64,000 nt of DNA from the NCBI GenBank assembly GCA_963839705.1, contig CAWIWL010000021.1:127380-191379 (forward strand). Direction: 5' to 3'. Below, one piece after another: positions 1-64,000 of the stretch. The translations under genes were made by a program, and so were the position numbers. Position 1 is the stretch's first letter. Each line of letters starts with the position of its first letter. The notes below the pieces were generated by a model. That model was not told where the DNA came from. It saw only the letters and a list, made by a program, of their open reading frames with translations, and searched no databases. This DNA is from an uncultured Acidobacteriota bacterium. Lineage in GTDB: Bacteria > Acidobacteriota > Vicinamibacteria > Vicinamibacterales > 2-12-FULL-66-21.

Positions 1-193
1 GGCCCCGCTCCACGGCGTCGGCCCACTGTGGCACGGGAACCGAATACGTCACGGATGGCACGTCCCGCGGGTTCGGGTGCAGGGGCGTCGCCGTGATGCT
101 CGCGTACGCCCAAAGCCCCAGAATCGCTGCGATCAGAAGGCCGACGGCCCCGACGATCAGCGCGAGCCAGGTCTCCGTCCGACTCTTCGGCAT
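1..193 (-). CDS. Partial CDS (first 64 codons, continues beyond the left edge): membrane-anchored protein, function unknown
   Basis: ATG at 193 (minus) lies 3 nt after GGAGAG. MPKSRTETWLALIVGAVGLLIAAILGLWAYASITATPLHPNP... contains one hydrophobic helix. The frame is open to position 1, so it is absent from the ORF track. Confidence 0.4.
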   Translation of the reverse strand, partial: MPKSRTETWLALIVGAVGLLIAAILGLWAYASITATPLHPNPRDVPSVTYSVPVPQWADAVERG

Positions 194-341
194 ATTCTCT
201 CCACGCCCGCGTCATGCGGCCTCCCAGCCCCATCACTATCATCCTCAATTGGAAGGCGCCAACGCGCTGACAGGCTGACGTGGCGGCAGAATCATCCCTT
301 AGACCAACCATCGGCCGAGATTGGTCAGCACGATCGCGATG

Positions 342-1043
342 TCATTTCAACGCCTGGATCCCTTCCCACAGGATCTCGACGCCGATGCAAATGACGAAGA
401 ACGCGAGCATCTTCGAGATCGCCTTCACGGCCGCCGGTGGAATCTTCTTGTTGATGTACTGAAGGTTGGCGAAGCAGAGATAGACCGCCGCACACATCGC
501 GAACATGCCAGCGACGCCTCCCACGCGCTCGGCCAGGCCGATGCTGGTGCCCCGCTGAACGTGCGCGCCGAAGGTCATGGCGACCGCCAGCCCCCCGGGT
601 CCGACGGTGATAGGAAACGTGTAGGGGTAGAAGGTCTTGCCGACAATCGACGCCCCGCTGTCGTGCACGCCGTTTGTGGAGCCACTGTCCCCGGACGTGC
701 CGTTCAACATCTGCCATCCCATCACGGCCAGCACCAGGCCGCCCGATACCTGAACGACCGGAATCGTGATCCCGAACAACTGCAGGATCAGGGAACCGAA
801 CAGGTAGAAGCAGATCAGCACGAGAAACGAGTACGCGGCAATCCTCCGCGACATCGCTCGCCAGACCGTGGGGTCCGTTCCGCTCGTCATCCCTGAGAGA
901 ATCAACGCCGTTCCGATCGGATTGACGACCGGGAAGAGCGCCAGAAAAATCGTCGCGGTGACCTTCAGAGCGATCGACAAGAAGGCAAGCATGCCCGGAT
1001 TATCCGGGGGGAGCAGGTAAAACGCCAGCCCCGCCACCGTCAT
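342..1043 (-). CDS. MarC/UPF0056 family integral membrane protein
   Basis: 233-aa multi-pass hydrophobic ORF. N-terminal FLALFPVVNPIG motif and overall size are typical of the MarC family. Confidence 0.85.
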   Translation of the reverse strand: MTVAGLAFYLLPPDNPGMLAFLSIALKVTATIFLALFPVVNPIGTALILSGMTSGTDPTVWRAMSRRIAAYSFLVLICFYLFGSLILQLFGITIPVVQVSGGLVLAVMGWQMLNGTSGDSGSTNGVHDSGASIVGKTFYPYTFPITVGPGGLAVAMTFGAHVQRGTSIGLAERVGGVAGMFAMCAAVYLCFANLQYINKKIPPAAVKAISKMLAFFVICIGVEILWEGIQALK

Positions 1044-1210
1044 GTGGAATGTCGGCGACTATGTCCACGGCCTGATGGCCGCACACAACATCGATCGCAT
1101 TCGCGATACGTTGAGCCTGAAGCCGGCGTTCGAGAAGGTGCAAGACTTGATGGCACGGCCGAGGTAACATTTATCGTTTCTGAGCCTCGGTCCACCACGG
1201 GAGTGATCAA

Positions 1211-2626
1211 GTGACCGCCACGGATCTCGTCGATCGGCTCGCCGCGCACAAGACCGTCGGTAGCGCGCCCCGCGAAGAGCTCGCCTGGCTGGTCGCACGC
1301 GGATCGCTGCGCCAGCTCAACGAAGGCGAGGTGCTGACCGCGAAAGGCACGGCGGTGACGGGCCTGTTCGTAGTGCTGACCGGCCGCATTGCCATCTACA
1401 TCGATCGCGGTGCCGGCCGTCACAAGGTGCTGGAGTGGAGGGGAGGTGACGTCGCGGGGATGCTGCCCTATTCCCGGCTGGTCACGCCGCCCGGCGACTC
1501 CGTCGCGCAGGAGCCCTCCGAGATTTTGTCTATTCCTCGCGACGACCTGCCGGCGATGATTCGCGAGTGTCACGCGATCACGTCGATCCTCGTCCATACG
1601 ATGCTCGATCGGAACCGGGTGTTCACGTCGAGCGGCTTGCAGGACGAGAAGATGGCCTCACTCGGCAAGCTGTCTGCCGGACTGGCCCACGAGCTGAACA
1701 ACCCGGTCGCGGCCATCGAACGCGGCGCCTCGCTCCTGGCGGATCGTCTGAACGACTCCGAGCGCGCGGCACGCGCTCTCGGCGCAGCGAGGTTGACTGA
1801 CGCCGAGCTGGCTGCCGTTGACGCGGTCAGGGCCACCTGCCTCGCCGCGCGCAGCCACAACGTCCTGACGCCGATTCAGCAGGCGGAGCGCGAGGACGGC
1901 ATCGCCGACTGGCTCGCCGCGCACGGCGTCGACGCCGGCGTCGCCGGGCCGCTCGCCGAAACCGCGGTGACTGTCGAGGCGCTCGATCGCATCGCGGCCA
2001 CGATCAACGAACCGTCGCTTGCGACCGTCCTGCGCGCGGTCGCCGCCGGATCGTCGGTTCGTGGCATCGCGTCGGAGATTCAGGAGGCCGCGCGGCGGAT
2101 CTCGGGCCTGGTCGCGGCCATCAAGGGGTTCACCCACATGGACCAGGCGACGGTCGCCGAGCCCGTCGACCTTACTGCGGGTCTCGGTAGCACGGTCGCC
2201 GTGCTCAATGCCAAGGCGCGGGGCAAGTCGATTGCCGTGACCGTCGTCGTGGAGCCCGGCCTTCCTCGTGTTCTCGGCTTCGCCGGCGAGCTCAATCAGA
2301 TCTGGGCGAACCTGATTGACAACGCGCTCGACGCTGCCCCCGATGCCGGCCGCGTCGACGTGACTGCGGCCCGCGAACGGAATCGCGTCGTGGTCCGCGT
2401 CGTCGACAATGGGCCCGGCATTCCCGCCGGCGTCCGCGAGCGGGTCTTCGATCCCTTCTTCACGACGAAGCCGGTCGGAAAAGGCACCGGCCTCGGCCTC
2501 GACATCGTCCGACGCCTGGTCATCCACAACGACGCCGAGATCGACGTCGATACGGTTCCCGGGCGAACCGAATTTCGCGTCTCCTTTCCAGTGGCGGACA
2601 TCGATGCCGCCAAAGAACCCTCATGA
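1211..2626 (+). CDS. Soluble sensor histidine kinase with N-terminal cyclic-nucleotide-binding (Crp-like) domain
   Basis: 471-aa ORF with GTG start. cNMP-binding-like region (GEVLTAKG...FVVLTGRIAIY...GGDVAGMLPYS), H-box LSAGLAHELNNPVAAI, and HATPase_c boxes VVDNGPGIP and GTGLGL. No TM segment. Confidence 0.9.
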   Translation: MTATDLVDRLAAHKTVGSAPREELAWLVARGSLRQLNEGEVLTAKGTAVTGLFVVLTGRIAIYIDRGAGRHKVLEWRGGDVAGMLPYSRLVTPPGDSVAQEPSEILSIPRDDLPAMIRECHAITSILVHTMLDRNRVFTSSGLQDEKMASLGKLSAGLAHELNNPVAAIERGASLLADRLNDSERAARALGAARLTDAELAAVDAVRATCLAARSHNVLTPIQQAEREDGIADWLAAHGVDAGVAGPLAETAVTVEALDRIAATINEPSLATVLRAVAAGSSVRGIASEIQEAARRISGLVAAIKGFTHMDQATVAEPVDLTAGLGSTVAVLNAKARGKSIAVTVVVEPGLPRVLGFAGELNQIWANLIDNALDAAPDAGRVDVTAARERNRVVVRVVDNGPGIPAGVRERVFDPFFTTKPVGKGTGLGLDIVRRLVIHNDAEIDVDTVPGRTEFRVSFPVADIDAAKEPS

Positions 2627-4281
2627 ACAAACCGGCAATGCTGGTTGTCGACGACGATGCGCAGGTGCTCGCGGCGGTGCGCCGAGATCTTCGAGGCCGG
2701 TATCGCGAGTCCTATACCATCATCAGCGCGACCTCGGGTGAAGAGGCGCTGTCGACCATCCGCGAGCTCAAGGCACGGGGCGACGCGCTGGCCATCGTGA
2801 TCAGCGATCAGCGGATGCCGGGGATCCAGGGGACCGACGTGCTCGCGCAGTCCCGGGACGTCTTTCCGCAAGCGCGGCGCGTGCTGCTGACCGCCTATTC
2901 GGACATCGACGCGGCAGTCAAAGCCATCAACGTCGCGCATCTCGATTACTATCTGTCGAAGCCCTGGGATCCGCCCGAGGAATGCCTGTTCCCGGTGATT
3001 AACGATCTGCTCGACGACTGGCAGGCCCAATATCTTCCCGAGGCAAAGGGGCTGCGGCTCATCGGGCACCAGTGGTCGCCGCGATCGCACGAAATCAAGG
3101 GGTTTCTCGCGGGCAACCTGATCCCGTATCGCTGGCTCGACGTGGAGCGTGACGCGAGCGCGCAAATCCTGCTCGACGCGTCCGGCATCGGCGGCGCCGA
3201 TCTGCCGGCGCTCTTCTTCGAGGATGGCTCGGCGCTGCGCAACCCCGGACTTCGTCAGGTGGCCGAGCGGCTCGGGCGATCGTTGTCGGCTGCTCTCAAG
3301 CTGTACGACCTGGTGATTGTTGGTGCCGGACCGTCCGGACTTGCGGCGGCAGTCTATGGCGCCTCAGAGGGTTTGCGAACGCTCCTGCTCGATCGGCATG
3401 CGCCAGGTGGGCAGGCGGGCAGCAGCTCGAGAATCGAGAACTATCTCGGGTTTCCCGCCGGTGTCAGCGGCAGTGAGCTGACCCGCCGGGCAGTGACACA
3501 GGCGCAGCGGCTTGGTGCGGAGCTCGTCGTGCCGCTCGAGGTCACCGGGCTGTCGATCGATGCGGGATACAAGCGCCTGACGCTCAGCGATGGGCGGGAA
3601 ATCGTCACCAGAACACTGCTGGCCGCGACCGGCATGGAGTACCGCGAGCATCCGGCGTCTGGCGTGTTGGCGCTCACGGGCGCGGGCGTGTACTACGGCG
3701 CGGCCACGACGGAGGCGCCCGCGTTCACCGACCGCCGCGTGCTCGTGATCGGTGGCGGGAACTCGGCGGGGCAGGCGGCCATGCACCTGGCGCGCTACGC
3801 CAAGGAGGTCCAGGTCCTCATCCGCCGCGATTCGCTGCGCGACAGCATGTCGCAGTACCTCATCGAGCAGATCGAGAAGACGCCAAACATACGACTCAGG
3901 ACGCGAGCGGAGCTCGAGCGCGTCGACGGCACCGGCCGCGTCGAGCGGATCACGCTCAACATGGGAGATGCAGGGAGCCAGGTCGAAGACATCGATGCCG
4001 TGTTCGTGTTCATCGGCACCAGGCCGCGGAGCGACTGGCTGCCGGCTGACGTCTTGCGCGATGCCAAGGGCTTTGTCGTCACTGGCCGCGATCTGACGGC
4101 GGACGCCCGTTGCGCACGGATCTGGAAGGAGCGCCGCGAGCCCATGCCGCTCGAGACCAGCGTGCCTGGGGTGTTCGCGGCCGGCGATATCCGTGCCGGC
4201 GCCATGAACCGCGTGGCGTCTGCGGTCGGCGAGGGATCGATGGTGGTTCGTTTTGCGCACGAGTATCTGGCGCTGACCTGA
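2623..4281 (+). CDS. Response-regulator receiver fused to a thioredoxin-reductase-fold FAD/NAD(P)H flavoprotein (no CxxC active site)
   Basis: Start ATG overlaps the kinase stop (ATGA 2623-2626). Receiver motifs VVDDD, ISDQRMPG, SKPW. Flavoprotein motifs VIVGAGPSGLAAA, VIGGGNSAGQAA, FAAGDIR. It reads GVYYGAATTEAP where TrxB has the redox-active CATC. Confidence 0.9.
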   Translation: MNKPAMLVVDDDAQVLAAVRRDLRGRYRESYTIISATSGEEALSTIRELKARGDALAIVISDQRMPGIQGTDVLAQSRDVFPQARRVLLTAYSDIDAAVKAINVAHLDYYLSKPWDPPEECLFPVINDLLDDWQAQYLPEAKGLRLIGHQWSPRSHEIKGFLAGNLIPYRWLDVERDASAQILLDASGIGGADLPALFFEDGSALRNPGLRQVAERLGRSLSAALKLYDLVIVGAGPSGLAAAVYGASEGLRTLLLDRHAPGGQAGSSSRIENYLGFPAGVSGSELTRRAVTQAQRLGAELVVPLEVTGLSIDAGYKRLTLSDGREIVTRTLLAATGMEYREHPASGVLALTGAGVYYGAATTEAPAFTDRRVLVIGGGNSAGQAAMHLARYAKEVQVLIRRDSLRDSMSQYLIEQIEKTPNIRLRTRAELERVDGTGRVERITLNMGDAGSQVEDIDAVFVFIGTRPRSDWLPADVLRDAKGFVVTGRDLTADARCARIWKERREPMPLETSVPGVFAAGDIRAGAMNRVASAVGEGSMVVRFAHEYLALT

Positions 4282-4342
4282 TGGTGCGTGCGGATGCCGA
4301 CGCCGCCGGCAACCACTGGGTCACGCTGCTGTTCCAGCAGGT

Positions 4343-7307
4343 TCACTCTCGATCAGGCACGAGCCGCTTCAACTCCTCGAACCAGTTCTTCACGACCACC
4401 ACGGTAGGTGGCTCCGCGGGTTCGCCGGGGTACTTGAGCATCAGGAACCGCCGCCCATCGGGAAACACGTCGTAGCTCCCACCTCGCGAAAGGATGCCCA
4501 GACCCGAGTAATACGGCCCTTTGACGAGCGGCGCTGGTAGACCTGCCGTGAACACTGCGTCTAGCAGGTACTGGCACGGCCATCAGCGTGCCGTCGGTCG
4601 CCGTGTAGAACAGTTCCCGTCCGTCCGCCGCCCACCTCGGTTGCGAGCCGCCTGCTGGCGTGACCTGCGTGCGTGCCTGGTCAGGATTCGAGATCGGACT
4701 GACGAAGATCTGAGGCACGCCCGATGCGCCTCCAACGTAGGCGAGCCACCGGCCGTCGGGCGAAACAGCGGCCTCGGCTCCGGCGCCTCCGCCCTGGCCA
4801 CGCACCAGCGGGTGAACCTTTCGATCCTTGTCGAGCGACAGCGTCATCAGGTCGCCGCCCATCGAGTACACGACTCGTGAGCCGTCCGGCAGCACCGCGG
4901 TCGCCCGTTGGATGAACTCGCTCTCGGACAGGCGCTCAGCCGTCCCGGATCCATCGGCGGCTTGCGAGAAGAGCGAGCCCAGTACGCCGCCCGACTGCGA
5001 TGTGAACACGAGCCGCCGCCCATCGGGCGTCCAGACCGGCGTCTCATCCAAACCGGGATCGGTCGTCACCTTCGTCAGCGTCTCACGCGTCAGGTCCCAC
5101 ACCCAGATGTCCTGATCCTGATCCTCGATTTCCACGGCCACGCGGGTGGCATCAGGCGAGAGCCGCACGTTGGCGTAAGGGCGCGGCGGCGCAGCGATCG
5201 GCGTTTCGCGGCCTTGGCGGTCGACCGACACGAGCGTTCGTGGGCTGTCGCTCGCACCTCCTCGGGCGACATAGACCAGCGTGCCATCGCGCGCGATGTC
5301 GAACTCGGCGACGCCCGTCGGCAGCGTCACGACCTTGGGCACGACCATGGTGGCTGGGCCCGCGACTTCCATGCGTGCGATGTCGAACGGCACCGCCCAC
5401 AAGGCGTTCCCGGCGAGATAGACCAGATGGCCGGTCTGCAAATAGTGAGCTTGGCTCGCGCCCCGCAGGATCGTTCTCCATTTGCCGGACTTCAGGTCGA
5501 GCACCGCGATCTGCGCGGCAGAAGGGCCGCCACTGAGCGCGGTAATCGTGAAGAGCACCGACGAGGTGCCGGGCAGAAAGTGCGGCCAGAGATGATCGCT
5601 CTCGCCGTGCTCGCGGTTGGGACGCGTGAGTATCGTCAGCTCTCCACCGGCGTCAGAAATCGCCAGCAGGCCAGTGGCGGGGGAGCCGGAGGCCGCGACG
5701 ATCATGCCGTTGTCTCCCCACGTCGCGCCACGGCTCGGCCCGTCCAGCCTGGCAAGATCGAGCGCGGGGCCTCCGCCAACGGCCACCTTCTTCAACGCGG
5801 CGCCCGGCACCGCGCGCGGTTCGAAGAAGCCGACCCAACGCCCATCTGGAGACACGAATGGTCCCTTCGGCATGCCCGGGCTCGTGAGCGGCCTTGGTTC
5901 GAGTTGGTCGAGGCCGTAGACGAACAGCTGCGTCTGATCGAGGCGCGCGCCGCCCTTGTAAACGACATGCGCGCCATCGGGCGTGATGGTGAGATCGCGG
6001 GACTGCGGATCAATGAGCAGTGTGGAACCGGGCGTCATCGCGAGCGCGAATCTGGTAACCGGCCCGCCGTCCGGACGCGGGCGTGGCCAGAGGATGGCTG
6101 CCACCAACGCTCCGGCGATCACTGCCGCCGCGGTAGGTACCGCCAGACGGCGCCACAGTGGCGCCCGCGCGCTCATCGGTGAATGTTCGTCGGCCGGTTG
6201 TGCGGGAGGTCTGCGGGTCAGCCTTTCCAGGACGATGCGCGCTTCGCCGATATCGCGAAGCCGCTGCCTGACGTCGCGGTCGAGACAACGTGACAACAGC
6301 TGTCGAAGCGCGGCCGGCGTCGACGGAGGAAGCCTCGACCACTCGACCTCCGCTCGCAGCACGGCAGCTAACGTCTCGGCTGTGTCGTCGCCCTGGAACG
6401 CCCGACGCCCAGACAGCATCTCGTAGAGCACCGCGCCAAACGCCCAGACATCACTGCGCTTGTCGGCCTCGCGGCCCTTGGCCTGCTCGGGACTCACGTA
6501 TGCGGCGGTGCCAAGGAGCGCGCCAGACTGGACGACGGATGGACTCGTGAGGCTCGCAGGCGTCCCTCGCGGGTCCGCGTGCGCCTGGCTCTGAGGCTGG
6601 GCGATCTTTGCGAGGCCGAAGTCCAGGATCTTGGTGGTGCCATCAGGCCGCAGCGCGATATTGGCCGGCTTCAAATCCCGGTGAACGAAGCCCAGCTCAT
6701 GGGCTGCCTCGAGCCCGATGGCGATCTGCCGCGCGATCGAGATCGCGTCTTCGATCGGGATCGGCCCCGCCGTGACGCGTTCCGCCAGCGTGTCTCCCTC
6801 GACGAGCTCGAGCACGAGCGCGCGGCGGCCCGCCTCCTCTTCGACGCCGTGGATGGCGGCGATGTTGGGATGATTGAGGGCCGCGAGGACCTGCGCTTCG
6901 CGCTGGAAGCGGGCCAGCCGATCCTCGATCCCAAGGCTGCCGTCGTCGGTCCACGGGAGCAGCTTGAGCGCGACGTCGCGTCCGAGGGCGGTGTCGTGAG
7001 CGCGATACACGTCGCCCATGCCGCCGCGTCCAAGGAGACCGGTGATACGGAAGTGACCGGCGAAGATGTCCCCGGGCTGCCAGGGATTGTCGGTGAGGAC
7101 GGGACCTTCATCCAGGAGAGGATGTGGCGTCGCGTCGGCATGCAGCATCTGTTGGACCTCGGCGAGAAGCTGGCGGTCGTCGCCGCAGGCCTGCTGAACG
7201 AACTGCACGCGGTCGGCTGGCGGCCGCTCGAGCGCCGACTCGAAAATGGCCCTGGCGCCGGGAAACCGGCTCGGGTCGTCGGCGTCAGTGGGCTCGTGTT
7301 CGCTCAT
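4343..7307 (-). CDS. Transmembrane Ser/Thr protein kinase with extracytoplasmic TolB-like PD40 beta-propeller (one frame change near the 3' end)
   Basis: Kinase motifs GRGGMGDVYRA, VALK, HRDLKPANI, DFGLAK. TM helix LAVPTAAAVIAGALVAAILW. Many SPDG/TPDG PD40-type repeats. The family-typical C-terminus (FTAGLPAPL...NWFEELKRLVP) is in a second frame (ORF 4343..4555), with the frame switch between 4556 and 4582. Confidence 0.85.
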
Positions 7308-7373
7308 CGCACCCCGATCACTTCGTATAGCGGAAGCCGCGGCGTGTCAGTATCATGCCGCAAAGGCTGACGC

Positions 7374-7952
7374 GTGGCGGCGATTCCTGACGCGGCGGAG
7401 ATTACGGGCTGGCTGACCCGGTGGCGTACCGGGGACGAGGACGCACGCGACCAGCTGTTCGCCGTGGTTCACCCGCACCTGCGCCAGTTGGCCACCCGCC
7501 TCATGCGCCGCGAGCGTGCCGACCACTCCCTCGAACCGAACGCCATCGTCAACGAGCTCTACCTGCGACTGATTGGCAGCCAGCCGATTACCTATCAGGA
7601 TCGCGCGCATTTCTTTGCCATCTCCGCGCAGACGATGCGGCGCATCCTGATCGACTACGCGCGCGCCAAGGTCGCGGACAAGCGCGGCGGCGCGCAGCGA
7701 CGGGTGCCGCTCTCGGACGTCGCCGGCGTGGTAGTGGCCACAGCGGGCGAACAGCTGCTCGATCTGGACACGCTGTTGTCGGCCCTGGCGACGGCCGACC
7801 CGCGCGCCGCGCGCGTCGTCGAGTTGCGTTTCTTTGGCGGACTGCGCGAAGAGGACGTGGCCGAGGTGCTCCAGGTTTCTGTCATCACGGTGAAGCGCGA
7901 TTGGAAGGCCGCCCGCGCCTGGCTGGCGGCGCGCCTCACAGACCCTGGGTGA
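7374..7952 (+). CDS. ECF-type RNA polymerase sigma-70 factor (kinase-associated subfamily)
   Basis: 192-aa ORF with GTG start, 66 nt from the divergent kinase start. N-terminal ITGWLTRWRTGDEDARDQLF plus region 2 (ELYLRLIG) and region 4 (VAEVLQVSVITVKRDW) resemble the TIGR02999-like ECF subfamily (name from memory). Confidence 0.9.
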   Translation: MAAIPDAAEITGWLTRWRTGDEDARDQLFAVVHPHLRQLATRLMRRERADHSLEPNAIVNELYLRLIGSQPITYQDRAHFFAISAQTMRRILIDYARAKVADKRGGAQRRVPLSDVAGVVVATAGEQLLDLDTLLSALATADPRAARVVELRFFGGLREEDVAEVLQVSVITVKRDWKAARAWLAARLTDPG

Positions 7953-8042
7953 TACAGACTGCTCCTCTCTGCCGCTATACAGGGCAGAGCGATGCCGCAG
8001 TGCGATGGAGATGGCGCGCGTTTCTGCCCCACGGGAGGACCT

Positions 8043-8567
8043 GTGTCGAAGTCGATGATCGCCCTGTTCTTGTTGACCGTCGCCGTGGCGCCCGCCCCGC
8101 AACGGCCTCCGTCGATTCAGGGTGTGTGGCGCAACGTCGAGCGAGTCATTCCGGATTCGACCAAGCCCGGAGACCGAATCGATCCGTTCGGCCACGTACC
8201 AGTCGGGACGCAAACTGATCTGCAGCCCGGCCTTCTCATCATCACCAAGGGGTACTACAGCCGGACCACCGACACGGCTGTGCGGCCCAGGCCGAATGAC
8301 AGCTATGCCAAGCCGGGCCAGCCAACCGTTGAAGAACTGCAGGCGCGCTGGGGCCCGTTCGCCGCGAACGCGGGGACCTACGAGTTGTCGGGCGACGTGC
8401 TGACCCTCCGGGTACTCGTCTCGAAGGAACCTCGCGACCAGGCTGAGGGCGGTTTCGCCCGACTGCGCGTCGTGCAGGAGGGTGAGAGGCTCTCTCTGAC
8501 CCCCATCGAGAACTCGCAAGGCCGTATCGCCGCCGGCGTGACTTCCAGGTACGTGCGCGTCGAATAA
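8043..8567 (+). CDS. Small secreted protein, function unknown
   Basis: ORF 7992..8567. Likely start is GTG 8043 (GGAGGA 3 nt upstream) or ATG 8055. Signal-peptide-like MIALFLLTVAVAPAPQ. No family recognised. Confidence 0.6.
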   Translation: MSKSMIALFLLTVAVAPAPQRPPSIQGVWRNVERVIPDSTKPGDRIDPFGHVPVGTQTDLQPGLLIITKGYYSRTTDTAVRPRPNDSYAKPGQPTVEELQARWGPFAANAGTYELSGDVLTLRVLVSKEPRDQAEGGFARLRVVQEGERLSLTPIENSQGRIAAGVTSRYVRVE

Positions 8568-8623
8568 GCGGCGTGATACGCGAGGCGGGTCATTCCCGCT
8601 AACAGACGGCAAGGAGCCTCGCC

Positions 8624-10504
8624 ATGCGAACCCTCTTTGCCCTCGGTCTCTCTGTTGTCTGTGCCCTGGTTACGACAAACCAATCGGCGCCGACTGAACC
8701 GTACAGTGTGGCGTATGCGAGCTTCGGGCCGCTGAACTCTGCGATTTATGTCGCCGATGCCGACGGGAGCCACGAGCGCCTCCTCATCGGCGGGTCGCAG
8801 CTCGACATGAATCCGTCGTTCTCACCGGATGGTCAATCCGTAGTCTTCACGTCGCGGCGAAACGGTTCTGCGGACCTCTACCGCGTGCGCACCGACGGCA
8901 CGCATTTCGAACAGCTTACCGACGACACCGCGTTCGACGATCAAGCCGCGATGTCGCCGGACGGCCGAAGCGTCGCGTTCGTCTCTTCTCGCGGCGGACA
9001 GGCCGACGTGTGGATCCTCGAGCTTGCCTCGAAGCGCCTGCGGAACCTGACCAACCACCCCGGCGGAGACTATCGCCCTGCCTGGTCTCCGGACGGGCGG
9101 TGGATCGCCTTTACGACCGACCGCGATTCGGACGGCGCGCGCGCATCGACGCCTTTCAGCCGGAGTCCCCAGTTCTCCGCGTCACAAGTGACGGAGCTGT
9201 ACATCGTCCGCACCGACGGGTCATCGCTCCGGCGCCTCACCGACGGCGACGCCTCCGTCGGCGGCGCGGCCTGGTCGCCGGACGGAGCGCGGCTGGCCTT
9301 CTACGAGGCGAGCGCCAGCGACTGGCGCGCGATGGGCACGGACTTCATGGGAGGCCCGACGCTTGCCACATCGCAGATCGTAAGCCTCGAGGTCGCAACC
9401 GGCGCTCGACAGGTCCTCACGTCGGGGCCGGGCCGCAAGTACGCGCCCAGGTGGACGGCCGGCGGGATTGCTTACACCCGTGGCGATGTCAACGAGCGGC
9501 GCGGCGTGCGCCAACGCGTCAACTACGTGTCCTACGGCATCAGCTTCACTGATGGCCGCAAGGACATCCCGGGCACGTACTCGAACGTCAACTGGTCTCC
9601 GGATGGCACGCGCATCGTCTTCCACCGCACGCTCGACGGCACGTGGCCGCCCCTCACGCCTACATTCAGCCGGGACCCGCAGTTCAGCGTCCTTCGCGCG
9701 GGCGTCTTTCCGTCGTACTCGCGCGATGGCCGACGACTGATGTCGAACACGGCGTATGCCGGCCAGTTCAAGAATGCCATTCTCAGGATGAACGCTGACG
9801 GCACCGATCGGCGTGTCGTGTTCGAGCATCCAACGCTGAACGCGCTCGCACCGGTGTGGTCGCCTTCCGGCGATCGGATCGCCTTCGGTCTGGGCGCCTT
9901 CTTCGCCGCTGGACGCGGCGGCGCTGGCGCGGATCTCGTCGTGATCTCCGCAGATGGGTCGGATCTGCGGACGCTGACGGACGGGAAGGGCAACTACGGC
10001 TTTCCGAGCTGGTCTCCTGACGGCAGGCGGCTGGTGGCTCGGCAGGGCGCCGGGGCGGCCGCCAAGAGCCTGATTCTCCTCGACGTCGCGACGGGAGCGA
10101 TCACGCCGCTCACGTCCGGCTCTCAGAGCGACAACTTTCCGGCGTGGTCGCCGAAGGGCGACCGCATTCTCTTCACGAGCGATCGCGATGGTGACTGGGA
10201 GCTGTACACCATTCGTCCCGACGGCAGCGACCTCAGGCGCTTGACGACCAGTCCCGGAAACGACGCGCACGCCGTGTGGTCGCTCGACGGCGACTGGATC
10301 GCGTTTGCCAGCGCGCGCAACGGCTTCAAGGACGAGATGCCGGTTGGCGAGGGTGGTGGCCAGGGCGCCGGCGACATCTTCGTCATGCGATTGGATGGAT
10401 CCGACGTGCGCCAGCTCACCGACGATGCGTTCGAGGATGCGACGCCGGCGTTCGCGCCGCGCGGGGGTCACGCTTCGGCAGGCATTGTGCGAGGCGGGCG
10501 TTGA
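8624..10504 (+). CDS. Secreted TolB-like PD40-repeat beta-propeller protein
   Basis: 626-aa ORF with AAGGAG 7 nt upstream of the ATG and a signal peptide. About ten (W)SPDG-x-x-(I/L/V)-(A/V)-F repeats characteristic of PD40/TolB propellers. Confidence 0.85.
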   Translation: MRTLFALGLSVVCALVTTNQSAPTEPYSVAYASFGPLNSAIYVADADGSHERLLIGGSQLDMNPSFSPDGQSVVFTSRRNGSADLYRVRTDGTHFEQLTDDTAFDDQAAMSPDGRSVAFVSSRGGQADVWILELASKRLRNLTNHPGGDYRPAWSPDGRWIAFTTDRDSDGARASTPFSRSPQFSASQVTELYIVRTDGSSLRRLTDGDASVGGAAWSPDGARLAFYEASASDWRAMGTDFMGGPTLATSQIVSLEVATGARQVLTSGPGRKYAPRWTAGGIAYTRGDVNERRGVRQRVNYVSYGISFTDGRKDIPGTYSNVNWSPDGTRIVFHRTLDGTWPPLTPTFSRDPQFSVLRAGVFPSYSRDGRRLMSNTAYAGQFKNAILRMNADGTDRRVVFEHPTLNALAPVWSPSGDRIAFGLGAFFAAGRGGAGADLVVISADGSDLRTLTDGKGNYGFPSWSPDGRRLVARQGAGAAAKSLILLDVATGAITPLTSGSQSDNFPAWSPKGDRILFTSDRDGDWELYTIRPDGSDLRRLTTSPGNDAHAVWSLDGDWIAFASARNGFKDEMPVGEGGGQGAGDIFVMRLDGSDVRQLTDDAFEDATPAFAPRGGHASAGIVRGGR

Positions 10505-10656
10505 ACAAGTGTTCTTGTGCTCGACGCAAACCGGGACCCGATAGGCCCTGGGGCGAGAACTTGAGAGGAGGTCCGACGTTCACGATCCCATAGCGCCGGG
10601 CAGAACGACCGAGGACCCGACGTCCGGCCTTGCCAACCGCCTGTGTTGCTCAGATC

Positions 10657-12396
10657 ATGAGGAGCATGAAACGACTGGCGCTGGGAACCCTCATGCTGTG
10701 CGTGGCTGCGTGCCGCGGCAACGTGCCGCAGACCGAGAGCCTCGCGGCCACGACGGCCGCTCCGACGCCAGCGCGGTCGCAGCAGCCGCCAGCTCTCGCA
10801 CAGGACGCCATCCCGCCCACGGTTGAGAGAGTCCTGACCTCGGCCGACCACCCCGGTCTGACCTGGAGTTCGATTACCGACGTCGTCCCCGCCCTCAAGC
10901 CGCTGTACGACGCCGAGCCCGATCGGCTGCTCTGGTTCGACGGAACAACGCCGGCTGCCAACATCGACGCGACGCTTGCCGCCATCGGCGACGCCGGCGA
11001 CTACGGCCTCGATCCGGCTGACTACGACCCGCAATTCCTCGCCGAGCGCTGGGCCACGGTCAAGGCCGGCACCGCCACTGGTCCCGAGCTGGCGCACTTC
11101 GACCTCGCCATCAGCGTCGCCGCCGCGCGCATGATCAGGGGCGTGCGCGTCGGTCGCGTCGACCCGGCGACGATGAACTGGGGCTACAACGTCCACACGA
11201 GAAAGATCGACGTGACGGCCGTGGCCCGTGAGGTGCGGCAGGGCAAGGGCCTGCGTGCCACGCTCGACTCGCTCGAGCCGCCGGTCTCGCACTACGTGCG
11301 CGCCAAGAAGATGCTCGCCGTGTACAAGTCCCTCGCGAAAGCCGGTGAGCCGGAGCTGGTGCCCGAACTGCCGAAAGGGCGGAGGAAGATCGAGCCGGGG
11401 AAGGCGTGGGCTGGCGTCCCGCAACTGTCGGCGCGCCTGCGCGTGTTCGGCGATTTGCCGGCTGGCGCGACGGTCACCGGCGCCATCTACTCCGCGTCGC
11501 TCGTCGCGGCGGTGAAGTCGTTCCAGGGACGTCACGTCATGGATGCCGACGGCATCATCGGCGCGGGCACGATCAGGGCGCTCAACGTGACCGTGGCGCA
11601 GCGCGTGCGGCAGATCGAGCTGGCCATGGAGCGGATGCGCTGGCTGCCGGAGTTGACCAAGGCGCCGAACGTGTTCGTGAACGTCCCGCTCTTCCGCCTT
11701 TGGGCCACCGATCCCGGCAGCGGTGCCGAGCCGCTGCGCATGAACGTCGTCGTCGGCAAGTCCCTCAATCACAAGACTCCGGTCTTCGTCGAGGAGATGG
11801 AGTACGTGATCTTCCGGCCGTACTGGAACCCGCCCTACGGCATCACGGTCAAGGAGCTCATTCCGCATGCGCGCCGGGACGCTTCTTACATGGATCGCGA
11901 GAACCTCGAGATCGTGGCAAGCGGCGAGGACGATGCGCCGTCGCTGCCGCCGACCGCGGAGAACCTTGCCGCCGTTGTGTCCGGCAAGCTGCACTTGCGG
12001 CAGCGGCCGGGTCCGCAGAACTCACTCGGCCTCGCCAAGTTCATCTTTCCGAATGCCGACAACGTCTACATGCACGGCACGCCGGCGCAGCAGCTCTTCT
12101 CGCGCGTGCGCCGCGACTTCAGCCACGGCTGCATCCGCCTCGAGGATCCGGCGCGCTTCGCCGAGTGGGTGCTGCGCGACAACCCGGACTGGCCGCGGGA
12201 CAAGATCGACGCCGCGATGCAGGGGCAGCGTCCGACGCGCGTCAACCTCAAGCAGCGGCTCACCGTCGTGCTCTTCTACGACACGGTGCATATCAATTCC
12301 GAAGGCATCGTCTCCTTCTCGGAAGACATCTACGCCCACGACAAGGCGCTCGACGCTGCGCTGGTGCAGGGCTATCCCTACTCGACGAAGAGCTGA
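10657..12396 (+). CDS. L,D-transpeptidase (YkuD domain) with peptidoglycan-binding domain, YcbB/LdtD-like
   Basis: ORF opens at TTG 10630; ATG 10657 or 10666 is more likely. Lipobox-like LCVAAC. PG_binding_1-like FQGRHVMDADGIIGAGTIRALN. Catalytic HGTP...FSHGCIRLEDP. Confidence 0.9.
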   Translation: MRSMKRLALGTLMLCVAACRGNVPQTESLAATTAAPTPARSQQPPALAQDAIPPTVERVLTSADHPGLTWSSITDVVPALKPLYDAEPDRLLWFDGTTPAANIDATLAAIGDAGDYGLDPADYDPQFLAERWATVKAGTATGPELAHFDLAISVAAARMIRGVRVGRVDPATMNWGYNVHTRKIDVTAVAREVRQGKGLRATLDSLEPPVSHYVRAKKMLAVYKSLAKAGEPELVPELPKGRRKIEPGKAWAGVPQLSARLRVFGDLPAGATVTGAIYSASLVAAVKSFQGRHVMDADGIIGAGTIRALNVTVAQRVRQIELAMERMRWLPELTKAPNVFVNVPLFRLWATDPGSGAEPLRMNVVVGKSLNHKTPVFVEEMEYVIFRPYWNPPYGITVKELIPHARRDASYMDRENLEIVASGEDDAPSLPPTAENLAAVVSGKLHLRQRPGPQNSLGLAKFIFPNADNVYMHGTPAQQLFSRVRRDFSHGCIRLEDPARFAEWVLRDNPDWPRDKIDAAMQGQRPTRVNLKQRLTVVLFYDTVHINSEGIVSFSEDIYAHDKALDAALVQGYPYSTKS

Positions 12397-12566
12397 GGCG
12401 CCGCTCCCGACTCCAGGACGCTCGAACGAACGCCGCCACGGCATGTCGTGGCCTGGCGTGGCGGCATTCGGCACTAGTGAGTATCCAGACATAAGCTATA
12501 ACGTTGCAAAGCGGGAGTGGCGGCGCCACGACTGCCAGATCGCATCGAGAACAGGAGAGAGACAGG

Positions 12567-14930
12567 ATGAGTTCCGAGGACAAGGTTCAGCGAACGATTC
12601 TTCCAATCCCAGACAGACAGCACGTGGGCGTGACAACGTACGACGCCAAGGATCCGGACACGAAGTTCCCGCCGATCGAACGGCTGCTGCCGCCGAAGGG
12701 CGCGCCCAACGTGCTCGTCGTGCTCCTTGACGATGTCGGTTTTGCTGCGTCGAGCGCATTCGGCGGCCCGATCCATACGCCTACGGCCGAGCGTCTTGCC
12801 AAGAACGGCCTCAAGTTCAATCGCTTCCACACGACGGCGCTGTGCTCGCCGACGCGGCAGGCGCTCTTGACCGGACGGAATCACCATTCCGTCAACATGG
12901 GTGGCATCTGCGAAATCGCGACCGCGGCTCCGGGCTACTCGTCGGTGCTGCCCAAGAACAAGGCGCCGCTCGCCATGACGCTCAAGCTCAATGGCTATTC
13001 GACGGCACAGTTCGGCAAGTGCCATGAAGTGCCGGTCTGGGAAACGAGCCCGATGGGGCCGTTCGATCAGTGGCCGACCGGTGGCGGTGGCTTCGAGTAC
13101 TTCTATGGCTTCATCGGCGGCGAAACCAACCAGTGGTACCCGGCAATCTATGAAGGCACCATCCCAATCGAGCCCGAGAAAACGCCAGAACAGGGCTACC
13201 ACTTCACTGAGGACATGACGAACAAGGCGATCAAGTGGACGCGCCAGCAGAAAGCGCTGATGCCCGACAAGCCGTTCTTCATGTATTTCGCGCCCGGCGC
13301 CTGCCACGCGCCGCACCACGTGCCGAAGGACTGGATCGAGAAGTACAAGGGCAAGTTCGATCAGGGCTGGGACAAGCTGCGCGAGGAAACGTTCGCGCGG
13401 CAGAAGAAGCTGGGCGTCATCCCTGCCGACGCGGTGCTGACGGCGCGACCGGCCGAGATCCCGGCGTGGGACGAGACGCCGCAGAACATGCGGCCCATCT
13501 TCGCCCGCGAGATGGAGGTCTATGCCGCATTCCTCGAGCACGTCGATCATCATCTGGGCAGGCTCGTCGATGCGCTCAAGGATTTGGAAGTCCTCGACGA
13601 CACCCTGATCTACTTGATCATCGGCGACAACGGCGCCTCTGCTGAAGGCACGCCCAACGGCTGCTTCAACGAGATGGCGACGCTGAACGGCCTGGCGGGC
13701 GTTGAAACGCCGGAGTTCCTCGCGTCGAAGATCGACCTCTTCGGCGGGCCGGACGCCTACAACCACTACGCGGTGGGCTGGGCGCACGCGATGGACACGC
13801 CTTACCAGTGGACCAAACAGGTGGCCTCGCACTGGGGCGGGACGCGCAATGGCACGATCGTGCACTGGCCGAACGGGGTCAAGGCCAAAGGCGAGGTGCG
13901 CAGCCAATTCCATCACGTCATCGACCTCGCGCCGACCATCCTCGAAGCCGCCGGCCTGCCGCACCCGACCATCGTCAACAGCGTCCAGCAGGCGCCGATC
14001 GAAGGCTTCAGCATGCTCTACGCGTTCAACGACGCCAAGGCAGCCGAGCGCCACGAGACGCAGTACTTCGAGATGTTCTGTAACCGCGGCATCTACCACA
14101 AGGGGTGGACTGCAGTGACGCGGCACGGTGTGCCGTGGCTCGGCGCCTACAAGCGCGCATTCGACGATGACGTGTGGGAGCTCTACGACACCAACACCGA
14201 CTGGACGCAGTCGAAGGACTTGGCGAAGGAGAACCCGAAGAAGCTCGCTGAACTGCAGCGTCTCTTCATCATCGAGGCGACCAAGTACAGCGTGCTTCCG
14301 CTCGACGATCGGACGTTCGAGCGCTTCAACCCCGACCTCGCCGGCCGCCCGCAGCTCATCAAAGGCAAGAGCCAGATCCTCTTCGGCGGCATGGGGAGAC
14401 TTAGCGAGAACTCTATTCTATCGATCAAGAACAAGTCCTATGCGATCAGCGCCGCTCTCGACGTGCCAAAGTCCGGCGCCGAGGGCGTCATCATCGCCCA
14501 GGGCGGCAACCTCAACGGCTGGAGCCTCTACGCCAAGGGCGGCAAGCTGAAGTACTGCTACAACTTCTTCGGCATCGAGGTGACGTTCGTCGAGGCGACG
14601 CAGCCAATTCCGGCTGGGAATCACCAGGTCCGCATGGAGTTCAAGTACGACGGCGGCGGGACCGCCAAAGGCGGCGGCGTCACGCTCTACGTCGACGGCA
14701 AGGCCGTCGGCGAGGGACGCATAGAGAACACGGTGCCGATGGCCTTCTCTGCGGACGAAACCTGCGACGTCGGCAAGGAAACCGGCTCGCCGGTGTCGCC
14801 GGACTACGGGCCGACTGGCAACGAGTTCAGCGGCGAAGTGAACTGGGTGCAGATCGACATCGAGAAGGACGATCACGATCACATGGTCTCGCCGGAAGAG
14901 CGCTTCCGCGTTGCCATGGCGCGGCAGTAA
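12567..14930 (+). CDS. Arylsulfatase (Cys-type, large form)
   Basis: ATG 12567 is preceded by purine-rich AGGAGAGAGACAGG. N-terminal LLDDVGF and formylglycine signature LCSPTRQALLTGRNHH (C-x-P-x-R). The longer ORF from 12504 lacks support. Confidence 0.9.
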   Translation: MSSEDKVQRTILPIPDRQHVGVTTYDAKDPDTKFPPIERLLPPKGAPNVLVVLLDDVGFAASSAFGGPIHTPTAERLAKNGLKFNRFHTTALCSPTRQALLTGRNHHSVNMGGICEIATAAPGYSSVLPKNKAPLAMTLKLNGYSTAQFGKCHEVPVWETSPMGPFDQWPTGGGGFEYFYGFIGGETNQWYPAIYEGTIPIEPEKTPEQGYHFTEDMTNKAIKWTRQQKALMPDKPFFMYFAPGACHAPHHVPKDWIEKYKGKFDQGWDKLREETFARQKKLGVIPADAVLTARPAEIPAWDETPQNMRPIFAREMEVYAAFLEHVDHHLGRLVDALKDLEVLDDTLIYLIIGDNGASAEGTPNGCFNEMATLNGLAGVETPEFLASKIDLFGGPDAYNHYAVGWAHAMDTPYQWTKQVASHWGGTRNGTIVHWPNGVKAKGEVRSQFHHVIDLAPTILEAAGLPHPTIVNSVQQAPIEGFSMLYAFNDAKAAERHETQYFEMFCNRGIYHKGWTAVTRHGVPWLGAYKRAFDDDVWELYDTNTDWTQSKDLAKENPKKLAELQRLFIIEATKYSVLPLDDRTFERFNPDLAGRPQLIKGKSQILFGGMGRLSENSILSIKNKSYAISAALDVPKSGAEGVIIAQGGNLNGWSLYAKGGKLKYCYNFFGIEVTFVEATQPIPAGNHQVRMEFKYDGGGTAKGGGVTLYVDGKAVGEGRIENTVPMAFSADETCDVGKETGSPVSPDYGPTGNEFSGEVNWVQIDIEKDDHDHMVSPEERFRVAMARQ

Positions 14931-14951
14931 CCATCACTCTTCTGATCACAG

Positions 14952-14985
14952 CCCGATCGCGGAAGCCAAGGCGCCCGCGATCGGG
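14952..14985 (+). terminator. GC-rich hairpin downstream of the sulfatase gene (possible terminator, no U-tract)
   Basis: CCCGATCGCGG (14952-14962) pairs with CCGCGATCGGG (14975-14985) across a 12-nt loop. It starts 22 nt after the stop at 14930. Confidence 0.3.
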
Positions 14986-15072
14986 TCGCGATGATGCAGA
15001 ATGAGGGCTAGTGACGAAGCGCGGCTGACCATTCTGGACCTGTGCACTAACTCAGCTTTGGGAGCCCAGCTC

Positions 15073-15909
15073 ATGACCCTAGGAATGCGGAACAGGAAGC
15101 TCTCTCAATCGGCCCTCGCTGGGCTCGCCGCCATCAGCCTCATCGTCTGCGGGGCATGCGGAAGTCGCGAGCCGACGACCGACGCCGAGCGTCTGGCCCG
15201 TGGCCGGGAACTCGTGGAGCAGATGAGCGCGCGGCTTGCCGCGGCGAAGGCGGTGAGTGTGACGACGACCGAAGTGCGCGACATCGTGCGTGTCTCCGGT
15301 AAGAAAGAGCCGGTGTCGCAGACGGCGGTGTACACCGTGCGCCGTCCGGATCGGTTCTACAACAAGATGACGGGCGGCCGCGGCCTCGAGACCTGGTACA
15401 ACGGCAAGACCCTGACCATCGCCGCCCACCCGCACAAGGTCTTCGCCCAGGCGCCGATGCCCGACACCATCGACCGTACGCTCGACGCCCTCGCCGAGCG
15501 CTACGACATGGCCCTGCCGATGGGCGATCTCTTTTACAGCTCCGCCGCAAAGGCGCTGCTCTCCGATACGACCACCGGCGGCTACGCTGGCACCGAAAAC
15601 GTCGGCAGCACGCCCGCTGTCCACCTCGCCTTCAAGGACGTCGGAGTCGACTGGGAGCTGTGGCTTCCGGTGCAGGGCGACCCTCTGCCCCTGCGGCTGA
15701 AGGTCGTTCAGAAAAGCCGCAAAGGCCAGCCGACGGTCGATCTGACGTTTACGTCGTGGGACCTCGCTCCCCAGATCACCAACGCCACGTTCGTTCCCAA
15801 AGTACCGGCGGAGTACCAGGGCATCGCGATCGTCCAGCGGGCCGCAGCGGTCAAGAGCACCGCAGCCACGCCACCTGCGGCGCCGGCGGCACCCGCGACA
15901 AAGAAATAG
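15073..15909 (+). CDS. Periplasmic lipoprotein, DUF2092/LolA-like family
   Basis: ATG 15073 with GGAG upstream. Lipoprotein signal LIVCGAC. Blocks YNGKTLTIAAHP, DALAERYDMALPMGDLF, VDWELWLPVQGDPLPLRLKVV and TFTSWDL match my memory of DUF2092. Confidence 0.7.
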   Translation: MTLGMRNRKLSQSALAGLAAISLIVCGACGSREPTTDAERLARGRELVEQMSARLAAAKAVSVTTTEVRDIVRVSGKKEPVSQTAVYTVRRPDRFYNKMTGGRGLETWYNGKTLTIAAHPHKVFAQAPMPDTIDRTLDALAERYDMALPMGDLFYSSAAKALLSDTTTGGYAGTENVGSTPAVHLAFKDVGVDWELWLPVQGDPLPLRLKVVQKSRKGQPTVDLTFTSWDLAPQITNATFVPKVPAEYQGIAIVQRAAAVKSTAATPPAAPAAPATKK

Positions 15910-15939
15910 CCTCGGCGTGTTGAACCAAAGGGAGTCGTC

Positions 15940-16650
15940 ATGAAGCCACAGAGCACGATACGAAAAACCATTTGTCTCCTGGTCGCGGCAGCCTTGGTCA
16001 CGATGGTCGGCCTGGCGCCGTTGGCTGCGCAAGTGCGCGCCGGCCGGCGCGGCGCCGTGGCCAAGGGCGACAACGGCGCGGCCGCTGCAGGACCCCGGGG
16101 CGCCGCCGTCAAAACTGAAGAGGGTTACGCCGCGGCCAGCCGCCGTGGCGCGGTCGTGAGCGGCGAGGAAGGCTATGCCGCGGTCGGCCGGAACGGCAAC
16201 GTCGTGACCGGCGAGGAAGTCGACGTCCAGGGAGGCGCCGTCGGCCGCCGCGGGGCGGTCGTCGTCGGCGAGGAGGGAGCAGCGGCCGTGGGGCGCTACG
16301 GCGGCGTGGTCGTCGGCGATCGCTACGAAAGCTACGACGCCTGGAAAGCCGTGGCAGCGGTCGGCGCCGGAATCGCCATCGGCACGATGCTGGCGAAACC
16401 GCCAGCCGCCGCGACGACCGTCGTGGTATCCGAATCGACCTACTACTATCACGACGGCGCGTACTACACGAAGGTGATGAGCAGTGGCGCGGTCGTGTAC
16501 CAGGTCGTAGAGCCTCCCGCGGGCGCGATCATCACAACGCTGCCCGCCGGGTGCAAGACCGTGCGCGTCGGGAACGCGGATTACTCGCAGTGTGGCGCCA
16601 CGCATTACACGCGGGTGTCGTCGGGATATCAGGTCGTCGTGCTGCAGTGA
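15940..16650 (+). CDS. Secreted repeat protein with C-terminal YYY..GxYY domain (DUF6515-like, name from memory)
   Basis: 236-aa ORF with a signal peptide. Five to six degenerate repeats of the type RRGAVV-GEEGYAA. Hydrophobic AVAAVGAGIAIGTML. C-terminal STYYYHDGAYYTKV...PAGCKTV...SSGYQVVV. Confidence 0.6.
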   Translation: MKPQSTIRKTICLLVAAALVTMVGLAPLAAQVRAGRRGAVAKGDNGAAAAGPRGAAVKTEEGYAAASRRGAVVSGEEGYAAVGRNGNVVTGEEVDVQGGAVGRRGAVVVGEEGAAAVGRYGGVVVGDRYESYDAWKAVAAVGAGIAIGTMLAKPPAAATTVVVSESTYYYHDGAYYTKVMSSGAVVYQVVEPPAGAIITTLPAGCKTVRVGNADYSQCGATHYTRVSSGYQVVVLQ

Positions 16651-16746
16651 CGCGACAGAAATGGCTGTGCGCCGGCGCGCCGCCGCCGCTGATCGACGAG
16701 CCGCTGGTCGGCTGCGCCGACCACTGACGCGGGGGTAGAGCACTAG

Positions 16747-16926
16747 AACCTATCTCATAAACCAGAAACAGACTGAACGCGCCGACGGCCCCGGTTCACG
16801 ATGAACACGATGATTCGATGACCACGAAGAAAACCTCTTTGGGATCCATCGTGCCCATCGTGTCATCGTGCCCATCGTGTTGTTACGTGAGGTCGTGACC
16901 CATTTATGAAGATGGCTTCTACAATC
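16747..16926 (+). repeat. Structured intergenic repeat, copy 1 (family also at 49589-49737 and 58223-58380)
   Basis: Begins AACCTATCTCATAAAC. Central imperfect long hairpin: CACGATG x2 plus variants on the left arm (from 16797), CATCGTG x4 on the right arm (16847-16879). Then GGTCGTGACC, TTTAT, and a TACAAT box at 16920-16925, 6 nt before the yhbY ATG. Confidence 0.7.
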
Positions 16927-16931
16927 TGGCG

Positions 16932-17234
16932 ATGCCCGTCACGCTGACGCCCAAGGAACGCACTCATCTCAAGGGCCGTGCCCACGCGCTCGAGCCAATC
17001 GTGCAAGTGGGGCAGGGTGGGCTCTCCGATGCCGTCGCGGTGGAGCTCGACCGCGCGCTGACGGCGCACGGACTCATCAAGGTGAAGATCAACGGCACCG
17101 ACCGCCGCGCGCGGCAGGCGATGGCCGTGGCCATCTGCTCGCGGACCGACGCGGTTGACGTACACCAGGTGGGCAAGATCATCGTGCTCTGGCGTCCGAC
17201 GCCCGAGGAAGCGCCCGCATCATCTTCCGAGTGA
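16932..17234 (+). CDS. yhbY: YhbY-family CRM-domain RNA-binding protein (ribosome assembly)
   Basis: 100-aa ORF. LTPKERTHLKGRAHALEPIVQVGQGGLSDAV...IKVKI...VGKIIVLWRP matches the YhbY/CRS1 pattern. Confidence 0.9.
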   Translation: MPVTLTPKERTHLKGRAHALEPIVQVGQGGLSDAVAVELDRALTAHGLIKVKINGTDRRARQAMAVAICSRTDAVDVHQVGKIIVLWRPTPEEAPASSSE

Positions 17235-17253
17235 AACGACAGAGGACAACCGC

Positions 17254-18243
17254 ATGAACCGTTTCGTCCGCGTTCCGATCTCCGTGGCGGCCAGCGTGTT
17301 GTGGGCGGGGCTTGCGCTCGCCCAAGGTCCACCGCCCGCGACAGCGGGTGCGCCGGTTCAGAGCGGCGCGCCTCCGGGAGCGCCACAAGGTGCCGGCCGC
17401 GGTGGCTTTGTGCCGGTACCGGTCGTCATCGGTCCGCCGGCGCCGGTCCCCCCGCAAGTCGCGATTCCTCGTCCGACGTCAGCGGAGCTGGTGCAAGTCA
17501 ACGACGCCGTCAAGAAGTTCATCGAGAGCGACACCTCCCCGACGAAACCGTTGCTGACAAAGTTCGAATCGCTCTTGATGCTGCAGCCGGCACGCCGGAA
17601 CGTCGCCGCAACGTTCACGCAGACGGTTCAAAGGCAGGGCCCCAGGCACGAGGGGTTCGTCGAGATTGCCAAGCAAGGAAACATCGACCTGCTGCTGCAC
17701 GGAGATTCGATCACCGATTGGTGGGTGCAGAGCGACGCCAACAAGGCGATGTTCGACAAGTACTTTGGGGCGCTGCGAACGGCGAATTTCGCCGTCGCCG
17801 GGGATACGACCCAGGGTGTGCTCTGGGGACTCAGGAACGGCGAAGGGCAGGGGTTTCAGCCAAAGGCGATCATGCTGATGATCGGCACGAACAACAGCGG
17901 CGGGAACACTGGACCTGAGATCGCCGAAGGTGTGGGCGCGGTCGTGCTCGAGATGCGCAGGAACTTTCCCAACGCGAAGATCCTGTTGCTGGCGATCTTC
18001 CCCCGCGCGCTGCCAGGCGATCCGGTGCGCGACAAGATTACCGAGGCCAACCGGATCATCGCCAGGCTCGATGACGGGCAGCACGTCTTCTACCTGGACA
18101 TCGGCGCCAAGTTCCTGGACGATAGCGGCGTGTTCCTGCCGGGTGCGTTCAGGCCGGACAATCTACATCCGGTGGCGAAAGGCTACGACATCTGGGGCGA
18201 GGCCGTGAAAGACAAACTGGCCGAGCTGATGAAGCCGGATTGA
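17254..18243 (+). CDS. Secreted SGNH/GDSL-family hydrolase
   Basis: ATG 17254 followed by a signal peptide (VAASVLWAGLALAQG). Block I LLHGDSITDWW, block III MIGTNN, block V PDNLHP. Confidence 0.85.
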   Translation: MNRFVRVPISVAASVLWAGLALAQGPPPATAGAPVQSGAPPGAPQGAGRGGFVPVPVVIGPPAPVPPQVAIPRPTSAELVQVNDAVKKFIESDTSPTKPLLTKFESLLMLQPARRNVAATFTQTVQRQGPRHEGFVEIAKQGNIDLLLHGDSITDWWVQSDANKAMFDKYFGALRTANFAVAGDTTQGVLWGLRNGEGQGFQPKAIMLMIGTNNSGGNTGPEIAEGVGAVVLEMRRNFPNAKILLLAIFPRALPGDPVRDKITEANRIIARLDDGQHVFYLDIGAKFLDDSGVFLPGAFRPDNLHPVAKGYDIWGEAVKDKLAELMKPD

Positions 18244-18258
18244 CAAGAACCCGCGACG

Positions 18259-19521
18259 ATGAGCCACAAGCAAATCGAGACCGTTGCCGGTGGAGGCCTG
18301 TTGCACCGTCGGCTGTTTCTTTCGTCGAGCCTGGGTGCGGCCGGCCTTGCACTGTTGCGAGCGCGCCCGGCGGACGCGGCTCAACAGGACGTTCCGTCGT
18401 GGATGAAGAGTCCAGGACAAGCTCTGCGACCGTATGGCGATCGGTCGCCGTACGAGTCGGCCGTGCAACGCATTGTGGCGCCGGTCACCGGCACGACAGG
18501 CTCGGGGTCTTCCCGTTCGCCGCTCGAGCATTTCGAGGGAATCATCACGCCGAGCGCGCTGCACTTCGAGCGCCATCACAGTGGCGTGCCAGACATTCCC
18601 CCAGGCGAGCACCGGCTCCTGATTCATGGGCTGGTGGATCGGCCGTTGACGTTTGACCTGGCGTCACTCTCACGCTATCCGCTGGTCTCCCGGATTCACT
18701 TCATCGAGTGTTCCGGCAACAGCGTTGGTCTCTATGCACCTGAGCCGCCGCAAGGTGGTGCCGGCGCGTTGCATGGCCTCCTGTCGTGCAGCGAGTGGAC
18801 GGGTGTGCCGTTGTCGACGCTGCTCGACGAAGCCGGCGCGCGGCCGACGGGGAAGTGGCTGCTGGCCGAAGGTGCCGATGCTGCGGCGATGAGCCGAAGC
18901 ATCCCGATCGAAAAGGCGTGGGACGATGCCCTGATCGCGATCTATCAGAACGGCGAACGCCTGCGCCCGGAGAACGGCTATCCGATGCGGCTCCTGCTGC
19001 CCGGCTGGGAAGGCAACACCAGCGTGAAGTGGCTGCGCCGGCTGAAAGTGACCGGCGGCCCCGTGATGACAAAAGACGAGACATCGAAGTACACGGACCT
19101 GATGCCGAACGGACAGGCGCTGCAGTTCACGTTTCCGATGGGCGTGAAGTCGGTAATCACCTCGCCCTGCGGCGGTCAGTCGATGCAGGGGCCGGGTCTC
19201 TATCAAATCTCTGGCATAGCGTGGACTGGCGCCGGGCGCATTCGCCGAGTCGATATCTCCGCCGATGGCGGCAAGACCTGGGCGCCCTCCGCCTTGTCGG
19301 ATCCTGTTCTGCCGAAGGCGCTCACGCGATTTCGCATGGCGTGGCGGTGGGACGGAAGTCCGGCGGTCCTGATGAGCCGGGCAGTCGACGAAACCGGCGC
19401 CGCTCAGATATCGCATCGGGCGTTCATCGCAGCGCGCGGGCCCGCACATCGTTATCACTATCACGCGATCGCCAGTTGGAGCGTGAGCGCGGCCGGGGAG
19501 GTGCGGAATGTGTACTCGTAG
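18259..19521 (+). CDS. sorA: Sulfite dehydrogenase molybdopterin subunit (sulfite-oxidase family)
   Basis: Tat signal HRRLFLSSSLGAAGLAL. Mo-ligand cysteine context FIECSGNS. C-terminal dimerisation-domain-like region. Followed by a cytochrome c gene. Confidence 0.85.
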   Translation: MSHKQIETVAGGGLLHRRLFLSSSLGAAGLALLRARPADAAQQDVPSWMKSPGQALRPYGDRSPYESAVQRIVAPVTGTTGSGSSRSPLEHFEGIITPSALHFERHHSGVPDIPPGEHRLLIHGLVDRPLTFDLASLSRYPLVSRIHFIECSGNSVGLYAPEPPQGGAGALHGLLSCSEWTGVPLSTLLDEAGARPTGKWLLAEGADAAAMSRSIPIEKAWDDALIAIYQNGERLRPENGYPMRLLLPGWEGNTSVKWLRRLKVTGGPVMTKDETSKYTDLMPNGQALQFTFPMGVKSVITSPCGGQSMQGPGLYQISGIAWTGAGRIRRVDISADGGKTWAPSALSDPVLPKALTRFRMAWRWDGSPAVLMSRAVDETGAAQISHRAFIAARGPAHRYHYHAIASWSVSAAGEVRNVYS

Positions 19522-20143
19522 TCACCGCGCGCGTGCTGAGGATGTTCGTGCGTCGCTGGTGGTGCTGGTCGTGGCTGCCAGCGTCATCGGCGTCGCCACG
19601 ACTGCCGCTCAACAGAACGCGCCCGCCTCCACGACCACACAAGCCAAGACCGCGTCCCCGACCGCGGCGCGAAAACCTGCGCCGAAAGGGCCGGGACTTG
19701 GTGTTCCCGCGACCGCGGATCAAGTCGAGTCGGCCGACATCAGCATCGGACCCGATGGGGCAGGGCTTCCGCCGGGATCGGGCACGCCCGCACAGGGCGA
19801 AGCGATTTACAGCACGAAGTGCATCGCCTGTCACGGGCTGCAAGGTGCGGGGACAGTAAACGATCGTCTGGTTGGGGGGCAGGGGACGCTCACGAGTCCG
19901 GCGCCCATCAAGACTATTGGGAGTTACTGGCCGTATGCGACGACCGTGTTCGACTACGTGCGCCGCGCGATGCCGTATCCGGCGCCCCACTCGCTCACCG
20001 ATCCGGAAGTCTACGCGATCACGGCGTACCTGCTCAGCCTCAACGGGGTCATTGGCAAGGATGCGGTCATGGACGCGAAGACGTTGCCGCAGGTCCGGAT
20101 GCCCAATCGCGGCAATTTCATCTTGTCGTATCCCGATCGGTAG
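19508..20143 (+). CDS. sorB: Cytochrome c subunit of sulfite dehydrogenase
   Basis: Overlaps the sorA 3' end by 14 nt. Signal peptide. Single heme c motif CIACHG with a distal Met region. Confidence 0.75.
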   Translation: MCTRSHRARAEDVRASLVVLVVAASVIGVATTAAQQNAPASTTTQAKTASPTAARKPAPKGPGLGVPATADQVESADISIGPDGAGLPPGSGTPAQGEAIYSTKCIACHGLQGAGTVNDRLVGGQGTLTSPAPIKTIGSYWPYATTVFDYVRRAMPYPAPHSLTDPEVYAITAYLLSLNGVIGKDAVMDAKTLPQVRMPNRGNFILSYPDR

Positions 20144-20293
20144 CGGTAGACGAGCGCCCTCCGCCATGCGTGCGGCGATAGGGTCGATGATCTGAGGCTC
20201 ATCCGAGAGATCGGACCGATAGCCGGCGTCGCGCCGCAGTTCCAGCTCGCCCTCGCGGCAAACTTTCCCGCGCAGATTCCGTCAAACGTCTTG

Positions 20294-20314
20294 TTACCCA
20301 GAGTAACTGGGTAA
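20294..20314. promoter_or_regulatory. Inverted repeat TTACCCAG-N5-CTGGGTAA, candidate PadR operator
   Basis: Perfect 8-bp arms ending 16 nt upstream of the padR ATG (20331). Confidence 0.4.
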
Positions 20315-20330
20315 GTGGATACCTACACCG

Positions 20331-20666
20331 ATGCCCGCAAAGATCCCGAACACGCTCCTCCACGGCGCGCTAAATACCTTGATTCTCAAGACGTTAACAA
20401 GAGGTCCCAGCCACGGCTACGCGATCGCCCGATTCATCGAGGAGACGTCTGGGGATAGCGTGCTCGTGGAGGACGGGTCCCTCTATCCGGCCCTGTACCG
20501 CCTCGAACGCCGGGGTTGGGTTGAGGCCGAGTGGGGCATGTCCGAACTCGGCCGGCGGGCGAAACTCTACCGCCTGACGGAGTCGGGCCGCGAGCAACTC
20601 GCCGCTGAGCTGGCAACCTGGCGGCGGTTCGCCACAGGAGTCTCCAAGGTCCTGCTCTCCACATGA
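20331..20666 (+). CDS. PadR-family transcriptional regulator
   Basis: 111 aa. Winged-helix signature GPSHGYAIARFIEE...SLYPALYRLERRGWV. Confidence 0.9.
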   Translation: MPAKIPNTLLHGALNTLILKTLTRGPSHGYAIARFIEETSGDSVLVEDGSLYPALYRLERRGWVEAEWGMSELGRRAKLYRLTESGREQLAAELATWRRFATGVSKVLLST

Positions 20667-23341
20667 GGCGCTCACTGCGTTCATGGCTCTGGCGCGTGCC
20701 GCTCGAGCGCGAAGTCGACGAAGAGCTCGCCCTGCACGTCGAGATGCGGACGCGCGAGCTCGTCGCGCGCGGCATGGATCCGGTGGCCGCACGCGAGCTG
20801 GCGCTCAGCCGGCTCGGCGACGTCGCGAGCCTCAAACACACGATGACGGCAATTGCTAGAAGGAGAGACCGGGACATGCGCCTCACTCAGTGGCTCGACG
20901 AGCTCCGCAGCGATCTGAAATTCGCCATCCGCCAGCTGAAAGGCTCGCCCGCTTTTACGCTGGTGGCCACCCTGACGCTCGCGCTCGGCATTGGCGCCAA
21001 CAGCGCCATCTTCGCGCTCGTCGATGCCACGCTGCTGCGGCCGCTTCCGTACGGCAATCCCGATCGCCTGGTGTCGATCTGGGAGAAGACCGCTACCGTG
21101 CCGCGGAGCTACGGCTCACCGCTCAACATGCTCGACTGGAAAACCCGCAGCCGCAGCTTCGAAGCGGTTGCCGGTTTCACGCCGAGTGTCGGCGGCATGG
21201 TGATGGCCGGCGCCGACGGCAACGCCGAGACGGTCGCCCGGCAGTGGGTCACGTCCGAGATCTTCGACGTCCTCGGCGTCAGGGCGATTGCCGGCCGGAC
21301 GTTCTCCGCCGAGGACGAGGCCAGGCGCGCCAACGTGGTCGTGATGAGCGAGGCGTTCTGGCGCACGCGCTTCAACGCCGATCCGGGCGTCGTCGGGCGC
21401 GAGATCCGCCTCGACGGGTCGCTCTTCACGGTGGTCGGGATCGTGCCGAAAGACTTCCAGTTGCTGGGACAGAGCAGCATCTGGGCGGCGCGATCCCTCG
21501 TCAACGTGCCGCCGCGCGCCCGCGGCGCCTACATCTTCCAGGTGGCCGGACGCCTGAAGCCAGGCGTGTCGATCGAAGCTGCCGAAGCCGATCTCGGAGC
21601 GGTCGCCGACGGTCTCGCGCACGAGTATCCGCAGACCAACAAGGGCCGCGGCATCATGCTCGAGCGGATGGACGATACGGTCATCGGCAGCGATCTGCGC
21701 CTCACGTCGATGCTCTTCCTGGGCGTCGTCGGGTTCGTGCTCCTCATCTGCTGCGCCAACGTCGCCAACCTCCTGCTCGCCCGGGCGACGGTGCGAACGC
21801 GCGAGCTCGCGGTCCGCTCCGCGCTCGGCGCCGGCCGGCGTCGCATCGTCCGGCAACTCGTGACCGAGAGCCTGGTGTTGGCGGTGATTGGCGGCGCGCT
21901 CGGAACCGCGATCGGCGCAGCCATCCTCAGCGTCGCGCCCTCGCTCGTTCCGGAGGGTCTGTTGCCGTCGAGCGTCTCCCTGAAATTCGACCTGCGGGTC
22001 GTTGCTTTCTGTGTGGCCGCGGCGGTGTTCGTCGGTCTGGTGTTTGGGGTGATGCCGGCGTGGAAGGCAACCGCCTTTTCGACCGCGGAAGTGATCGGGT
22101 CCGACACCCGGACGACGACCGGCAGCGGCGGACGGCTGCGTGGGCTGCTGGTGATGGGCGAGGTCGCGATGGCAGTGTTCCTCCTGGCTGGTGCGGGGCT
22201 CCTGCTGCGAACGCTCCTCGCAGTCGAAGCCTTCGACCGCGGGTATCGAGCCGAGAGCGTCCTCTCGATGCTCGTGGATCCGCTGGGCTCGAAATATCCG
22301 ACCGCGGAAGCACTACAGCAGTTCTACGATCAGGTCGAAGCCGAGATCGCCGCTGTCCCTGGCGTGGCAGGCGTCGCGTGGGCGAGCGATCGGCCGCTGG
22401 ATTTCTTCGACAGCGGCGGGACATCGTTCGAGATCGTCGGCGACGCTCCGCTCGACGACCGGGAGCGGCCGAGCACGGGCTATCAGGCCGTCAGCACGAC
22501 GTACTTCTCGACCCTTGACCTGCCCATCCTGGCTGGACGCGCGTTCGATCGGCGAGATATGCGCGACGGCGTGCCGGTGTGCATCGTGAACGAGGCCTTC
22601 GCGCGGACGTTTGGCGCGCGGTCACCGGTCGGCCAGCGCGTCGCGCTGCGGCCGACATCGTCGCCGGAAGCCAAGCCGGTCGTGCGCGAGATCGTTGGCG
22701 TTGCGCGGCAGGTGAAGGGACGGCCGGACGAGGCCGCGGAGTTCGTGCAGCTCTATGTGCCGATGGCGCAGGACCTCTCGGACGATACCTTTCTTCTCGT
22801 CCGGCCCCAAACGTCAACAAAGTCTGGCGGGGCGGAGGCGCTCGCGCCGTCGATCCGAGCCGCCATCTCGCGCGTGGACAAGGAGCAGCTCGTCAGCGTG
22901 CGGAGCGTGTTGACGCTCGAGGACATCGCGCGGACGGCCACCAGCCGTCACCGGTTCCGGGCCGTGATGGTGATGGCCTTTGCGACGCTCGCGCTCGTCC
23001 TGGCGATGGTCGGGGTGTTCGGGATTCTTGCTTATTCCGTGCAGCAGAGCGTGCGTGATTTCGGCTTACGCAGGGCGCTCGGCGCGACGACACATGATGT
23101 CCTCCGGCTCGTACTGACCAGTGCCGTTCGCGTCGTCGGCACCGGAGCCGCAATTGGACTCGTGCTCGCCGCTATGAGCGGCCGCCTGATCGAGACGCTG
23201 CTCTTCGGTGTGCGACCGCTCGATCCAGCGACATTCGTGCTGGTCACGGCCGTGCTGGGAATCGCGGCCGCGCTGTCCATCGTTGGGCCTGCGTGGCGTG
23301 CAACACGAATCGATCCCGCCACCGCGCTGCGAAACAGGTGA
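20663..23341 (+). CDS. ADOP-family (acidobacterial duplicated orphan permease) FtsX/MacB-like permease
   Basis: 892 aa with ATGA overlap on the padR stop. N-terminal permease-prefix region, two periplasmic domains and two FtsX-type 4-TM modules (TLALGIGANSAIF..., CANVANLLLARA...). Confidence 0.9.
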   Translation: MRRSLRSWLWRVPLEREVDEELALHVEMRTRELVARGMDPVAARELALSRLGDVASLKHTMTAIARRRDRDMRLTQWLDELRSDLKFAIRQLKGSPAFTLVATLTLALGIGANSAIFALVDATLLRPLPYGNPDRLVSIWEKTATVPRSYGSPLNMLDWKTRSRSFEAVAGFTPSVGGMVMAGADGNAETVARQWVTSEIFDVLGVRAIAGRTFSAEDEARRANVVVMSEAFWRTRFNADPGVVGREIRLDGSLFTVVGIVPKDFQLLGQSSIWAARSLVNVPPRARGAYIFQVAGRLKPGVSIEAAEADLGAVADGLAHEYPQTNKGRGIMLERMDDTVIGSDLRLTSMLFLGVVGFVLLICCANVANLLLARATVRTRELAVRSALGAGRRRIVRQLVTESLVLAVIGGALGTAIGAAILSVAPSLVPEGLLPSSVSLKFDLRVVAFCVAAAVFVGLVFGVMPAWKATAFSTAEVIGSDTRTTTGSGGRLRGLLVMGEVAMAVFLLAGAGLLLRTLLAVEAFDRGYRAESVLSMLVDPLGSKYPTAEALQQFYDQVEAEIAAVPGVAGVAWASDRPLDFFDSGGTSFEIVGDAPLDDRERPSTGYQAVSTTYFSTLDLPILAGRAFDRRDMRDGVPVCIVNEAFARTFGARSPVGQRVALRPTSSPEAKPVVREIVGVARQVKGRPDEAAEFVQLYVPMAQDLSDDTFLLVRPQTSTKSGGAEALAPSIRAAISRVDKEQLVSVRSVLTLEDIARTATSRHRFRAVMVMAFATLALVLAMVGVFGILAYSVQQSVRDFGLRRALGATTHDVLRLVLTSAVRVVGTGAAIGLVLAAMSGRLIETLLFGVRPLDPATFVLVTAVLGIAAALSIVGPAWRATRIDPATALRNR

Positions 23342-23360
23342 GTGAGACGTAACAGACCGA

Positions 23361-23492
23361 TGGCTCGTTGGTATCCATCGTGCCGTGCGCGAGCATGAAC
23401 TTCCCCTTGAGGTCCTTGGCAACGTTCTGGTTGGCCTCGACCTCGTAGCTGGGAGCACGCGCAATCGGAGGCCCGACGAATCCGTGAGCGTC
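23361..23492 (-). pseudogene. Internal fragment of an S9-family (prolyl oligopeptidase/DPP-IV type) peptidase gene
   Basis: The minus-frame translation DAHGFVGPPIARAPSYEVEANQNVAKDLKGKFMLAHGTMDTNEP matches the conserved region just before the catalytic Asp of S9 peptidases (..LKGKLLL.HG..D.NV). It is closed by TAA upstream (23493-23495) and runs into the permease 3' end downstream. Confidence 0.5.
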
Positions 23493-23584
23493 TTACGAAT
23501 CTGTCGGTACGGGGGGCTGCCTGGCAGAAAACCCGGCGCGAAGAGAGGCGCGCAGCGAGGCACGAGACTTGATGCCCCGATGGC

Positions 23585-24031
23585 ATGGCCTACCGAGGGG
23601 ACGCCACGGATCCGCTCGAGAACATGCTCAGCCGGCAGCGAGCGACGAGGAGAGTCGTGCTCGTGTTACTCGTCCTGTGTCTGCTTCCGTACCTACTTCA
23701 CATCAACTGGTCCGTGTTCGAGGGCGCGTTCGACAGCGCCAGTCCCCGGCCATCCGCGCCGATCGCGGCTCCGACTGCCAACGCGGCACCCAGCGGAAAA
23801 ATGAGTGCGAGCATGCTCGAACAGCTGCTTCGCAGCGCGCCTGCCTCACATGGAGCGCCACGTGACGTCCGGTGCCTGCCACTTCAGAAAGGTTGGGACT
23901 ACGTCTGCACGTATCAAGGCGACGCGCCGCGTCCGCAGACGCGGTGGAAGATTGGCGTACGCGTGAGTGCCAACACGATCCTGCAGGCCTCGGCGCCACA
24001 TCCGTACGACAAGTTTCTCTCGAGTCCATAG
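23585..24031 (+). CDS. Small single-pass membrane protein, paralogue A (MAYRGDATDP... / two-Cys C-terminal domain)
   Basis: 148 aa. N-terminal MAYRGDATDPLENM, TM VVLVLLVLCLLPYLL, Pro/Ala linker, C-terminal APRDVRCLPLQKGWDYVCTY...KIGVRVS. Paralogue at 27741-28241. Confidence 0.65.
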   Translation: MAYRGDATDPLENMLSRQRATRRVVLVLLVLCLLPYLLHINWSVFEGAFDSASPRPSAPIAAPTANAAPSGKMSASMLEQLLRSAPASHGAPRDVRCLPLQKGWDYVCTYQGDAPRPQTRWKIGVRVSANTILQASAPHPYDKFLSSP

Positions 24032-24099
24032 CCACCCGTCGAGCGGACGCAGACGAGTCTCCGCCGCCGATCGCGTGGCTCGTCTGTGAGCGTCAGACT

Positions 24100-26892
24100 T
24101 CAGTTGCTGCGCAGGAACGCCACGAGGTCGGCCACATCCTGCGCGGTCAGACCCAACTGCGCGGCGCTCATCATCAGCGACTCCTTCATCCGGTTGCGCG
24201 CGGCCACTCGGTTGGCCGGGATGACCTGGGTGACGCCGCCCATGCTGCGCATCATCAGCGGATCGCCCTGCTTGACGAGCAGCCCCTGGATGGTGAGGCC
24301 GTCTTTCGTGCGGAGCTCGGTGCCGTCGTAGCCCTGCGCGATCTCGGCACTCGGCCGCACCAGCGCCGTGACGATCACGTCGGCGGACTTGCCGCGTCCC
24401 CAGCCATCGAGTGCCGGTCCGAGCTCGGCTCCGATACCGCCGACCGCATGGCACATCATGCAGCGCGCGGCCGTCGTCTTGCCGCGTGCCGCGTCACCGG
24501 TCAGACGGCCGATCTCGTCGACCGAGAGCTCGGGAAGATCGGCTGCCGGCTTGGGCGTGACGATTTCCTTGAGCACGATCGTGTCGGGGTCGTAGATGCC
24601 AGCCGTCTTGAGAGCCGGCGCCAGTCCGTAGTCGGTCCAGTCGCTCGACATCCGGTTCAGCAACCACCAGGTCGCCGGCTCCGTGAGAGGGGTGTTCGGC
24701 GCGGCGAGCGTGAGCATGGCCTTGGCCGCGGCTGGATCCTGGACGAAGGCGAGGGTGTCCAGCGCGAGTCTGCGGTCGGCCGTCGACAATGTGGGCGATT
24801 GTGCGCGGGCGAGGAGGTCCGGCACGGCCGCGGGCACGTGCAAGCGCCACGCGATGCGCGCGAACGTCTCGGACCAGGTGAGGGGATCATCCTTGACGCC
24901 GAGCTCGCGCCGCACGCGCTCGTAGAGCGCCGCCTCCTTGCCGGTCGCGCCGGTCCCCAGCGCTTCCAGATAGCTGCGGTCCTTCCCGTCGTAGCCGCGG
25001 GCGATGTCGACCAGGATGCCGAGCGTCTTGTCGGCGGGCTGGTCGCGCAGCGACAGCGCGACCTCGCGCCGAACGCCGGGGTCGGTGTCGCGGGCGAGCT
25101 TCGCGGCGACGGGCATGACGTCGAGATTCGCCCGGCGCATCGCCCGGTAGGCCGCGATGCGCATCACCGGATCGGTCTGCGACTCGGGCGATCCCGCGCG
25201 CTGACTTCCCTGAGGACCCAGCTGGTAGAGCAGGAAAATCGCGCGGCCGCGAATGTAAGGGTTCGGATCCTTCAGCAACGCCGCGACGGCGTTGATCGAC
25301 GCCGGGCCACGTGCCTTCAACCCTTCGAACCCGATGGCCCGGACGTTGACCGCGGGCGAGCGCAGCGCCGTGATCTGACCATCGATGGTTGCAGCGTCAA
25401 ACTTCGGCACGTTGGAGACGAACCCCTTGGGAGCGATCCGGTAGATGGCTCCCGACAGCGAGTCGTCCAGGTCCTGATGGCCACCGACGCGTGCGTCGAT
25501 CCAGTCGCTGACATAGATCGCGCCGTCGGGACCGACGGCGACGTCCGACGGCCGGAAGAGCGTTTCCACGGCGCGCGTGACGCCGGCACTGCCCATGATG
25601 AAGTCCGACCCGGCATACTGCTGCTTCACGTTCGAAGTGATGAAGATCTTGCGGTCGAGACCGAACCCCGCGCCCTGCCGTGCCGGCTGGTAGGAGAAGA
25701 TCTCGTTGCGGCCGGCATCGGCGGCGAGGAACGTGCCCTCCCAGGACGGGCCGAGAGCGCCGTTCTCGTAGAACACATTGCCGGTCGGGGATCCGCCGCC
25801 GTACACGTCGCCGACAGGCGTCATACCGGGGTCATCCTGACGCCACTCCGACACGGGAACCGTCTGACCTGGCCGGCGGTCCGCCTGCCAGCTCCGCTGG
25901 CCGTCGTTCGACGAGAAGCCGAAGTTGGCGTACTCCATCACCCAGCTCACGCGGCACGCCGGCGGGTCGTCGTTGTCGTTCTGGAACACGTCGCCCAATG
26001 AAGTCACCGACTGCTCGTAGCTGTTCCGATAGTTGTTTCCGATGATCTCGACGTTCGTGCCGTCGGCATTCATGCGCGCGGTGAAGCCGCCGATGTAGAC
26101 ATGCCCGTCGTCGCTCGGCTTTCCGGCATAGGGTGCTGGGTCGTGCGGGTACTTGAACGGGCCGACCGGACCGGGACGATAGGCGCTGAAAATCCGGAAC
26201 GTCTTCCCAGAGCGATCGGTGAACATCGCCCCCATGTTGCCGGAGTTCCACACCCACTTGCCGTCCGGCCCCACCGTCACCGAATGCAGCGAATGGTCGT
26301 GATTGATCCCCTGGAAGCCCGTCAAGAGCACTTCACGTTTGTCGACTGCCGGATCGAAGCGCAAGTTTCGATCGACATCGGTGTAGACGATCATGTCGGG
26401 CGGCTGCGCGACGATCACCTTGTTATCGATGACGGAGACGCCGAGCGGGGCGACGAGGCCCGGTTCCTGCACGAACGTGTGCGTGCTGTCGGCCTTGCCG
26501 TCGCCGTCGGTGTCCTGCAGCACGACGATCTTGTCGCCCTCAGGCTGGCGCGCATGGTGGGAGCGGTAGCGAACCCCTTCGGCCACCCAGATCCGGCCGT
26601 CCCGGTCGATATCGATGTTGGTGGGGTTGCGCAACAGCGGCGATGCGGCCCACAGGGTGACTTCGAGCCCGTCCGGCACCTTGAAGAGGTCGAGCGGAAG
26701 TTGCACCGGCTGTGGTGGGACCGCCGGCTGTGGGGGAGCGGGCTGTACGGCCTGCTGGGAAGGCGGCTCGAATGCCTGCTGGGGCGCGACGGCCACCAGC
26801 ATCAGCGCGAGCATCACGTTCAGCGGCGAGAAGAGAAGTCGACGCATAAGTCTCCCATTCATGATCGGTCCCGATTCAGCCGGCTCAGGCAC
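24100..26892 (-). CDS. PVC-type heme-binding CxxCH protein (dehydrogenase-like beta-propeller + HEAT-like repeats + C-terminal cytochrome c)
   Basis: 930-aa intact ORF (alternative starts ATG 26862 or 26847). Signal peptide. Propeller-like N-terminal half, helical repeat region, C-terminal CMMCHAVGG heme c domain. Confidence 0.85.
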   Translation of the reverse strand: MPEPAESGPIMNGRLMRRLLFSPLNVMLALMLVAVAPQQAFEPPSQQAVQPAPPQPAVPPQPVQLPLDLFKVPDGLEVTLWAASPLLRNPTNIDIDRDGRIWVAEGVRYRSHHARQPEGDKIVVLQDTDGDGKADSTHTFVQEPGLVAPLGVSVIDNKVIVAQPPDMIVYTDVDRNLRFDPAVDKREVLLTGFQGINHDHSLHSVTVGPDGKWVWNSGNMGAMFTDRSGKTFRIFSAYRPGPVGPFKYPHDPAPYAGKPSDDGHVYIGGFTARMNADGTNVEIIGNNYRNSYEQSVTSLGDVFQNDNDDPPACRVSWVMEYANFGFSSNDGQRSWQADRRPGQTVPVSEWRQDDPGMTPVGDVYGGGSPTGNVFYENGALGPSWEGTFLAADAGRNEIFSYQPARQGAGFGLDRKIFITSNVKQQYAGSDFIMGSAGVTRAVETLFRPSDVAVGPDGAIYVSDWIDARVGGHQDLDDSLSGAIYRIAPKGFVSNVPKFDAATIDGQITALRSPAVNVRAIGFEGLKARGPASINAVAALLKDPNPYIRGRAIFLLYQLGPQGSQRAGSPESQTDPVMRIAAYRAMRRANLDVMPVAAKLARDTDPGVRREVALSLRDQPADKTLGILVDIARGYDGKDRSYLEALGTGATGKEAALYERVRRELGVKDDPLTWSETFARIAWRLHVPAAVPDLLARAQSPTLSTADRRLALDTLAFVQDPAAAKAMLTLAAPNTPLTEPATWWLLNRMSSDWTDYGLAPALKTAGIYDPDTIVLKEIVTPKPAADLPELSVDEIGRLTGDAARGKTTAARCMMCHAVGGIGAELGPALDGWGRGKSADVIVTALVRPSAEIAQGYDGTELRTKDGLTIQGLLVKQGDPLMMRSMGGVTQVIPANRVAARNRMKESLMMSAAQLGLTAQDVADLVAFLRSN

Positions 26893-26930
26893 AGCCCGGG
26901 CAAACGCTAATTGATACCACGGAATGACCG

Positions 26931-27578
26931 TTACCCGTCACCCTTCTCCTTCGTTCTTGCCGTTTTCACGGCCCGCTGCCGCTCCGGAAAGATGGTCTCG
27001 CCGCGTGCGAGCATGGCGACCAGCGCCGCGATCTTCTTCGCGCGTCCGGCTGGCGTTTTCATATAGCCGGTGCGAAACGCCAACGCGAACAGGTTCTGAC
27101 GGCCGAGAGTCTGGAAGGTCTTGCGCGCACGCTGGTTGGCCTCGATGGCGGCGCGCAGATCCTCGGGAATGGTCGATTGGCTCGCCTGGCGGAGAGGGGC
27201 ATAGGCGGCGTCCCAGCGTCCGTCGGCCCTGGCGGCATCCACCTGCCGCTGGCCGTGCGGCGTCATCCGGCCGGCTGCGGTCAGTCGCGCCACGTGATCG
27301 CGATTGATTTGGCTCCACACGCTTCGCCCCCGCCGCGGCGTATAGCGTTGGAGAAACGACCGCTCGTCGAACGACTTGCGGATGCCGTCGATCCAACCCC
27401 AGCACAGGGCGACGTCGAGCGCCTGCGCGTTGGTCACCGTCGGCAGGCCCGAGTCCTTCTTGTGAATCTTCAGCCAGATCTCGGTCTCGCGGGCATGGTT
27501 CGCCTTCATCCACGAGGCGAACGCCGCCTGGGTGCGAAAGCTCTTGATCTTGGTTGGATCAGGAATGACCGGCGCCAT
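26931..27578 (-). CDS. YdeI/OmpD-associated family protein
   Basis: The ORF extends to 27803, but homology starts at ATG 27578 (MAPVIPDPTKIKSFRTQAAFASWMKANH...EIWLKIHKK...ALCWGWIDGIRKS...YTPRRGRSVWSQIN...GRWDAAY). Confidence 0.8.
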   Translation of the reverse strand: MAPVIPDPTKIKSFRTQAAFASWMKANHARETEIWLKIHKKDSGLPTVTNAQALDVALCWGWIDGIRKSFDERSFLQRYTPRRGRSVWSQINRDHVARLTAAGRMTPHGQRQVDAARADGRWDAAYAPLRQASQSTIPEDLRAAIEANQRARKTFQTLGRQNLFALAFRTGYMKTPAGRAKKIAALVAMLARGETIFPERQRAVKTARTKEKGDG

Positions 27579-27740
27579 GAACTTCTGCCACGCCGAACCC
27601 GTTATACCAGACGACGCAACCGAGGGAACAAGATCTGTGATCGGGCTGACGAATCTGATGTGGCAGCGCACGCCGCCGGGGAAAGATCCGTTCGAAGAGC
27701 GACACCTCGTGAGGCATGAGACTTGATGACTTTCGATGGC

Positions 27741-28241
27741 ATGGCCTACCGCGGCGACACGACGGATCCGTTCGGGAATATGGTCCAGCGGCAACAGATC
27801 CAACGGAGCCGACTATCGAGGGTGGTCCTTGTGTTGCTCCTCTTGTGGATGGCTCCAAATACGTTTATTTATCTGTGGCAGGTCGCTAGCCCGCGCCCCG
27901 AACCATCCCGGACGATAGTCGCCCCGACCCAGACTCCCCCCCAGACGATGACGACCCCGACCCGGACGGTGACGCCACCGACCCGGACGATGCCGGCGCG
28001 GGGCCTTAAGATGAGCGCGACTGCCCTCGAGCGTTTGCTTCGTACTGCGCCCGCCTCGGATCGAGCACCACGCGACGTGCGCTGCCTGCCCGTTCAGACC
28101 GGCTGGGACTACGTGTGCACATACATCGCCGATTTCCCACACCCCCAGTCTCGATTGAAAATTGGTGTACGCGTGAGCGGCAACGGAATTCTCGCAGCCT
28201 CAGCGCCCCACCAATTCGCAGTGCCCTTGTCGAATCCATAG
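27741..28241 (+). CDS. Small single-pass membrane protein, paralogue B (MAYRGDTTDP... / two-Cys C-terminal domain)
   Basis: ATG 27741 aligns with the paralogue A start (in-frame TTG 27723 and ATG 27726 also possible). The linker has a short TP-rich tandem repeat. C-terminal APRDVRCLPVQTGWDYVCTY...KIGVRVS. Confidence 0.65.
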   Translation: MAYRGDTTDPFGNMVQRQQIQRSRLSRVVLVLLLLWMAPNTFIYLWQVASPRPEPSRTIVAPTQTPPQTMTTPTRTVTPPTRTMPARGLKMSATALERLLRTAPASDRAPRDVRCLPVQTGWDYVCTYIADFPHPQSRLKIGVRVSGNGILAASAPHQFAVPLSNP

Positions 28242-28718
28242 GGCACGGCCCCGCTCCGCCGGGGACTCCCACGTGCACCTCGTCTATGGCTCGTTCGAGC
28301 CGCGAATGATCCCCCTTCCCGTTCGCCAGATGACGTTCGATATCGCTGGCTCGGGCGTGGGATAGACTCGCGTCGACAAGGAGCAACAGTGAGGTCTCGC
28401 GGCTCGCCGCTCGCGGTCGGCAGTTGCTGGGTGTCATCCACGAGCTCCGAGTGAGCAATAGCGAAACGCCAGCAGCGAGCCGCGAGTTCCTGTCAGGCCT
28501 AGCTCACCGGCCCGTAAGCGAGAGGACGAATGTGCAAGGGTGCGCGGCCGGTCAGGAAGTGATGGTCAAGACAGCCGCTGGTGGCTACACTGACTGTCCG
28601 AGGGTCGGCGGCCGATGAAGCCATCTCATGAACCAGACGCTCGTTCCAAGGAGCGGGCGGGCCGTGCGGGTAAGTCCAGAGTCGTTTGACACTGTAGGAG
28701 CGAGAGACTCGAGCGTCG

Positions 28719-29933
28719 ATGGAAGTCCGCGACTTCTACGAACGGATGCCGTATCCGGCGCCGTTCACCACCCTGGACGAACACCGGGACCTGTACCGCA
28801 ACCCGGATCGTCGCCGCGCGCTCTTCCACCTGAATTGGCCGTCGGAGCCCTTCCGCGGTCAGCAGGAGATCCTCGTGGCCGGCTGCGGAACGTCGCAGGC
28901 GGCCCGGCACGCATTGCGCGAGCCCGAGGCACGAATCACCGCCATCGACATCAGCGAAACGAGCCTGCGCCATACGCGCGAGCTTCAGCAGAAGTACAAC
29001 CTGCAGAATCTCGAGCTCCATCGGATGGCGATCGAGGACGTCCGCGAGCTCGGCCGCACGTTCGACAGCGTCGCCGCGACCGGCGTGCTCCACCACTTGC
29101 CCGATCCCGATGTCGGGCTGCGGGCCCTGCGCGACGTCCTTCGTCCGCAGGGCGCCATGCACCTGATGGTCTACGCCCCGTACGGGCGGACGGGCATTTA
29201 CATGATGCAGGAGTACTGTCGTCTGCTTGGGATCACGCCCTCGGACGAGGAGCTGCGTGATCTCGGCGTCGCGCTCGAGGCCCTGCCCGACGATCACCCC
29301 ATCGCCGGCGTGATGCGGAAAGCAAAGGATTTCAGACATCCCGACGCGCTGGCCGATGCGCTGCTGCACCCCATCGATCGCGCGTACAGCGTGCCGCAGT
29401 TGTATGACTGGCTGGATCGCTGCGGCATGTCGTTCGGACGGTGGGTCGAGCAGGCGCCGTACCTCGCCCAGTGCGGTGTGATCGCGAAGACGAAACATGC
29501 CGCACGCCTCGCATCGCTGCCGGCCCCGGCGCAGCACGCGGCCGTCGAGCTGTTCCGCGGCACGATGGTGAAGCACAACCTGATCGCGTATCGCGCCGAT
29601 CGCGCCGGCGCGAGCCAGCCGATCACCTTTGCCGGCGCCGAGTGGCGCGGCTACGTTCCCATTGCGCTGCCGTGGACGGTATGCGTGCGGGAGCGCCTGC
29701 CGCGCGGGAGCGTCGCCGTCCTGATCAACCGGGCCCATCCCTTTACAGACCTCATTTGCTGCGTTGACGCGTTCGAAGACCGGTTGTTCACCGCGATCGA
29801 TGGGAAGCGGTCGCTCGCCGCGATCCTGCAGGTGGGACGCGTGACCGCGGATGAGGCACGCCGTGCGGCGGGTTTTTTCGAGCGGCTCTGGCAGTACGAC
29901 CAGGTGGCCTTCGACGCTTCCGGCGGCGCTTGA
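28719..29933 (+). CDS. Class I SAM-dependent methyltransferase with ~250-aa C-terminal extension
   Basis: 404 aa. Motif I ILVAGCGTSQAA. Post-I ITAIDISE. Motif IV-like FDSVAATGVLHHLPDP. Confidence 0.85.
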   Translation: MEVRDFYERMPYPAPFTTLDEHRDLYRNPDRRRALFHLNWPSEPFRGQQEILVAGCGTSQAARHALREPEARITAIDISETSLRHTRELQQKYNLQNLELHRMAIEDVRELGRTFDSVAATGVLHHLPDPDVGLRALRDVLRPQGAMHLMVYAPYGRTGIYMMQEYCRLLGITPSDEELRDLGVALEALPDDHPIAGVMRKAKDFRHPDALADALLHPIDRAYSVPQLYDWLDRCGMSFGRWVEQAPYLAQCGVIAKTKHAARLASLPAPAQHAAVELFRGTMVKHNLIAYRADRAGASQPITFAGAEWRGYVPIALPWTVCVRERLPRGSVAVLINRAHPFTDLICCVDAFEDRLFTAIDGKRSLAAILQVGRVTADEARRAAGFFERLWQYDQVAFDASGGA

Positions 29934-30470
29934 GGTGTTGCCACCGTCCCTCCTGGATTACGAAATCGAGATCAAATGTTGGAACCTCAACGACCTTTCG
30001 GACCATCCCATCGCCGGAAAGGGCAAAACCCCCTTAATTTCTATCCTGATCGCCCTGGCACTCTTTGTGCTCAGGTATGCCCCATGGATGCTAAGGTCAA
30101 AACACTCACGTGCTTGTTCATTAGCAAGAGTGGCGGCCTTTCCGTGCGACTAATCGAGCCGCCCCTCGCTGAAGCGTACCAGACGCCTGAGGTCCCGCCA
30201 GGGATGCTCCACGCCGTGCGCCTGCTCGGCTTGTCGGATCAGGTTCGCGTATTCAAGCGAACGGTCGAAGGTGCGTTGCCTGTCTATGAAGAGCTCGAGT
30301 GATGATGGCGCCTCCGGCGCCGGGCTTCGCACGTCGACTTCGGTCGTGATCGTGTCCCGCCAAACCTTCCTCAAGTTGCTCGCCTCTACGCGTTCTGCCG
30401 GAAATGCGCCTTCGGTTCACTAGGAGCTGTCACACCCTTCGGTTAGGCTAGGAAGCGGAGGTCTCAGACC

Positions 30471-31500
30471 ATGCGCCCCGTCCTGATTCGCCGGCGGGCC
30501 GTTCCGCGAACCGGCCTGGTCGTTGCCGCGCTGACGATCGCCGCGGTGTTGCTCGTCTCGGCTCAGACGGCAACGCTGCGACTTGTGTCGACCGCCTGGT
30601 CGCCGTTTACGAACGAGTCCGGCCAGCCTCGGTTCGCCCTCGATCTGGTCGAAGCCGCCTTCGGCCGCATCGGCGTCACGTCGACTACGACGATCGTTCC
30701 GGCCTCGGACTTCACCTCGTCGCTCCTCGGCAGTCGCTTCGACGGCAGCGCCGCGGCGTGGAAGGACGAGGCGCGCGAGCGCGTGCTCCTCTTTTCGCAG
30801 CCGTATCTCGAGAACCGTCTGATGCTCGTCGGGCGACGAGGCGACGACGTGTCGGCGTCGACGTTTGCGGCGCTCAAGGGGAAGAAGATTGCGATCGTCG
30901 AGGGCTACTCGGTACGGCGACACGCTGGACAACGCCGGCCCGACGTTCGTGCGGTCGCGGACGGAAGAGGACAGCCTGTCGCAACTACTGAAGAACGCGG
31001 TCGACTACACGCTCATGGATGAGCTGGTCGTACGCTACATCACCAGCAACTACCCGAAAGAGGCACAGGCGCGGTTACAGGTCGGCTCGACGCCGCTCGT
31101 CACCCGGCCGCTTTACCTCGCCATCCGCAAGGATTTGCCGAACGCCCAGTCGATCGTCGACCGGTTCAACGCGCAGATCCGCGTGATGATTACCGATCGC
31201 ACCTACCACCGGCTCCTGCACCTTGACTGGATCACTGCCGACGTCGACGGCGACGGGATAGCTGAGCTGGTCCCGAAAGGCGATCGCGTCGGCGCCGTGG
31301 CCCCCAAGGCCGCGTATTCGATCTCGACGGTGACCGACAAGCCCGGAACGAAGCCGCCTTCGGGCACTCAGCCGCGCTTCTATGTCGGCGGCAACCTCTA
31401 CACCGACTGGGCCAGCGTGCCCAATTCGTACAAGGTGGAGGACCCCAAGCGTCCGGACCCGAGTCGCTCGTCGGGGTCGATCTTCACGTTCAGGTGGTAG
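30471..31500 (+). CDS. Periplasmic substrate-binding protein (SBP_bac_3-like) with C-terminal extension; one frame change
   Basis: GGAGG 9 nt upstream of the ATG and a signal peptide. KKIAIVEGYS (frame of 30471) continues as YGDTLDNAGPTFVRSRTEEDSLSQLLKNAVDYTLMDE in the frame of ORF 30865..31500. There is an extra G at 30911-30912. Confidence 0.75.
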
Positions 31501-31683
31501 CGCGACACTGGCTAAACCGACGACGGATTCTTGGAGTTCTCGTCGTGTTCATCGGGTCATCATGCTCATCGTGAGCCGTGGCCGTCGGCGCGTTCAGCTT
31601 GCTCGTGGGTTATGAGATAAGTTGTAGGCCTCGCACGATCACGAGATACCTGCGCCCGCACGCGGCCGAGAGTCAGCACCGAT

Positions 31684-32043
31684 ATGGAAGAACTCATCGA
31701 CTCATTCGCCCGCGCGGCGGGATCGATCGTCGACGCCATGGCCGTCCTCACCGTGTTCTACGGCTCGGTCGAAGCCTTCATCAGGCTGCTTCCAGTCGCG
31801 GCCAGGCCGCGCGCCTCCCACGGCGAGCGCAAAGCGATCTGGCGCCGCTACGGCGTCTGGCTGCTCCTCGGGCTCGAGTTCGAGCTCGCCGCCGACATCA
31901 TCGGCAGCGTAGTGTCGCCGACCTGGCAGGAGGTCGGCAAGCTGGGCGCGATCGCCGTCATCAGAACGTTTCTGAACTACTTCCTCGAGAAAGATCTCGA
32001 CAGCGCCGAGGCGTCAGGCGACAGCGCCGGGCAACGAGAGTGA
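31684..32043 (+). CDS. DUF1622 family membrane protein
   Basis: 119 aa. RRYGVWLLLGLEFELAADIIGSVV...AIAVIRTFLNYFLEKD matches the DUF1622 pattern. Confidence 0.8.
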   Translation: MEELIDSFARAAGSIVDAMAVLTVFYGSVEAFIRLLPVAARPRASHGERKAIWRRYGVWLLLGLEFELAADIIGSVVSPTWQEVGKLGAIAVIRTFLNYFLEKDLDSAEASGDSAGQRE

Positions 32044-32050
32044 GGGCATC

Positions 32051-32458
32051 GTGGAAGACGTACTAACCCGCTTTGTCGCCGACCTGATCGGTCGTGTCAG
32101 CGGGCCGCTGTCGTTTCGCTTGATCTTGCAGCCGATGATGGCCGCCTTCTTTGCCGTGCGCGATGGCCTCAAGGAAGAACGCCAGAATCGCCCCCCATAT
32201 TTCTGGGGCCTGTTCACCGCATCACGAGAGCAACGGCGCGAGCTCATTCACGACGGCTGGAAGGCCGTCGTCAAGGTGTTCTCGCTGGCCGTCGTGCTCG
32301 ATTTCGTGTACCAGGTGATTGTCTTTCGTTGGGTCTATCCCATCGAGTCGCTCGTTGTCGCGATCATTCTGGCCATCGTGCCATACGTTCTTCTGCGCGG
32401 TCTGGTCAACCGGCTCGTCAGGACCTGGAGCCACGCCAAGGGAGACGCTTCGGGATGA
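32051..32458 (+). CDS. Membrane protein, function unknown
   Basis: 135-aa ORF with GTG start, 8 nt after the previous stop. Three hydrophobic segments. No family recognised. Confidence 0.55.
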   Translation: MEDVLTRFVADLIGRVSGPLSFRLILQPMMAAFFAVRDGLKEERQNRPPYFWGLFTASREQRRELIHDGWKAVVKVFSLAVVLDFVYQVIVFRWVYPIESLVVAIILAIVPYVLLRGLVNRLVRTWSHAKGDASG

Positions 32459-32564
32459 CGGCAGCGACCACCGAACTGAACCAGTACCTCGCGGTCGATC
32501 GGACGGAGCTGGCGCGGCGGAGTTGAGGAGAACCGGCGCCGGCCACGGCGTCCAGGAGGAACTC

Positions 32565-33107
32565 ATGGAGAGCAGCGTTCTCGGCGGACTGCGTCACATC
32601 GTCGCGCAACACTGGTGGGTCATGCTGCTGCGCGGCATCGTCGCCATCCTGTTCGGCGTCATTGCCTTCCTCTGGCCGGGCCTCACGCTGGCGTCGCTCG
32701 TCCTCATCATCGGCGCATGTTTTATGTTCGACGGCATCGCCGCCATCGCCGCCGGTCTCCGCGAGCGCTTCTGGCAGTCGACGTTGATCGGCGTCGTGAG
32801 CGTCCTCGCGGGGCTGGCCACGTTCTTCTATCCAGGACTGACAGCGATGGCGCTGCTCTACGTGATCGCCTTCTGGGCGATCGCGCGCGGAGCGCTCGAG
32901 ATCCTGGCGGCGATCGAGTTTAGGAAGGTGATTGAGGGCGAGCTGCTTCTGGGCCTTGCGGGACTGCTGTCCATCGCCTTCGGCATCTTCATCATCCTGA
33001 ACCCTGGCGCCGGCGCGCTGTCCATCGTGTGGATGCTGGCGATCTATGCTGTCCTCTTCGGGCTGACGCTCGTGATCCTCAGCTTCAGGCTCAAGTCGTT
33101 GGCGTAG
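32565..33107 (+). CDS. HdeD/DUF308 family membrane protein
   Basis: ATG 32565 with AGGAGGA 4 nt upstream. WWVMLLRGIVAILFGVIAFLWPG and repeated DUF308-type helices. Confidence 0.8.
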   Translation: MESSVLGGLRHIVAQHWWVMLLRGIVAILFGVIAFLWPGLTLASLVLIIGACFMFDGIAAIAAGLRERFWQSTLIGVVSVLAGLATFFYPGLTAMALLYVIAFWAIARGALEILAAIEFRKVIEGELLLGLAGLLSIAFGIFIILNPGAGALSIVWMLAIYAVLFGLTLVILSFRLKSLA

Positions 33108-33151
33108 AAGACACCCTCGGCGCCGACACCATCGCCGATCGGATCACGCCA

Positions 33152-33496
33152 CTAGCGCGATCCTCCAGGTGTATCCCGGACGATGCAGCGGAAGCCGATA
33201 TGCGCCATGCCGGTGTCGATCATCTGCGGCTGCCTGGCAGCAGGCCGATACCGGAGGCAGTAGTTGGGGGCGCAGAGATGCGAGCCTCCCTTGACGACCC
33301 TCCGTGGGATGCGAAACTGAGGCTGGCCGGCGTCGTAACTCTTCTCCTCGGTCTCGACGCGCGGGTTGACCGACGACATACAGCAGGACTTGACGGCCAG
33401 GTTCGATCCGCGTGGTTCCCACCAGTCGCTCGTCCACTCCCACACGTTGCCGGTGATGTCGTAGAGGCCGTAGCCGTTCGCGGGATAGTATCCGGA
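33152..33496 (-). pseudogene. C-terminal ~115 codons of a formylglycine-generating enzyme (SUMF1/FGE) gene; N-terminal two-thirds missing
   Basis: SGYYPANGYGLYDITGNVWEWTSDWW...VVKGGSHLCAPNYCLRYRPAARQPQMIDTGMAHIGFRCI. In-frame TGA at 33497-33499. No frame upstream encodes the missing FGE core. Confidence 0.75.
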
Positions 33497-33573
33497 TCAT
33501 TTCGGCGCGTGCAGCGAGTGTCGTCATTCCCCAAGAGCGTGTTTCGATGATGCCTTTCGCCCGTGCGAGACAC

Positions 33574-33610
33574 CGCCCGCCAGCATCCGGACGAGCGATG
33601 CTGGCGGGCG
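33574..33610 (-). terminator. 14-bp GC hairpin downstream of the sulfatase gene (possible terminator, no U-tract)
   Basis: CGCCCGCCAGCATC (33574-33587) pairs with GATGCTGGCGGGCG (33597-33610) across a 9-nt loop. It lies 24 nt after the sulfatase stop. Confidence 0.35.
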
Positions 33611-33633
33611 ACACCGTGTGCAGGTCGCGACGT

Positions 33634-35157
33634 TTAGTGATTCTTCTCCGCTCCGCTCATGAGCTTCTGCATCACCTGGTCGATGCTGAAGCTGGCAGGC
33701 TTCTGGCTCGGTGGGAACTCCTTGAAGCTTTGGATCCACTTCGCCACGAACCCCTGCGCCGGTATGAGGAGGAACACGCGCCTGAGTAACCAATCGAAGT
33801 AGTAGATCGAGTCGTGGTCCGCCCGTTCGAACGGGTCGCTGCGAAGATTGAAGATCTTCGGCACACGCAGCTCGACCATCGGCTCCGACCAGACCTCGAA
33901 GCCCTCCTTGCGCTGCTCCTTGAAGACCGCCTTCCAGTTGCCGTAGCGCAGCGCCATCAGGTCGCCGTCGTCGCTCCAGTACAGCATTTCCTTCCGCGGC
34001 GATTCCTCGACCTCGCCCTTGAAGTACGGCAGCAGGTTGTAGCCATCGAGATGGACCTTGAAGGACTTTTCACCTGCCTGATACCCCTTGAGCAGCTTGT
34101 CCTTGATATCCGGATCACCGGCTGCGGCAAGCAGCGTCGGCATGAGGTCCTCGTGCGCGAAGATCTCATTCGACACGGTGCCGGGCTTGATCACGCCGGG
34201 CCACTTGAGCATCGCCGGTACGCGCCAACCGGCATCCCAGTTCGTGTCCTTCTCGCCGCGGAAGGGCGTCGTTCCGCCGTCTGGCCACGAGAAGCATTCA
34301 GCACCGTTGTCGGTCGAGTACATGACGATGGTGTTGTCGGCGATGCCCAACTCGTCGATCTTGTTCAGCAGCCGGCCCACGTCCTCGTCGTGCTCGACCA
34401 TGCCGTCCGGGTACGTTCCGAGCCCGGTCTTGCCGATCGACGTCGGCTTCAAGTGGCTGAAGATGTGCATCCGTGTCGAGTTCGCCCAGACGAAGAACGG
34501 CTTGTTCGCCTTGTGCGCGCGGTCGATGAAGTCGAGCGCGGCGTCGGTGAACTCGTCGTTGACGGTTTCCATGCGCTTGGTCGTGAGCGGGCCGGTGTTT
34601 TCGATTGTCTGCTTGCCCACCTTGCCGAACACCGGATCCTCGGTCGGATCGTCTTTGTCGGTCGCCCAGCAGTGCATGACGCCGCGCGGTCCGAACTTCT
34701 TCTTGAACTCGGGGTTCTTCGGGTAGTCGGGATTCTCGGGTTCTTCTTCGGCGTTGAGGTGGTAGAGATTGCCGAAGAACTCGTCGAAGCCGTGGGCGGT
34801 CGGCAGGAACTCGTTCTTGTCGCCGAGGTGGTTCTTGCCGAACTGACCGGTGACGTAGCCGAGCGGCTTGAGGAGCTCGGCGATCGTCGCGTCGTGCGCG
34901 CGCAGCCCTTGGTCGGCGCCAGGCAGGCCGACCTTGGTGAGCCCCGTGCGGATTGGCGACTGGCCGGTGATGAACGCGGCGCGGCCTGCGGTGCAGCTTT
35001 GCTGGCCGTACCAGTCGGTGAACATCGCCCCCTCACGCGCGACCCGATCGATGTTCGGTGTGCGGTACCCCATCAGGCCGTGATTGTAGGCACTGACGTT
35101 GAACCAGCCGATGTCGTCTCCCCAGATGATCAGGATGTTGGGTTGTTTCGTTGCCAT
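33634..35157 (-). CDS. Arylsulfatase (Cys-type, C-x-A-x-R variant)
   Basis: 507 aa with GGAG 8 nt upstream of the ATG. ILIIWGDDIGW and the formylglycine site QQSCTAGRAAFITGQSP. No signal peptide seen. Confidence 0.9.
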   Translation of the reverse strand: MATKQPNILIIWGDDIGWFNVSAYNHGLMGYRTPNIDRVAREGAMFTDWYGQQSCTAGRAAFITGQSPIRTGLTKVGLPGADQGLRAHDATIAELLKPLGYVTGQFGKNHLGDKNEFLPTAHGFDEFFGNLYHLNAEEEPENPDYPKNPEFKKKFGPRGVMHCWATDKDDPTEDPVFGKVGKQTIENTGPLTTKRMETVNDEFTDAALDFIDRAHKANKPFFVWANSTRMHIFSHLKPTSIGKTGLGTYPDGMVEHDEDVGRLLNKIDELGIADNTIVMYSTDNGAECFSWPDGGTTPFRGEKDTNWDAGWRVPAMLKWPGVIKPGTVSNEIFAHEDLMPTLLAAAGDPDIKDKLLKGYQAGEKSFKVHLDGYNLLPYFKGEVEESPRKEMLYWSDDGDLMALRYGNWKAVFKEQRKEGFEVWSEPMVELRVPKIFNLRSDPFERADHDSIYYFDWLLRRVFLLIPAQGFVAKWIQSFKEFPPSQKPASFSIDQVMQKLMSGAEKNH

Positions 35158-35688
35158 AATTCATCTCCGATTGCTTGACCGACGTGTTGATGACCCCTGT
35201 CAGTTTCTGGCGGCCGTCGCTACGGGCCGCGCACGCGCGCTGGGACTCCGTTTCTTGAATCAGACGCTCGCGGCCGATCGACTGGCGCTTCTGCCGGCAC
35301 TGGCTGCCGGTGTGCGCGCTAACGGCCCGTAGGGTTCGGGCTGGCGCGACGATGGCGCGGCTGAAGATCGAACTAGCCTGACGCTCATGACTGGATTGCC
35401 TTTCAGAGAAGGTCTGTCCTGACGCTTCGTGAGAGGTACGACTGGCCGGCCTCCGACTTCGCGAACGGCGGGAGTGTCCCGGGCGCCGGGCTTCTCCTGG
35501 GCCGGCTTCGATTGCTGAGCTATCCTTCGCGGGGGTTGGCGCCTGGGCCGCGAGCACCTCGGCCGCGGTCAGCCACACGACTCCGACTGCGGTTGCCAGT
35601 GAATCGCGAACGCGCATACGAGCAGAGATCCAAGGACTCTGGCTCGCTTTCCTCCGCGGCGGCAATAGGACCTTAGCCCTATGCCTAG

Positions 35689-36102
35689 GACTCTAGAGCT
35701 ACACCTAGCGAGGGGGGCGAGGGCGGTCAGCGCAAGCTGCTCGACGCGCTGCAGAAGGTCAAGCCGCGCGTCGGATACATCCGCACGCCCAACAGCATCG
35801 GCTGGGATCTCCGATACGGGGTTGAGAATACGATGCCGGATGGTACGCGGCAACTCGTCATCGCCACCGACAAGCCCGTCAGCTTCGCCGCCGCCAGCCA
35901 GGGGGACGTCATGGACTATCCTTTCACGTTGGTAGAAATGCGCATGAAGCCGAATGAGAAGGGCGAAGACAAGATGCTCGCGGCGACCTCGATCACGACC
36001 AAGAACGGCCGGCTGGAACTCGAGAACTACGGGCAGGAGCCGGTGCGACTGACCGAGATCACCGAGCAACAGAAAAGAAGAAGTAACCACCAGCACCGCT
36101 GA
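35689..36102 (+). pseudogene. 5'-truncated gene for a small conserved protein of unknown function (or an 89-aa product from ATG 35833)
   Basis: The frame is open from 35689 with no ATG/GTG/TTG before 35833. The ATG-less part GGQRKLLDALQKVKPRVGYIRTPNSIGWDLRYGVENT reads as real protein, continuous with MPDGTRQLVIATDKPVSF...DYPFTLVEMRM...LELENYGQEPVRL. No signal peptide. Confidence 0.45.
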
Positions 36103-36120
36103 CGCCGAGCTCAGAACGCC

Positions 36121-36875
36121 GTGAAGCTTCCTGGTCGGTTCGTGGTCGGGCCGTTCTTGCTGCTCTGTGCAGCGCTTCCCGCTGAGGCTCAGGAGGACAC
36201 GCAGCTATGGGGTGAATTCAAGCTCAGCTGGATCAAGACGCGCCACCTCACCTACGGGCTCGACGTCGAGCCCAAGGTGCTACTGACGAAACCGGAGGGA
36301 GATCCAGGCTGGGTCACACTCGATCTGACGCCGTCGGTCGAGTACACCGTGGTGAATGGCTTGACGTGCTCGGCGAGTTTCTCATCGCCAAGACTCGGCA
36401 AACCGACGATCTGAATTCGACGGAGATCACGCCCCGCATCGGCCTGCGGCTGCACCTGCTGTCGAACCTGCGCGAGGATCTGGTCAAGGAGAAGCGGCCC
36501 GGGCATCGCGTCGTGCTACGTAACCTGGCTAGGCTCGAGTGGCGCAACTTGTTCTACTCCGCCGCCGACAAGCCCAACAAGACGACGATGCGCTTCCGCG
36601 ATCGTGTCGAGCTGTTGTGTGCGCTGACGCGGCCGCGCATCACAGACAACGGCGTCACCTACGCCCTCGGCGACGCCGAGTGGTTCTGGCAGCTCGACGA
36701 CGTCAACGAACGCTATGCCGGCAAGCAGCGCGTTCGCGGCGGCATTGGCTATCGCCGGAGCTCCGAGTGGCGGTTCGAAGGACTGCTGATCTGGAACCGG
36801 TCGCGCAACACCATCGATCAACCGTTCAGTGTCACGGATTTCGTCGTCGATCTGACTGTGAAGCGAGTGTGGTAA
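36121..36875 (+). CDS. DUF2490-like outer-membrane beta-barrel protein; one frame change
   Basis: GTG start and signal peptide (LLLCAALPAEAQEDTQLWGEF). ORF 36121..36414 continues in ORF 36366..36875 (LDVLGEFLIAKTRQ...). The switch is near 36355-36360; AATGGC would read AATTGGC if a T were restored. Confidence 0.7.
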
Positions 36876-36944
36876 GCCGTCTCGAAGTTGTCACTCGAAG
36901 GCGATACCGCGATACGACTTTACGTTGCCTAGGCCCGCGACTCC

Positions 36945-39368
36945 TCACCCCTCGCGCAACGCACTTGCCGGATCGAACTTCGTCGCGCGACGCGCGGGAA
37001 GGAAGCTCGCCAGGGCGGCGCTCGCGCCGAGCGCCAGTGCGACAGAGCCGAGCGTCACCGGATCGAAGAGCGTCACTCCGAAAAGCTGCCCTTGGATGAA
37101 CCGCCCGAGGGCCAGCGCGGCGATCAGGCCAACCACGATCCCGGCCGCCGACAGCCCAAGTGCCCGGCCGACGATCATGCGCAGCACATCGCCCGGCACT
37201 GCCCCGAGCGCCATGCGAATGCTGATTTCGCGAGCCCGCTGCGCCACGGCGTAGCTCGTGACACCGAAGACGCCGATAGCCGCCAGCGCGAGCGCGACGG
37301 CGGCAAAGAGCGACAACAGGCTGGTGTAGAAACGGGGCCGAGCCATCGATCTCATGACGAGCTGCCTCATCGGTGTGATGTCGGCAATGGCCAGGTCCGG
37401 ATCCAGCGCGCGAATCTCGGTTCGAATCGCGGTCGCGAGTGCGGCCGGATCGCCCGTCGCCCGGACGACGATCTTGACGGACCGGATCGTCCGTTGCGCG
37501 AACGGCACGAAGAGCATCGGCACGGCAGGCTCGGCGGGGCTCCGCTGCAGCACGTCGGCCACGATCCCTACGACTTCGCGCGCGACGCCGTTGGTATTCA
37601 CACGCTTGCCAAGCGGATCCTGGTCTGCGAACCAGCGCCGGACGGCGGCCTCGTTGGCGATCACTACGCGGGGCGCCTCCGTGTGGTCCTGGTCGGTGAA
37701 CGGACGTCCGCGGCGTAGCGGTGCACCGATGGCCCGGAAATAGTCGGGCGTGGCGCTGGCCACGGCGATCTCGGGGTTGACGTTCGGCGGCGGTGGCGGT
37801 GCGCCTTCGACCGCGAAGCCGACCATCGAGCCGCGGCCGCTGAGCGGCAGCACGCTCGTCGCGGCTACCGCGCCAACGCCGGGAAGCGCGCGCAGACGTT
37901 CCTCGAACTCGGCGACCCGAATCCGGGTCGGTCCGTCCTGACGGTACTTTTCGCCCTGCAGCGTCACGCGAAACGAGAGCGCCTGTTCGGCCCGGAAGCC
38001 GGGATTGACGCGGGTCAGCTGGATGAAGCTCCTGACGAGCAGTCCCGCACCGACGAGCAGCACGACCGCCAGCGCCATCTCTGCTACAACCAGCGCGGCC
38101 CGCATGCGCTGTCCGCCCCCGCCGCCGTAGCCACGAGTGCTCTCGCGCAGTGCGTTCGGCAGGCGTGTGCCGCTGAACTGCAGCGCCGGCAGGACCCCGA
38201 AGGCCAAACTGGTCGCGAGCGCGATCGCAAGAGTGAACGAGATCACGACGGCGTTGACGCCGACCTCTTCGAGGCGCGGAAGGTCCGCGGGCTGCATCGC
38301 GACGAGCGCACGCGTCGCGAGGTAGGCGATGCCGAGGCCGGCCATGCCACCGGCCAAACCGAGGACGGCCGATTCCGTGAGGAGCTGGCGCAGCAGCCGT
38401 ACGCGGCCAGCGCCGAGAGCGGAGCGAACGGCCAGCTCTGCCTGGCGCGCCGAGGCGCGCGCGAGGAGCAGGTTGGCGACGTTCGCGCAGGCCACGAGCA
38501 GCACGAAGCCGACGGCGCCGAGGAGCACCAGGAGCGGCCTCCGAACGTCGCCGAGTATCACGTCGTTGAGCGAACGAGCGTTGAACGTCAGGGTGTCGTT
38601 GGTGTCGCGAAACTCCGCCTGCAACTGTGTACCGATGCGGCGCAAGTCGTCGTCGACCTGCGCGAGGGCCATGCCCGGTCTCGCCCGTCCAATGACGGTG
38701 AGGAACTCCCCTCGCCTTCCTTTCGCGGTTCCGGCGCTGAACGTGTCGTTGTACACGAGCGGTGTGTAGATCTCCGCATCGTCGAGCAGTCGCGCGCCAG
38801 GGGCCAGCACGCCGACGATCTCGACCGGCGCGCCGGCGATTGTGACCGTACGGCCGAGCACGCTCCGGTCGCCGCCGAACTGGCGCTGCCAGAACCCGTG
38901 GTCGAGCACGGCCACGCCAGCCCGTCCCGGTTGGTTCTCGCCGGGAACCGGGGTGCGGCCGAGCGCGACCGGCAACCCAAGCAGGCCGAGCAAGCCATCG
39001 CTCACGTTCGTTCCGCGAACCTCACGAGGCTCGCCGGCGCCGAGCATCGTGTAGACGCCGCCCGAATACGCTTCGACCTGCTCGAGCGTCCGCGTGTGCT
39101 CGCGGACGCTCATGAAGTCGGGCGGAGACAGCGGGTAGGGCGTGCCGTCCGGATAGAGCGTCGTCACGCGATACAACCGGTCCGCATCGTTGAACGGGAG
39201 CGGCGCCAGCAGCACGCCCTGCACGACGCTGAAGATCGCGCTGTTTGCTCCGATCCCCAGGGCCAGGGTCGTCAAGGCCACGGCTGTAAAGCCGGGCGCG
39301 CGGCGCAGCATGCGCAGCGCGTACTCGATGTCCTGGCGAAGCTCCCTCATGTATTCGGTTTGTGCCAT
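36945..39368 (-). CDS. ADOP-family FtsX/MacB-like permease (no adjacent PadR gene)
   Basis: 807-aa intact ORF. MRELRQDIEYALRMLRRAPGFTAVALTTLALGIGANSAIF. Two FtsX modules. Confidence 0.9.
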   Translation of the reverse strand: MAQTEYMRELRQDIEYALRMLRRAPGFTAVALTTLALGIGANSAIFSVVQGVLLAPLPFNDADRLYRVTTLYPDGTPYPLSPPDFMSVREHTRTLEQVEAYSGGVYTMLGAGEPREVRGTNVSDGLLGLLGLPVALGRTPVPGENQPGRAGVAVLDHGFWQRQFGGDRSVLGRTVTIAGAPVEIVGVLAPGARLLDDAEIYTPLVYNDTFSAGTAKGRRGEFLTVIGRARPGMALAQVDDDLRRIGTQLQAEFRDTNDTLTFNARSLNDVILGDVRRPLLVLLGAVGFVLLVACANVANLLLARASARQAELAVRSALGAGRVRLLRQLLTESAVLGLAGGMAGLGIAYLATRALVAMQPADLPRLEEVGVNAVVISFTLAIALATSLAFGVLPALQFSGTRLPNALRESTRGYGGGGGQRMRAALVVAEMALAVVLLVGAGLLVRSFIQLTRVNPGFRAEQALSFRVTLQGEKYRQDGPTRIRVAEFEERLRALPGVGAVAATSVLPLSGRGSMVGFAVEGAPPPPPNVNPEIAVASATPDYFRAIGAPLRRGRPFTDQDHTEAPRVVIANEAAVRRWFADQDPLGKRVNTNGVAREVVGIVADVLQRSPAEPAVPMLFVPFAQRTIRSVKIVVRATGDPAALATAIRTEIRALDPDLAIADITPMRQLVMRSMARPRFYTSLLSLFAAVALALAAIGVFGVTSYAVAQRAREISIRMALGAVPGDVLRMIVGRALGLSAAGIVVGLIAALALGRFIQGQLFGVTLFDPVTLGSVALALGASAALASFLPARRATKFDPASALREG

Positions 39369-39451
39369 GCGACGCTCCCGACTTTGGCTGATTTCAGCGC
39401 GCTCGTCGCGCGCCCCGTGTTAGAGCGATTCTCATTACTTTGTAGCGCGTA

Positions 39452-39545
39452 GTGTCCGGCTTTAGCCGGACTTCAGCGTGTCCGCCTAACCAGCCTCCGC
39501 TAAAGCTACGGCGGTCCGCCGAAGCCTTGGCGAAGGCGGAAGGCG
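39452..39545 (-). repeat. REP-like palindromic intergenic element (hairpin GTCCGGCT-TT-AGCCGGAC plus a ~54-nt unit shared with 55446-55499)
   Basis: 8-bp perfect hairpin at 39454-39471. 39490-39542 differs from the reverse complement of 55446-55499 at only three positions (two substitutions, one 1-nt indel). Confidence 0.7.
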
Positions 39546-39581
39546 GGCACTACGGACAAATGAAAAACGCTCTCGTTGCTC

Positions 39582-40901
39582 TTACTTCCATTCGAACGGG
39601 AACAGTCCGCCGGCACGGCGCGCGTCCAGTTCGATGCCGGCCAGCGCGGCGGCTCGCGCCAGTGCCGGGTCGCGCCCGGCGGCGAGGTCCGCGCCTGTTG
39701 GCAGGAGCAGTTCGTCTGGAACCACACCGGCGCCCTCGAGGCTTCGGCCGTCCGGCATTACGATGTCCGCGTCGGTCACGAGGAACTGATAGAAAAGCGC
39801 GACGGGGTCGCCCTGCACGAACGGATGGATTCGCGCTTCCATGACCGCACCCGACGAGCGATCGCCGATCACCACGCCGCGCTTCTGCAGTTGGACGGTG
39901 CGGGCGAAGATCTCCGCGGACGAGCCGGATGCCCCGTCCACCAGGACGATCAACTTGCCGGTGAATGCTGCGTCGCCGCGGCCCTTCGCGGTGATCGTGG
40001 CGCGTCCTTTCCGGCCGACGCGCGTGCCGATCGTCACTTCCGTGCTGAAGACGTTGGCCACCATCCGGTGGAGCGCCGTCATGAGTCCGCCGGCGTTGCC
40101 GCGGAGGTCGAGGATGAGCGTGCCCTGCTTCTTCGCGATCCCGAAGAGCTGATCCACTTCGGCGTTCTCGATCAGGAAGTGGGGCATCTTCCAGATCATC
40201 ACTTTGGCTTCCTCTATGTAGCGCTGTCGCGACCGCCGCGCGACGTCCTCCATGCCGCGCTCGAGCTCCTGGATCTCCATGCCGGCGCCGGGACCGGTCA
40301 GATTACGCACGGCCCGCCCAGGAGTCACCGTGGTCGCGACCGCGACGACGCGTTCTGCGCCCGAGGGGTCGCGCAGCTCGAGTCTCGTCGTCGGCTGCGG
40401 CTGCAGGATGTTGAGCAGGTACCACATCCGGAAGAAGCTTTCGCGGCCGACGCCGCCGCTGTTGAGCGACAGCAACTGGTCCCCTGCGTGTACCTTCGCC
40501 GCCGCATCCGTGCCGGGCCGCACGCGCTCCACGAACACGTTGTCGCCAATCACCATCAGGTGATAGCCGTAGTCGATGGTGTAGGCATGCGGGGGCGGCA
40601 GGAAGCTGGTATGCGAGTCCTTCAGCCCTCCGAGAAACGCAGCTACGAGCGTCAGCCCCGCGTTCATCGTCGGCGCGCTCTTCAGCTTCGCGTCGTACTC
40701 GCGGTATCGCGACTCCAGGTCGAGCCCGCGAAAGGACGGGTCGTAGTAGTTCTTCTTCACCGTCTCGTAGGCCTCGCGCATCATGCCCCGCACCTTGTAG
40801 AGGTCGTTGGCCGGCATGACTGCCGCCGTTTGCGCGGCCGGGCGCACGGCCAGCCCGGCTGTAAACAGCAGCAGTGCGAGACAAGCGCCGAGGCTTCTCA
40901 T
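39582..40901 (-). CDS. S41-family C-terminal processing peptidase with PDZ-like domain
   Basis: The ORF extends to 41306, but the signal peptide starts at ATG 40901 (MRSLGACLALLLFTAGLAVRPAAQ). LILDLRGNAGG and LVDGASGSSAEIFA blocks are typical of S41. Confidence 0.85.
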   Translation of the reverse strand: MRSLGACLALLLFTAGLAVRPAAQTAAVMPANDLYKVRGMMREAYETVKKNYYDPSFRGLDLESRYREYDAKLKSAPTMNAGLTLVAAFLGGLKDSHTSFLPPPHAYTIDYGYHLMVIGDNVFVERVRPGTDAAAKVHAGDQLLSLNSGGVGRESFFRMWYLLNILQPQPTTRLELRDPSGAERVVAVATTVTPGRAVRNLTGPGAGMEIQELERGMEDVARRSRQRYIEEAKVMIWKMPHFLIENAEVDQLFGIAKKQGTLILDLRGNAGGLMTALHRMVANVFSTEVTIGTRVGRKGRATITAKGRGDAAFTGKLIVLVDGASGSSAEIFARTVQLQKRGVVIGDRSSGAVMEARIHPFVQGDPVALFYQFLVTDADIVMPDGRSLEGAGVVPDELLLPTGADLAAGRDPALARAAALAGIELDARRAGGLFPFEWK

Positions 40902-41033
40902 GGGAGGACAGCAAGAGGATAGCGCATCGGAGTCTTCGGATTCTGGCTGTACGATGCGGCAGTCTGGAACGTTAAGGTCACTCTGTAGTGAACGACCGGA
41001 GAGGTCCGTCTCAAAAGAAAGGAACATACTGAA

Positions 41034-41411
41034 ATGGCCAAGAAAGCCAAGCCCGCTCTTGTTGTCGCCGCTGCAGACGTTGGTCGGCAGGCCGTTGCGG
41101 CCGGCATCCCCCAAATCGTCGTCCCGGCCGGGAGCACGCTCGAGGTCATCGTCGACGTCGGGCCGATGACCATCGCGTACACGGTCGCCTTCGCGGGAAG
41201 AACCCTGATCAAGTCTCTGGTCGATCGCGCGGAGCCAGTGCCGCTCGGCACTGGAACGCAGTTCCTGAACTGGGCATTCGCGCACACGCAGAAGGGTTGG
41301 GAGCACACGATTGCCGTATCGGTAGATGGAGGGCCATTGCAGGTTCTCGAATCCAAATCAGAGGCGAAGAAGGATCCCGACAACAGCGTCGGATTTGCCG
41401 TCATCAACTAG
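41034..41411 (+). CDS. Hypothetical 125-aa protein
   Basis: ATG follows A-rich AAAAGAAAGGAACATACTGAA. Locally lower GC. No family recognised. Confidence 0.5.
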   Translation: MAKKAKPALVVAAADVGRQAVAAGIPQIVVPAGSTLEVIVDVGPMTIAYTVAFAGRTLIKSLVDRAEPVPLGTGTQFLNWAFAHTQKGWEHTIAVSVDGGPLQVLESKSEAKKDPDNSVGFAVIN

Positions 41412-41427
41412 CTCGAGGACGACAACC

Positions 41428-42856
41428 ATGTTCAGGATCACCGCTCTCGTCGTCTGCATGCTGGCCCTGGTTCATCCACCGGCGCTGGCACAGCCAACGC
41501 CACAGGAAGTGGCAGCTGCGAGAAAAAGTAGACCGGCAGGCAGATGAGATCATCAAGGAAGTCTGGACGAGCACGCTTGCCAGCATGGCTCCCGCCAAGG
41601 GATTGACCGCACAAGGACTCACGGCGAGCGGCACGTCCGAGCAGCGCCGGGAGCTTTACAAGGCCGCCATCGACGCGATGGACGCCACGCTGAACGCCCG
41701 CTTTGCGCAACTGCTTCAAGACAACCCGGCCTATGCCAAGCAGGTCATTGACGAGCACGCGGACCTCTATGTCGCGAAGGCCATCGCGGCGCGGTTCGAT
41801 GAACGGACTCCGGTGTCAACCAACGGCACGGCGACCAACCCCGTCGCCTCCGGTCTGGCAGAGCGCAGCGGCGCATCGACGCTCGCGTCGCTCGCCGCCG
41901 ACCTGTCGAACGGGTTCCTGAATGCCGACGCCTCTGCCGTCAGCTTGAATCTCAGCGCGCTGGCACTCGTCGGCCTCCGCGACACGGAGGTCTATTCGTC
42001 TGTCGCCCAGTATCAGCGGCATGGAATTGCCCGCCGGATCAGCGGCACCGTCACCTTCGGCGCCAAAATCGTGGAAAAGGAGATCACCGGCCTCAGCAAC
42101 CTGCCCGACTTCGACAAGCTGTTCGACGTCTTCGTCTGGGACGTCAAAGTACGAGTCATCGGCGACAAGGATGCGAGGAGCGAACGGTGGTTTGCCAGGA
42201 GCCTCTTCCTCACTCATGTTGCGGCGGTGTTGCCCAACAGCGTCGCGCAGTCGCTCGCTGCCCAGTCGCTCGTCGCACAGGGTATCGAGGAGAACCAGAT
42301 CCTTACGGAGCTGATGAGGGCCAAGCTGGATCGGCAGGTGAGGGAGCTGAAAGCCGCGATGGCCCGCTCGGCCCAGGTCAGCGTCAAGGCCGCGGGCACG
42401 CACTTGACCAAGGAACCAGGCAAGAACAAGTACTCCTTTACGGCGATGTACGACCAGGGCATTGGTCCGTCGGACATCACCCTCAACGCGCAGTACGCCA
42501 TCACCGACGACATTCGCCTGGGTCTCGAGAACCCGTTCCAGACGAAAGTGTGGACGATCAACGGCTCGGTGACGTCACACTTCGCTCCGGACGTCGTCGC
42601 CAAAGGCCGCACGGTGGATCTCTCGGTTGGCGGGAGCGCCATGCTCTTCGCCGACAGCGAGGCATTACCAGTGCAGGTGTCGAACGTGTGGAAAATCACG
42701 TCGTCTATCGAATTCCCCGTGAAGGGGGGCGGTAAGATTCCGTTCTCGGTGATCTACACCAACGATTCGAATGCGCTGGCCAAGCAGAAATACATGTCCG
42801 GGTTGGTGGGGTTCAGCTACGATTTTTCGGCGCTTGGCAATCTCTTCAAGAAGTAG
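41428..42856 (+). CDS. Secreted ~475-aa protein of unknown function; one frame change in an A5 run
   Basis: ATG 41428 gives the signal peptide MFRITALVVCMLALVHPPALAQP (frame of ORF 41326..41547). The body is in the frame of ORF 41297..42856. The switch is at AGAAAAAGT (A-run 41523-41527); A4 would give ...AAARKVDRQADE.... Confidence 0.6.
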
Positions 42857-43000
42857 CTGATACCGGGGACTCGTTCCCTGTCCCAGCCGATGCCGGAGAC
42901 GGGCGTCAGCGGTCAGGCCGCCGACATCGCCCGGCACCCCTGCCATCTCGGCCACGGAATCCATGACCGTGGCGCAGCCAGACGCCTTCCACATATGTTA

Positions 43001-43058
43001 TTATCGACTTTCGATAAATATTTGCTGTATTTCGGCAAATATTATCGTATAACGATAA
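43001..43058. promoter_or_regulatory. Two TTATCG-N5-CGATAA palindromes in an AT-rich island, candidate operator/promoter of the DUF2975-XRE operon
   Basis: TTATCGACTTTCGATAA (43001-43017) and TTATCGTATAACGATAA (43042-43058), with centres 41 bp apart. 42991-43060 contains 19 G/C in 70 nt. About 110 nt upstream of ATG 43166. Confidence 0.45.
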
Positions 43059-43165
43059 CAATAGGACTCGCCGCGCACAACAACGCCGGCGGGCCAGCGA
43101 GCCAGGGGCCCGGGCATGGCGCCCCACGGTTAGCGCCACGCCCGAACTACTAGGAGGCGGGAATC

Positions 43166-43828
43166 ATGAGGGCTATTGGGAGACGTTCGATGTCGTCGGT
43201 GCTCACGGTCGTGCTGAATGCGTTGTGGTACCTCGTCGCCATCTTCCTGGCGATCACGGTCGGGCTCGTGTTCACAGGCGTGAATGTTGGCCTTCACATC
43301 GACTTGGACGGTCCCTCCGTCGACGCCGGTCCGAACGCCGCGATGAGCATCCCGGTGGTACTGGAAGTGGATGCCGCAACACACCGTGTTACTGCTCCAT
43401 CACTTGGCGTCGATGACGCGCAGCTTCGCAACGTGACCGGAGCGTTGAGGTTTCCAGCGCGCAAGGGTCCGCTCTTCATCGCGAACCTGGCGATTGTTGC
43501 CGGTTGGCTCATCCTCGGTTTGTGGGTGCTCGGCCAGCTGCGTGGCCTCTTCCGGGCCCTCGGCAACGGCAAGCCATTCGTGCCGGCCAACGCGACGCGT
43601 GTTCGACGGATTGGCTGGGCGGTCATCCTCGGCGAGCTCGCGCAGTCGGCGGTGATGTTCTTCGAGAACTACTACGCCATGACTCACTTCTCGGCCGTTG
43701 GTTTCACCTTTGACGCCAGGCCACAAGTCAACGTGTTCGCGATCATCAATGGACTGATCATCCTCGTCATCGCCGAAGTCTTTCGCGAAGGGACGCGTCT
43801 CGATGAGGATCGGTCGTTGACGATCTGA
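43166..43828 (+). CDS. DUF2975 family membrane protein
   Basis: 220 aa with four hydrophobic helices. The pattern VLNALWYLVAIFLAI... and the C-terminal EVFREGTRLDEDRSLTI are typical of DUF2975 (partner of YozG-like regulators). Confidence 0.8.
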   Translation: MRAIGRRSMSSVLTVVLNALWYLVAIFLAITVGLVFTGVNVGLHIDLDGPSVDAGPNAAMSIPVVLEVDAATHRVTAPSLGVDDAQLRNVTGALRFPARKGPLFIANLAIVAGWLILGLWVLGQLRGLFRALGNGKPFVPANATRVRRIGWAVILGELAQSAVMFFENYYAMTHFSAVGFTFDARPQVNVFAIINGLIILVIAEVFREGTRLDEDRSLTI

Positions 43829-43836
43829 GCACGCAC

Positions 43837-44063
43837 ATGGCCATACGAATCAAACTCGACCATCTTCTGCTCGATCGTCGTCTTTCGCTCACCGATCTGG
43901 CCGACGCATTGGCATCACGATCGCGAACCTGTCCGTGCTGAAGACTAACAAGGCTCGCGCCATTCGCTTCTCGACGCTTGAGGCACTCTGTCGAGAACTG
44001 AACTGCCAGCCTGGTGATCTCCTGGAGTGGACACGCGACGACGGCAAGACACGCGCGGAGTGA
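43837..44063 (+). CDS. XRE/Cro-type HTH transcriptional regulator (YozG-like); one frame change
   Basis: MAIRIKLDHLLLDRRLSLTDLADAL then, after a 1-nt loss in a G run (43910-43912), GITIANLSVLKTNKARAIRFSTLEALCRELNCQPGDLLEW. Both halves fall below the ORF-track size cut-off. Confidence 0.75.
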
Positions 44064-44432
44064 CGGACACTCACTGCGGCGAGTGCCATCGAGGGCGGCG
44101 AGTTGGAGACGCCGCTCGACTAAAAGCAACAGCTAGCCGCGAGAAGCGAGTCGCCAGAAGCGAGCTCGCAGCTCGAACTGCGCCGTTCGGAACACCAGCA
44201 TTGGACGCCCGGGGCGGGGCCCCGTGACCGGATTCAGTCGAGGCCGATGCCAGCCTTCGCCCCCATTCCCAGTGCTGCATCGCGAAAGCCGGGAACCTCC
44301 CTGCCCACGGGAGGCGGAGTAATAAGATCACGCCGCGCGAGTAAGCCGATATAATTCTCGCCCAACGGTTCTACGTCGAATGCCCGTTCGTCCCCGCAGG
44401 GTCGCGAACGAAGATTCGGAAGGTGGTTGTAG

Positions 44433-45816
44433 GTGCGTACTGTGCGAGTGTTGAGATTGGTCACGCTGGTCGCCTTGGCGGCTGCATCGACGACGGTGGT
44501 GGCGGCACAGGCTCCGCCGCCCGCCCCGGCTGAGTCGACAGTCGCGCGTGCGGGTCAGGCGGCCACTCCCAACGTCGACAATGCTGCCGGCAAGCCCGCC
44601 AGCGACGTTGGGACCGGACAGGGAGACAACTCCGGGTCAGAGCAGTCACCGACGGCCAAGGTGGCGCCGCCGCAGACCTCAACCGCATCGACGCGTCAGG
44701 CGGCGATCGAACAAGAGCAGGCAGCCAAGGTGCCAACCCTGCACCCTTACGTTCCCAATAAGGCGGAAGGGTACTTCGAGAGGCTCGACAAGATTCTGCA
44801 GGGTAGCGGACTCCCCTGGCATCCGTTCTTCGAGAGCGCGTACTCGGGCGGCGGCTTCACCCTCGGCGTGGGCCGTGCCTTCGACGTCAGCGCCTACAAC
44901 AGGCTCGACTTGCGCGGCAGCTACACCTTCACCGGCTACAAGCGCATCGAGGCCGAGTTCCTGGCGCCACGCATGTTCAACCGTCGCGCGGAGCTCTCGG
45001 TGATCGGCGGCTGGCGCGAGGCGACGCAGGTCGGCTTTTACGGCGTCGGTCCAGACACCACGTTAGACGACGAGACGAACTATCTCTTCCAGCAGCCCTA
45101 CGGTTCGGCGCTTTTCACCCTCTTTCCGAACCGCCGCCTCTTCATGCTGCGCGGTGGCGCCGAGTTCTCTCAATGGAAGCAGGAACCTGGTGAGGGCTCA
45201 ACGCCGTCGGTCGAGGAGCGCTACACGCCCGAGACGCTCCCCGGGCTGGGCGCCAAGGTCGACTACCTGCACACGCAGGGGTCGATCGGGCTCGACGGGC
45301 GCACGTCGCCCGGATACAGCCGCCGCGGCGGGTACCTCGCGGCGCACGCTGCACGACTACAAGGATCAGGACGACAACTTCGGCTTCCAGATGGTCGAAT
45401 ACGAAGGGATTGCGCATCTTCCGATCCTGCGCGAGACCTGGGTCCTGTCGTTCCGCGCCCGGATGCAGCACGCCAACGAGAAGGACGGCCAGCAGATCCC
45501 CTTCTTCATGCTGCCGGCACTCGGCGGCGGCTCGACGCTGCGCGGCTACGCCAGCTGGCGGTTCCGCGACCAGAACAGCCTGCTGCTCCAGGCGGAGTGG
45601 CGCATCATGGTCAACCGCTATCTCGATATGGCCTTCTTCTACGACGCCGGCAAGGTTGCGGCTTCCACGAGGAACATCAATCTCGACAACCTGCAAGACG
45701 ACTTCGGCTTCGGCCTCCGCTTCCACGGGCCGTTTGCCACGCCGCTCCGCGTCGAGCTGGCGCACAGCCGCGAGAGCGACTCAGGCTCATCTTCTCGTCG
45801 TCGGCCTCCTTCTTAG
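44433..45816 (+). CDS. Omp85/BamA-family outer-membrane barrel protein (no obvious POTRA); about three frame changes
   Basis: GTG start, signal peptide, low-complexity N-terminal region. Barrel-like region continues from the frame of 44433 (..SPGYSRRGGYL) into ORF 45154..45816 (TLHDYKDQDDNFGF...GGGSTLRGYASWRFRD...). The family-like C-terminus LRLIFSSSASF is again in the first frame. Confidence 0.7.
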
Positions 45817-45825
45817 GTAACCGTC

Positions 45826-47534
45826 ATGTCGACTTCAACTTTCTCGACCCGCACACGCCGCCCGGCCTCCTCGTGCTCGTCTGTCGTCGCGCTGAGCCTG
45901 TTCTCCGGCTCGGCTTCGACGCAGAGCCCGCGTTTCTACCCCGACGATCCGATTGCGCGCGAACCGGAATCGCAGGACGCCTCCAAGGCGGCGCCGCACG
46001 ATCCATCTCAGATGTACGAGCTGGTGTACAACCTCTTCGTCACCTCGAAGTACAAGCCGAGCGGCCTGCGCGCAAAAAACATCAACACTATCGACGAGGT
46101 GCCCGACTCGAGCTGGTTCACCAACCGCGTCGGCGTCGCGGCCACTCACAACCGAAGAGCTCCTTCGCGGCCCGAATGTCGGTGAGCCGCCCGATCCGTC
46201 GAAGTGGGTACTGATCAGAGAGAAGACGGCGGGCGCGCATCCGGGCTTTACCGCGATGGACGCCAAGGGCCATACCTGGTTCCTCGAGTTCGACCCGCCG
46301 AAGTTTCCGGAGGGCGCGACCGCGGCGGTCGCGATTGCCACCAAGATCTTCTGGGCGCTCGGCTACAACCAGGTCGAATCGTTCCTGACGACGTTCGATA
46401 CGAAGAACACGACGATCGATCCGAATGCGACGGTGCGCCGTCCGAACGGCAAGCGAACGCCGTTCACGCAAGACGACATGAACGCCATCCTGGAGCGGGT
46501 CAAGCGCAACAAGGACGGAAGCTATCGCGTCATTGCTGGACGCCTGCTGCCAGGCAAGCTTCTCGGCCCCTACCAGTACAAGGGCACGCGTCCGGACGAT
46601 CCGAACGATCTGGTTCCGCACGAGCATCGGCGCGAGCTGCGAGCGCTGCGCGTGTTCGGCGCCTGGACCAACCTCACCGACCTCAAGGCCGCGAACTCGC
46701 TCGATACGCTCGTCACCGAGAACGGCAAGACGATCGTCAAGCACTACCTGCAGGACGTCGGCTCCACGTTCGGCATGTGCAATGGCTTCCACGAATGGGA
46801 CCTCGAGCTGCGAGTACTTCATCGAGGGCGCCGCCGTCGCGCAAGCGCCTCTTCACCCTCGGGTTCGGCCTGAGCCCGTGGCAGACGGTCGACTACGTCG
46901 AGTACCCGTCGGTCGGCAAGTTCGAAGGCAAGGTCTTCGATCCGAGAACATGGCGGCCCCAGATGCCGACGACCGCCTACATGGAGCTGCGCGATGACGA
47001 CGCGTTCTGGGCGGCGCGCCGCGTGGCGGCATTCACCGACGAGCTGATCAGGGCCGTCGTTCACACCGGGCAATTCAGCGATCGCGGCGGCCGAGAAACA
47101 TCTGGCTGACGTGCTGATTCAGCGGCGCGAGAAAATCAAGAGCATCTATCTGACGCAGGTCAACCCGATCGTCAACCCGACGCTGGATGCCAAGGGCCTG
47201 ACCTTCGAGAACGCTGCCGTCACCGGCGGCGTCGCCCAAGGCACGGTGGCCTACCGCGCCTCGTGGATGTCCTTTGACAACGCCACCGGCGCGACCAAGC
47301 CGATCGCGGAGACCAAGGGCACGACCACGACCATCGCCGCGCCGGCGGGGTTGCCATCGAGCGGCTTCGTGGCCGTCGACATCGCTGCCGACAGCGACAC
47401 GTATCCGACGTGGAAGAAGCCCGTGAGGGCCTTTTTCCGCCAGGACGGCGCGCGGCTGGAAGCTGGTCGGGCTCGAACGGATGGGCGACACGACCCCGGC
47501 CGGACAACCGGCCCCACAGAAGGCGGCGAAGTAG
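45826..47534 (+). pseudogene. Secreted ~570-codon protein of unknown family with protein-kinase-like catalytic motifs; five frame changes
   Basis: Signal peptide then PRFYPDDPIAREPE. Sense is traceable through five frames (switches near 46135, 46800, 46825, 47078, 47450). TDLKAAN at 46676-46696 and LQDVGSTFG at 46748-46774. Stop TAG at 47532-47534. Confidence 0.6.
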
Positions 47535-47553
47535 CGACGGAAGGCAGCGGCCG

Positions 47554-49575
47554 CTATCGCAGCACGCTGCTGCTTTCAGCCTCTCGAACCAGCCGATCGG
47601 CATCGTCCGGCAACAGGAAGCGCTCTTCGACGAGGCGCGTGGCGGCGGCGCGGACTTTGGCAACGTACTCCGCGTGCGAACCGTAACGTTCCTCGAGTGA
47701 CGGGCGAGGGTCACTCGCCGCGATGCGCTCGGCCTTTGTTCGCGCGAACGGGATGAATCCGCCTCCCAGGGACTGAATGCGTCCCTTGAGGAATCCTCTC
47801 GCGATTGGATTCCAGCCCGTGTATGTGCCGAGCGGCGCCTGGAGGAGGACGCTGCGAACTCCCGCCGTTTCGTTGCCGTCGGCATCGACACGTGGCACGA
47901 GCATCGGCAAGGTCTGACGAACGATTGGCGGTTGAAGCGTCACGATTCCGGACTCATCGGCATTGCGGAACCCCGGCCCGAAGTCGTAGTCGTAGAACGG
48001 CACGATGACACCGTCGGGAAGTGGCTGGCCGGGGATGATGGGAAACCCACTGGCCGCCTGTGTGGGCGGCACCAGATCGCCACGATCCATTCTCGGGTAC
48101 CGGCTCGGAGGGGGCGGCGCGTCGCGCACGACCCAGTCGACCAGGGCGATCATCAGCGCACGGTGGGCTTCGGCCGACGAGTTCGGATTCCCCGCGAGCA
48201 CGCAGCACGCGTCGGGCGTGGCGTTCGGCGAGAATCCGCCTGGCCCGCCGCCATGACGGACGCCAGCCATGTAGTACCGGCGCACGTTCGCAGGGAGTGG
48301 AATGTCGCGGTCCGCGCGGGTGCCGACGAGGTCGGGCGACATCCGGAGCGAGTAGAACTCGGCGGAGCCGAAGGTTTCGACGATCTTCGGGCACATGCCG
48401 GTGGCGCGGCAACGTGCCAGCAGGCTCGACGAGGAACGGCCTCGCGCCGTGTCCGAGTAGTCGTCCCACCACAGCGTGCCCTCGCTGCCGGGTTCGAACA
48501 TCTCGGCCGCGCCGCTCGGCGCGGCGAAGCGGATGTTCATCGAGAGCTGACGCGCGGCGATGTGCGCATTCATCCCGTCGAACACTCGCTGACCGCGCTC
48601 ATCCTGGTTGAAGCCGAGGCTCACAAAACTGCGAAGGTAATTGCCGGACTGGGAGGTGCCCTGCGCGACGGTGTGCCGTACGGTTCCCCCGAGCGGGTTT
48701 GTGGCGCCTTCCTTTCTGAGGAAGGCAATCAGGTCGCGCGTTGCGGCGAAGCCGACGCCGTGCACGGGCGGGTCCTTCGCGACGTAGATCAGTTCGTAGA
48801 GAAAGGCCGGGTCGAAACCGCCCTTGAGACACACCTTGATGGGGTCGGGCTGTCCCGGAAAAGGCGTCTGCGTGCAGTCGGCGAACGCCCAATCCGAGGG
48901 CGCGATTGCGACGCGGCTGCCGTCTTCAGTGGTCCGCCGTGTCAGCGTGGCCGTCGTCGTGTCGAAGCTCGCCGGCGTGGCGGTTCCAGTCACGCGGCCA
49001 CGAACGATCGGCAGGGTGGTCGTTCCAGCAGGCATGTCGAGGAATCGCGCCATCACCGGGCCGGTGATGCTCGAGCCGTCCGGGTTTTTCGCGATCGGCG
49101 TCACCATCGACTCGACACCTGGCCCGGGGGCGATGTCTGCCTGCCAGCCGCTGGCCACAAGCGTGTGACCGGCTGCCCTGAAGTCGGCGTAGAACCCGCC
49201 GCCTTCCACCGTCTGCCGGCCTCGGTTCGGCACCTGATAGACGATGACACCCGTCGACTTGTCCATGTCAACGGGCTTCAGGATGATGAACGTCGCGGAA
49301 TACTCGACCATGCCGCGGTCGTTTCGCGGGGCCAGTTCGATGTCGGTGATGATCGCGTTCAGCTTGTGGCGCGGATCGAGCTGTCCGTAGAAACGACCGG
49401 TCAGCTTCTCGTAGGCGATTCCCTTGCTGGCGAAGGCTTGTCGCTCGTCGACGACGAACCTGACGACCTCCGCGCGCGCCGGCACGCCGAGGATGAGGAG
49501 GAGCGCAGCGATCGAAGCCGTCCGGGCTGGAGTCCGCATGGCGCGGATGCTATGCCAGAACGCTGGTTGCATCAA
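47554..49575 (-). CDS. Secreted alpha/beta-hydrolase-domain-like protein (large uncharacterised family)
   Basis: 673-aa intact ORF. The probable start is ATG 49539 (MRTPARTASIAALLLILGVPARA). The N-terminal block VVRFVVDERQAF..GIAYEKLTGRFYGQLDP..NAIITDIELAPRN..GMVEYSATFIILKP matches a family I remember as annotated only as alpha/beta hydrolase domain-containing. Confidence 0.55.
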   Translation of the reverse strand: MMQPAFWHSIRAMRTPARTASIAALLLILGVPARAEVVRFVVDERQAFASKGIAYEKLTGRFYGQLDPRHKLNAIITDIELAPRNDRGMVEYSATFIILKPVDMDKSTGVIVYQVPNRGRQTVEGGGFYADFRAAGHTLVASGWQADIAPGPGVESMVTPIAKNPDGSSITGPVMARFLDMPAGTTTLPIVRGRVTGTATPASFDTTTATLTRRTTEDGSRVAIAPSDWAFADCTQTPFPGQPDPIKVCLKGGFDPAFLYELIYVAKDPPVHGVGFAATRDLIAFLRKEGATNPLGGTVRHTVAQGTSQSGNYLRSFVSLGFNQDERGQRVFDGMNAHIAARQLSMNIRFAAPSGAAEMFEPGSEGTLWWDDYSDTARGRSSSSLLARCRATGMCPKIVETFGSAEFYSLRMSPDLVGTRADRDIPLPANVRRYYMAGVRHGGGPGGFSPNATPDACCVLAGNPNSSAEAHRALMIALVDWVVRDAPPPPSRYPRMDRGDLVPPTQAASGFPIIPGQPLPDGVIVPFYDYDFGPGFRNADESGIVTLQPPIVRQTLPMLVPRVDADGNETAGVRSVLLQAPLGTYTGWNPIARGFLKGRIQSLGGGFIPFARTKAERIAASDPRPSLEERYGSHAEYVAKVRAAATRLVEERFLLPDDADRLVREAESSSVLR

Positions 49576-49588
49576 TACCGAGGCGCGG

Positions 49589-49737
49589 CTGAACGGGCCG
49601 CGCCACGGTTCACGATGAACGATGATTCGATGGACACGAAGAACACCTCTCTAGGGATTCATCGTGATCACATGCGGCATGGACTTGGACGGGGGTTGGC
49701 GGTCGAAGGTTTATACTCGGCTATTGCACTACAATCC
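49589..49737 (+). repeat. Structured intergenic repeat, copy 2 (lacks the 5' AACCTATCT module)
   Basis: CTGAACGGGCCG...CACGGTTCACGATGAACGATGATTCGATGGACACGAAGAACACCTCT...GGGATTCATCGTG aligns closely with copy 1. The tail GGTCGAAGGTTTATACTCGGCTATTGCACTACAATCC carries TACAAT at 49730-49735. Confidence 0.65.
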
Positions 49738-49983
49738 GTGCCGAGGAGGCGGTCGATCGGTCGGAGGTCGCCTCCAGGGCCGACGACAGACCGGCGACGT
49801 CCGGCAGCGAGCAGCGCCGTTCAGTCGGTGACAACGATGCCGAGCAGTCACCGATGCATGACCTCCGCGGAGCGCGGTACGCCGCCGATGGCAGCCCGAC
49901 GAGTCCTGGGCAAAGCAGTGAGAAGATCCGAAAGGGCGGCTTGGAGTGAGTGCGCAGACTGAGCCGGTCCAAGAGGTGACTTC

Positions 49984-52900
49984 ATGTCCCGTGTTATTCG
50001 TTCCCATTCATAGCCGTCGTTGTTGCAACGTTCGCGGTCGTCCTGCTGGCACGCTCCACGGCCCCGCTCCAGGGCCAAGGCCAGCCGTCGCCTCCCACGC
50101 CGCGCAGGTCGCACCGTTCGTGGGCGACTGGCTCGTGACGCTCGCCTTCATGGCGAACGAAGCCACCTTCGCCGTTGCCGTGAAGACCGACGGCGGCAAG
50201 GTGTCGGCGACGATCAGCTCCGACGGACAGCCGACCATCAACGTCACAGACATTTCGGTCGTCGCCAACAGGCTGGTGCTCAAGTACATGACCGAGGCCA
50301 TGGGCACGCCTCTTTCGACAGTCTTGACGCTGACGCCAGAAGGGCAGGGCCTCCGCGCCAACATGGCGGTCATGGACGGCCAGTACGAGATGTCCGGCAC
50401 GGGCGCCAGGCAGGCCCCCGGCGCGCCGGTGCGTGCGACGGGTTTCGGCGGCGGCGGGCGGGGTCGGCGACGAGCGACGCGACCGATTTCTCGCCGAAGC
50501 CCCCGTATCGTCCGCGCACGCCAGCCGAGGAGGCCGCCGGATTCATCCTGCCGACGGGATACCGGATGGAGCTCGTCGCGGCGGACCCCGACGTGATCAG
50601 CCCGGTCGCTCATCGAGTTCGACGGGAACGGACGCATGTACGTCGGCGAGATGATCAGCTACATGATGGACGCCGAGGCCAGCCGCGAACACGATCCGAT
50701 CAGCCGCATCAGCCGCTGGGAGAGCACGAAAGGCGACGGCCGCTACGACAAGCGCACGGTGTTCGTCGACAAGCTCGTCGCGCCCCGCATGATCCTGCCG
50801 CTCCAGGACGGCGTCATCCTCACGAGCGAAACCGACTCGGACGATCTGGTGAAGTGGACCGACACGAACGGCGACGGCGTCGCCGACAAGCGTGAAGTCG
50901 TCTTCACCGGCATCGGCCAGAGCGGCGACGCCAACATCGAGCACCAGAAGGCGGGCCTGCTGTGGAACATGGACAACTGGATCTACACCACCTACAACCC
51001 GTTCCGCATCCGCTGGACGCCGTCCGGGTTCCTGCGCGAACCGACGGGGCCGAACGGCGGCCAGTGGGGCCTCGCGTCGGATGACGATGGGAAGCCGTGG
51101 TTCGTGGATGCGGGCGGCGAACGCGGCCCGATGAACTTCCAGTATCCGATTCACTACGGCGCGTTCACGCCCTGTGCGCCGGCGGGCCGCGGCGGCCGCG
51201 GCGGTGCGCCTGCGGCGGCGCCACCGCCACCCAATCCGAACTGCCCGCCGGGGATGGAGAACGGATTCGAGAAGGACTTCGCCGTCGTCTGGCCCGCGCC
51301 GGGCATCGGTGACATGCAGGGCGGGCATCGGGCGAACGCGGATGCCGGCGCAGAACCTGAATCACTTCACCGCGACGACGGGCCCCGCGATCGTCCGCGG
51401 CGACGCGCTGCCGGCCGATCTGAAGGGCGATCTGCTCTTCGCCGAGCCGGTAGGCCGCCTGATCCGGCGCGCGTCCATCGAGAACATCGAAGGACTGACC
51501 CAGCTGCGCAACGTGTATCCCGGGGTCGGAGTTCATCAACAGCGTCGACCAGCTCTTCCGGCCGGTGAACATCAGCAACGCCCCCGACGGCACGATCTAC
51601 ATCGCCGACATGTACCACGGCATCATCCAGGAGCGGCAGTGGTCGGGTCCGGGTTCGTACCTGCGCGCGAAGATCGAGCAGTATCAGCTGGACAAGGTCG
51701 CGTCGCACGGCCGCATCTGGCGCCTGCGCTACGACGGTCGCGCCGCGGCGCCCGCCACCGACACGAACATCGGACAGCCGGCGATTCCGGCGATTCAGCC
51801 GAAGTTCGCGCCGCCGCGGATGTACAGCGAGACGCCCGCCCAGCTCGTCGCGCACTTTGCGCATCCGAACGGCTGGTGGCGCGACACGGCGCAGCGGCTG
51901 CTGGTGTTGAAGCAGGACAAGTCGGTCGTGCCGGCCTTACAGCAGATGGTGTCGCCTTCGCGACCTGGGACTCGCGCCGTCGCTTCGGCGAACCTCGCCG
52001 TAGCCGAAGGCGAAGGCGGGCGGTCGTCGGATAACTGCTGGCCCGGTTCCACGCGATGTGGACGCTCGAGGGCCTCGGCGCTCTCGACGCCACGCTGCGT
52101 ACGTGAGGCCATGAAGGACACGAGCCCGCGGATGCGCGTGCAGGCGATTCGCGCGAGCGAGACGCTGTACAAGGCGGGCGACAAATCGTTTGCGGACGAC
52201 TACCGCTCGCTGACGAAGGATGCCGACGAGAACGTCGTCATCCAGGCGATGCTGACGGCGAATCTCTTCAGGCTGCCGGACGCGGCCGAGGTGATCAAGG
52301 CGGCGCAGGCCGCGACGAAGGCGAAAGGCGTGGCGCTCGTCGGCGAGCGTCTGCTCGATCCCGGCGACCACGAGCTTCGGCGGCGGCCGGCAGGGGCCCG
52401 ATTACACCGGACGAGGAGAAGCGGCTGCAGCAGGGGAACGAGGTCTTCGGCGCCGTCTGCTCGGCCTGTCATGGGGCGGACGGGACGGGGAAGGCCATGG
52501 AAGGCGCGCCTCCGGGCACGATGATGGCGCCACCGATTGCCGGCTCGCCTCGGGTGCCGGGGCATCGCGACTACGTGATCAAGGTTGCTGCTTGGCGGGC
52601 TCACCGGACCTCTGGATGGGAAGACGTACCGCGACGTCATGGTGCCGATGGGCGGGACCGACGAGTGGGTCGCGGGGATCGCGTCGTACGTCCGCAACAG
52701 TTTCGGGCACAGCGCGCGGCATGGTGACGCCAGCCGACGTCGCGCGCGTGCGCACCGAGATGGCCGGCCGCAAGAGCGTATGGACCATTCCCGAGCTCGA
52801 AACCTCGCTGCCGCGGCTGCTCGACGCGCAGCAGTGGAAACTGACGGCGAGCCATGCCGCCGACACGGCGTCGGGCGCCGCTTCGCTTCGCGGATGGAGC

Positions 52901-53292
52901 TCCGGCGCACCTCAGGCGCCGGGATGTGGTTCGCCGTGGAGCTGACGCAGCCGGTGGTCGTGACGGAGGTGCAGTTCGACTCGAACACGTCGTTCGGCCG
53001 CGGCGGACGTGGCGGCCGCGGCGCACCAGGGGCAGCGCCAGCGCCACCTGCCGCACCCGTCATCGGATATCCCCGCGGCTACACAGTGCAGGTATCCGCC
53101 GACGGCACGACGTGGAGCAAACCGGTTGCAACAGGCAAGGGCGAGGGGCAGCGCACGACCATCACCTTCGCGCCGACGCGCGCCAGGTTCGTCCGGATCA
53201 CGCAGACGGACGCCGTCGCCGACGCGCCCGCGTGGTCCATCAGGAACTTGCGAATCTACGAGGCGCCGGCGGTCAGGGCGGCTTCGCGTTGA
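49984..53292 (+). pseudogene. PVC-type heme-binding CxxCH protein with C-terminal discoidin (F5/8 type C)-like domain; 13 frame changes
   Basis: Signal peptide, extra N-terminal domain, propeller region (IEFDGNGRMYVGEM..., NISNAPDGTIYIADMYHGIIQE), HEAT-like region (LLARFHAMWTLEGLGAL), cytochrome c (AVCSACHGADG) and discoidin-like end (MWFAVELTQPVVVTEVQFDSN...IRNLRIYEAP). These are spread over all three frames, with switches near 50010, 50095, 50460, 50610, 51325, 51522, 52033, 52098, 52362, 52407, 52585, 52715 and 52922. Confidence 0.75.
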
Positions 53293-53305
53293 TCTTCCGT
53301 TCCGG

Positions 53306-54491
53306 CTATCTGGGCACAGGCTTGTCGAACGAGTCCCAGGCGTAGGCGGCCGCGATGCGAGCCTCGAGCTCCCCGAGCAGGCGACCGCCGCTGTCGCTGT
53401 TGGTCATCACCGCGAAACCGTAGCCCTTCAGGCGGTGCGCCAGCAGATTGCACTGGAATCCCCAGTTGCTGCCGCCATGTCCGAAGTACCATCCCTCGTT
53501 GCGTCGCTCGATGCTGAAGCCGACGGCGTACGGACCGGTCCCGACTGGTGTCACCATCTCCTGAGCCGCGGTGCGCGACAGAATCTTCGAGTCGCCGCGC
53601 AAGCGCCTTCTGCAGCTCGATCGCCAGCTTCGCGAGATCCGTCGGCGTCGTCCAGAGGCCCGCCGGCGCCTGCTCGGGATACACGTGCCACTTGGCGTCC
53701 ATCGCACGGCCCCGCCCATCGTGCGCGCGCGCCGCGTTCGCGTCGCGCTGCGCAGGGAGCGGTTGCTCGTATGTACTGTTGGTCATGCCGACGGGGTCGA
53801 GCACCAGCTCGCGCATGACCTCATGAAACGGTTTGCCGAGTGCATCGGTCAGCAGCAGTTGCACGACGACGGTGCCGCCGCCGGAGTACTTGAACGCCGT
53901 GAATGGCGGACGCTCCCAGAAAACTCGCCCGATGTTGGACGGTTTGTCGCCGTTCAGGATCTGCACCAGCGTCGGTCTCTCAGACGACGGGTGGTATCCC
54001 GGGAAGCCAAAACCGTCGCCGGTGCCGGACGTGTGACTCAAGAGCGCACGCAACGTCACTGGACGGTCGCGGGTGAACTCGTTCTCCGGCACCTTCCACG
54101 ATTTCAGATAGCGGTTGACGTTTTCGTCGAGCGACAGCTTGCCCGCTTCGACCAGGCGCATGACCGCGAACGCTGTCACTGGCTTGCTGATTGAAGCGGC
54201 TTGAAACGCCGTCTCCGGCGTCACGGGCGATTTCGCTGTCACGTCAGCCTGCCCATAGGCCTTCGCAATGTCGATCCGACCGTCCTTGATGACTGCGAGG
54301 CTCAGGCCTGGAACGCCGAAACGCTCCATGAGCTGCTGCAGCGAGTACGGATCCCAGCCTTGACGGTTCGGCGTCTGCGGCGCCTCGACGCGTGCGATGA
54401 GCGCGGCGGCGCCGTCCTGCGCCCGCGGCGTCGCGCCCAGCAGGGCGTTCGACACGGCCAGCACGGCCAGCACGGCATAGCGTTTCTTCAA
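53306..54491 (-). CDS. Secreted beta-lactamase-family serine hydrolase; one frame change
   Basis: Signal peptide and S-x-x-K motif ASISKPVTAF. The frame of ORF 53256..54491 is sensible up to ...LAIELQKA, then continues in ORF 53306..53719 (LRGDSKILSRTAAQEMVTPVGTGPYAVGF...). The switch is near 53598-53610. Confidence 0.8.
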
Positions 54492-54644
54492 GGCGACCTC
54501 CTTTCATGTGCGGCGGCACGGTGAGAAGTCACCAGCTCATCGGCCGCCGTATGGTGCTGATTGTTGCACGCGCGGCGCCGAATCCTCCGCCGTCCGTCGT
54601 AAGGCCGGTTTCGCGGTCTCCGAGGAGCAAGGCACAATGGTGCG

Positions 54645-55443
54645 ATGAGCACCTGCCGCATCGCACTGGCCAACCTCCCGTTTCCCGTGACGCCTGACGC
54701 ATCGGTGCGCCAGGCCGAGGACGCCATCGCTCAGGCGGCAGCCGAGCGCGTCGATGTCATTTGCTTCCCGGAGTGCTTCGTTCCCGGTTATCGCGCGCAG
54801 GGAAAACCTGTGCCGCCACCGGATGGCGTGTTTCTCGAGCGCGCGTGGTCGGCGGTGGCGACGGCGGCGGGAAAGTCGAACGTCGCGGTCGTCCTCGGCA
54901 CCGAACGAGTCGTTGAACAGACGGGACCGCCGGCCGATGATCACGGCGCTCGTCATCGATCGCGACGGCACGAGGGCGGGCTTCCAGGACAAGGTGCAGA
55001 TCGATCCGTCCGAGGAGGCCACCTATGTCGCCGGCGCCGAGCGGCGCATCTTCCGATCCGGTCCGCTGACGTTCGGCGTCGTCATCTGTCATGAGGGGTG
55101 GCGGTATCCGGAGACGGTGCGCTGGGCGGCGCGCCGCGGAGCGCAGGTGGTGTTCCATCCGCACTTCCATGAGGCCGAGCCCGGCAGCCATCGTCCGTCG
55201 TCGTACGCGGAGCAAGGCAATACCTTTCACGAAAAGGCGGCGCTCTGCCGTGCGGCTGAAAACACCTGCTATTTCGCTACCGTGAACTTCGCCGGCGACG
55301 GATCGCCCACGACATCGGCCGTGGTGCGGCCCGACGGGACGCTGCTCGGATATCAGCCCTATGGGCAGCCGGGGCTGTTCATTGCCGATCTCGATCTCGC
55401 AGACGCGACGGGTCTTCTCGCTTCGCGCTGCAAGAGCTATTGA
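54645..55443 (+). CDS. Carbon-nitrogen hydrolase (nitrilase superfamily); one frame change
   Basis: VICFPECFVPGY (Glu) in the frame of 54645. RPMITALVIDRDG...GVVICHEGWRYPE (Cys) in the frame of ORF 54754..55443. The switch is in GGACCGCCGGCCG at about 54926-54931. Confidence 0.8.
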
Positions 55444-55445
55444 GT

Positions 55446-55499
55446 CTTCCGCCTTCGCCAAGGCTCCGGCGGACCGTCCGTAGCTTCAGCGGAGGCTGG
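55446..55499 (+). repeat. REP-like ~54-nt unit, inverted copy of 39490-39542
   Basis: CTTCCGCCTTCGCCAAGGCTCCGGCGGACCGTCCGTAGCTTCAGCGGAGGCTGG starts 3 nt after the nitrilase stop. Confidence 0.7.
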
Positions 55500-55640
55500 T
55501 CGCGATCATCGTGAATGGGCCGTCGGCCGCATTTGTGAGATGACGTCAGGGTTGGTGCTTCTCAAGTTCGCGATGACTTCTGCCGATAAGCGAGCTGGAG
55601 CGCTCGCCCTCTTAGGGCGTAGCTCGTCTCAGGAGACCTG

Positions 55641-58223
55641 ATGGCTGCCATTTACGTGATGTTTCTCGCTTCGGGTGCAGCCTCCCTGATCTACCAGGTC
55701 GTCTGGTTCAAGCAGCTCCAGTTCGTGCTTGGCAGCTCGACGTTTGCCGTGAGCATGACGGTCGCGAGCTTTTTCTTCGGCCTCTCGCTCGGGAGCTGGC
55801 TCGGCGGGAAGGTGGCGGACAGGGCTCGAAGACCGCTGGGAGCCTACGCTGTTCTCGAGCTCGCACTGGGCGTCGTCGCCATCCTGGTGACGCTCTTCCT
55901 CTCGAACTGGTCCGCCTGGGCGCCCGGGTTGGCGCCGCTTGTTGGCGAGCCGACATTCACGGGCGGCCTGCTCACGGTCTTCTTTTCCTTTGCCACGCTC
56001 GTGCTGCCGACGATGCTCATGGGCGCAACGCTTCCAATCCTCGCCAAGCACGTCGTCCGCGAGCAGGCGGCGCTGGCGCAGAGGATTGGCGTGCTCTATG
56101 GCGTCAACACCCTCGGTGCGGCGATTGGTTGCGCGCTGGTTGGTTTCGTGTTGATTGGGGCGCTCGGAGTACTGCAGTCCGCCGTCGTCGGGTCGGTCAT
56201 CTATACCGCAAATGCGGCGCTGGCCGGCGTGTTGACGCGTCGCCTGGCCAAGGATCCGCACCCAACCGAAGCGCCGGCCGCCTCCGCAACGCAGCCTACA
56301 TCAGCGCCCGAATCGTCGTCAGGGCGCACAACGGTTCTGGTTTTCGTCTTCGCAGCCAGCGGCTTTGCATCGATCGCGTACGAGGTTCTCTGGTTTCGGG
56401 TCCTCGCCAATTTCCAGGTGCACACGGTATTCGCCTTCTCGGCGATGCTCGCGACGTATCTCGTGGGGCTGGTGCTTGGCGCGTTCATCTGTGCCAGGTT
56501 CCTGGCGCCTCGCAAAGATCGGCTGCTTGCATATTTTGCCCGCCTGCAGCTCCTCATTGCCGCGGGTGGGTTGTTGACGCTGGCGCTGCTCGGACGCTCG
56601 CGCAACATCACCTCCGCTTTCAATTCCTGGACGCATCTCAACCTGCAGGGCGGTCTTCTCGACTGGCTGGCCGGGACAACCGAGACCATGTTTCTCTGCA
56701 TGGTCGTGCTTCTGATTCCGACGACGCTCATCGGCATTGGCTTTCCGCTGGCAAGCGAGCTGACGATTCAGCACATGTCGGTGCTCGGCCGCCGCCTGGG
56801 CCGGCTCTATGCCCTGAACACGCTCGGAGGAACGCTCGGCTCGCTGACCGCCGGGTTCCTGCTCGTGCCGTACCTCGGCACTCAGACCAGCCTGACGCTC
56901 GTCATCGGACTGAACCTCGTGCTGTTCCTCGTGGTGGTTGCCTCGCAGCCCTCATTGCGTCGAGACAAGCGCTTCCGCCGCCTCGCCGTCGAGGGAATCG
57001 TGTTCGTCTGCGCGGGCACGTGGATCCTCGGTCCGCGATATCTGGCCGAGGCGCAAACGCGCTTTCAGGAAGGCCGGATCCTTGCCTTTCGCGAAACCCG
57101 CGACGCCACATTCGTGGTGCTGGGCTATCACTCCGAGACGACGGGCGACTATCAGCAGTTGCTGGTCAACGGCTGGAGCTACGCCAACAACGATCTACCG
57201 GGCCGGCGGTACATGGCAACGCTCGGACATCTGCCGGCCCTGCTCCATCCAAATCCGCGGTCAGCACTCCTCGGATGCATCGGCACCGGCACGACCGTGG
57301 GCACGCTGACTCTCCATCCCGAGCTGCAAAAGATCGTTGCCGTCGATCTGTCCGAAGCGGTCTTCGGCTTTGCGCCGCTGTTCGTGCCGATCAATCACCG
57401 CTTCTACCTCCAGCCTCGCGTGGATAAGGTCGTGGCTGACGTGCGGCATTACCTGCTGCGCTCGGCTCAGCAGTTCGACGTCATCACGTTCGAGCCACCG
57501 CCGCCGCACGACGCCGGCATCGTCAACCTGTATTCACGCGAGTTCTACGCACTTGCCAAGCGTCGCCTTGCCGCGGGCGGAGTCGTAGCCCAATGGATGC
57601 CGCTGGACTTCTCCCGGCAGGCCCTTCCCCGCATGATGATTCGTACGATGATGGCGGAGTTCCCGTACGTGTCGCTGTGGATTCCAAACCGCATGGAAGG
57701 TGTGGCCATCGGTTCGATGGAACCTCTCAAGCTCGACCTTGGTGAGTGGCAGCGGAGGATGCAATTGCCGGCGCTGCGCGACGACATGACGGCGATCGGC
57801 TTTCACTCGCCTGAGGACTTTGCCGCGACCTTCGTCGCCGCCGGCCGGGCCCTGGACGGTTTCATCGGAGACGGACCGATCGTCACCGACAACCGTCCGC
57901 GGATCGAATACTTCAATTCCTATCCGATCGATCCCATGGACTACGACGACATCACGAAACACCGTGAGCCGATCGACAGCTATCTGACCGGGCCCCCTGC
58001 AGACGTGGCGGCGCTGCGTACCGCGGAAAAAGTCGTGAACTCGATTTGGAGAGAGCATGAAGCCACCGCCGCGAACCGCTTTGACGACGCTCGCGTCTTC
58101 GTCGAGACCGGCCTGAGCCAGGATCCGGACAACGCGTACCTCCGGTATCTCCGTGCGTCACTCGATCAGCGCGACCCCAAGTCCAAGCGTTCGCCTGGTC
58201 CCTCGGCACGTTCGACTCAGTAA
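55641..58223 (+). CDS. Fused polytopic membrane domain / spermidine-synthase-like methyltransferase-fold protein
   Basis: 860-aa intact ORF. N-terminal ~450 aa has many TM helices (FLASGAASLIYQVVWFKQL...). The C-terminal part has spermidine-synthase-like blocks (LLGCIGTGTTVGTL, VAVDLSE, FDVITFEPPPPH, VAQWMPL). Confidence 0.85.
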   Translation: MAAIYVMFLASGAASLIYQVVWFKQLQFVLGSSTFAVSMTVASFFFGLSLGSWLGGKVADRARRPLGAYAVLELALGVVAILVTLFLSNWSAWAPGLAPLVGEPTFTGGLLTVFFSFATLVLPTMLMGATLPILAKHVVREQAALAQRIGVLYGVNTLGAAIGCALVGFVLIGALGVLQSAVVGSVIYTANAALAGVLTRRLAKDPHPTEAPAASATQPTSAPESSSGRTTVLVFVFAASGFASIAYEVLWFRVLANFQVHTVFAFSAMLATYLVGLVLGAFICARFLAPRKDRLLAYFARLQLLIAAGGLLTLALLGRSRNITSAFNSWTHLNLQGGLLDWLAGTTETMFLCMVVLLIPTTLIGIGFPLASELTIQHMSVLGRRLGRLYALNTLGGTLGSLTAGFLLVPYLGTQTSLTLVIGLNLVLFLVVVASQPSLRRDKRFRRLAVEGIVFVCAGTWILGPRYLAEAQTRFQEGRILAFRETRDATFVVLGYHSETTGDYQQLLVNGWSYANNDLPGRRYMATLGHLPALLHPNPRSALLGCIGTGTTVGTLTLHPELQKIVAVDLSEAVFGFAPLFVPINHRFYLQPRVDKVVADVRHYLLRSAQQFDVITFEPPPPHDAGIVNLYSREFYALAKRRLAAGGVVAQWMPLDFSRQALPRMMIRTMMAEFPYVSLWIPNRMEGVAIGSMEPLKLDLGEWQRRMQLPALRDDMTAIGFHSPEDFAATFVAAGRALDGFIGDGPIVTDNRPRIEYFNSYPIDPMDYDDITKHREPIDSYLTGPPADVAALRTAEKVVNSIWREHEATAANRFDDARVFVETGLSQDPDNAYLRYLRASLDQRDPKSKRSPGPSARSTQ

Positions 58224-58380
58224 ACCTATCTGATAAACACGACCCACGGCTTACCACGATGAACGCGAAGGTCACGATGACCACGAAGTGGACCTGCCAG
58301 GATGCCCTTCGTGAACATCGTGATCTTCGGAGTCTTCGTGGTGTTGTCGTGACCGTGTTGATGATAGTGGCCACTAGTCA
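58223..58380 (+). repeat. Structured intergenic repeat, copy 3
   Basis: Begins AACCTATCTGATAAAC, overlapping the last base of the stop codon of the upstream gene. Hairpin arms CACGATGAACGCGAAGGTCACGATGACCACGAAG / CTTCGTGAACATCGTGATCTTCG...CTTCGTGG. Then GTCGTGACC (58346-58354) and a tail TTGATGATAGTGGCCACTAGTC homologous to the copy 1 tail (no TACAAT here). Confidence 0.65.
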
Positions 58381-58482
58381 CGCCCTCCAGGATTAATCGC
58401 GTCGCCCGACGTGCGCGGCGAAGAGATCCGCTTGTATGCTCTTGGGGTGTGCCCCTCGACATCCACCCAAGCGAGCGGAATC

Positions 58483-59827
58483 GTGCGCATCGGCGCCGGC
58501 GCGGGGTATTCCGGCGATCGCATTGAGCCGGCCGTGGAGCTGGCCACCCGGGGCGACCTGGACTATCTCGTCTTCGAGTGCCTGGCCGAACGCACGATTG
58601 CCATCGCGCAGCAGGCAAAGGCGAAAGATCCGGCGAGTGGCTATGACCCGCTGCTGGTCGAGCGCATGGAGGCCGTTCTCCCGGCCTGTCTCGAGCGCCG
58701 CACCAGGATCATCACGAACATGGGAGCCGCCAATCCCACGGCGGCGGCCGCACGCATCGCCCAGCTGGCGCGCGATCGCGGATGGCATGGCCTTACCATC
58801 GCGGCGGTGACGGGCGACGATGTCCTGACGCAGGTTTCCGACGGGCAGCACGACATGCTGGAGACAGGCCAGCTGGTCAGCGAGCTCGGATCGCGTCTCG
58901 TGTCCGCGAACGCCTATCTAGGCGCCGCACCGATCGTCGAGGCGCTGGCGCGAGGCGCCGGCCTGGTCATCACGGGACGCGTGGCCGACGCTGCGCTCTT
59001 TCTCGCGGCGCAGGTGGCGGCCTTCGGTTGGCCCTTCGACGACTGGCGGCTCCTGGGAAGCGGCACGGTTGTCGGCCATCTGCTCGAGTGCGCCGGCCAG
59101 GTCACCGGCGGCTATTTTGCGGACCCCGTGTCGCTGCCGGTGCCCGGCCTGGCACGCCTGGGCTTTCCAATTGCCGAAGTGCGTCGTGACGGCAGCGCCG
59201 TCCTGACGAAGGTCGCGGGATCGGGCGGTGTGGTGAATGCCGCCACGTGCAAGTCTCAACTGTTGTACGAGGTTCACGATCCCGCGGCGTACATCACACC
59301 TGATGTCGTCGCAGACTTCAGCCAGGTTCGGATTAGTGAGATTGGTCCCGACCGCGTGATGGTCACCGGCGGCGCCGGCCGGCCCCGGCCGGACCGGCTC
59401 AAGGTGTCCATCGGATACAAGGATGGTTACATCGGCGAAGGACAGAATCTCGTATGCGGGGCCAGGCGCCGTGGGTCGCGGCCGGCTTGCACTCGACATC
59501 GTCGCCGAGCGGCTCAGGATGACGGGTGTCCGATGCGACGAGCTGCGCTGCGATCTGATTGGCGTCGATGCGCTGCATGCGGGCGCCTCGAGCGCCAGTG
59601 CCGCGTCAGCCATCGAGCCTTACGAAGTGCGCGCGCGAGTGACCGGTCGAACCGCTTCGGCCAGGGAAGCCGAGCGCATCGGCGATGAGGTCGAGGCCTT
59701 GTACACGAACGGTCCATCCGGCGGCGGCGGCGCGGTCAAGTCGGTACGGGACGTCCTCGCTATCGGGTCGGCGTTTCTGGCGCGAGAGCTCGCGCCGTGT
59801 TCCGTGCGGTACGAGGAGATCTCTTGA
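58483..59827 (+). CDS. AtuA-like (DUF1446) family protein; one frame change
   Basis: The ORF opens at GTG 58411, but family-like sequence starts at GTG 58483 (VRIGAGAGYSGDRIEPAVELA...DYLVFECLAERT). ...GYKDGYIGEGQ continues as ISYAGPGAVGRGRLALDIV... in ORF 59423..59827. There is an extra A at 59446-59447. Confidence 0.8.
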
Positions 59828-60159
59828 AGCTGCGGCAGATTGCCCACTCGCGAAGCGGAGACAAAGGCAACGTCTCGAACATCTCGGTCATCGCCTTTGA
59901 CGAGAAGGACTATCCGTTTCTCGTCCGGCACGTGACGACGGACCGCGTCAGGTCGCTTTTTGGCGAGATCGCCGGAGCCGAGGTCGTCCGCTACGAGTGT
60001 CCGGCCATCGGCGCGCTGAACTTCGTGCTGCGCGGCGCGCTGGCCGGAGGCGTGACGCGATCCCTGGCCCTCGACGCACACGGCAAGTCGCTCAGCTCGC
60101 TGATGTTGAACTTGGATCTTCCAGACGACACCCAGCACGACGGATCTTCTGCGCGATGA
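59824..60159 (+). CDS. Small AtuA-associated protein (DUF4387-like, name from memory)
   Basis: TTG start overlaps the upstream stop (TTGA 59824-59827). LKLRQIAHSRSGDKGNVSNISVIAF... Confidence 0.6.
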   Translation: MKLRQIAHSRSGDKGNVSNISVIAFDEKDYPFLVRHVTTDRVRSLFGEIAGAEVVRYECPAIGALNFVLRGALAGGVTRSLALDAHGKSLSSLMLNLDLPDDTQHDGSSAR

Positions 60160-61445
60160 CACTGGCGTGGCTCGGCTTCATCACGGTCGCACTGTTCCTG
60201 GCGGCGGTGCTGTCGGAGCGCGTATCCGTGCTGGTGGCGTCCATCCTCATTCCGGCAGCGATGGCCGTCGTCGCGGGCGCCGCGCCTGAGCTCGGCGAGA
60301 TGATGTCAGCGGGCGTGATGCGAGTGGCGCCGGTCGGCGTCATGATGATGTTCGCGATCCTCTACTTCGGGCTGATGCTCGATCTCGGCTTGTTCGAACC
60401 CCTGGTGCGAGGTCTGCTCGGTTTGGTCGGCGGAGACCCGCTTCGCCTGTGCCTCGTGAGCGCGGCGTTGCCGATGCTGGTCGCGCTCGACGGCGATGGA
60501 GCGACGACCTTCCTTATTTCATCCACCGCGCTGCTGCCCGTCCATCGGCGGATGGGAATACGTCCGGTGGTTTTGCCGGGCATCATCGGGCTGGCAGCCG
60601 GGGTGATGAACCTGCTTCCGTGGGGCGGACCGACGGCACGCGTGATGACCGTACTCCACGCCGACGCCGGCCAGGTCTTTCGACCTCTCTTGCCGGCCAT
60701 GATCGCCGGGCTGCTGTGGGTATTCTTCGTCGCGTCTCTCTTCGGGCTGCGAGAACGCCGCCGGCTCGCCGCCTTGCTGGCGAAAGGCGACGCCGTTTCC
60801 ACGGGTGTGGAGCATCTTCCGGAAGCCCGCCGGTCCCGGATGTTCTGGTTCAACCTCGTCCTCACCGTCGCGCTCCTGCTGGCGCTCTTCACCGGACAGT
60901 GGCCCCTGCCCGTGTTGTTCATGGGCGCGTTTGCGATTGCGCTCTTCGCGAACTGCCGATCCTGGGACGAGCAGCGCACGAGAATTGAAGCCCACAGCCG
61001 CAGCATCGTCACCGTGACCTCGATGATTTTTGCCGCCGGAGTGTTCACGGGCGTGCTGACGGGCACCGGCATGATCGACGCCATGGCCAAGGCCATCGTG
61101 GCGGCGATGCCCGCCTCGCTGAGCGGCGCGCTCGCGACGGTTGTTGCGCTGACGAGCATGCCCTTGAGCCTGGTGTTCACGCCTGACGCCTACTACTTCG
61201 GCGTGCTGCCGGTGCTGGCCGGCACCGCGACGGGGTTGGGGCAGGAATCGCTGTCGATCGGGCGAGCAGCCCTGATGGGCCAGATGACGACAGGATTCCC
61301 GCTCAGCCCCCTGACCGCGTCTACGTTCATCCTGATCGGCTTGACCGGAGTCTCTCTCGCCGAGCACCAGCGCTTCCTGTTCAAGTGGGCCCTGGGCTCG
61401 ACCGTCGTCATGACCATCGCCGCACGCCTGACGGGAGCCATTTGA
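60156..61445 (+). CDS. CitMHS-family citrate/tricarboxylate transporter
   Basis: ATG overlaps the upstream stop (ATGA 60156-60159). 429-aa polytopic protein. LDGDGATTFLISSTALLPV and PWGGPTARV blocks are typical of CitMHS. Confidence 0.85.
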   Translation: MTLAWLGFITVALFLAAVLSERVSVLVASILIPAAMAVVAGAAPELGEMMSAGVMRVAPVGVMMMFAILYFGLMLDLGLFEPLVRGLLGLVGGDPLRLCLVSAALPMLVALDGDGATTFLISSTALLPVHRRMGIRPVVLPGIIGLAAGVMNLLPWGGPTARVMTVLHADAGQVFRPLLPAMIAGLLWVFFVASLFGLRERRRLAALLAKGDAVSTGVEHLPEARRSRMFWFNLVLTVALLLALFTGQWPLPVLFMGAFAIALFANCRSWDEQRTRIEAHSRSIVTVTSMIFAAGVFTGVLTGTGMIDAMAKAIVAAMPASLSGALATVVALTSMPLSLVFTPDAYYFGVLPVLAGTATGLGQESLSIGRAALMGQMTTGFPLSPLTASTFILIGLTGVSLAEHQRFLFKWALGSTVVMTIAARLTGAI

Positions 61446-61530
61446 CGCGGACGACGTCTCTCATCCGTCCAAGCTGCGGTACACTCCTGTGGCTTCCCAC
61501 GGGAGCGGGTGAATTGAGGAGAACAGACCG

Positions 61531-62565
61531 ATGAAACGAATCACCGTGCCGGCCTTTGCAGCCACGCTCACTATTGGGATCGCCGCGGGCGCCTTGCTGG
61601 CGCAGCAACAGCCGCCCGCCTCGCAGCCATTCGCCGTCGGGAACCGGCTCGGCTTGCCGATCAATCCGGCCGCCGACGGAACCTTCGAAGCGACTTCACC
61701 AAATGTGAAAGTGTACGGCGCCATCTACTCGGCCGAGAGTTGTTCGTATGACCCGGCCCGTGGCGTGATTGTGGTCCCGAACCGCGGCGTCGCGCAGAAC
61801 GTCCAGACCAACAACGCCTGGGTGTCGTTTCTCAACCACGACGGGTCGATCCACACCGCGCGATGGATCGGAATCCAGAACCCCGCCGAGCGGACCGCTT
61901 TGACGCCGCCGCTGGTGTTGAACGAACCCTACGGCAGCGACATCGTCAACGGCATGTTGTACCTGGCCGATCGTGACGGCGGCACGAGCCCGACCGATCC
62001 CAGTGTGGCAGTGGTGCGTCGATTCAATCTCCAAACGGGCGCGCCGGCCGGGGAATTCCGCGTGGAACGCTCCCCGTGGTTCAACGACATCGAGGTCGCG
62101 GACAACGGCACCATCTACGCGACGCAGACCGGGGTCGGTGGCGAGAAGCCAGATCCTTCGACCTGGGTGGTATGGAAGATCGCGCCCGACGGCGCGGCCT
62201 CGATTTTCGCGCAGGGGACTCCGCTTCGTCAGCCGAACGGCATTGCCCTCGACCCGCAGGGCAATATCGTCGTCCTCAACATGGGCACCACGGAAGTCCT
62301 GACGTTTTCTCCTGAGGGCAAGTTGCTGCGGACTGAGAACGCGGCTCAGGCAGGCAGCGATGGTCTGGTGATCATGCCGGACGGTACCAAGTATGTGAGC
62401 AGCGTGCAGAACGGGGGCGTCTCGCGCATTCGTCCCGGCCAGCCCGCCGAGCTCATCGCGCGGAACATCCCGAACGCCGCGTCCATGTGCTACGACGCCG
62501 GCGCGAAGCAGCTGGTCATCCCGATGAATGCGAACAATGCGCTCGCCTTCGTGCCGCTCAACTGA
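61531..62565 (+). CDS. Secreted six-bladed beta-propeller protein (SMP-30/gluconolactonase/NHL-like)
   Basis: GAGGAG upstream and a signal peptide. Repeated blade-like motifs (MLYLADRDGG, DNGTIYATQTG, PNGIALDPQGNIVVLN, SDGLVIMPDGTKYV). Confidence 0.6.
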   Translation: MKRITVPAFAATLTIGIAAGALLAQQQPPASQPFAVGNRLGLPINPAADGTFEATSPNVKVYGAIYSAESCSYDPARGVIVVPNRGVAQNVQTNNAWVSFLNHDGSIHTARWIGIQNPAERTALTPPLVLNEPYGSDIVNGMLYLADRDGGTSPTDPSVAVVRRFNLQTGAPAGEFRVERSPWFNDIEVADNGTIYATQTGVGGEKPDPSTWVVWKIAPDGAASIFAQGTPLRQPNGIALDPQGNIVVLNMGTTEVLTFSPEGKLLRTENAAQAGSDGLVIMPDGTKYVSSVQNGGVSRIRPGQPAELIARNIPNAASMCYDAGAKQLVIPMNANNALAFVPLN

Positions 62566-62568
62566 GCT

Positions 62569-63117
62569 TCACCGGGGTGATTTCAAATAGCGCTCCAGCT
62601 TGGCGTAGACTTCCGCGGCGCTGGTGGCAACCCCGTCGAAGTCGTCGTCACGCTCCTGTTTCGACGAATACCTGATCGTCTGGGTAAAGACTGTTTCGCC
62701 GCCCGCCTGATCGAGGACGGTCGATACTCGCAGCTCGAGCGGCGAGAAGTCGTAGGTTTCCTTGTACACCAGCCGCCGCGGTGGATCGACCGTCTCGTAG
62801 GCGCCTCGGACCTCGATCCTCGCGCCGCTGGGGCGCTGGAAGACGTAACGGAACGACCCGCCGGCTCGGAGATCGACCTCGCACGCCACGAACGACATGT
62901 GGGTCGGCTGCATCCAGCGAAGGAGATGATTCGTTTGCGTAAGGGCATCGAACACAGCCTGTCGAGGCGCGGCGAACGTCTGCGTGAGCACGATTTCCCG
63001 GTCGGATGGCTTGGTGGCGTTCATGATGTTGGTCTGCGTAGCGAGTGCTCGAGCTGACGGGTGCGGCAGCGCCGGAAGCAACACGAAGGTCAGCGTTCCT
63101 GCGAGGATTGTCAGCAT
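62569..63117 (-). CDS. SRPBCC/AHSA1-domain protein
   Basis: The ORF extends to 63312. Likely start is ATG 63117 (hydrophobic N-terminus) or the internal MNATKPSD. EIVLTQTFAAPRQAVFDALT...LLRWM...DLRAGGSFRYVF is typical of the AHSA1/SRPBCC fold. Confidence 0.75.
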   Translation of the reverse strand: MLTILAGTLTFVLLPALPHPSARALATQTNIMNATKPSDREIVLTQTFAAPRQAVFDALTQTNHLLRWMQPTHMSFVACEVDLRAGGSFRYVFQRPSGARIEVRGAYETVDPPRRLVYKETYDFSPLELRVSTVLDQAGGETVFTQTIRYSSKQERDDDFDGVATSAAEVYAKLERYLKSPR

Positions 63118-63620
63118 CCTGCACCGTCTGCGCTGACTGACGCCAGGATCTGCTCGAGCCGGTTGTAACCCGCGACCATGCCACGTTCCATTCCGGATCT
63201 GCTCGCCACGTCGCGAGCCTCTTTCGACTCGTAGCGCACGATGAGCGTGACCCTCGTGATCCCTTTTCTTTCCTCGAATATCGTCGTATTCACGGCTTCG
63301 CCCGGATACCACGAGTCATCGAACTTCTCGGTCGCAACCAGCTTCTCCGGACGGACGACTTCGCGAAAGACGCCACCCATGCCCATTTCCTTGCCAATGG
63401 ACTCCTTCCGCCAGACATAGCGGTACGCGCCACCGACCCTCAGGTCGATTTCGCAGACCGGCATGGTCCATCCGTCCGGGCCGAGAAGCCAGCGCCTGAC
63501 GAGTTCTGGCTTGGTGAACGCATCGAACACCAGATGGCGCGGGGCATCGAAGTCGCGCTCCACGGCGATCTCGCGGGCGGAGGGTGTCGATATCTTGAAG
63601 CTCTCTGGGTAGAACAGCAC
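63111..63620 (-). CDS. SRPBCC/AHSA1-domain protein
   Basis: 169 aa with GTG start, 16 nt after the arsR-like stop. EIAVERDFDAPRHLVFDAFTKPELVRRWL...IDLRVGGAYRYVW. Confidence 0.85.
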   Translation of the reverse strand: MLFYPESFKISTPSAREIAVERDFDAPRHLVFDAFTKPELVRRWLLGPDGWTMPVCEIDLRVGGAYRYVWRKESIGKEMGMGGVFREVVRPEKLVATEKFDDSWYPGEAVNTTIFEERKGITRVTLIVRYESKEARDVASRSGMERGMVAGYNRLEQILASVSADGAGC

Positions 63621-63636
63621 GGCGGCTCCCCTGACG

Positions 63637-63996
63637 TCATCGTCGAGTTCGTCTTGTCTTCCTCGGTTTCAGCTCTTCCAGCACCGTGTCGAGCCGAGCA
63701 AACGAAGCCTCCCAGAACTGCCGATATTGGCCGAGCCACGCGCTGGCCTCCGCCAGACGCTTGGGCTCGAGCCGGCTTGGCCGCCGTTGAGCGTCGCGAT
63801 CCCGCGTGATGAGGCCGGCGCGCTCGAGTACCTTGAGGTGCTTCGAGATTGCCGGCTGAGTCATGTCAAACGGTTCTGCGAGCTCGTTCACGGTGGCATC
63901 GCCCGAGGCCAGGCGGGCGAGGATGGCACGCCGCGTCGGATCGGCAAGTGCCGCGAAGGTTGCATTGAGACGACTACCGCCCGCGTTCATAACCAT
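63637..63996 (-). CDS. ArsR/SmtB-family metalloregulator-type transcriptional regulator
   Basis: 119 aa. FAALADPTRRAILARLASGDATVNELAEPFDMTQPAISKHLKVLERAGLI. Confidence 0.9.
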   Translation of the reverse strand: MVMNAGGSRLNATFAALADPTRRAILARLASGDATVNELAEPFDMTQPAISKHLKVLERAGLITRDRDAQRRPSRLEPKRLAEASAWLGQYRQFWEASFARLDTVLEELKPRKTRRTRR

Positions 63997-64000
63997 ATTG

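Follow-up and report, generated by a model that had tools for sequence, protein, structure and literature searches.

We favour, with modest confidence, the explanation that two adjacent genes on the plus strand of the window (the whole 64,000-nucleotide stretch of DNA that was analysed, from a soil acidobacterium) form an operon in which a POTRA-less Omp85 barrel serves as the partner of an exported kinase-like protein with a phosphotransfer-type role. The first protein is a member of the Omp85 superfamily. The second belongs to a very large, unnamed and unannotated family, and its predicted structure supports a protein-kinase-like (PKL) bilobal fold.

Organization of the locus and conservation of the gene pair

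The Omp85-family outer-membrane barrel gene (44433..45816) begins with a GTG codon at 44433 and, after frame correction, ends with a TAG codon at 45814-45816, giving a product of approximately 460 amino acids (aa). The gene for the predicted exported protein with a kinase-like fold (45826..47534; 567 aa when frame-corrected) follows after a spacer of 9 nucleotides (nt; 45817..45825), with its ATG at 45826 and its TAG at 47532-47534. The initial annotation, made from the sequence alone, had described a secreted protein of about 570 codons starting about 10 nt downstream of the barrel gene, and this description is borne out in signal peptide, length and spacing. Both genes are intact on a syntenic contig that is 95% identical (L001), where they encode 461 and 567 aa and are separated by a spacer of the same length. 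A 9-nt spacer points to operon-type coupling. In a scan of 43.8-47.8 kb for promoters and terminators, none scored above shuffled expectation. We read the locus as a two-gene operon, with the Omp85 gene first and a Sec-exported protein of approximately 567 aa second, with the same modest confidence as the full explanation to which this reading belongs.

The genetic coupling proposed in the initial annotation is seen well beyond the window. In each of 81 Vicinamibacteria genome loci (81/81), the Omp85 gene is immediately upstream, on the same strand and in the same order, and the pair is also adjacent in 4/5 distant metagenome contigs (L082, L083, L085 and L086, with 31-38% identity and 45-66% GC); no Omp85 gene was found near the remaining distant family member (L084). 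Intergenic spacers across loci are mostly -4 to +13 nt. The identities of the Omp85 proteins and of their partners co-vary (rho 0.91) over 71 loci, a set that includes 7 genomes with 2-3 distinct pairs.

Frameshifts in the window copy

As assembled, neither protein can be made from the window copy. Frame changes were placed by alignment to the intact orthologous locus L001, all on the plus strand. The Omp85 gene has an extra G at 45344, one A missing at 45780..45781 and an extra C at 45812, just before the stop codon, together with a compensating +1/-1 pair at 44996/44998. The kinase-like gene has an extra base at 46135, an extra C at each of 46804, 46829 and 47451, and an extra T at 47082; within its signal peptide, a -1/+1 pair at 45863/45878 restores the frame. 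There are 8 uncompensated 1-nt indels in total (3 in the Omp85 gene and 5 in the kinase-like gene), and the counts of 3 and 5 frame changes given previously are correct; the accompanying caution, that the pair could be inactive in this strain or badly assembled, is apt.

The frameshifts may be real, in which case the pair would be true pseudogenes and the module functionally lost in the source organism; we take this possibility seriously but lean against it. The 8 uncompensated indels fall within 3.1 kb, as opposed to none in the flanking MacB, S41 peptidase and Abhydrolase_10 genes (approximately 5.7 kb), and genomes often carry 2-3 paralogous pairs, so that one copy could be dispensable. However, 7/8 indels are single-base insertions at non-homopolymer sites, and such insertions are atypical of natural bacterial indels and typical of long-read consensus errors. 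Related MAGs with 'contig_N' names also give broken tblastn matches in the pair, and several unrelated genes of the window likewise carry 7-8 indels each. The dN/dS values against the intact orthologue are raised (0.28 and 0.48, versus 0.02-0.18 for unbroken neighbours) but still well below 1, and because assembly substitution errors raise this ratio just as relaxed selection would, it cannot separate the two and was not used to choose between pseudogene and artefact. A metagenome collection was also scanned for the window sequence at the 46804 and 46829 insertions, both with the extra bases and without them, and no match was obtained. On this evidence, the window copy is somewhat more likely to be a consensus-error artefact than a recently inactivated pair.

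The Omp85 barrel protein

The protein opens with a signal peptide (MRTVRVLRLVTLVALAAASTTVVAAQA), followed by a low-complexity A/P/Q-rich linker, two short helices and a barrel of approximately 16 strands that ends in ...LRLIFSSSASF. The Pfam Omp85 model (PF01103; cut-off 24) scores 36.3 bits on the C-terminal fragment from the window and 35.3 bits on the intact L001 orthologue. With this match, the signal peptide and the C-terminal sequence, the Omp85/BamA-type gene that the initial annotation had placed at 44433-45816 is present as claimed. An AlphaFold2 (AF2) model of a close homologue (P0271) has 15 strands at residues 143-455 and only two short helices ahead of the barrel; this model is of low confidence (pLDDT 59) and was used for strand count and fold class only. 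Its best Foldseek matches are the BamA and TamA barrels (E ~4e-10). Omp85 proteins are marked by a (V/I)RG(F/Y) motif in loop 6 and an aromatic beta-signal residue at the C-terminus, and both are found here, as an RGY motif and the last residue of ...SSSASF. The loop-6 sequence GGGSTLRGY (G364-G371) is invariant in 40 homologues.

The barrel does not correspond to any of the POTRA-bearing members of the superfamily for which models were searched. No POTRA domain was found by Pfam in the window or L001 proteins, nor in the P0271 model. The BamA equivalog model (TIGR03303) gives 23.6 bits against a cut-off of 297, with its 5 POTRA domains absent, and the TamA equivalog model (NF047950) gives 10.8 bits against a cut-off of 625, with its 3 POTRA domains absent. 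Neither the ShlB/FhaC-type model (PF03865) nor the POTRA models match the window or L001 protein; a single weak ShlB match (E 0.064, below cut-off) was obtained with the distant L082 barrel. As in 'noNterm' Omp85 proteins, no domain was detected N-terminal of the barrel, either by Pfam or in the P0271 model. By domain content rather than phylogeny, the first gene can be placed in this POTRA-less type, an assignment to which we give the same measured preference as to the explanation as a whole.

The kinase-like protein

The frame-corrected protein shares 93% identity, from end to end, with an intact homologue of 567 aa (P0001). Its family comprises 3,684 clusters at 50% identity, with more than 7,600 matches at 90% clustering. 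Neither the intact homologue nor a 50-sequence profile gave a significant match when searched against Pfam, NCBIfam and PDB sequences; the PDB profile matches were to designed armadillo repeats (E of at least 0.1) and were judged spurious.

A kinase-like fold, proposed in the initial annotation from two short motifs, agrees with structure prediction. The intact homologue that is 93% identical was modelled by AF2 with high confidence (pLDDT 91.5, pTM 0.90), and the PDB structures that Foldseek matches significantly to this model have a kinase fold, the top ones with a probability of 0.9-1.0. These include a Fam20 Golgi casein kinase (4kqb; E 6e-5, prob 1.0), Helicobacter pylori CtkA (3akk; E 4e-3, TM 0.48-0.52 on target length), Fam20C/A, PI4KII-alpha, PINK1 and a bacterial kinase (7vkb), and TM-scores to kinase-fold structures are modest (0.3-0.5). 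At the sequence level, sub-threshold matches to HipA_2 (10/50 members) and HipA_C (8/50 members) lie over the N-lobe in the right order. None reaches the gathering score of PF07804 or PF20613 (best 19.2 bits, cut-off 27, and 15.7 bits, cut-off 30.5), and they come from relatives only, the window clade giving none. The structural matches to Fam20 and the weak matches to HipA are mutually coherent, as Fam20 kinases are distantly related to HipA (PMC6829671).

With the modest confidence attached to the full explanation, four parts can be told apart in the protein: an N-terminal segment, then a bilobal kinase-like domain that belongs to the HipA/Fam20/CtkA branch, then a helical region, and a beta-sandwich at the C-terminus. 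These parts are preceded by a Sec-type signal peptide read from the sequence (residues 1 to ~32, ...LFSGSAS/TQS; 45826..45921), which is modelled as a helix at 13-26 with low pLDDT and is replaced by a lipobox in ~20/95 family representatives. The conserved mature N-terminal segment (45928..46128) consists of PRFYPDDPIAREPE...DAS, a helix and NINTIDEVPDSSWFTNR. Its residues N87, V92, S95, W97, N100 and R101 are each at least 90% conserved, and in 20 paired sequences its DDP and DA never vary; it is a candidate for the element by which the Omp85 partner might recognize or dock the protein. The N-lobe, delimited by the secondary structure of the model (46204..46360), comprises beta1, a Gly-rich loop (K133-x-x-G-x-x-P-G-F), beta2, beta3 (TWFLEFD) and alphaC. 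Just before the catalytic loop is the most conserved block of the family (TRPDDPNDLVPHEHRRELR; 46586..46642), in which R255, D258, D261, H265, R268, R269 and R272 are invariant. This R-x-DDPND-x-x-PH-x-x-RR-x-x-R block is a candidate for metal or substrate binding. The C-terminal beta-sandwich domain (residues ~447-550; 47168..47490) is defined by AF2 strands at 447-550 and gives local Foldseek matches to monobody and other beta-sandwich chains (ranks 11, 21 and 37).

The translation of 46676-46774 (TDLKAANSLDTLVTENGKTIVKHYLQDVGSTFG) is identical to that read earlier, when the order and spacing of a D-x-K-x-x-N catalytic loop and a DFG were recognized in it. The catalytic-loop motif T-D-L-K-A-A-N (D285, K287, N290; 46676..46696) has the D-x-K/R-x-x-N spacing of HRDLKPEN, and L-Q-D-V-G-S-T-F-G (46748..46774) contains the putative DFG-equivalent metal-binding motif (D310-V-G). 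Conservation was counted over representatives of ~140 clusters, no two of which exceed 50% identity: D285 is conserved in 85%, N290 in 89%, D310 in 97%, F311 in 68% (V in the window clade) and G312 in 83%, with a family consensus of NHxDxxxxN ... DFG. The expectation that D, K, N and D would be conserved holds for the two aspartates and the asparagine; the lysine is K or R across the family (84% at position 287) rather than a fixed K. In 75/76 loci of the subfamily to which the window belongs, down to 45% identity, D285, K287, N290, D310 and G312 are all kept.

Short motifs of this type are common and no curated family model matches the protein, as would be expected if D-x-K-x-x-N ... D-x-G were a chance pattern in an unrelated fold. 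We regard that reading as effectively refuted by the model, its Foldseek matches and the family conservation: a high-confidence AF2 model matches kinase-fold structures, the motifs sit in it at the expected places of the catalytic loop and the beta8/DFG turn, their residues are conserved family-wide, and the N-lobe gives weak HipA matches.

The window subfamily departs from the canonical kinase pattern at several positions. The ion pair of beta3 Lys and alphaC Glu, which anchors ATP, is absent from the window and its clade: position 154 is K in 68% of the family and E/Q/S in the clade (Glu154 in the window), and position 168 is E/D in 66% of the family and V/I/L in the clade (Val168 in the window). 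The clade also has L283 in place of the HxD His, and DVG instead of DFG. Because the ATP-anchoring pair is missing, nucleotide binding or chemistry is probably atypical in this subfamily; variation of this kind has precedents in Fam20A and WNK-type kinases. In a sister subfamily the K / E / HxD / N / DFG set is complete, and canonical and variant subfamilies are both found within Vicinamibacteria MAGs.

These substitutions raise the question of whether the protein, at least in the window subfamily, has a kinase-like fold but is no phosphotransferase, acting instead as a pseudokinase or binding module or through other chemistry, such as AMPylation or the modification of glycans or lipids with another donor. 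The most conserved block (R255...R272) is no canonical kinase motif, the closest structural relatives include the pseudokinase Fam20A, and extracytoplasmic ATP is generally held to be scarce. However, the near-complete retention of the five catalytic-loop and metal-binding residues in the subfamily is unexpected for a dead enzyme, and the sister subfamily has kept the entire catalytic set. We consider the loss of phosphotransferase activity rather doubtful.

Predicted role of the gene pair

In the explanation that we favour, the barrel and the kinase-like protein, both of which have signal peptides, would cross the inner membrane by Sec, and the barrel, with its loop-6 RGY motif and C-terminal aromatic residue, would insert in the outer membrane. 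There it would act as a dedicated partner, either translocating or displaying the kinase-like protein in a two-partner-like manner or holding it at the outer membrane, a step suggested by the strict gene coupling and the co-divergence of cognate pairs. The kinase-like protein, as its fold and conservation suggest, would then modify an extracytoplasmic substrate in a phosphotransfer-type reaction via D285/K287/N290 and the metal-binding D310. Most probably, the barrel serves to export, display or dock its kinase-like partner. Against a strictly two-partner reading, POTRA domains are missing from the barrel, which is nearer to BamA/TamA than to FhaC, and a TPS domain is missing from the partner. 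There is no known supply of ATP in the periplasm or in soil water, which makes a classical kinase reaction outside the cytoplasm problematic. Literature searches linking Omp85 or two-partner secretion to kinase-like or HipA-like proteins found nothing.

The same features of the barrel would suit an arrangement in which the kinase-like protein stays periplasmic or anchored to the outer membrane, docked on the POTRA-less barrel as an accessory subunit. It would supply the periplasmic module that the barrel lacks, as BamD and TamB do for BamA and TamA, and the resulting complex would serve signalling or outer-membrane biogenesis instead of secretion. The barrel is more like BamA/TamA than like TpsB, and approximately 1/5 of the representatives of the family are lipoproteins, as BAM accessory subunits typically are. 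In the model, the N-terminal segment packs onto the kinase domain (pLDDT ~95) rather than standing free as a secretion signal, and a role in membrane-protein biogenesis has been suggested for noNterm Omp85 proteins (Heinz and Lithgow, PMC4104836). However, the conserved catalytic-loop and metal-binding residues favour an enzyme over a scaffold, and having several cognate pairs in one genome fits cargo-specific transporters better than it fits a housekeeping machine. We judge the accessory-subunit arrangement unlikely.

A dedicated-partner role for the barrel could be taken further, to an unrecognised outer-membrane export or display system in which each POTRA-less Omp85 barrel handles one cognate Fam20/HipA-like enzyme, soluble or lipidated; in this broad form the proposal is speculative and more probably wrong than right by a clear measure. 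If it were true, diderm soil bacteria (Acidobacteriota and other lineages) would have an extracytoplasmic kinase or kinase-derived activity, and there would be a new type-V-like secretion subclass as well as a bacterial counterpart of the eukaryotic secretory-pathway kinases. The pair makes several questions testable: the role of the POTRA-less Omp85 proteins, each of which here has a single, strictly coupled, well-folded candidate client; the existence of bacterial extracytoplasmic kinases comparable to Fam20C, through a large family with export signals that keeps catalytic residues; and the way in which a kinase fold changes after losing its Lys/Glu ATP anchor. Soil Acidobacteriota, a group that is dominant in soils and little understood, carry the family in abundance, and if its function were defined, thousands of 'hypothetical proteins' could be annotated.

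Relationship to known systems

Fam20 structures (the Fam20/Four-jointed group: Fam20C, Fam20B and Fam20A) are the best matches to the model of the kinase-like protein. Like that protein, Fam20 kinases combine a kinase fold with a signal peptide, and they act outside the cytosol. Fam20A has lost canonical catalytic residues, paralleling the two subfamilies seen here, and Fam20 and the present family are both distantly related to HipA (PMC6829671). The likeness is structural only, with no Pfam match, ~10% identity in the structural alignment and TM-scores of only 0.3-0.4. Fam20 is eukaryotic, works in the Golgi lumen with imported ATP and has no Omp85 partner, and the N-terminal segment and C-terminal beta-sandwich of the kinase-like protein are not Fam20 features.

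The HipA family provides the sole sequence-level signal, which is sub-threshold (at most 19 bits, versus 27-30), and its secreted H. pylori member CtkA (JHP940) gives the best TM-score (0.48-0.52). HipA-family kinases share with the present family a D-x-x-x-x-N catalytic loop and a downstream metal-binding Asp. HipA itself is a cytoplasmic toxin paired with the HipB antitoxin, whereas the proteins described here have Sec or lipoprotein signal peptides and no HipB-like partner, and the invariant R-x-DDPND-x-x-PH-x-x-RR-x-x-R block is unique to them.

In type Vb two-partner secretion, as here, an Omp85-superfamily barrel and an exported partner are encoded in one operon, and cognate barrel/partner pairs are duplicated as units. 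In contrast to type Vb systems, the present barrel has no POTRA and is closest to BamA/TamA, and the ShlB/FhaC model fails on barrels of the window clade. The partner shows neither the TPS domain nor the beta-helix of TpsA, with no Pfam match at E up to 1: TpsA passengers are beta-helical, whereas the partner here is modelled as globular and enzyme-like, a bilobal alpha/beta structure with a beta-sandwich.

TamA with TamB, and BamA with its accessory subunits, offer the closest barrel fold. Model scores for BamA and TamA are nonetheless far under their cut-offs, the barrel here lacks POTRA, and its partner is unrelated to TamB (DUF490) and BamB-E. The TamA-TamB pair does share with the present locus the encoding of a dedicated extracytoplasmic partner next door to an Omp85 barrel.

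The noNterm Omp85 proteins, including the paralogues of Leptospira interrogans, have a 16-strand barrel without POTRA, as here (Heinz and Lithgow 2014, PMC4104836). In Leptospira, exported lipoproteins are encoded downstream of them, and export of these lipoproteins in a TPS-like manner has been proposed (PMC11358297, Sci Rep 2024). The lipoproteins in question are of the DUF1566 and Big/integrin kinds, not kinase-like proteins, and the likeness to the gene pair described here is drawn from architecture.

Two adjacent genes and their reading frames

The 44.4-47.6 kb region contains two consecutive genes on the + strand, each broken across several frames in both the six-frame ORF list and a three-frame translation. 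The first (44433-45816) starts with a GTG codon at 44433 and encodes a protein with a signal peptide, the C-terminal fragment of which matches PF01103 (36.3 bits; cut-off 24). The second extends from an ATG at 45826, 9 nt past the corrected stop of the first gene, to a TAG at 47534, and encodes 567 amino acids (aa) after frame correction. This protein has more than 7,600 homologues, all of them annotated as hypothetical and none with a Pfam domain. The best of these, P0001, is intact, 567 aa in length and 93% identical.

P0001 is encoded on L001 (ENA ERZ25039555, 365 kb), which is syntenic with 36.4-55.9 kb of the window at approximately 95% nucleotide identity and was used as the reference for indel calls. 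L001 carries an intact 461-aa Omp85 gene, a 9-nt gap and an intact 567-aa kinase-like gene. Aligned to this contig, the + strand Omp85 gene of the window has three uncompensated indels (+G 45344, -A 45780 and +C 45812) and one compensating +1/-1 pair (44996/44998), while the kinase-like gene, also on the + strand, has five uncompensated +1 indels (46135, 46804, 46829, 47082 and 47451) and one compensating -1/+1 pair (45863/45878). These counts agree with the three and five frame changes reported in the initial annotation. The stretch in which catalytic-loop and DFG-like motifs had been recognized is likewise present: 46676-46774 translates to TDLKAANSLDTLVTENGKTIVKHYLQDVGSTFG, identical to the version read previously.

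Of the eight uncompensated indels, seven each insert one base outside a homopolymer, and the matches to this gene pair in related long-read-style MAGs are likewise broken; together, these observations somewhat favour consensus error over real mutations as the source of the frameshifts in the window copy. Further genes of the window show single-base indels when compared with their intact L001 orthologues: 7-8 in the DUF7133 gene (49986-51970), 8 in a 438-aa cytochrome-c/F5_F8-type gene (51968-53297) and a single one in each of the beta-lactamase, HTH_26 and 470-aa genes (sites 53601, 43904 and 41518). No indels are found in the MacB (36945-39368), S41 peptidase (39577-40906) or Abhydrolase_10 (47554-49575) genes. 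The distribution of indels in the window is patchy and tracks gene boundaries. The dN/dS values against L001 are 0.28 for the kinase-like gene and 0.48 for the Omp85 gene, compared to 0.02-0.18 for unbroken neighbours and 0.20-0.32 for other broken genes; the raised values of the pair are compatible either with relaxed selection or with substitution errors alongside the indel errors. A metagenome scan for the window sequence around two of the insertions gave no match. Directly upstream of the pair, at 43166-44063, are a DUF2975 membrane-protein gene and an HTH_26 (Xre-type) regulator gene, the latter lacking 1 nt at 43904 of the window; the same arrangement is found in L001.

Family and predicted fold of the kinase-like protein

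Neither single-sequence nor profile searches against Pfam, NCBIfam and PDB sequences identified a significant match to the kinase-like protein. The family itself is large: an exhaustive HMMER search of 50%-identity cluster representatives recovered 3,684 clusters at E ≤1e-3 and 1,004 at E ≤1e-30. An AlphaFold2 model of P0001, built from an alignment of 50 diverse full-length members, has a mean pLDDT of 91.5 and a pTM of 0.90. The significant PDB matches of this model in Foldseek are kinase-fold proteins, so the kinase-like fold proposed from the motifs alone is borne out by the prediction. These matches include the Caenorhabditis elegans Golgi casein kinase Fam20 (4kqa/4kqb; E 6e-5, probability 1.0) and the secreted Helicobacter pylori kinase CtkA (3akk; E 4e-3, probability 0.99, TM 0.48-0.52 on target length). 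Fam20C/Fam20A, PI4KII-alpha, PINK1, the bacterial kinase complex 7vkb and amicoumacin kinase are matched as well; TM-scores are modest overall (0.3-0.5). Among the 50 aligned members, sub-threshold Pfam matches are seen to HipA_2 (10/50) and HipA_C (8/50), mapping to the N-lobe (profile positions ~4-90, protein residues ~122-226). As Fam20 kinases have been described as distant relatives of HipA (PMC6829671), the HipA signal in sequence and the Fam20 signal in structure both indicate a single branch of the kinase-like superfamily.

When the secondary structure of the model is mapped onto the sequence, a signal peptide (residues 1 to ~32) is followed by a conserved N-terminal segment (residues 35-105: FYPDDP..., DAS, a helix and NxNTxDEVPDSSWFTNR), beta1 (127-132), a Gly-rich loop (133-141; K133-x-x-G-x-x-P-G-F), beta2 and beta3 (140-155), alphaC (163-178), an invariant block (254-272), the catalytic loop (285-290; D285-L-K287-A-A-N290), the DFG-equivalent (310-312; D310-V-G) and a C-terminal beta-sandwich (447-550). 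The invariant block, TRPDDPNDLVPHEHRRELR (46586-46642), shows the strongest conservation in the family, stronger than that of the kinase motifs, with seven invariant residues (R255, D258, D261, H265, R268, R269 and R272); no nameable counterpart to it was found. Some members (P0154, P0257, P0225 and P0151) have C-terminal extensions of 200-600 aa without a Pfam match; P0154 (L085:428-3904) is 1158 aa in length.

Conservation of the catalytic residues

Conservation was assessed in approximately 140 representatives with ≤50% mutual identity, the family consensus being NHxDxxxxN ... DFG. The D, K, N and D residues singled out in the initial annotation are conserved: D285 in 85%, K/R287 in 84%, N290 in 89% and D310 in 97%. 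D293 is conserved in 92%, H306 in 95% and G312 in 83%; F311 is conserved in 68% and is Val in the window's clade.

Two subfamilies can be distinguished, both found within Vicinamibacteria and each with its own Omp85 partner. In type A, the canonical residues are complete (beta3 K154, alphaC E/D168, H283-x-D, R/K, N and DFG). Type B, to which the window protein belongs, has E/Q/S154, V/I/L168, L283 and DVG; the codons of residues 154, 168 and 283 lie at 46273-46275, 46315-46317 and 46670-46672 of the window. This large subfamily is defined by co-varying changes at the beta3 Lys, the alphaC Glu, the HxD His and the DFG Phe (to Val). A second rival reading is that the protein, type B above all, is not a conventional kinase. 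In 75 of 76 type B loci, at identities as low as 45%, D285, K287, N290, D310 and G312 are nevertheless retained; the catalytic loop of type B is therefore under selection even though the classical ATP-anchoring ion pair is missing. We infer that the kinase-like protein may catalyse a phosphotransfer-type reaction outside the cytoplasm.

Pairing with the Omp85 gene

A scan of relatives with one genome per species identified at least 591 encoded relatives. The best 80 of these are all annotated as Acidobacteriota, except for two evidently odd-labelled bins, and are mostly from Vicinamibacteria or Vicinamibacterales MAGs. The pairing is strict in this set: an Omp85 homologue is directly upstream on the same strand in 81 of 81 loci, with spacers mostly between -4 and +13 nt. 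One carrier of the pair is a Luteitalea MAG (L081). Across 71 loci, among them two or three distinct pairs from each of seven genomes, the identities of the Omp85 protein and its partner to the L001 pair are correlated (Spearman rho 0.91), indicating that the pairs diverge as units.

Five distant members, at 31-38% identity, were also examined; the GC content of their contigs is 45-66%. Omp85 genes adjoin four of these, lying upstream in L082, L083, L085 and L086. The fifth, a member at 32% identity (L084:2768-4450), shows that the pairing has exceptions, as its upstream side contains only small ORFs and Omp85 is absent within 2.7 kb. In L082 (394-8136; 45% GC), two kinase-like lipoprotein paralogues (67% identical to each other) sit in tandem after the upstream Omp85 gene, and directly behind them comes a gene for a 925-aa TLC ATP/ADP-transporter/HEAT fusion, which is intriguing with respect to the ATP source of an extracytoplasmic kinase, though it is a single locus. 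Lipobox signal peptides are found in approximately 20 of 95 full-length representatives.

The Omp85 partner and comparison with known systems

The intact Omp85 orthologue matches PF01103, misses the BamA and TamA equivalog cut-offs by far and has no match to POTRA or ShlB. An AlphaFold2 model of the close homologue P0271, which is of low confidence (pLDDT 59), has 15 strands within residues 143-455; before these come the signal peptide, an A/P/Q-rich stretch without order and two short helices. In Foldseek, the model matches BamA and TamA barrels (E ~4e-10). The loop-6 motif GGGSTLRGY is invariant among 40 Omp85 homologues, and the C-terminal residue is Phe. A PF01103 barrel without POTRA, the barrel model with its matches and the loop-6 motif fit the "noNterm" class of Omp85 proteins defined by Heinz and Lithgow (PMC4104836).

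The POTRA-less barrel probably serves as a dedicated exporter, a display platform or a docking partner of the kinase-like protein. The main rival to this reading is that the kinase-like protein is a periplasmic accessory subunit replacing the missing POTRA domains. Membership in type Vb two-partner secretion is excluded, as both of its defining features were tested and found to be absent.

No curated family model covers the kinase-like protein, and full-text searches found no paper that connects kinase-like or HipA-like proteins with either Omp85 or two-partner secretion. We rate the protein as representing a new family within the kinase-like superfamily, with a noNterm Omp85 protein as its coupled partner. 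In Leptospira, lipoprotein genes come after noNterm Omp85 genes, and a TPS-like mode of export has been suggested for this arrangement (PMC11358297); there, as in this pair, a barrel gene is followed by a gene for an exported protein.
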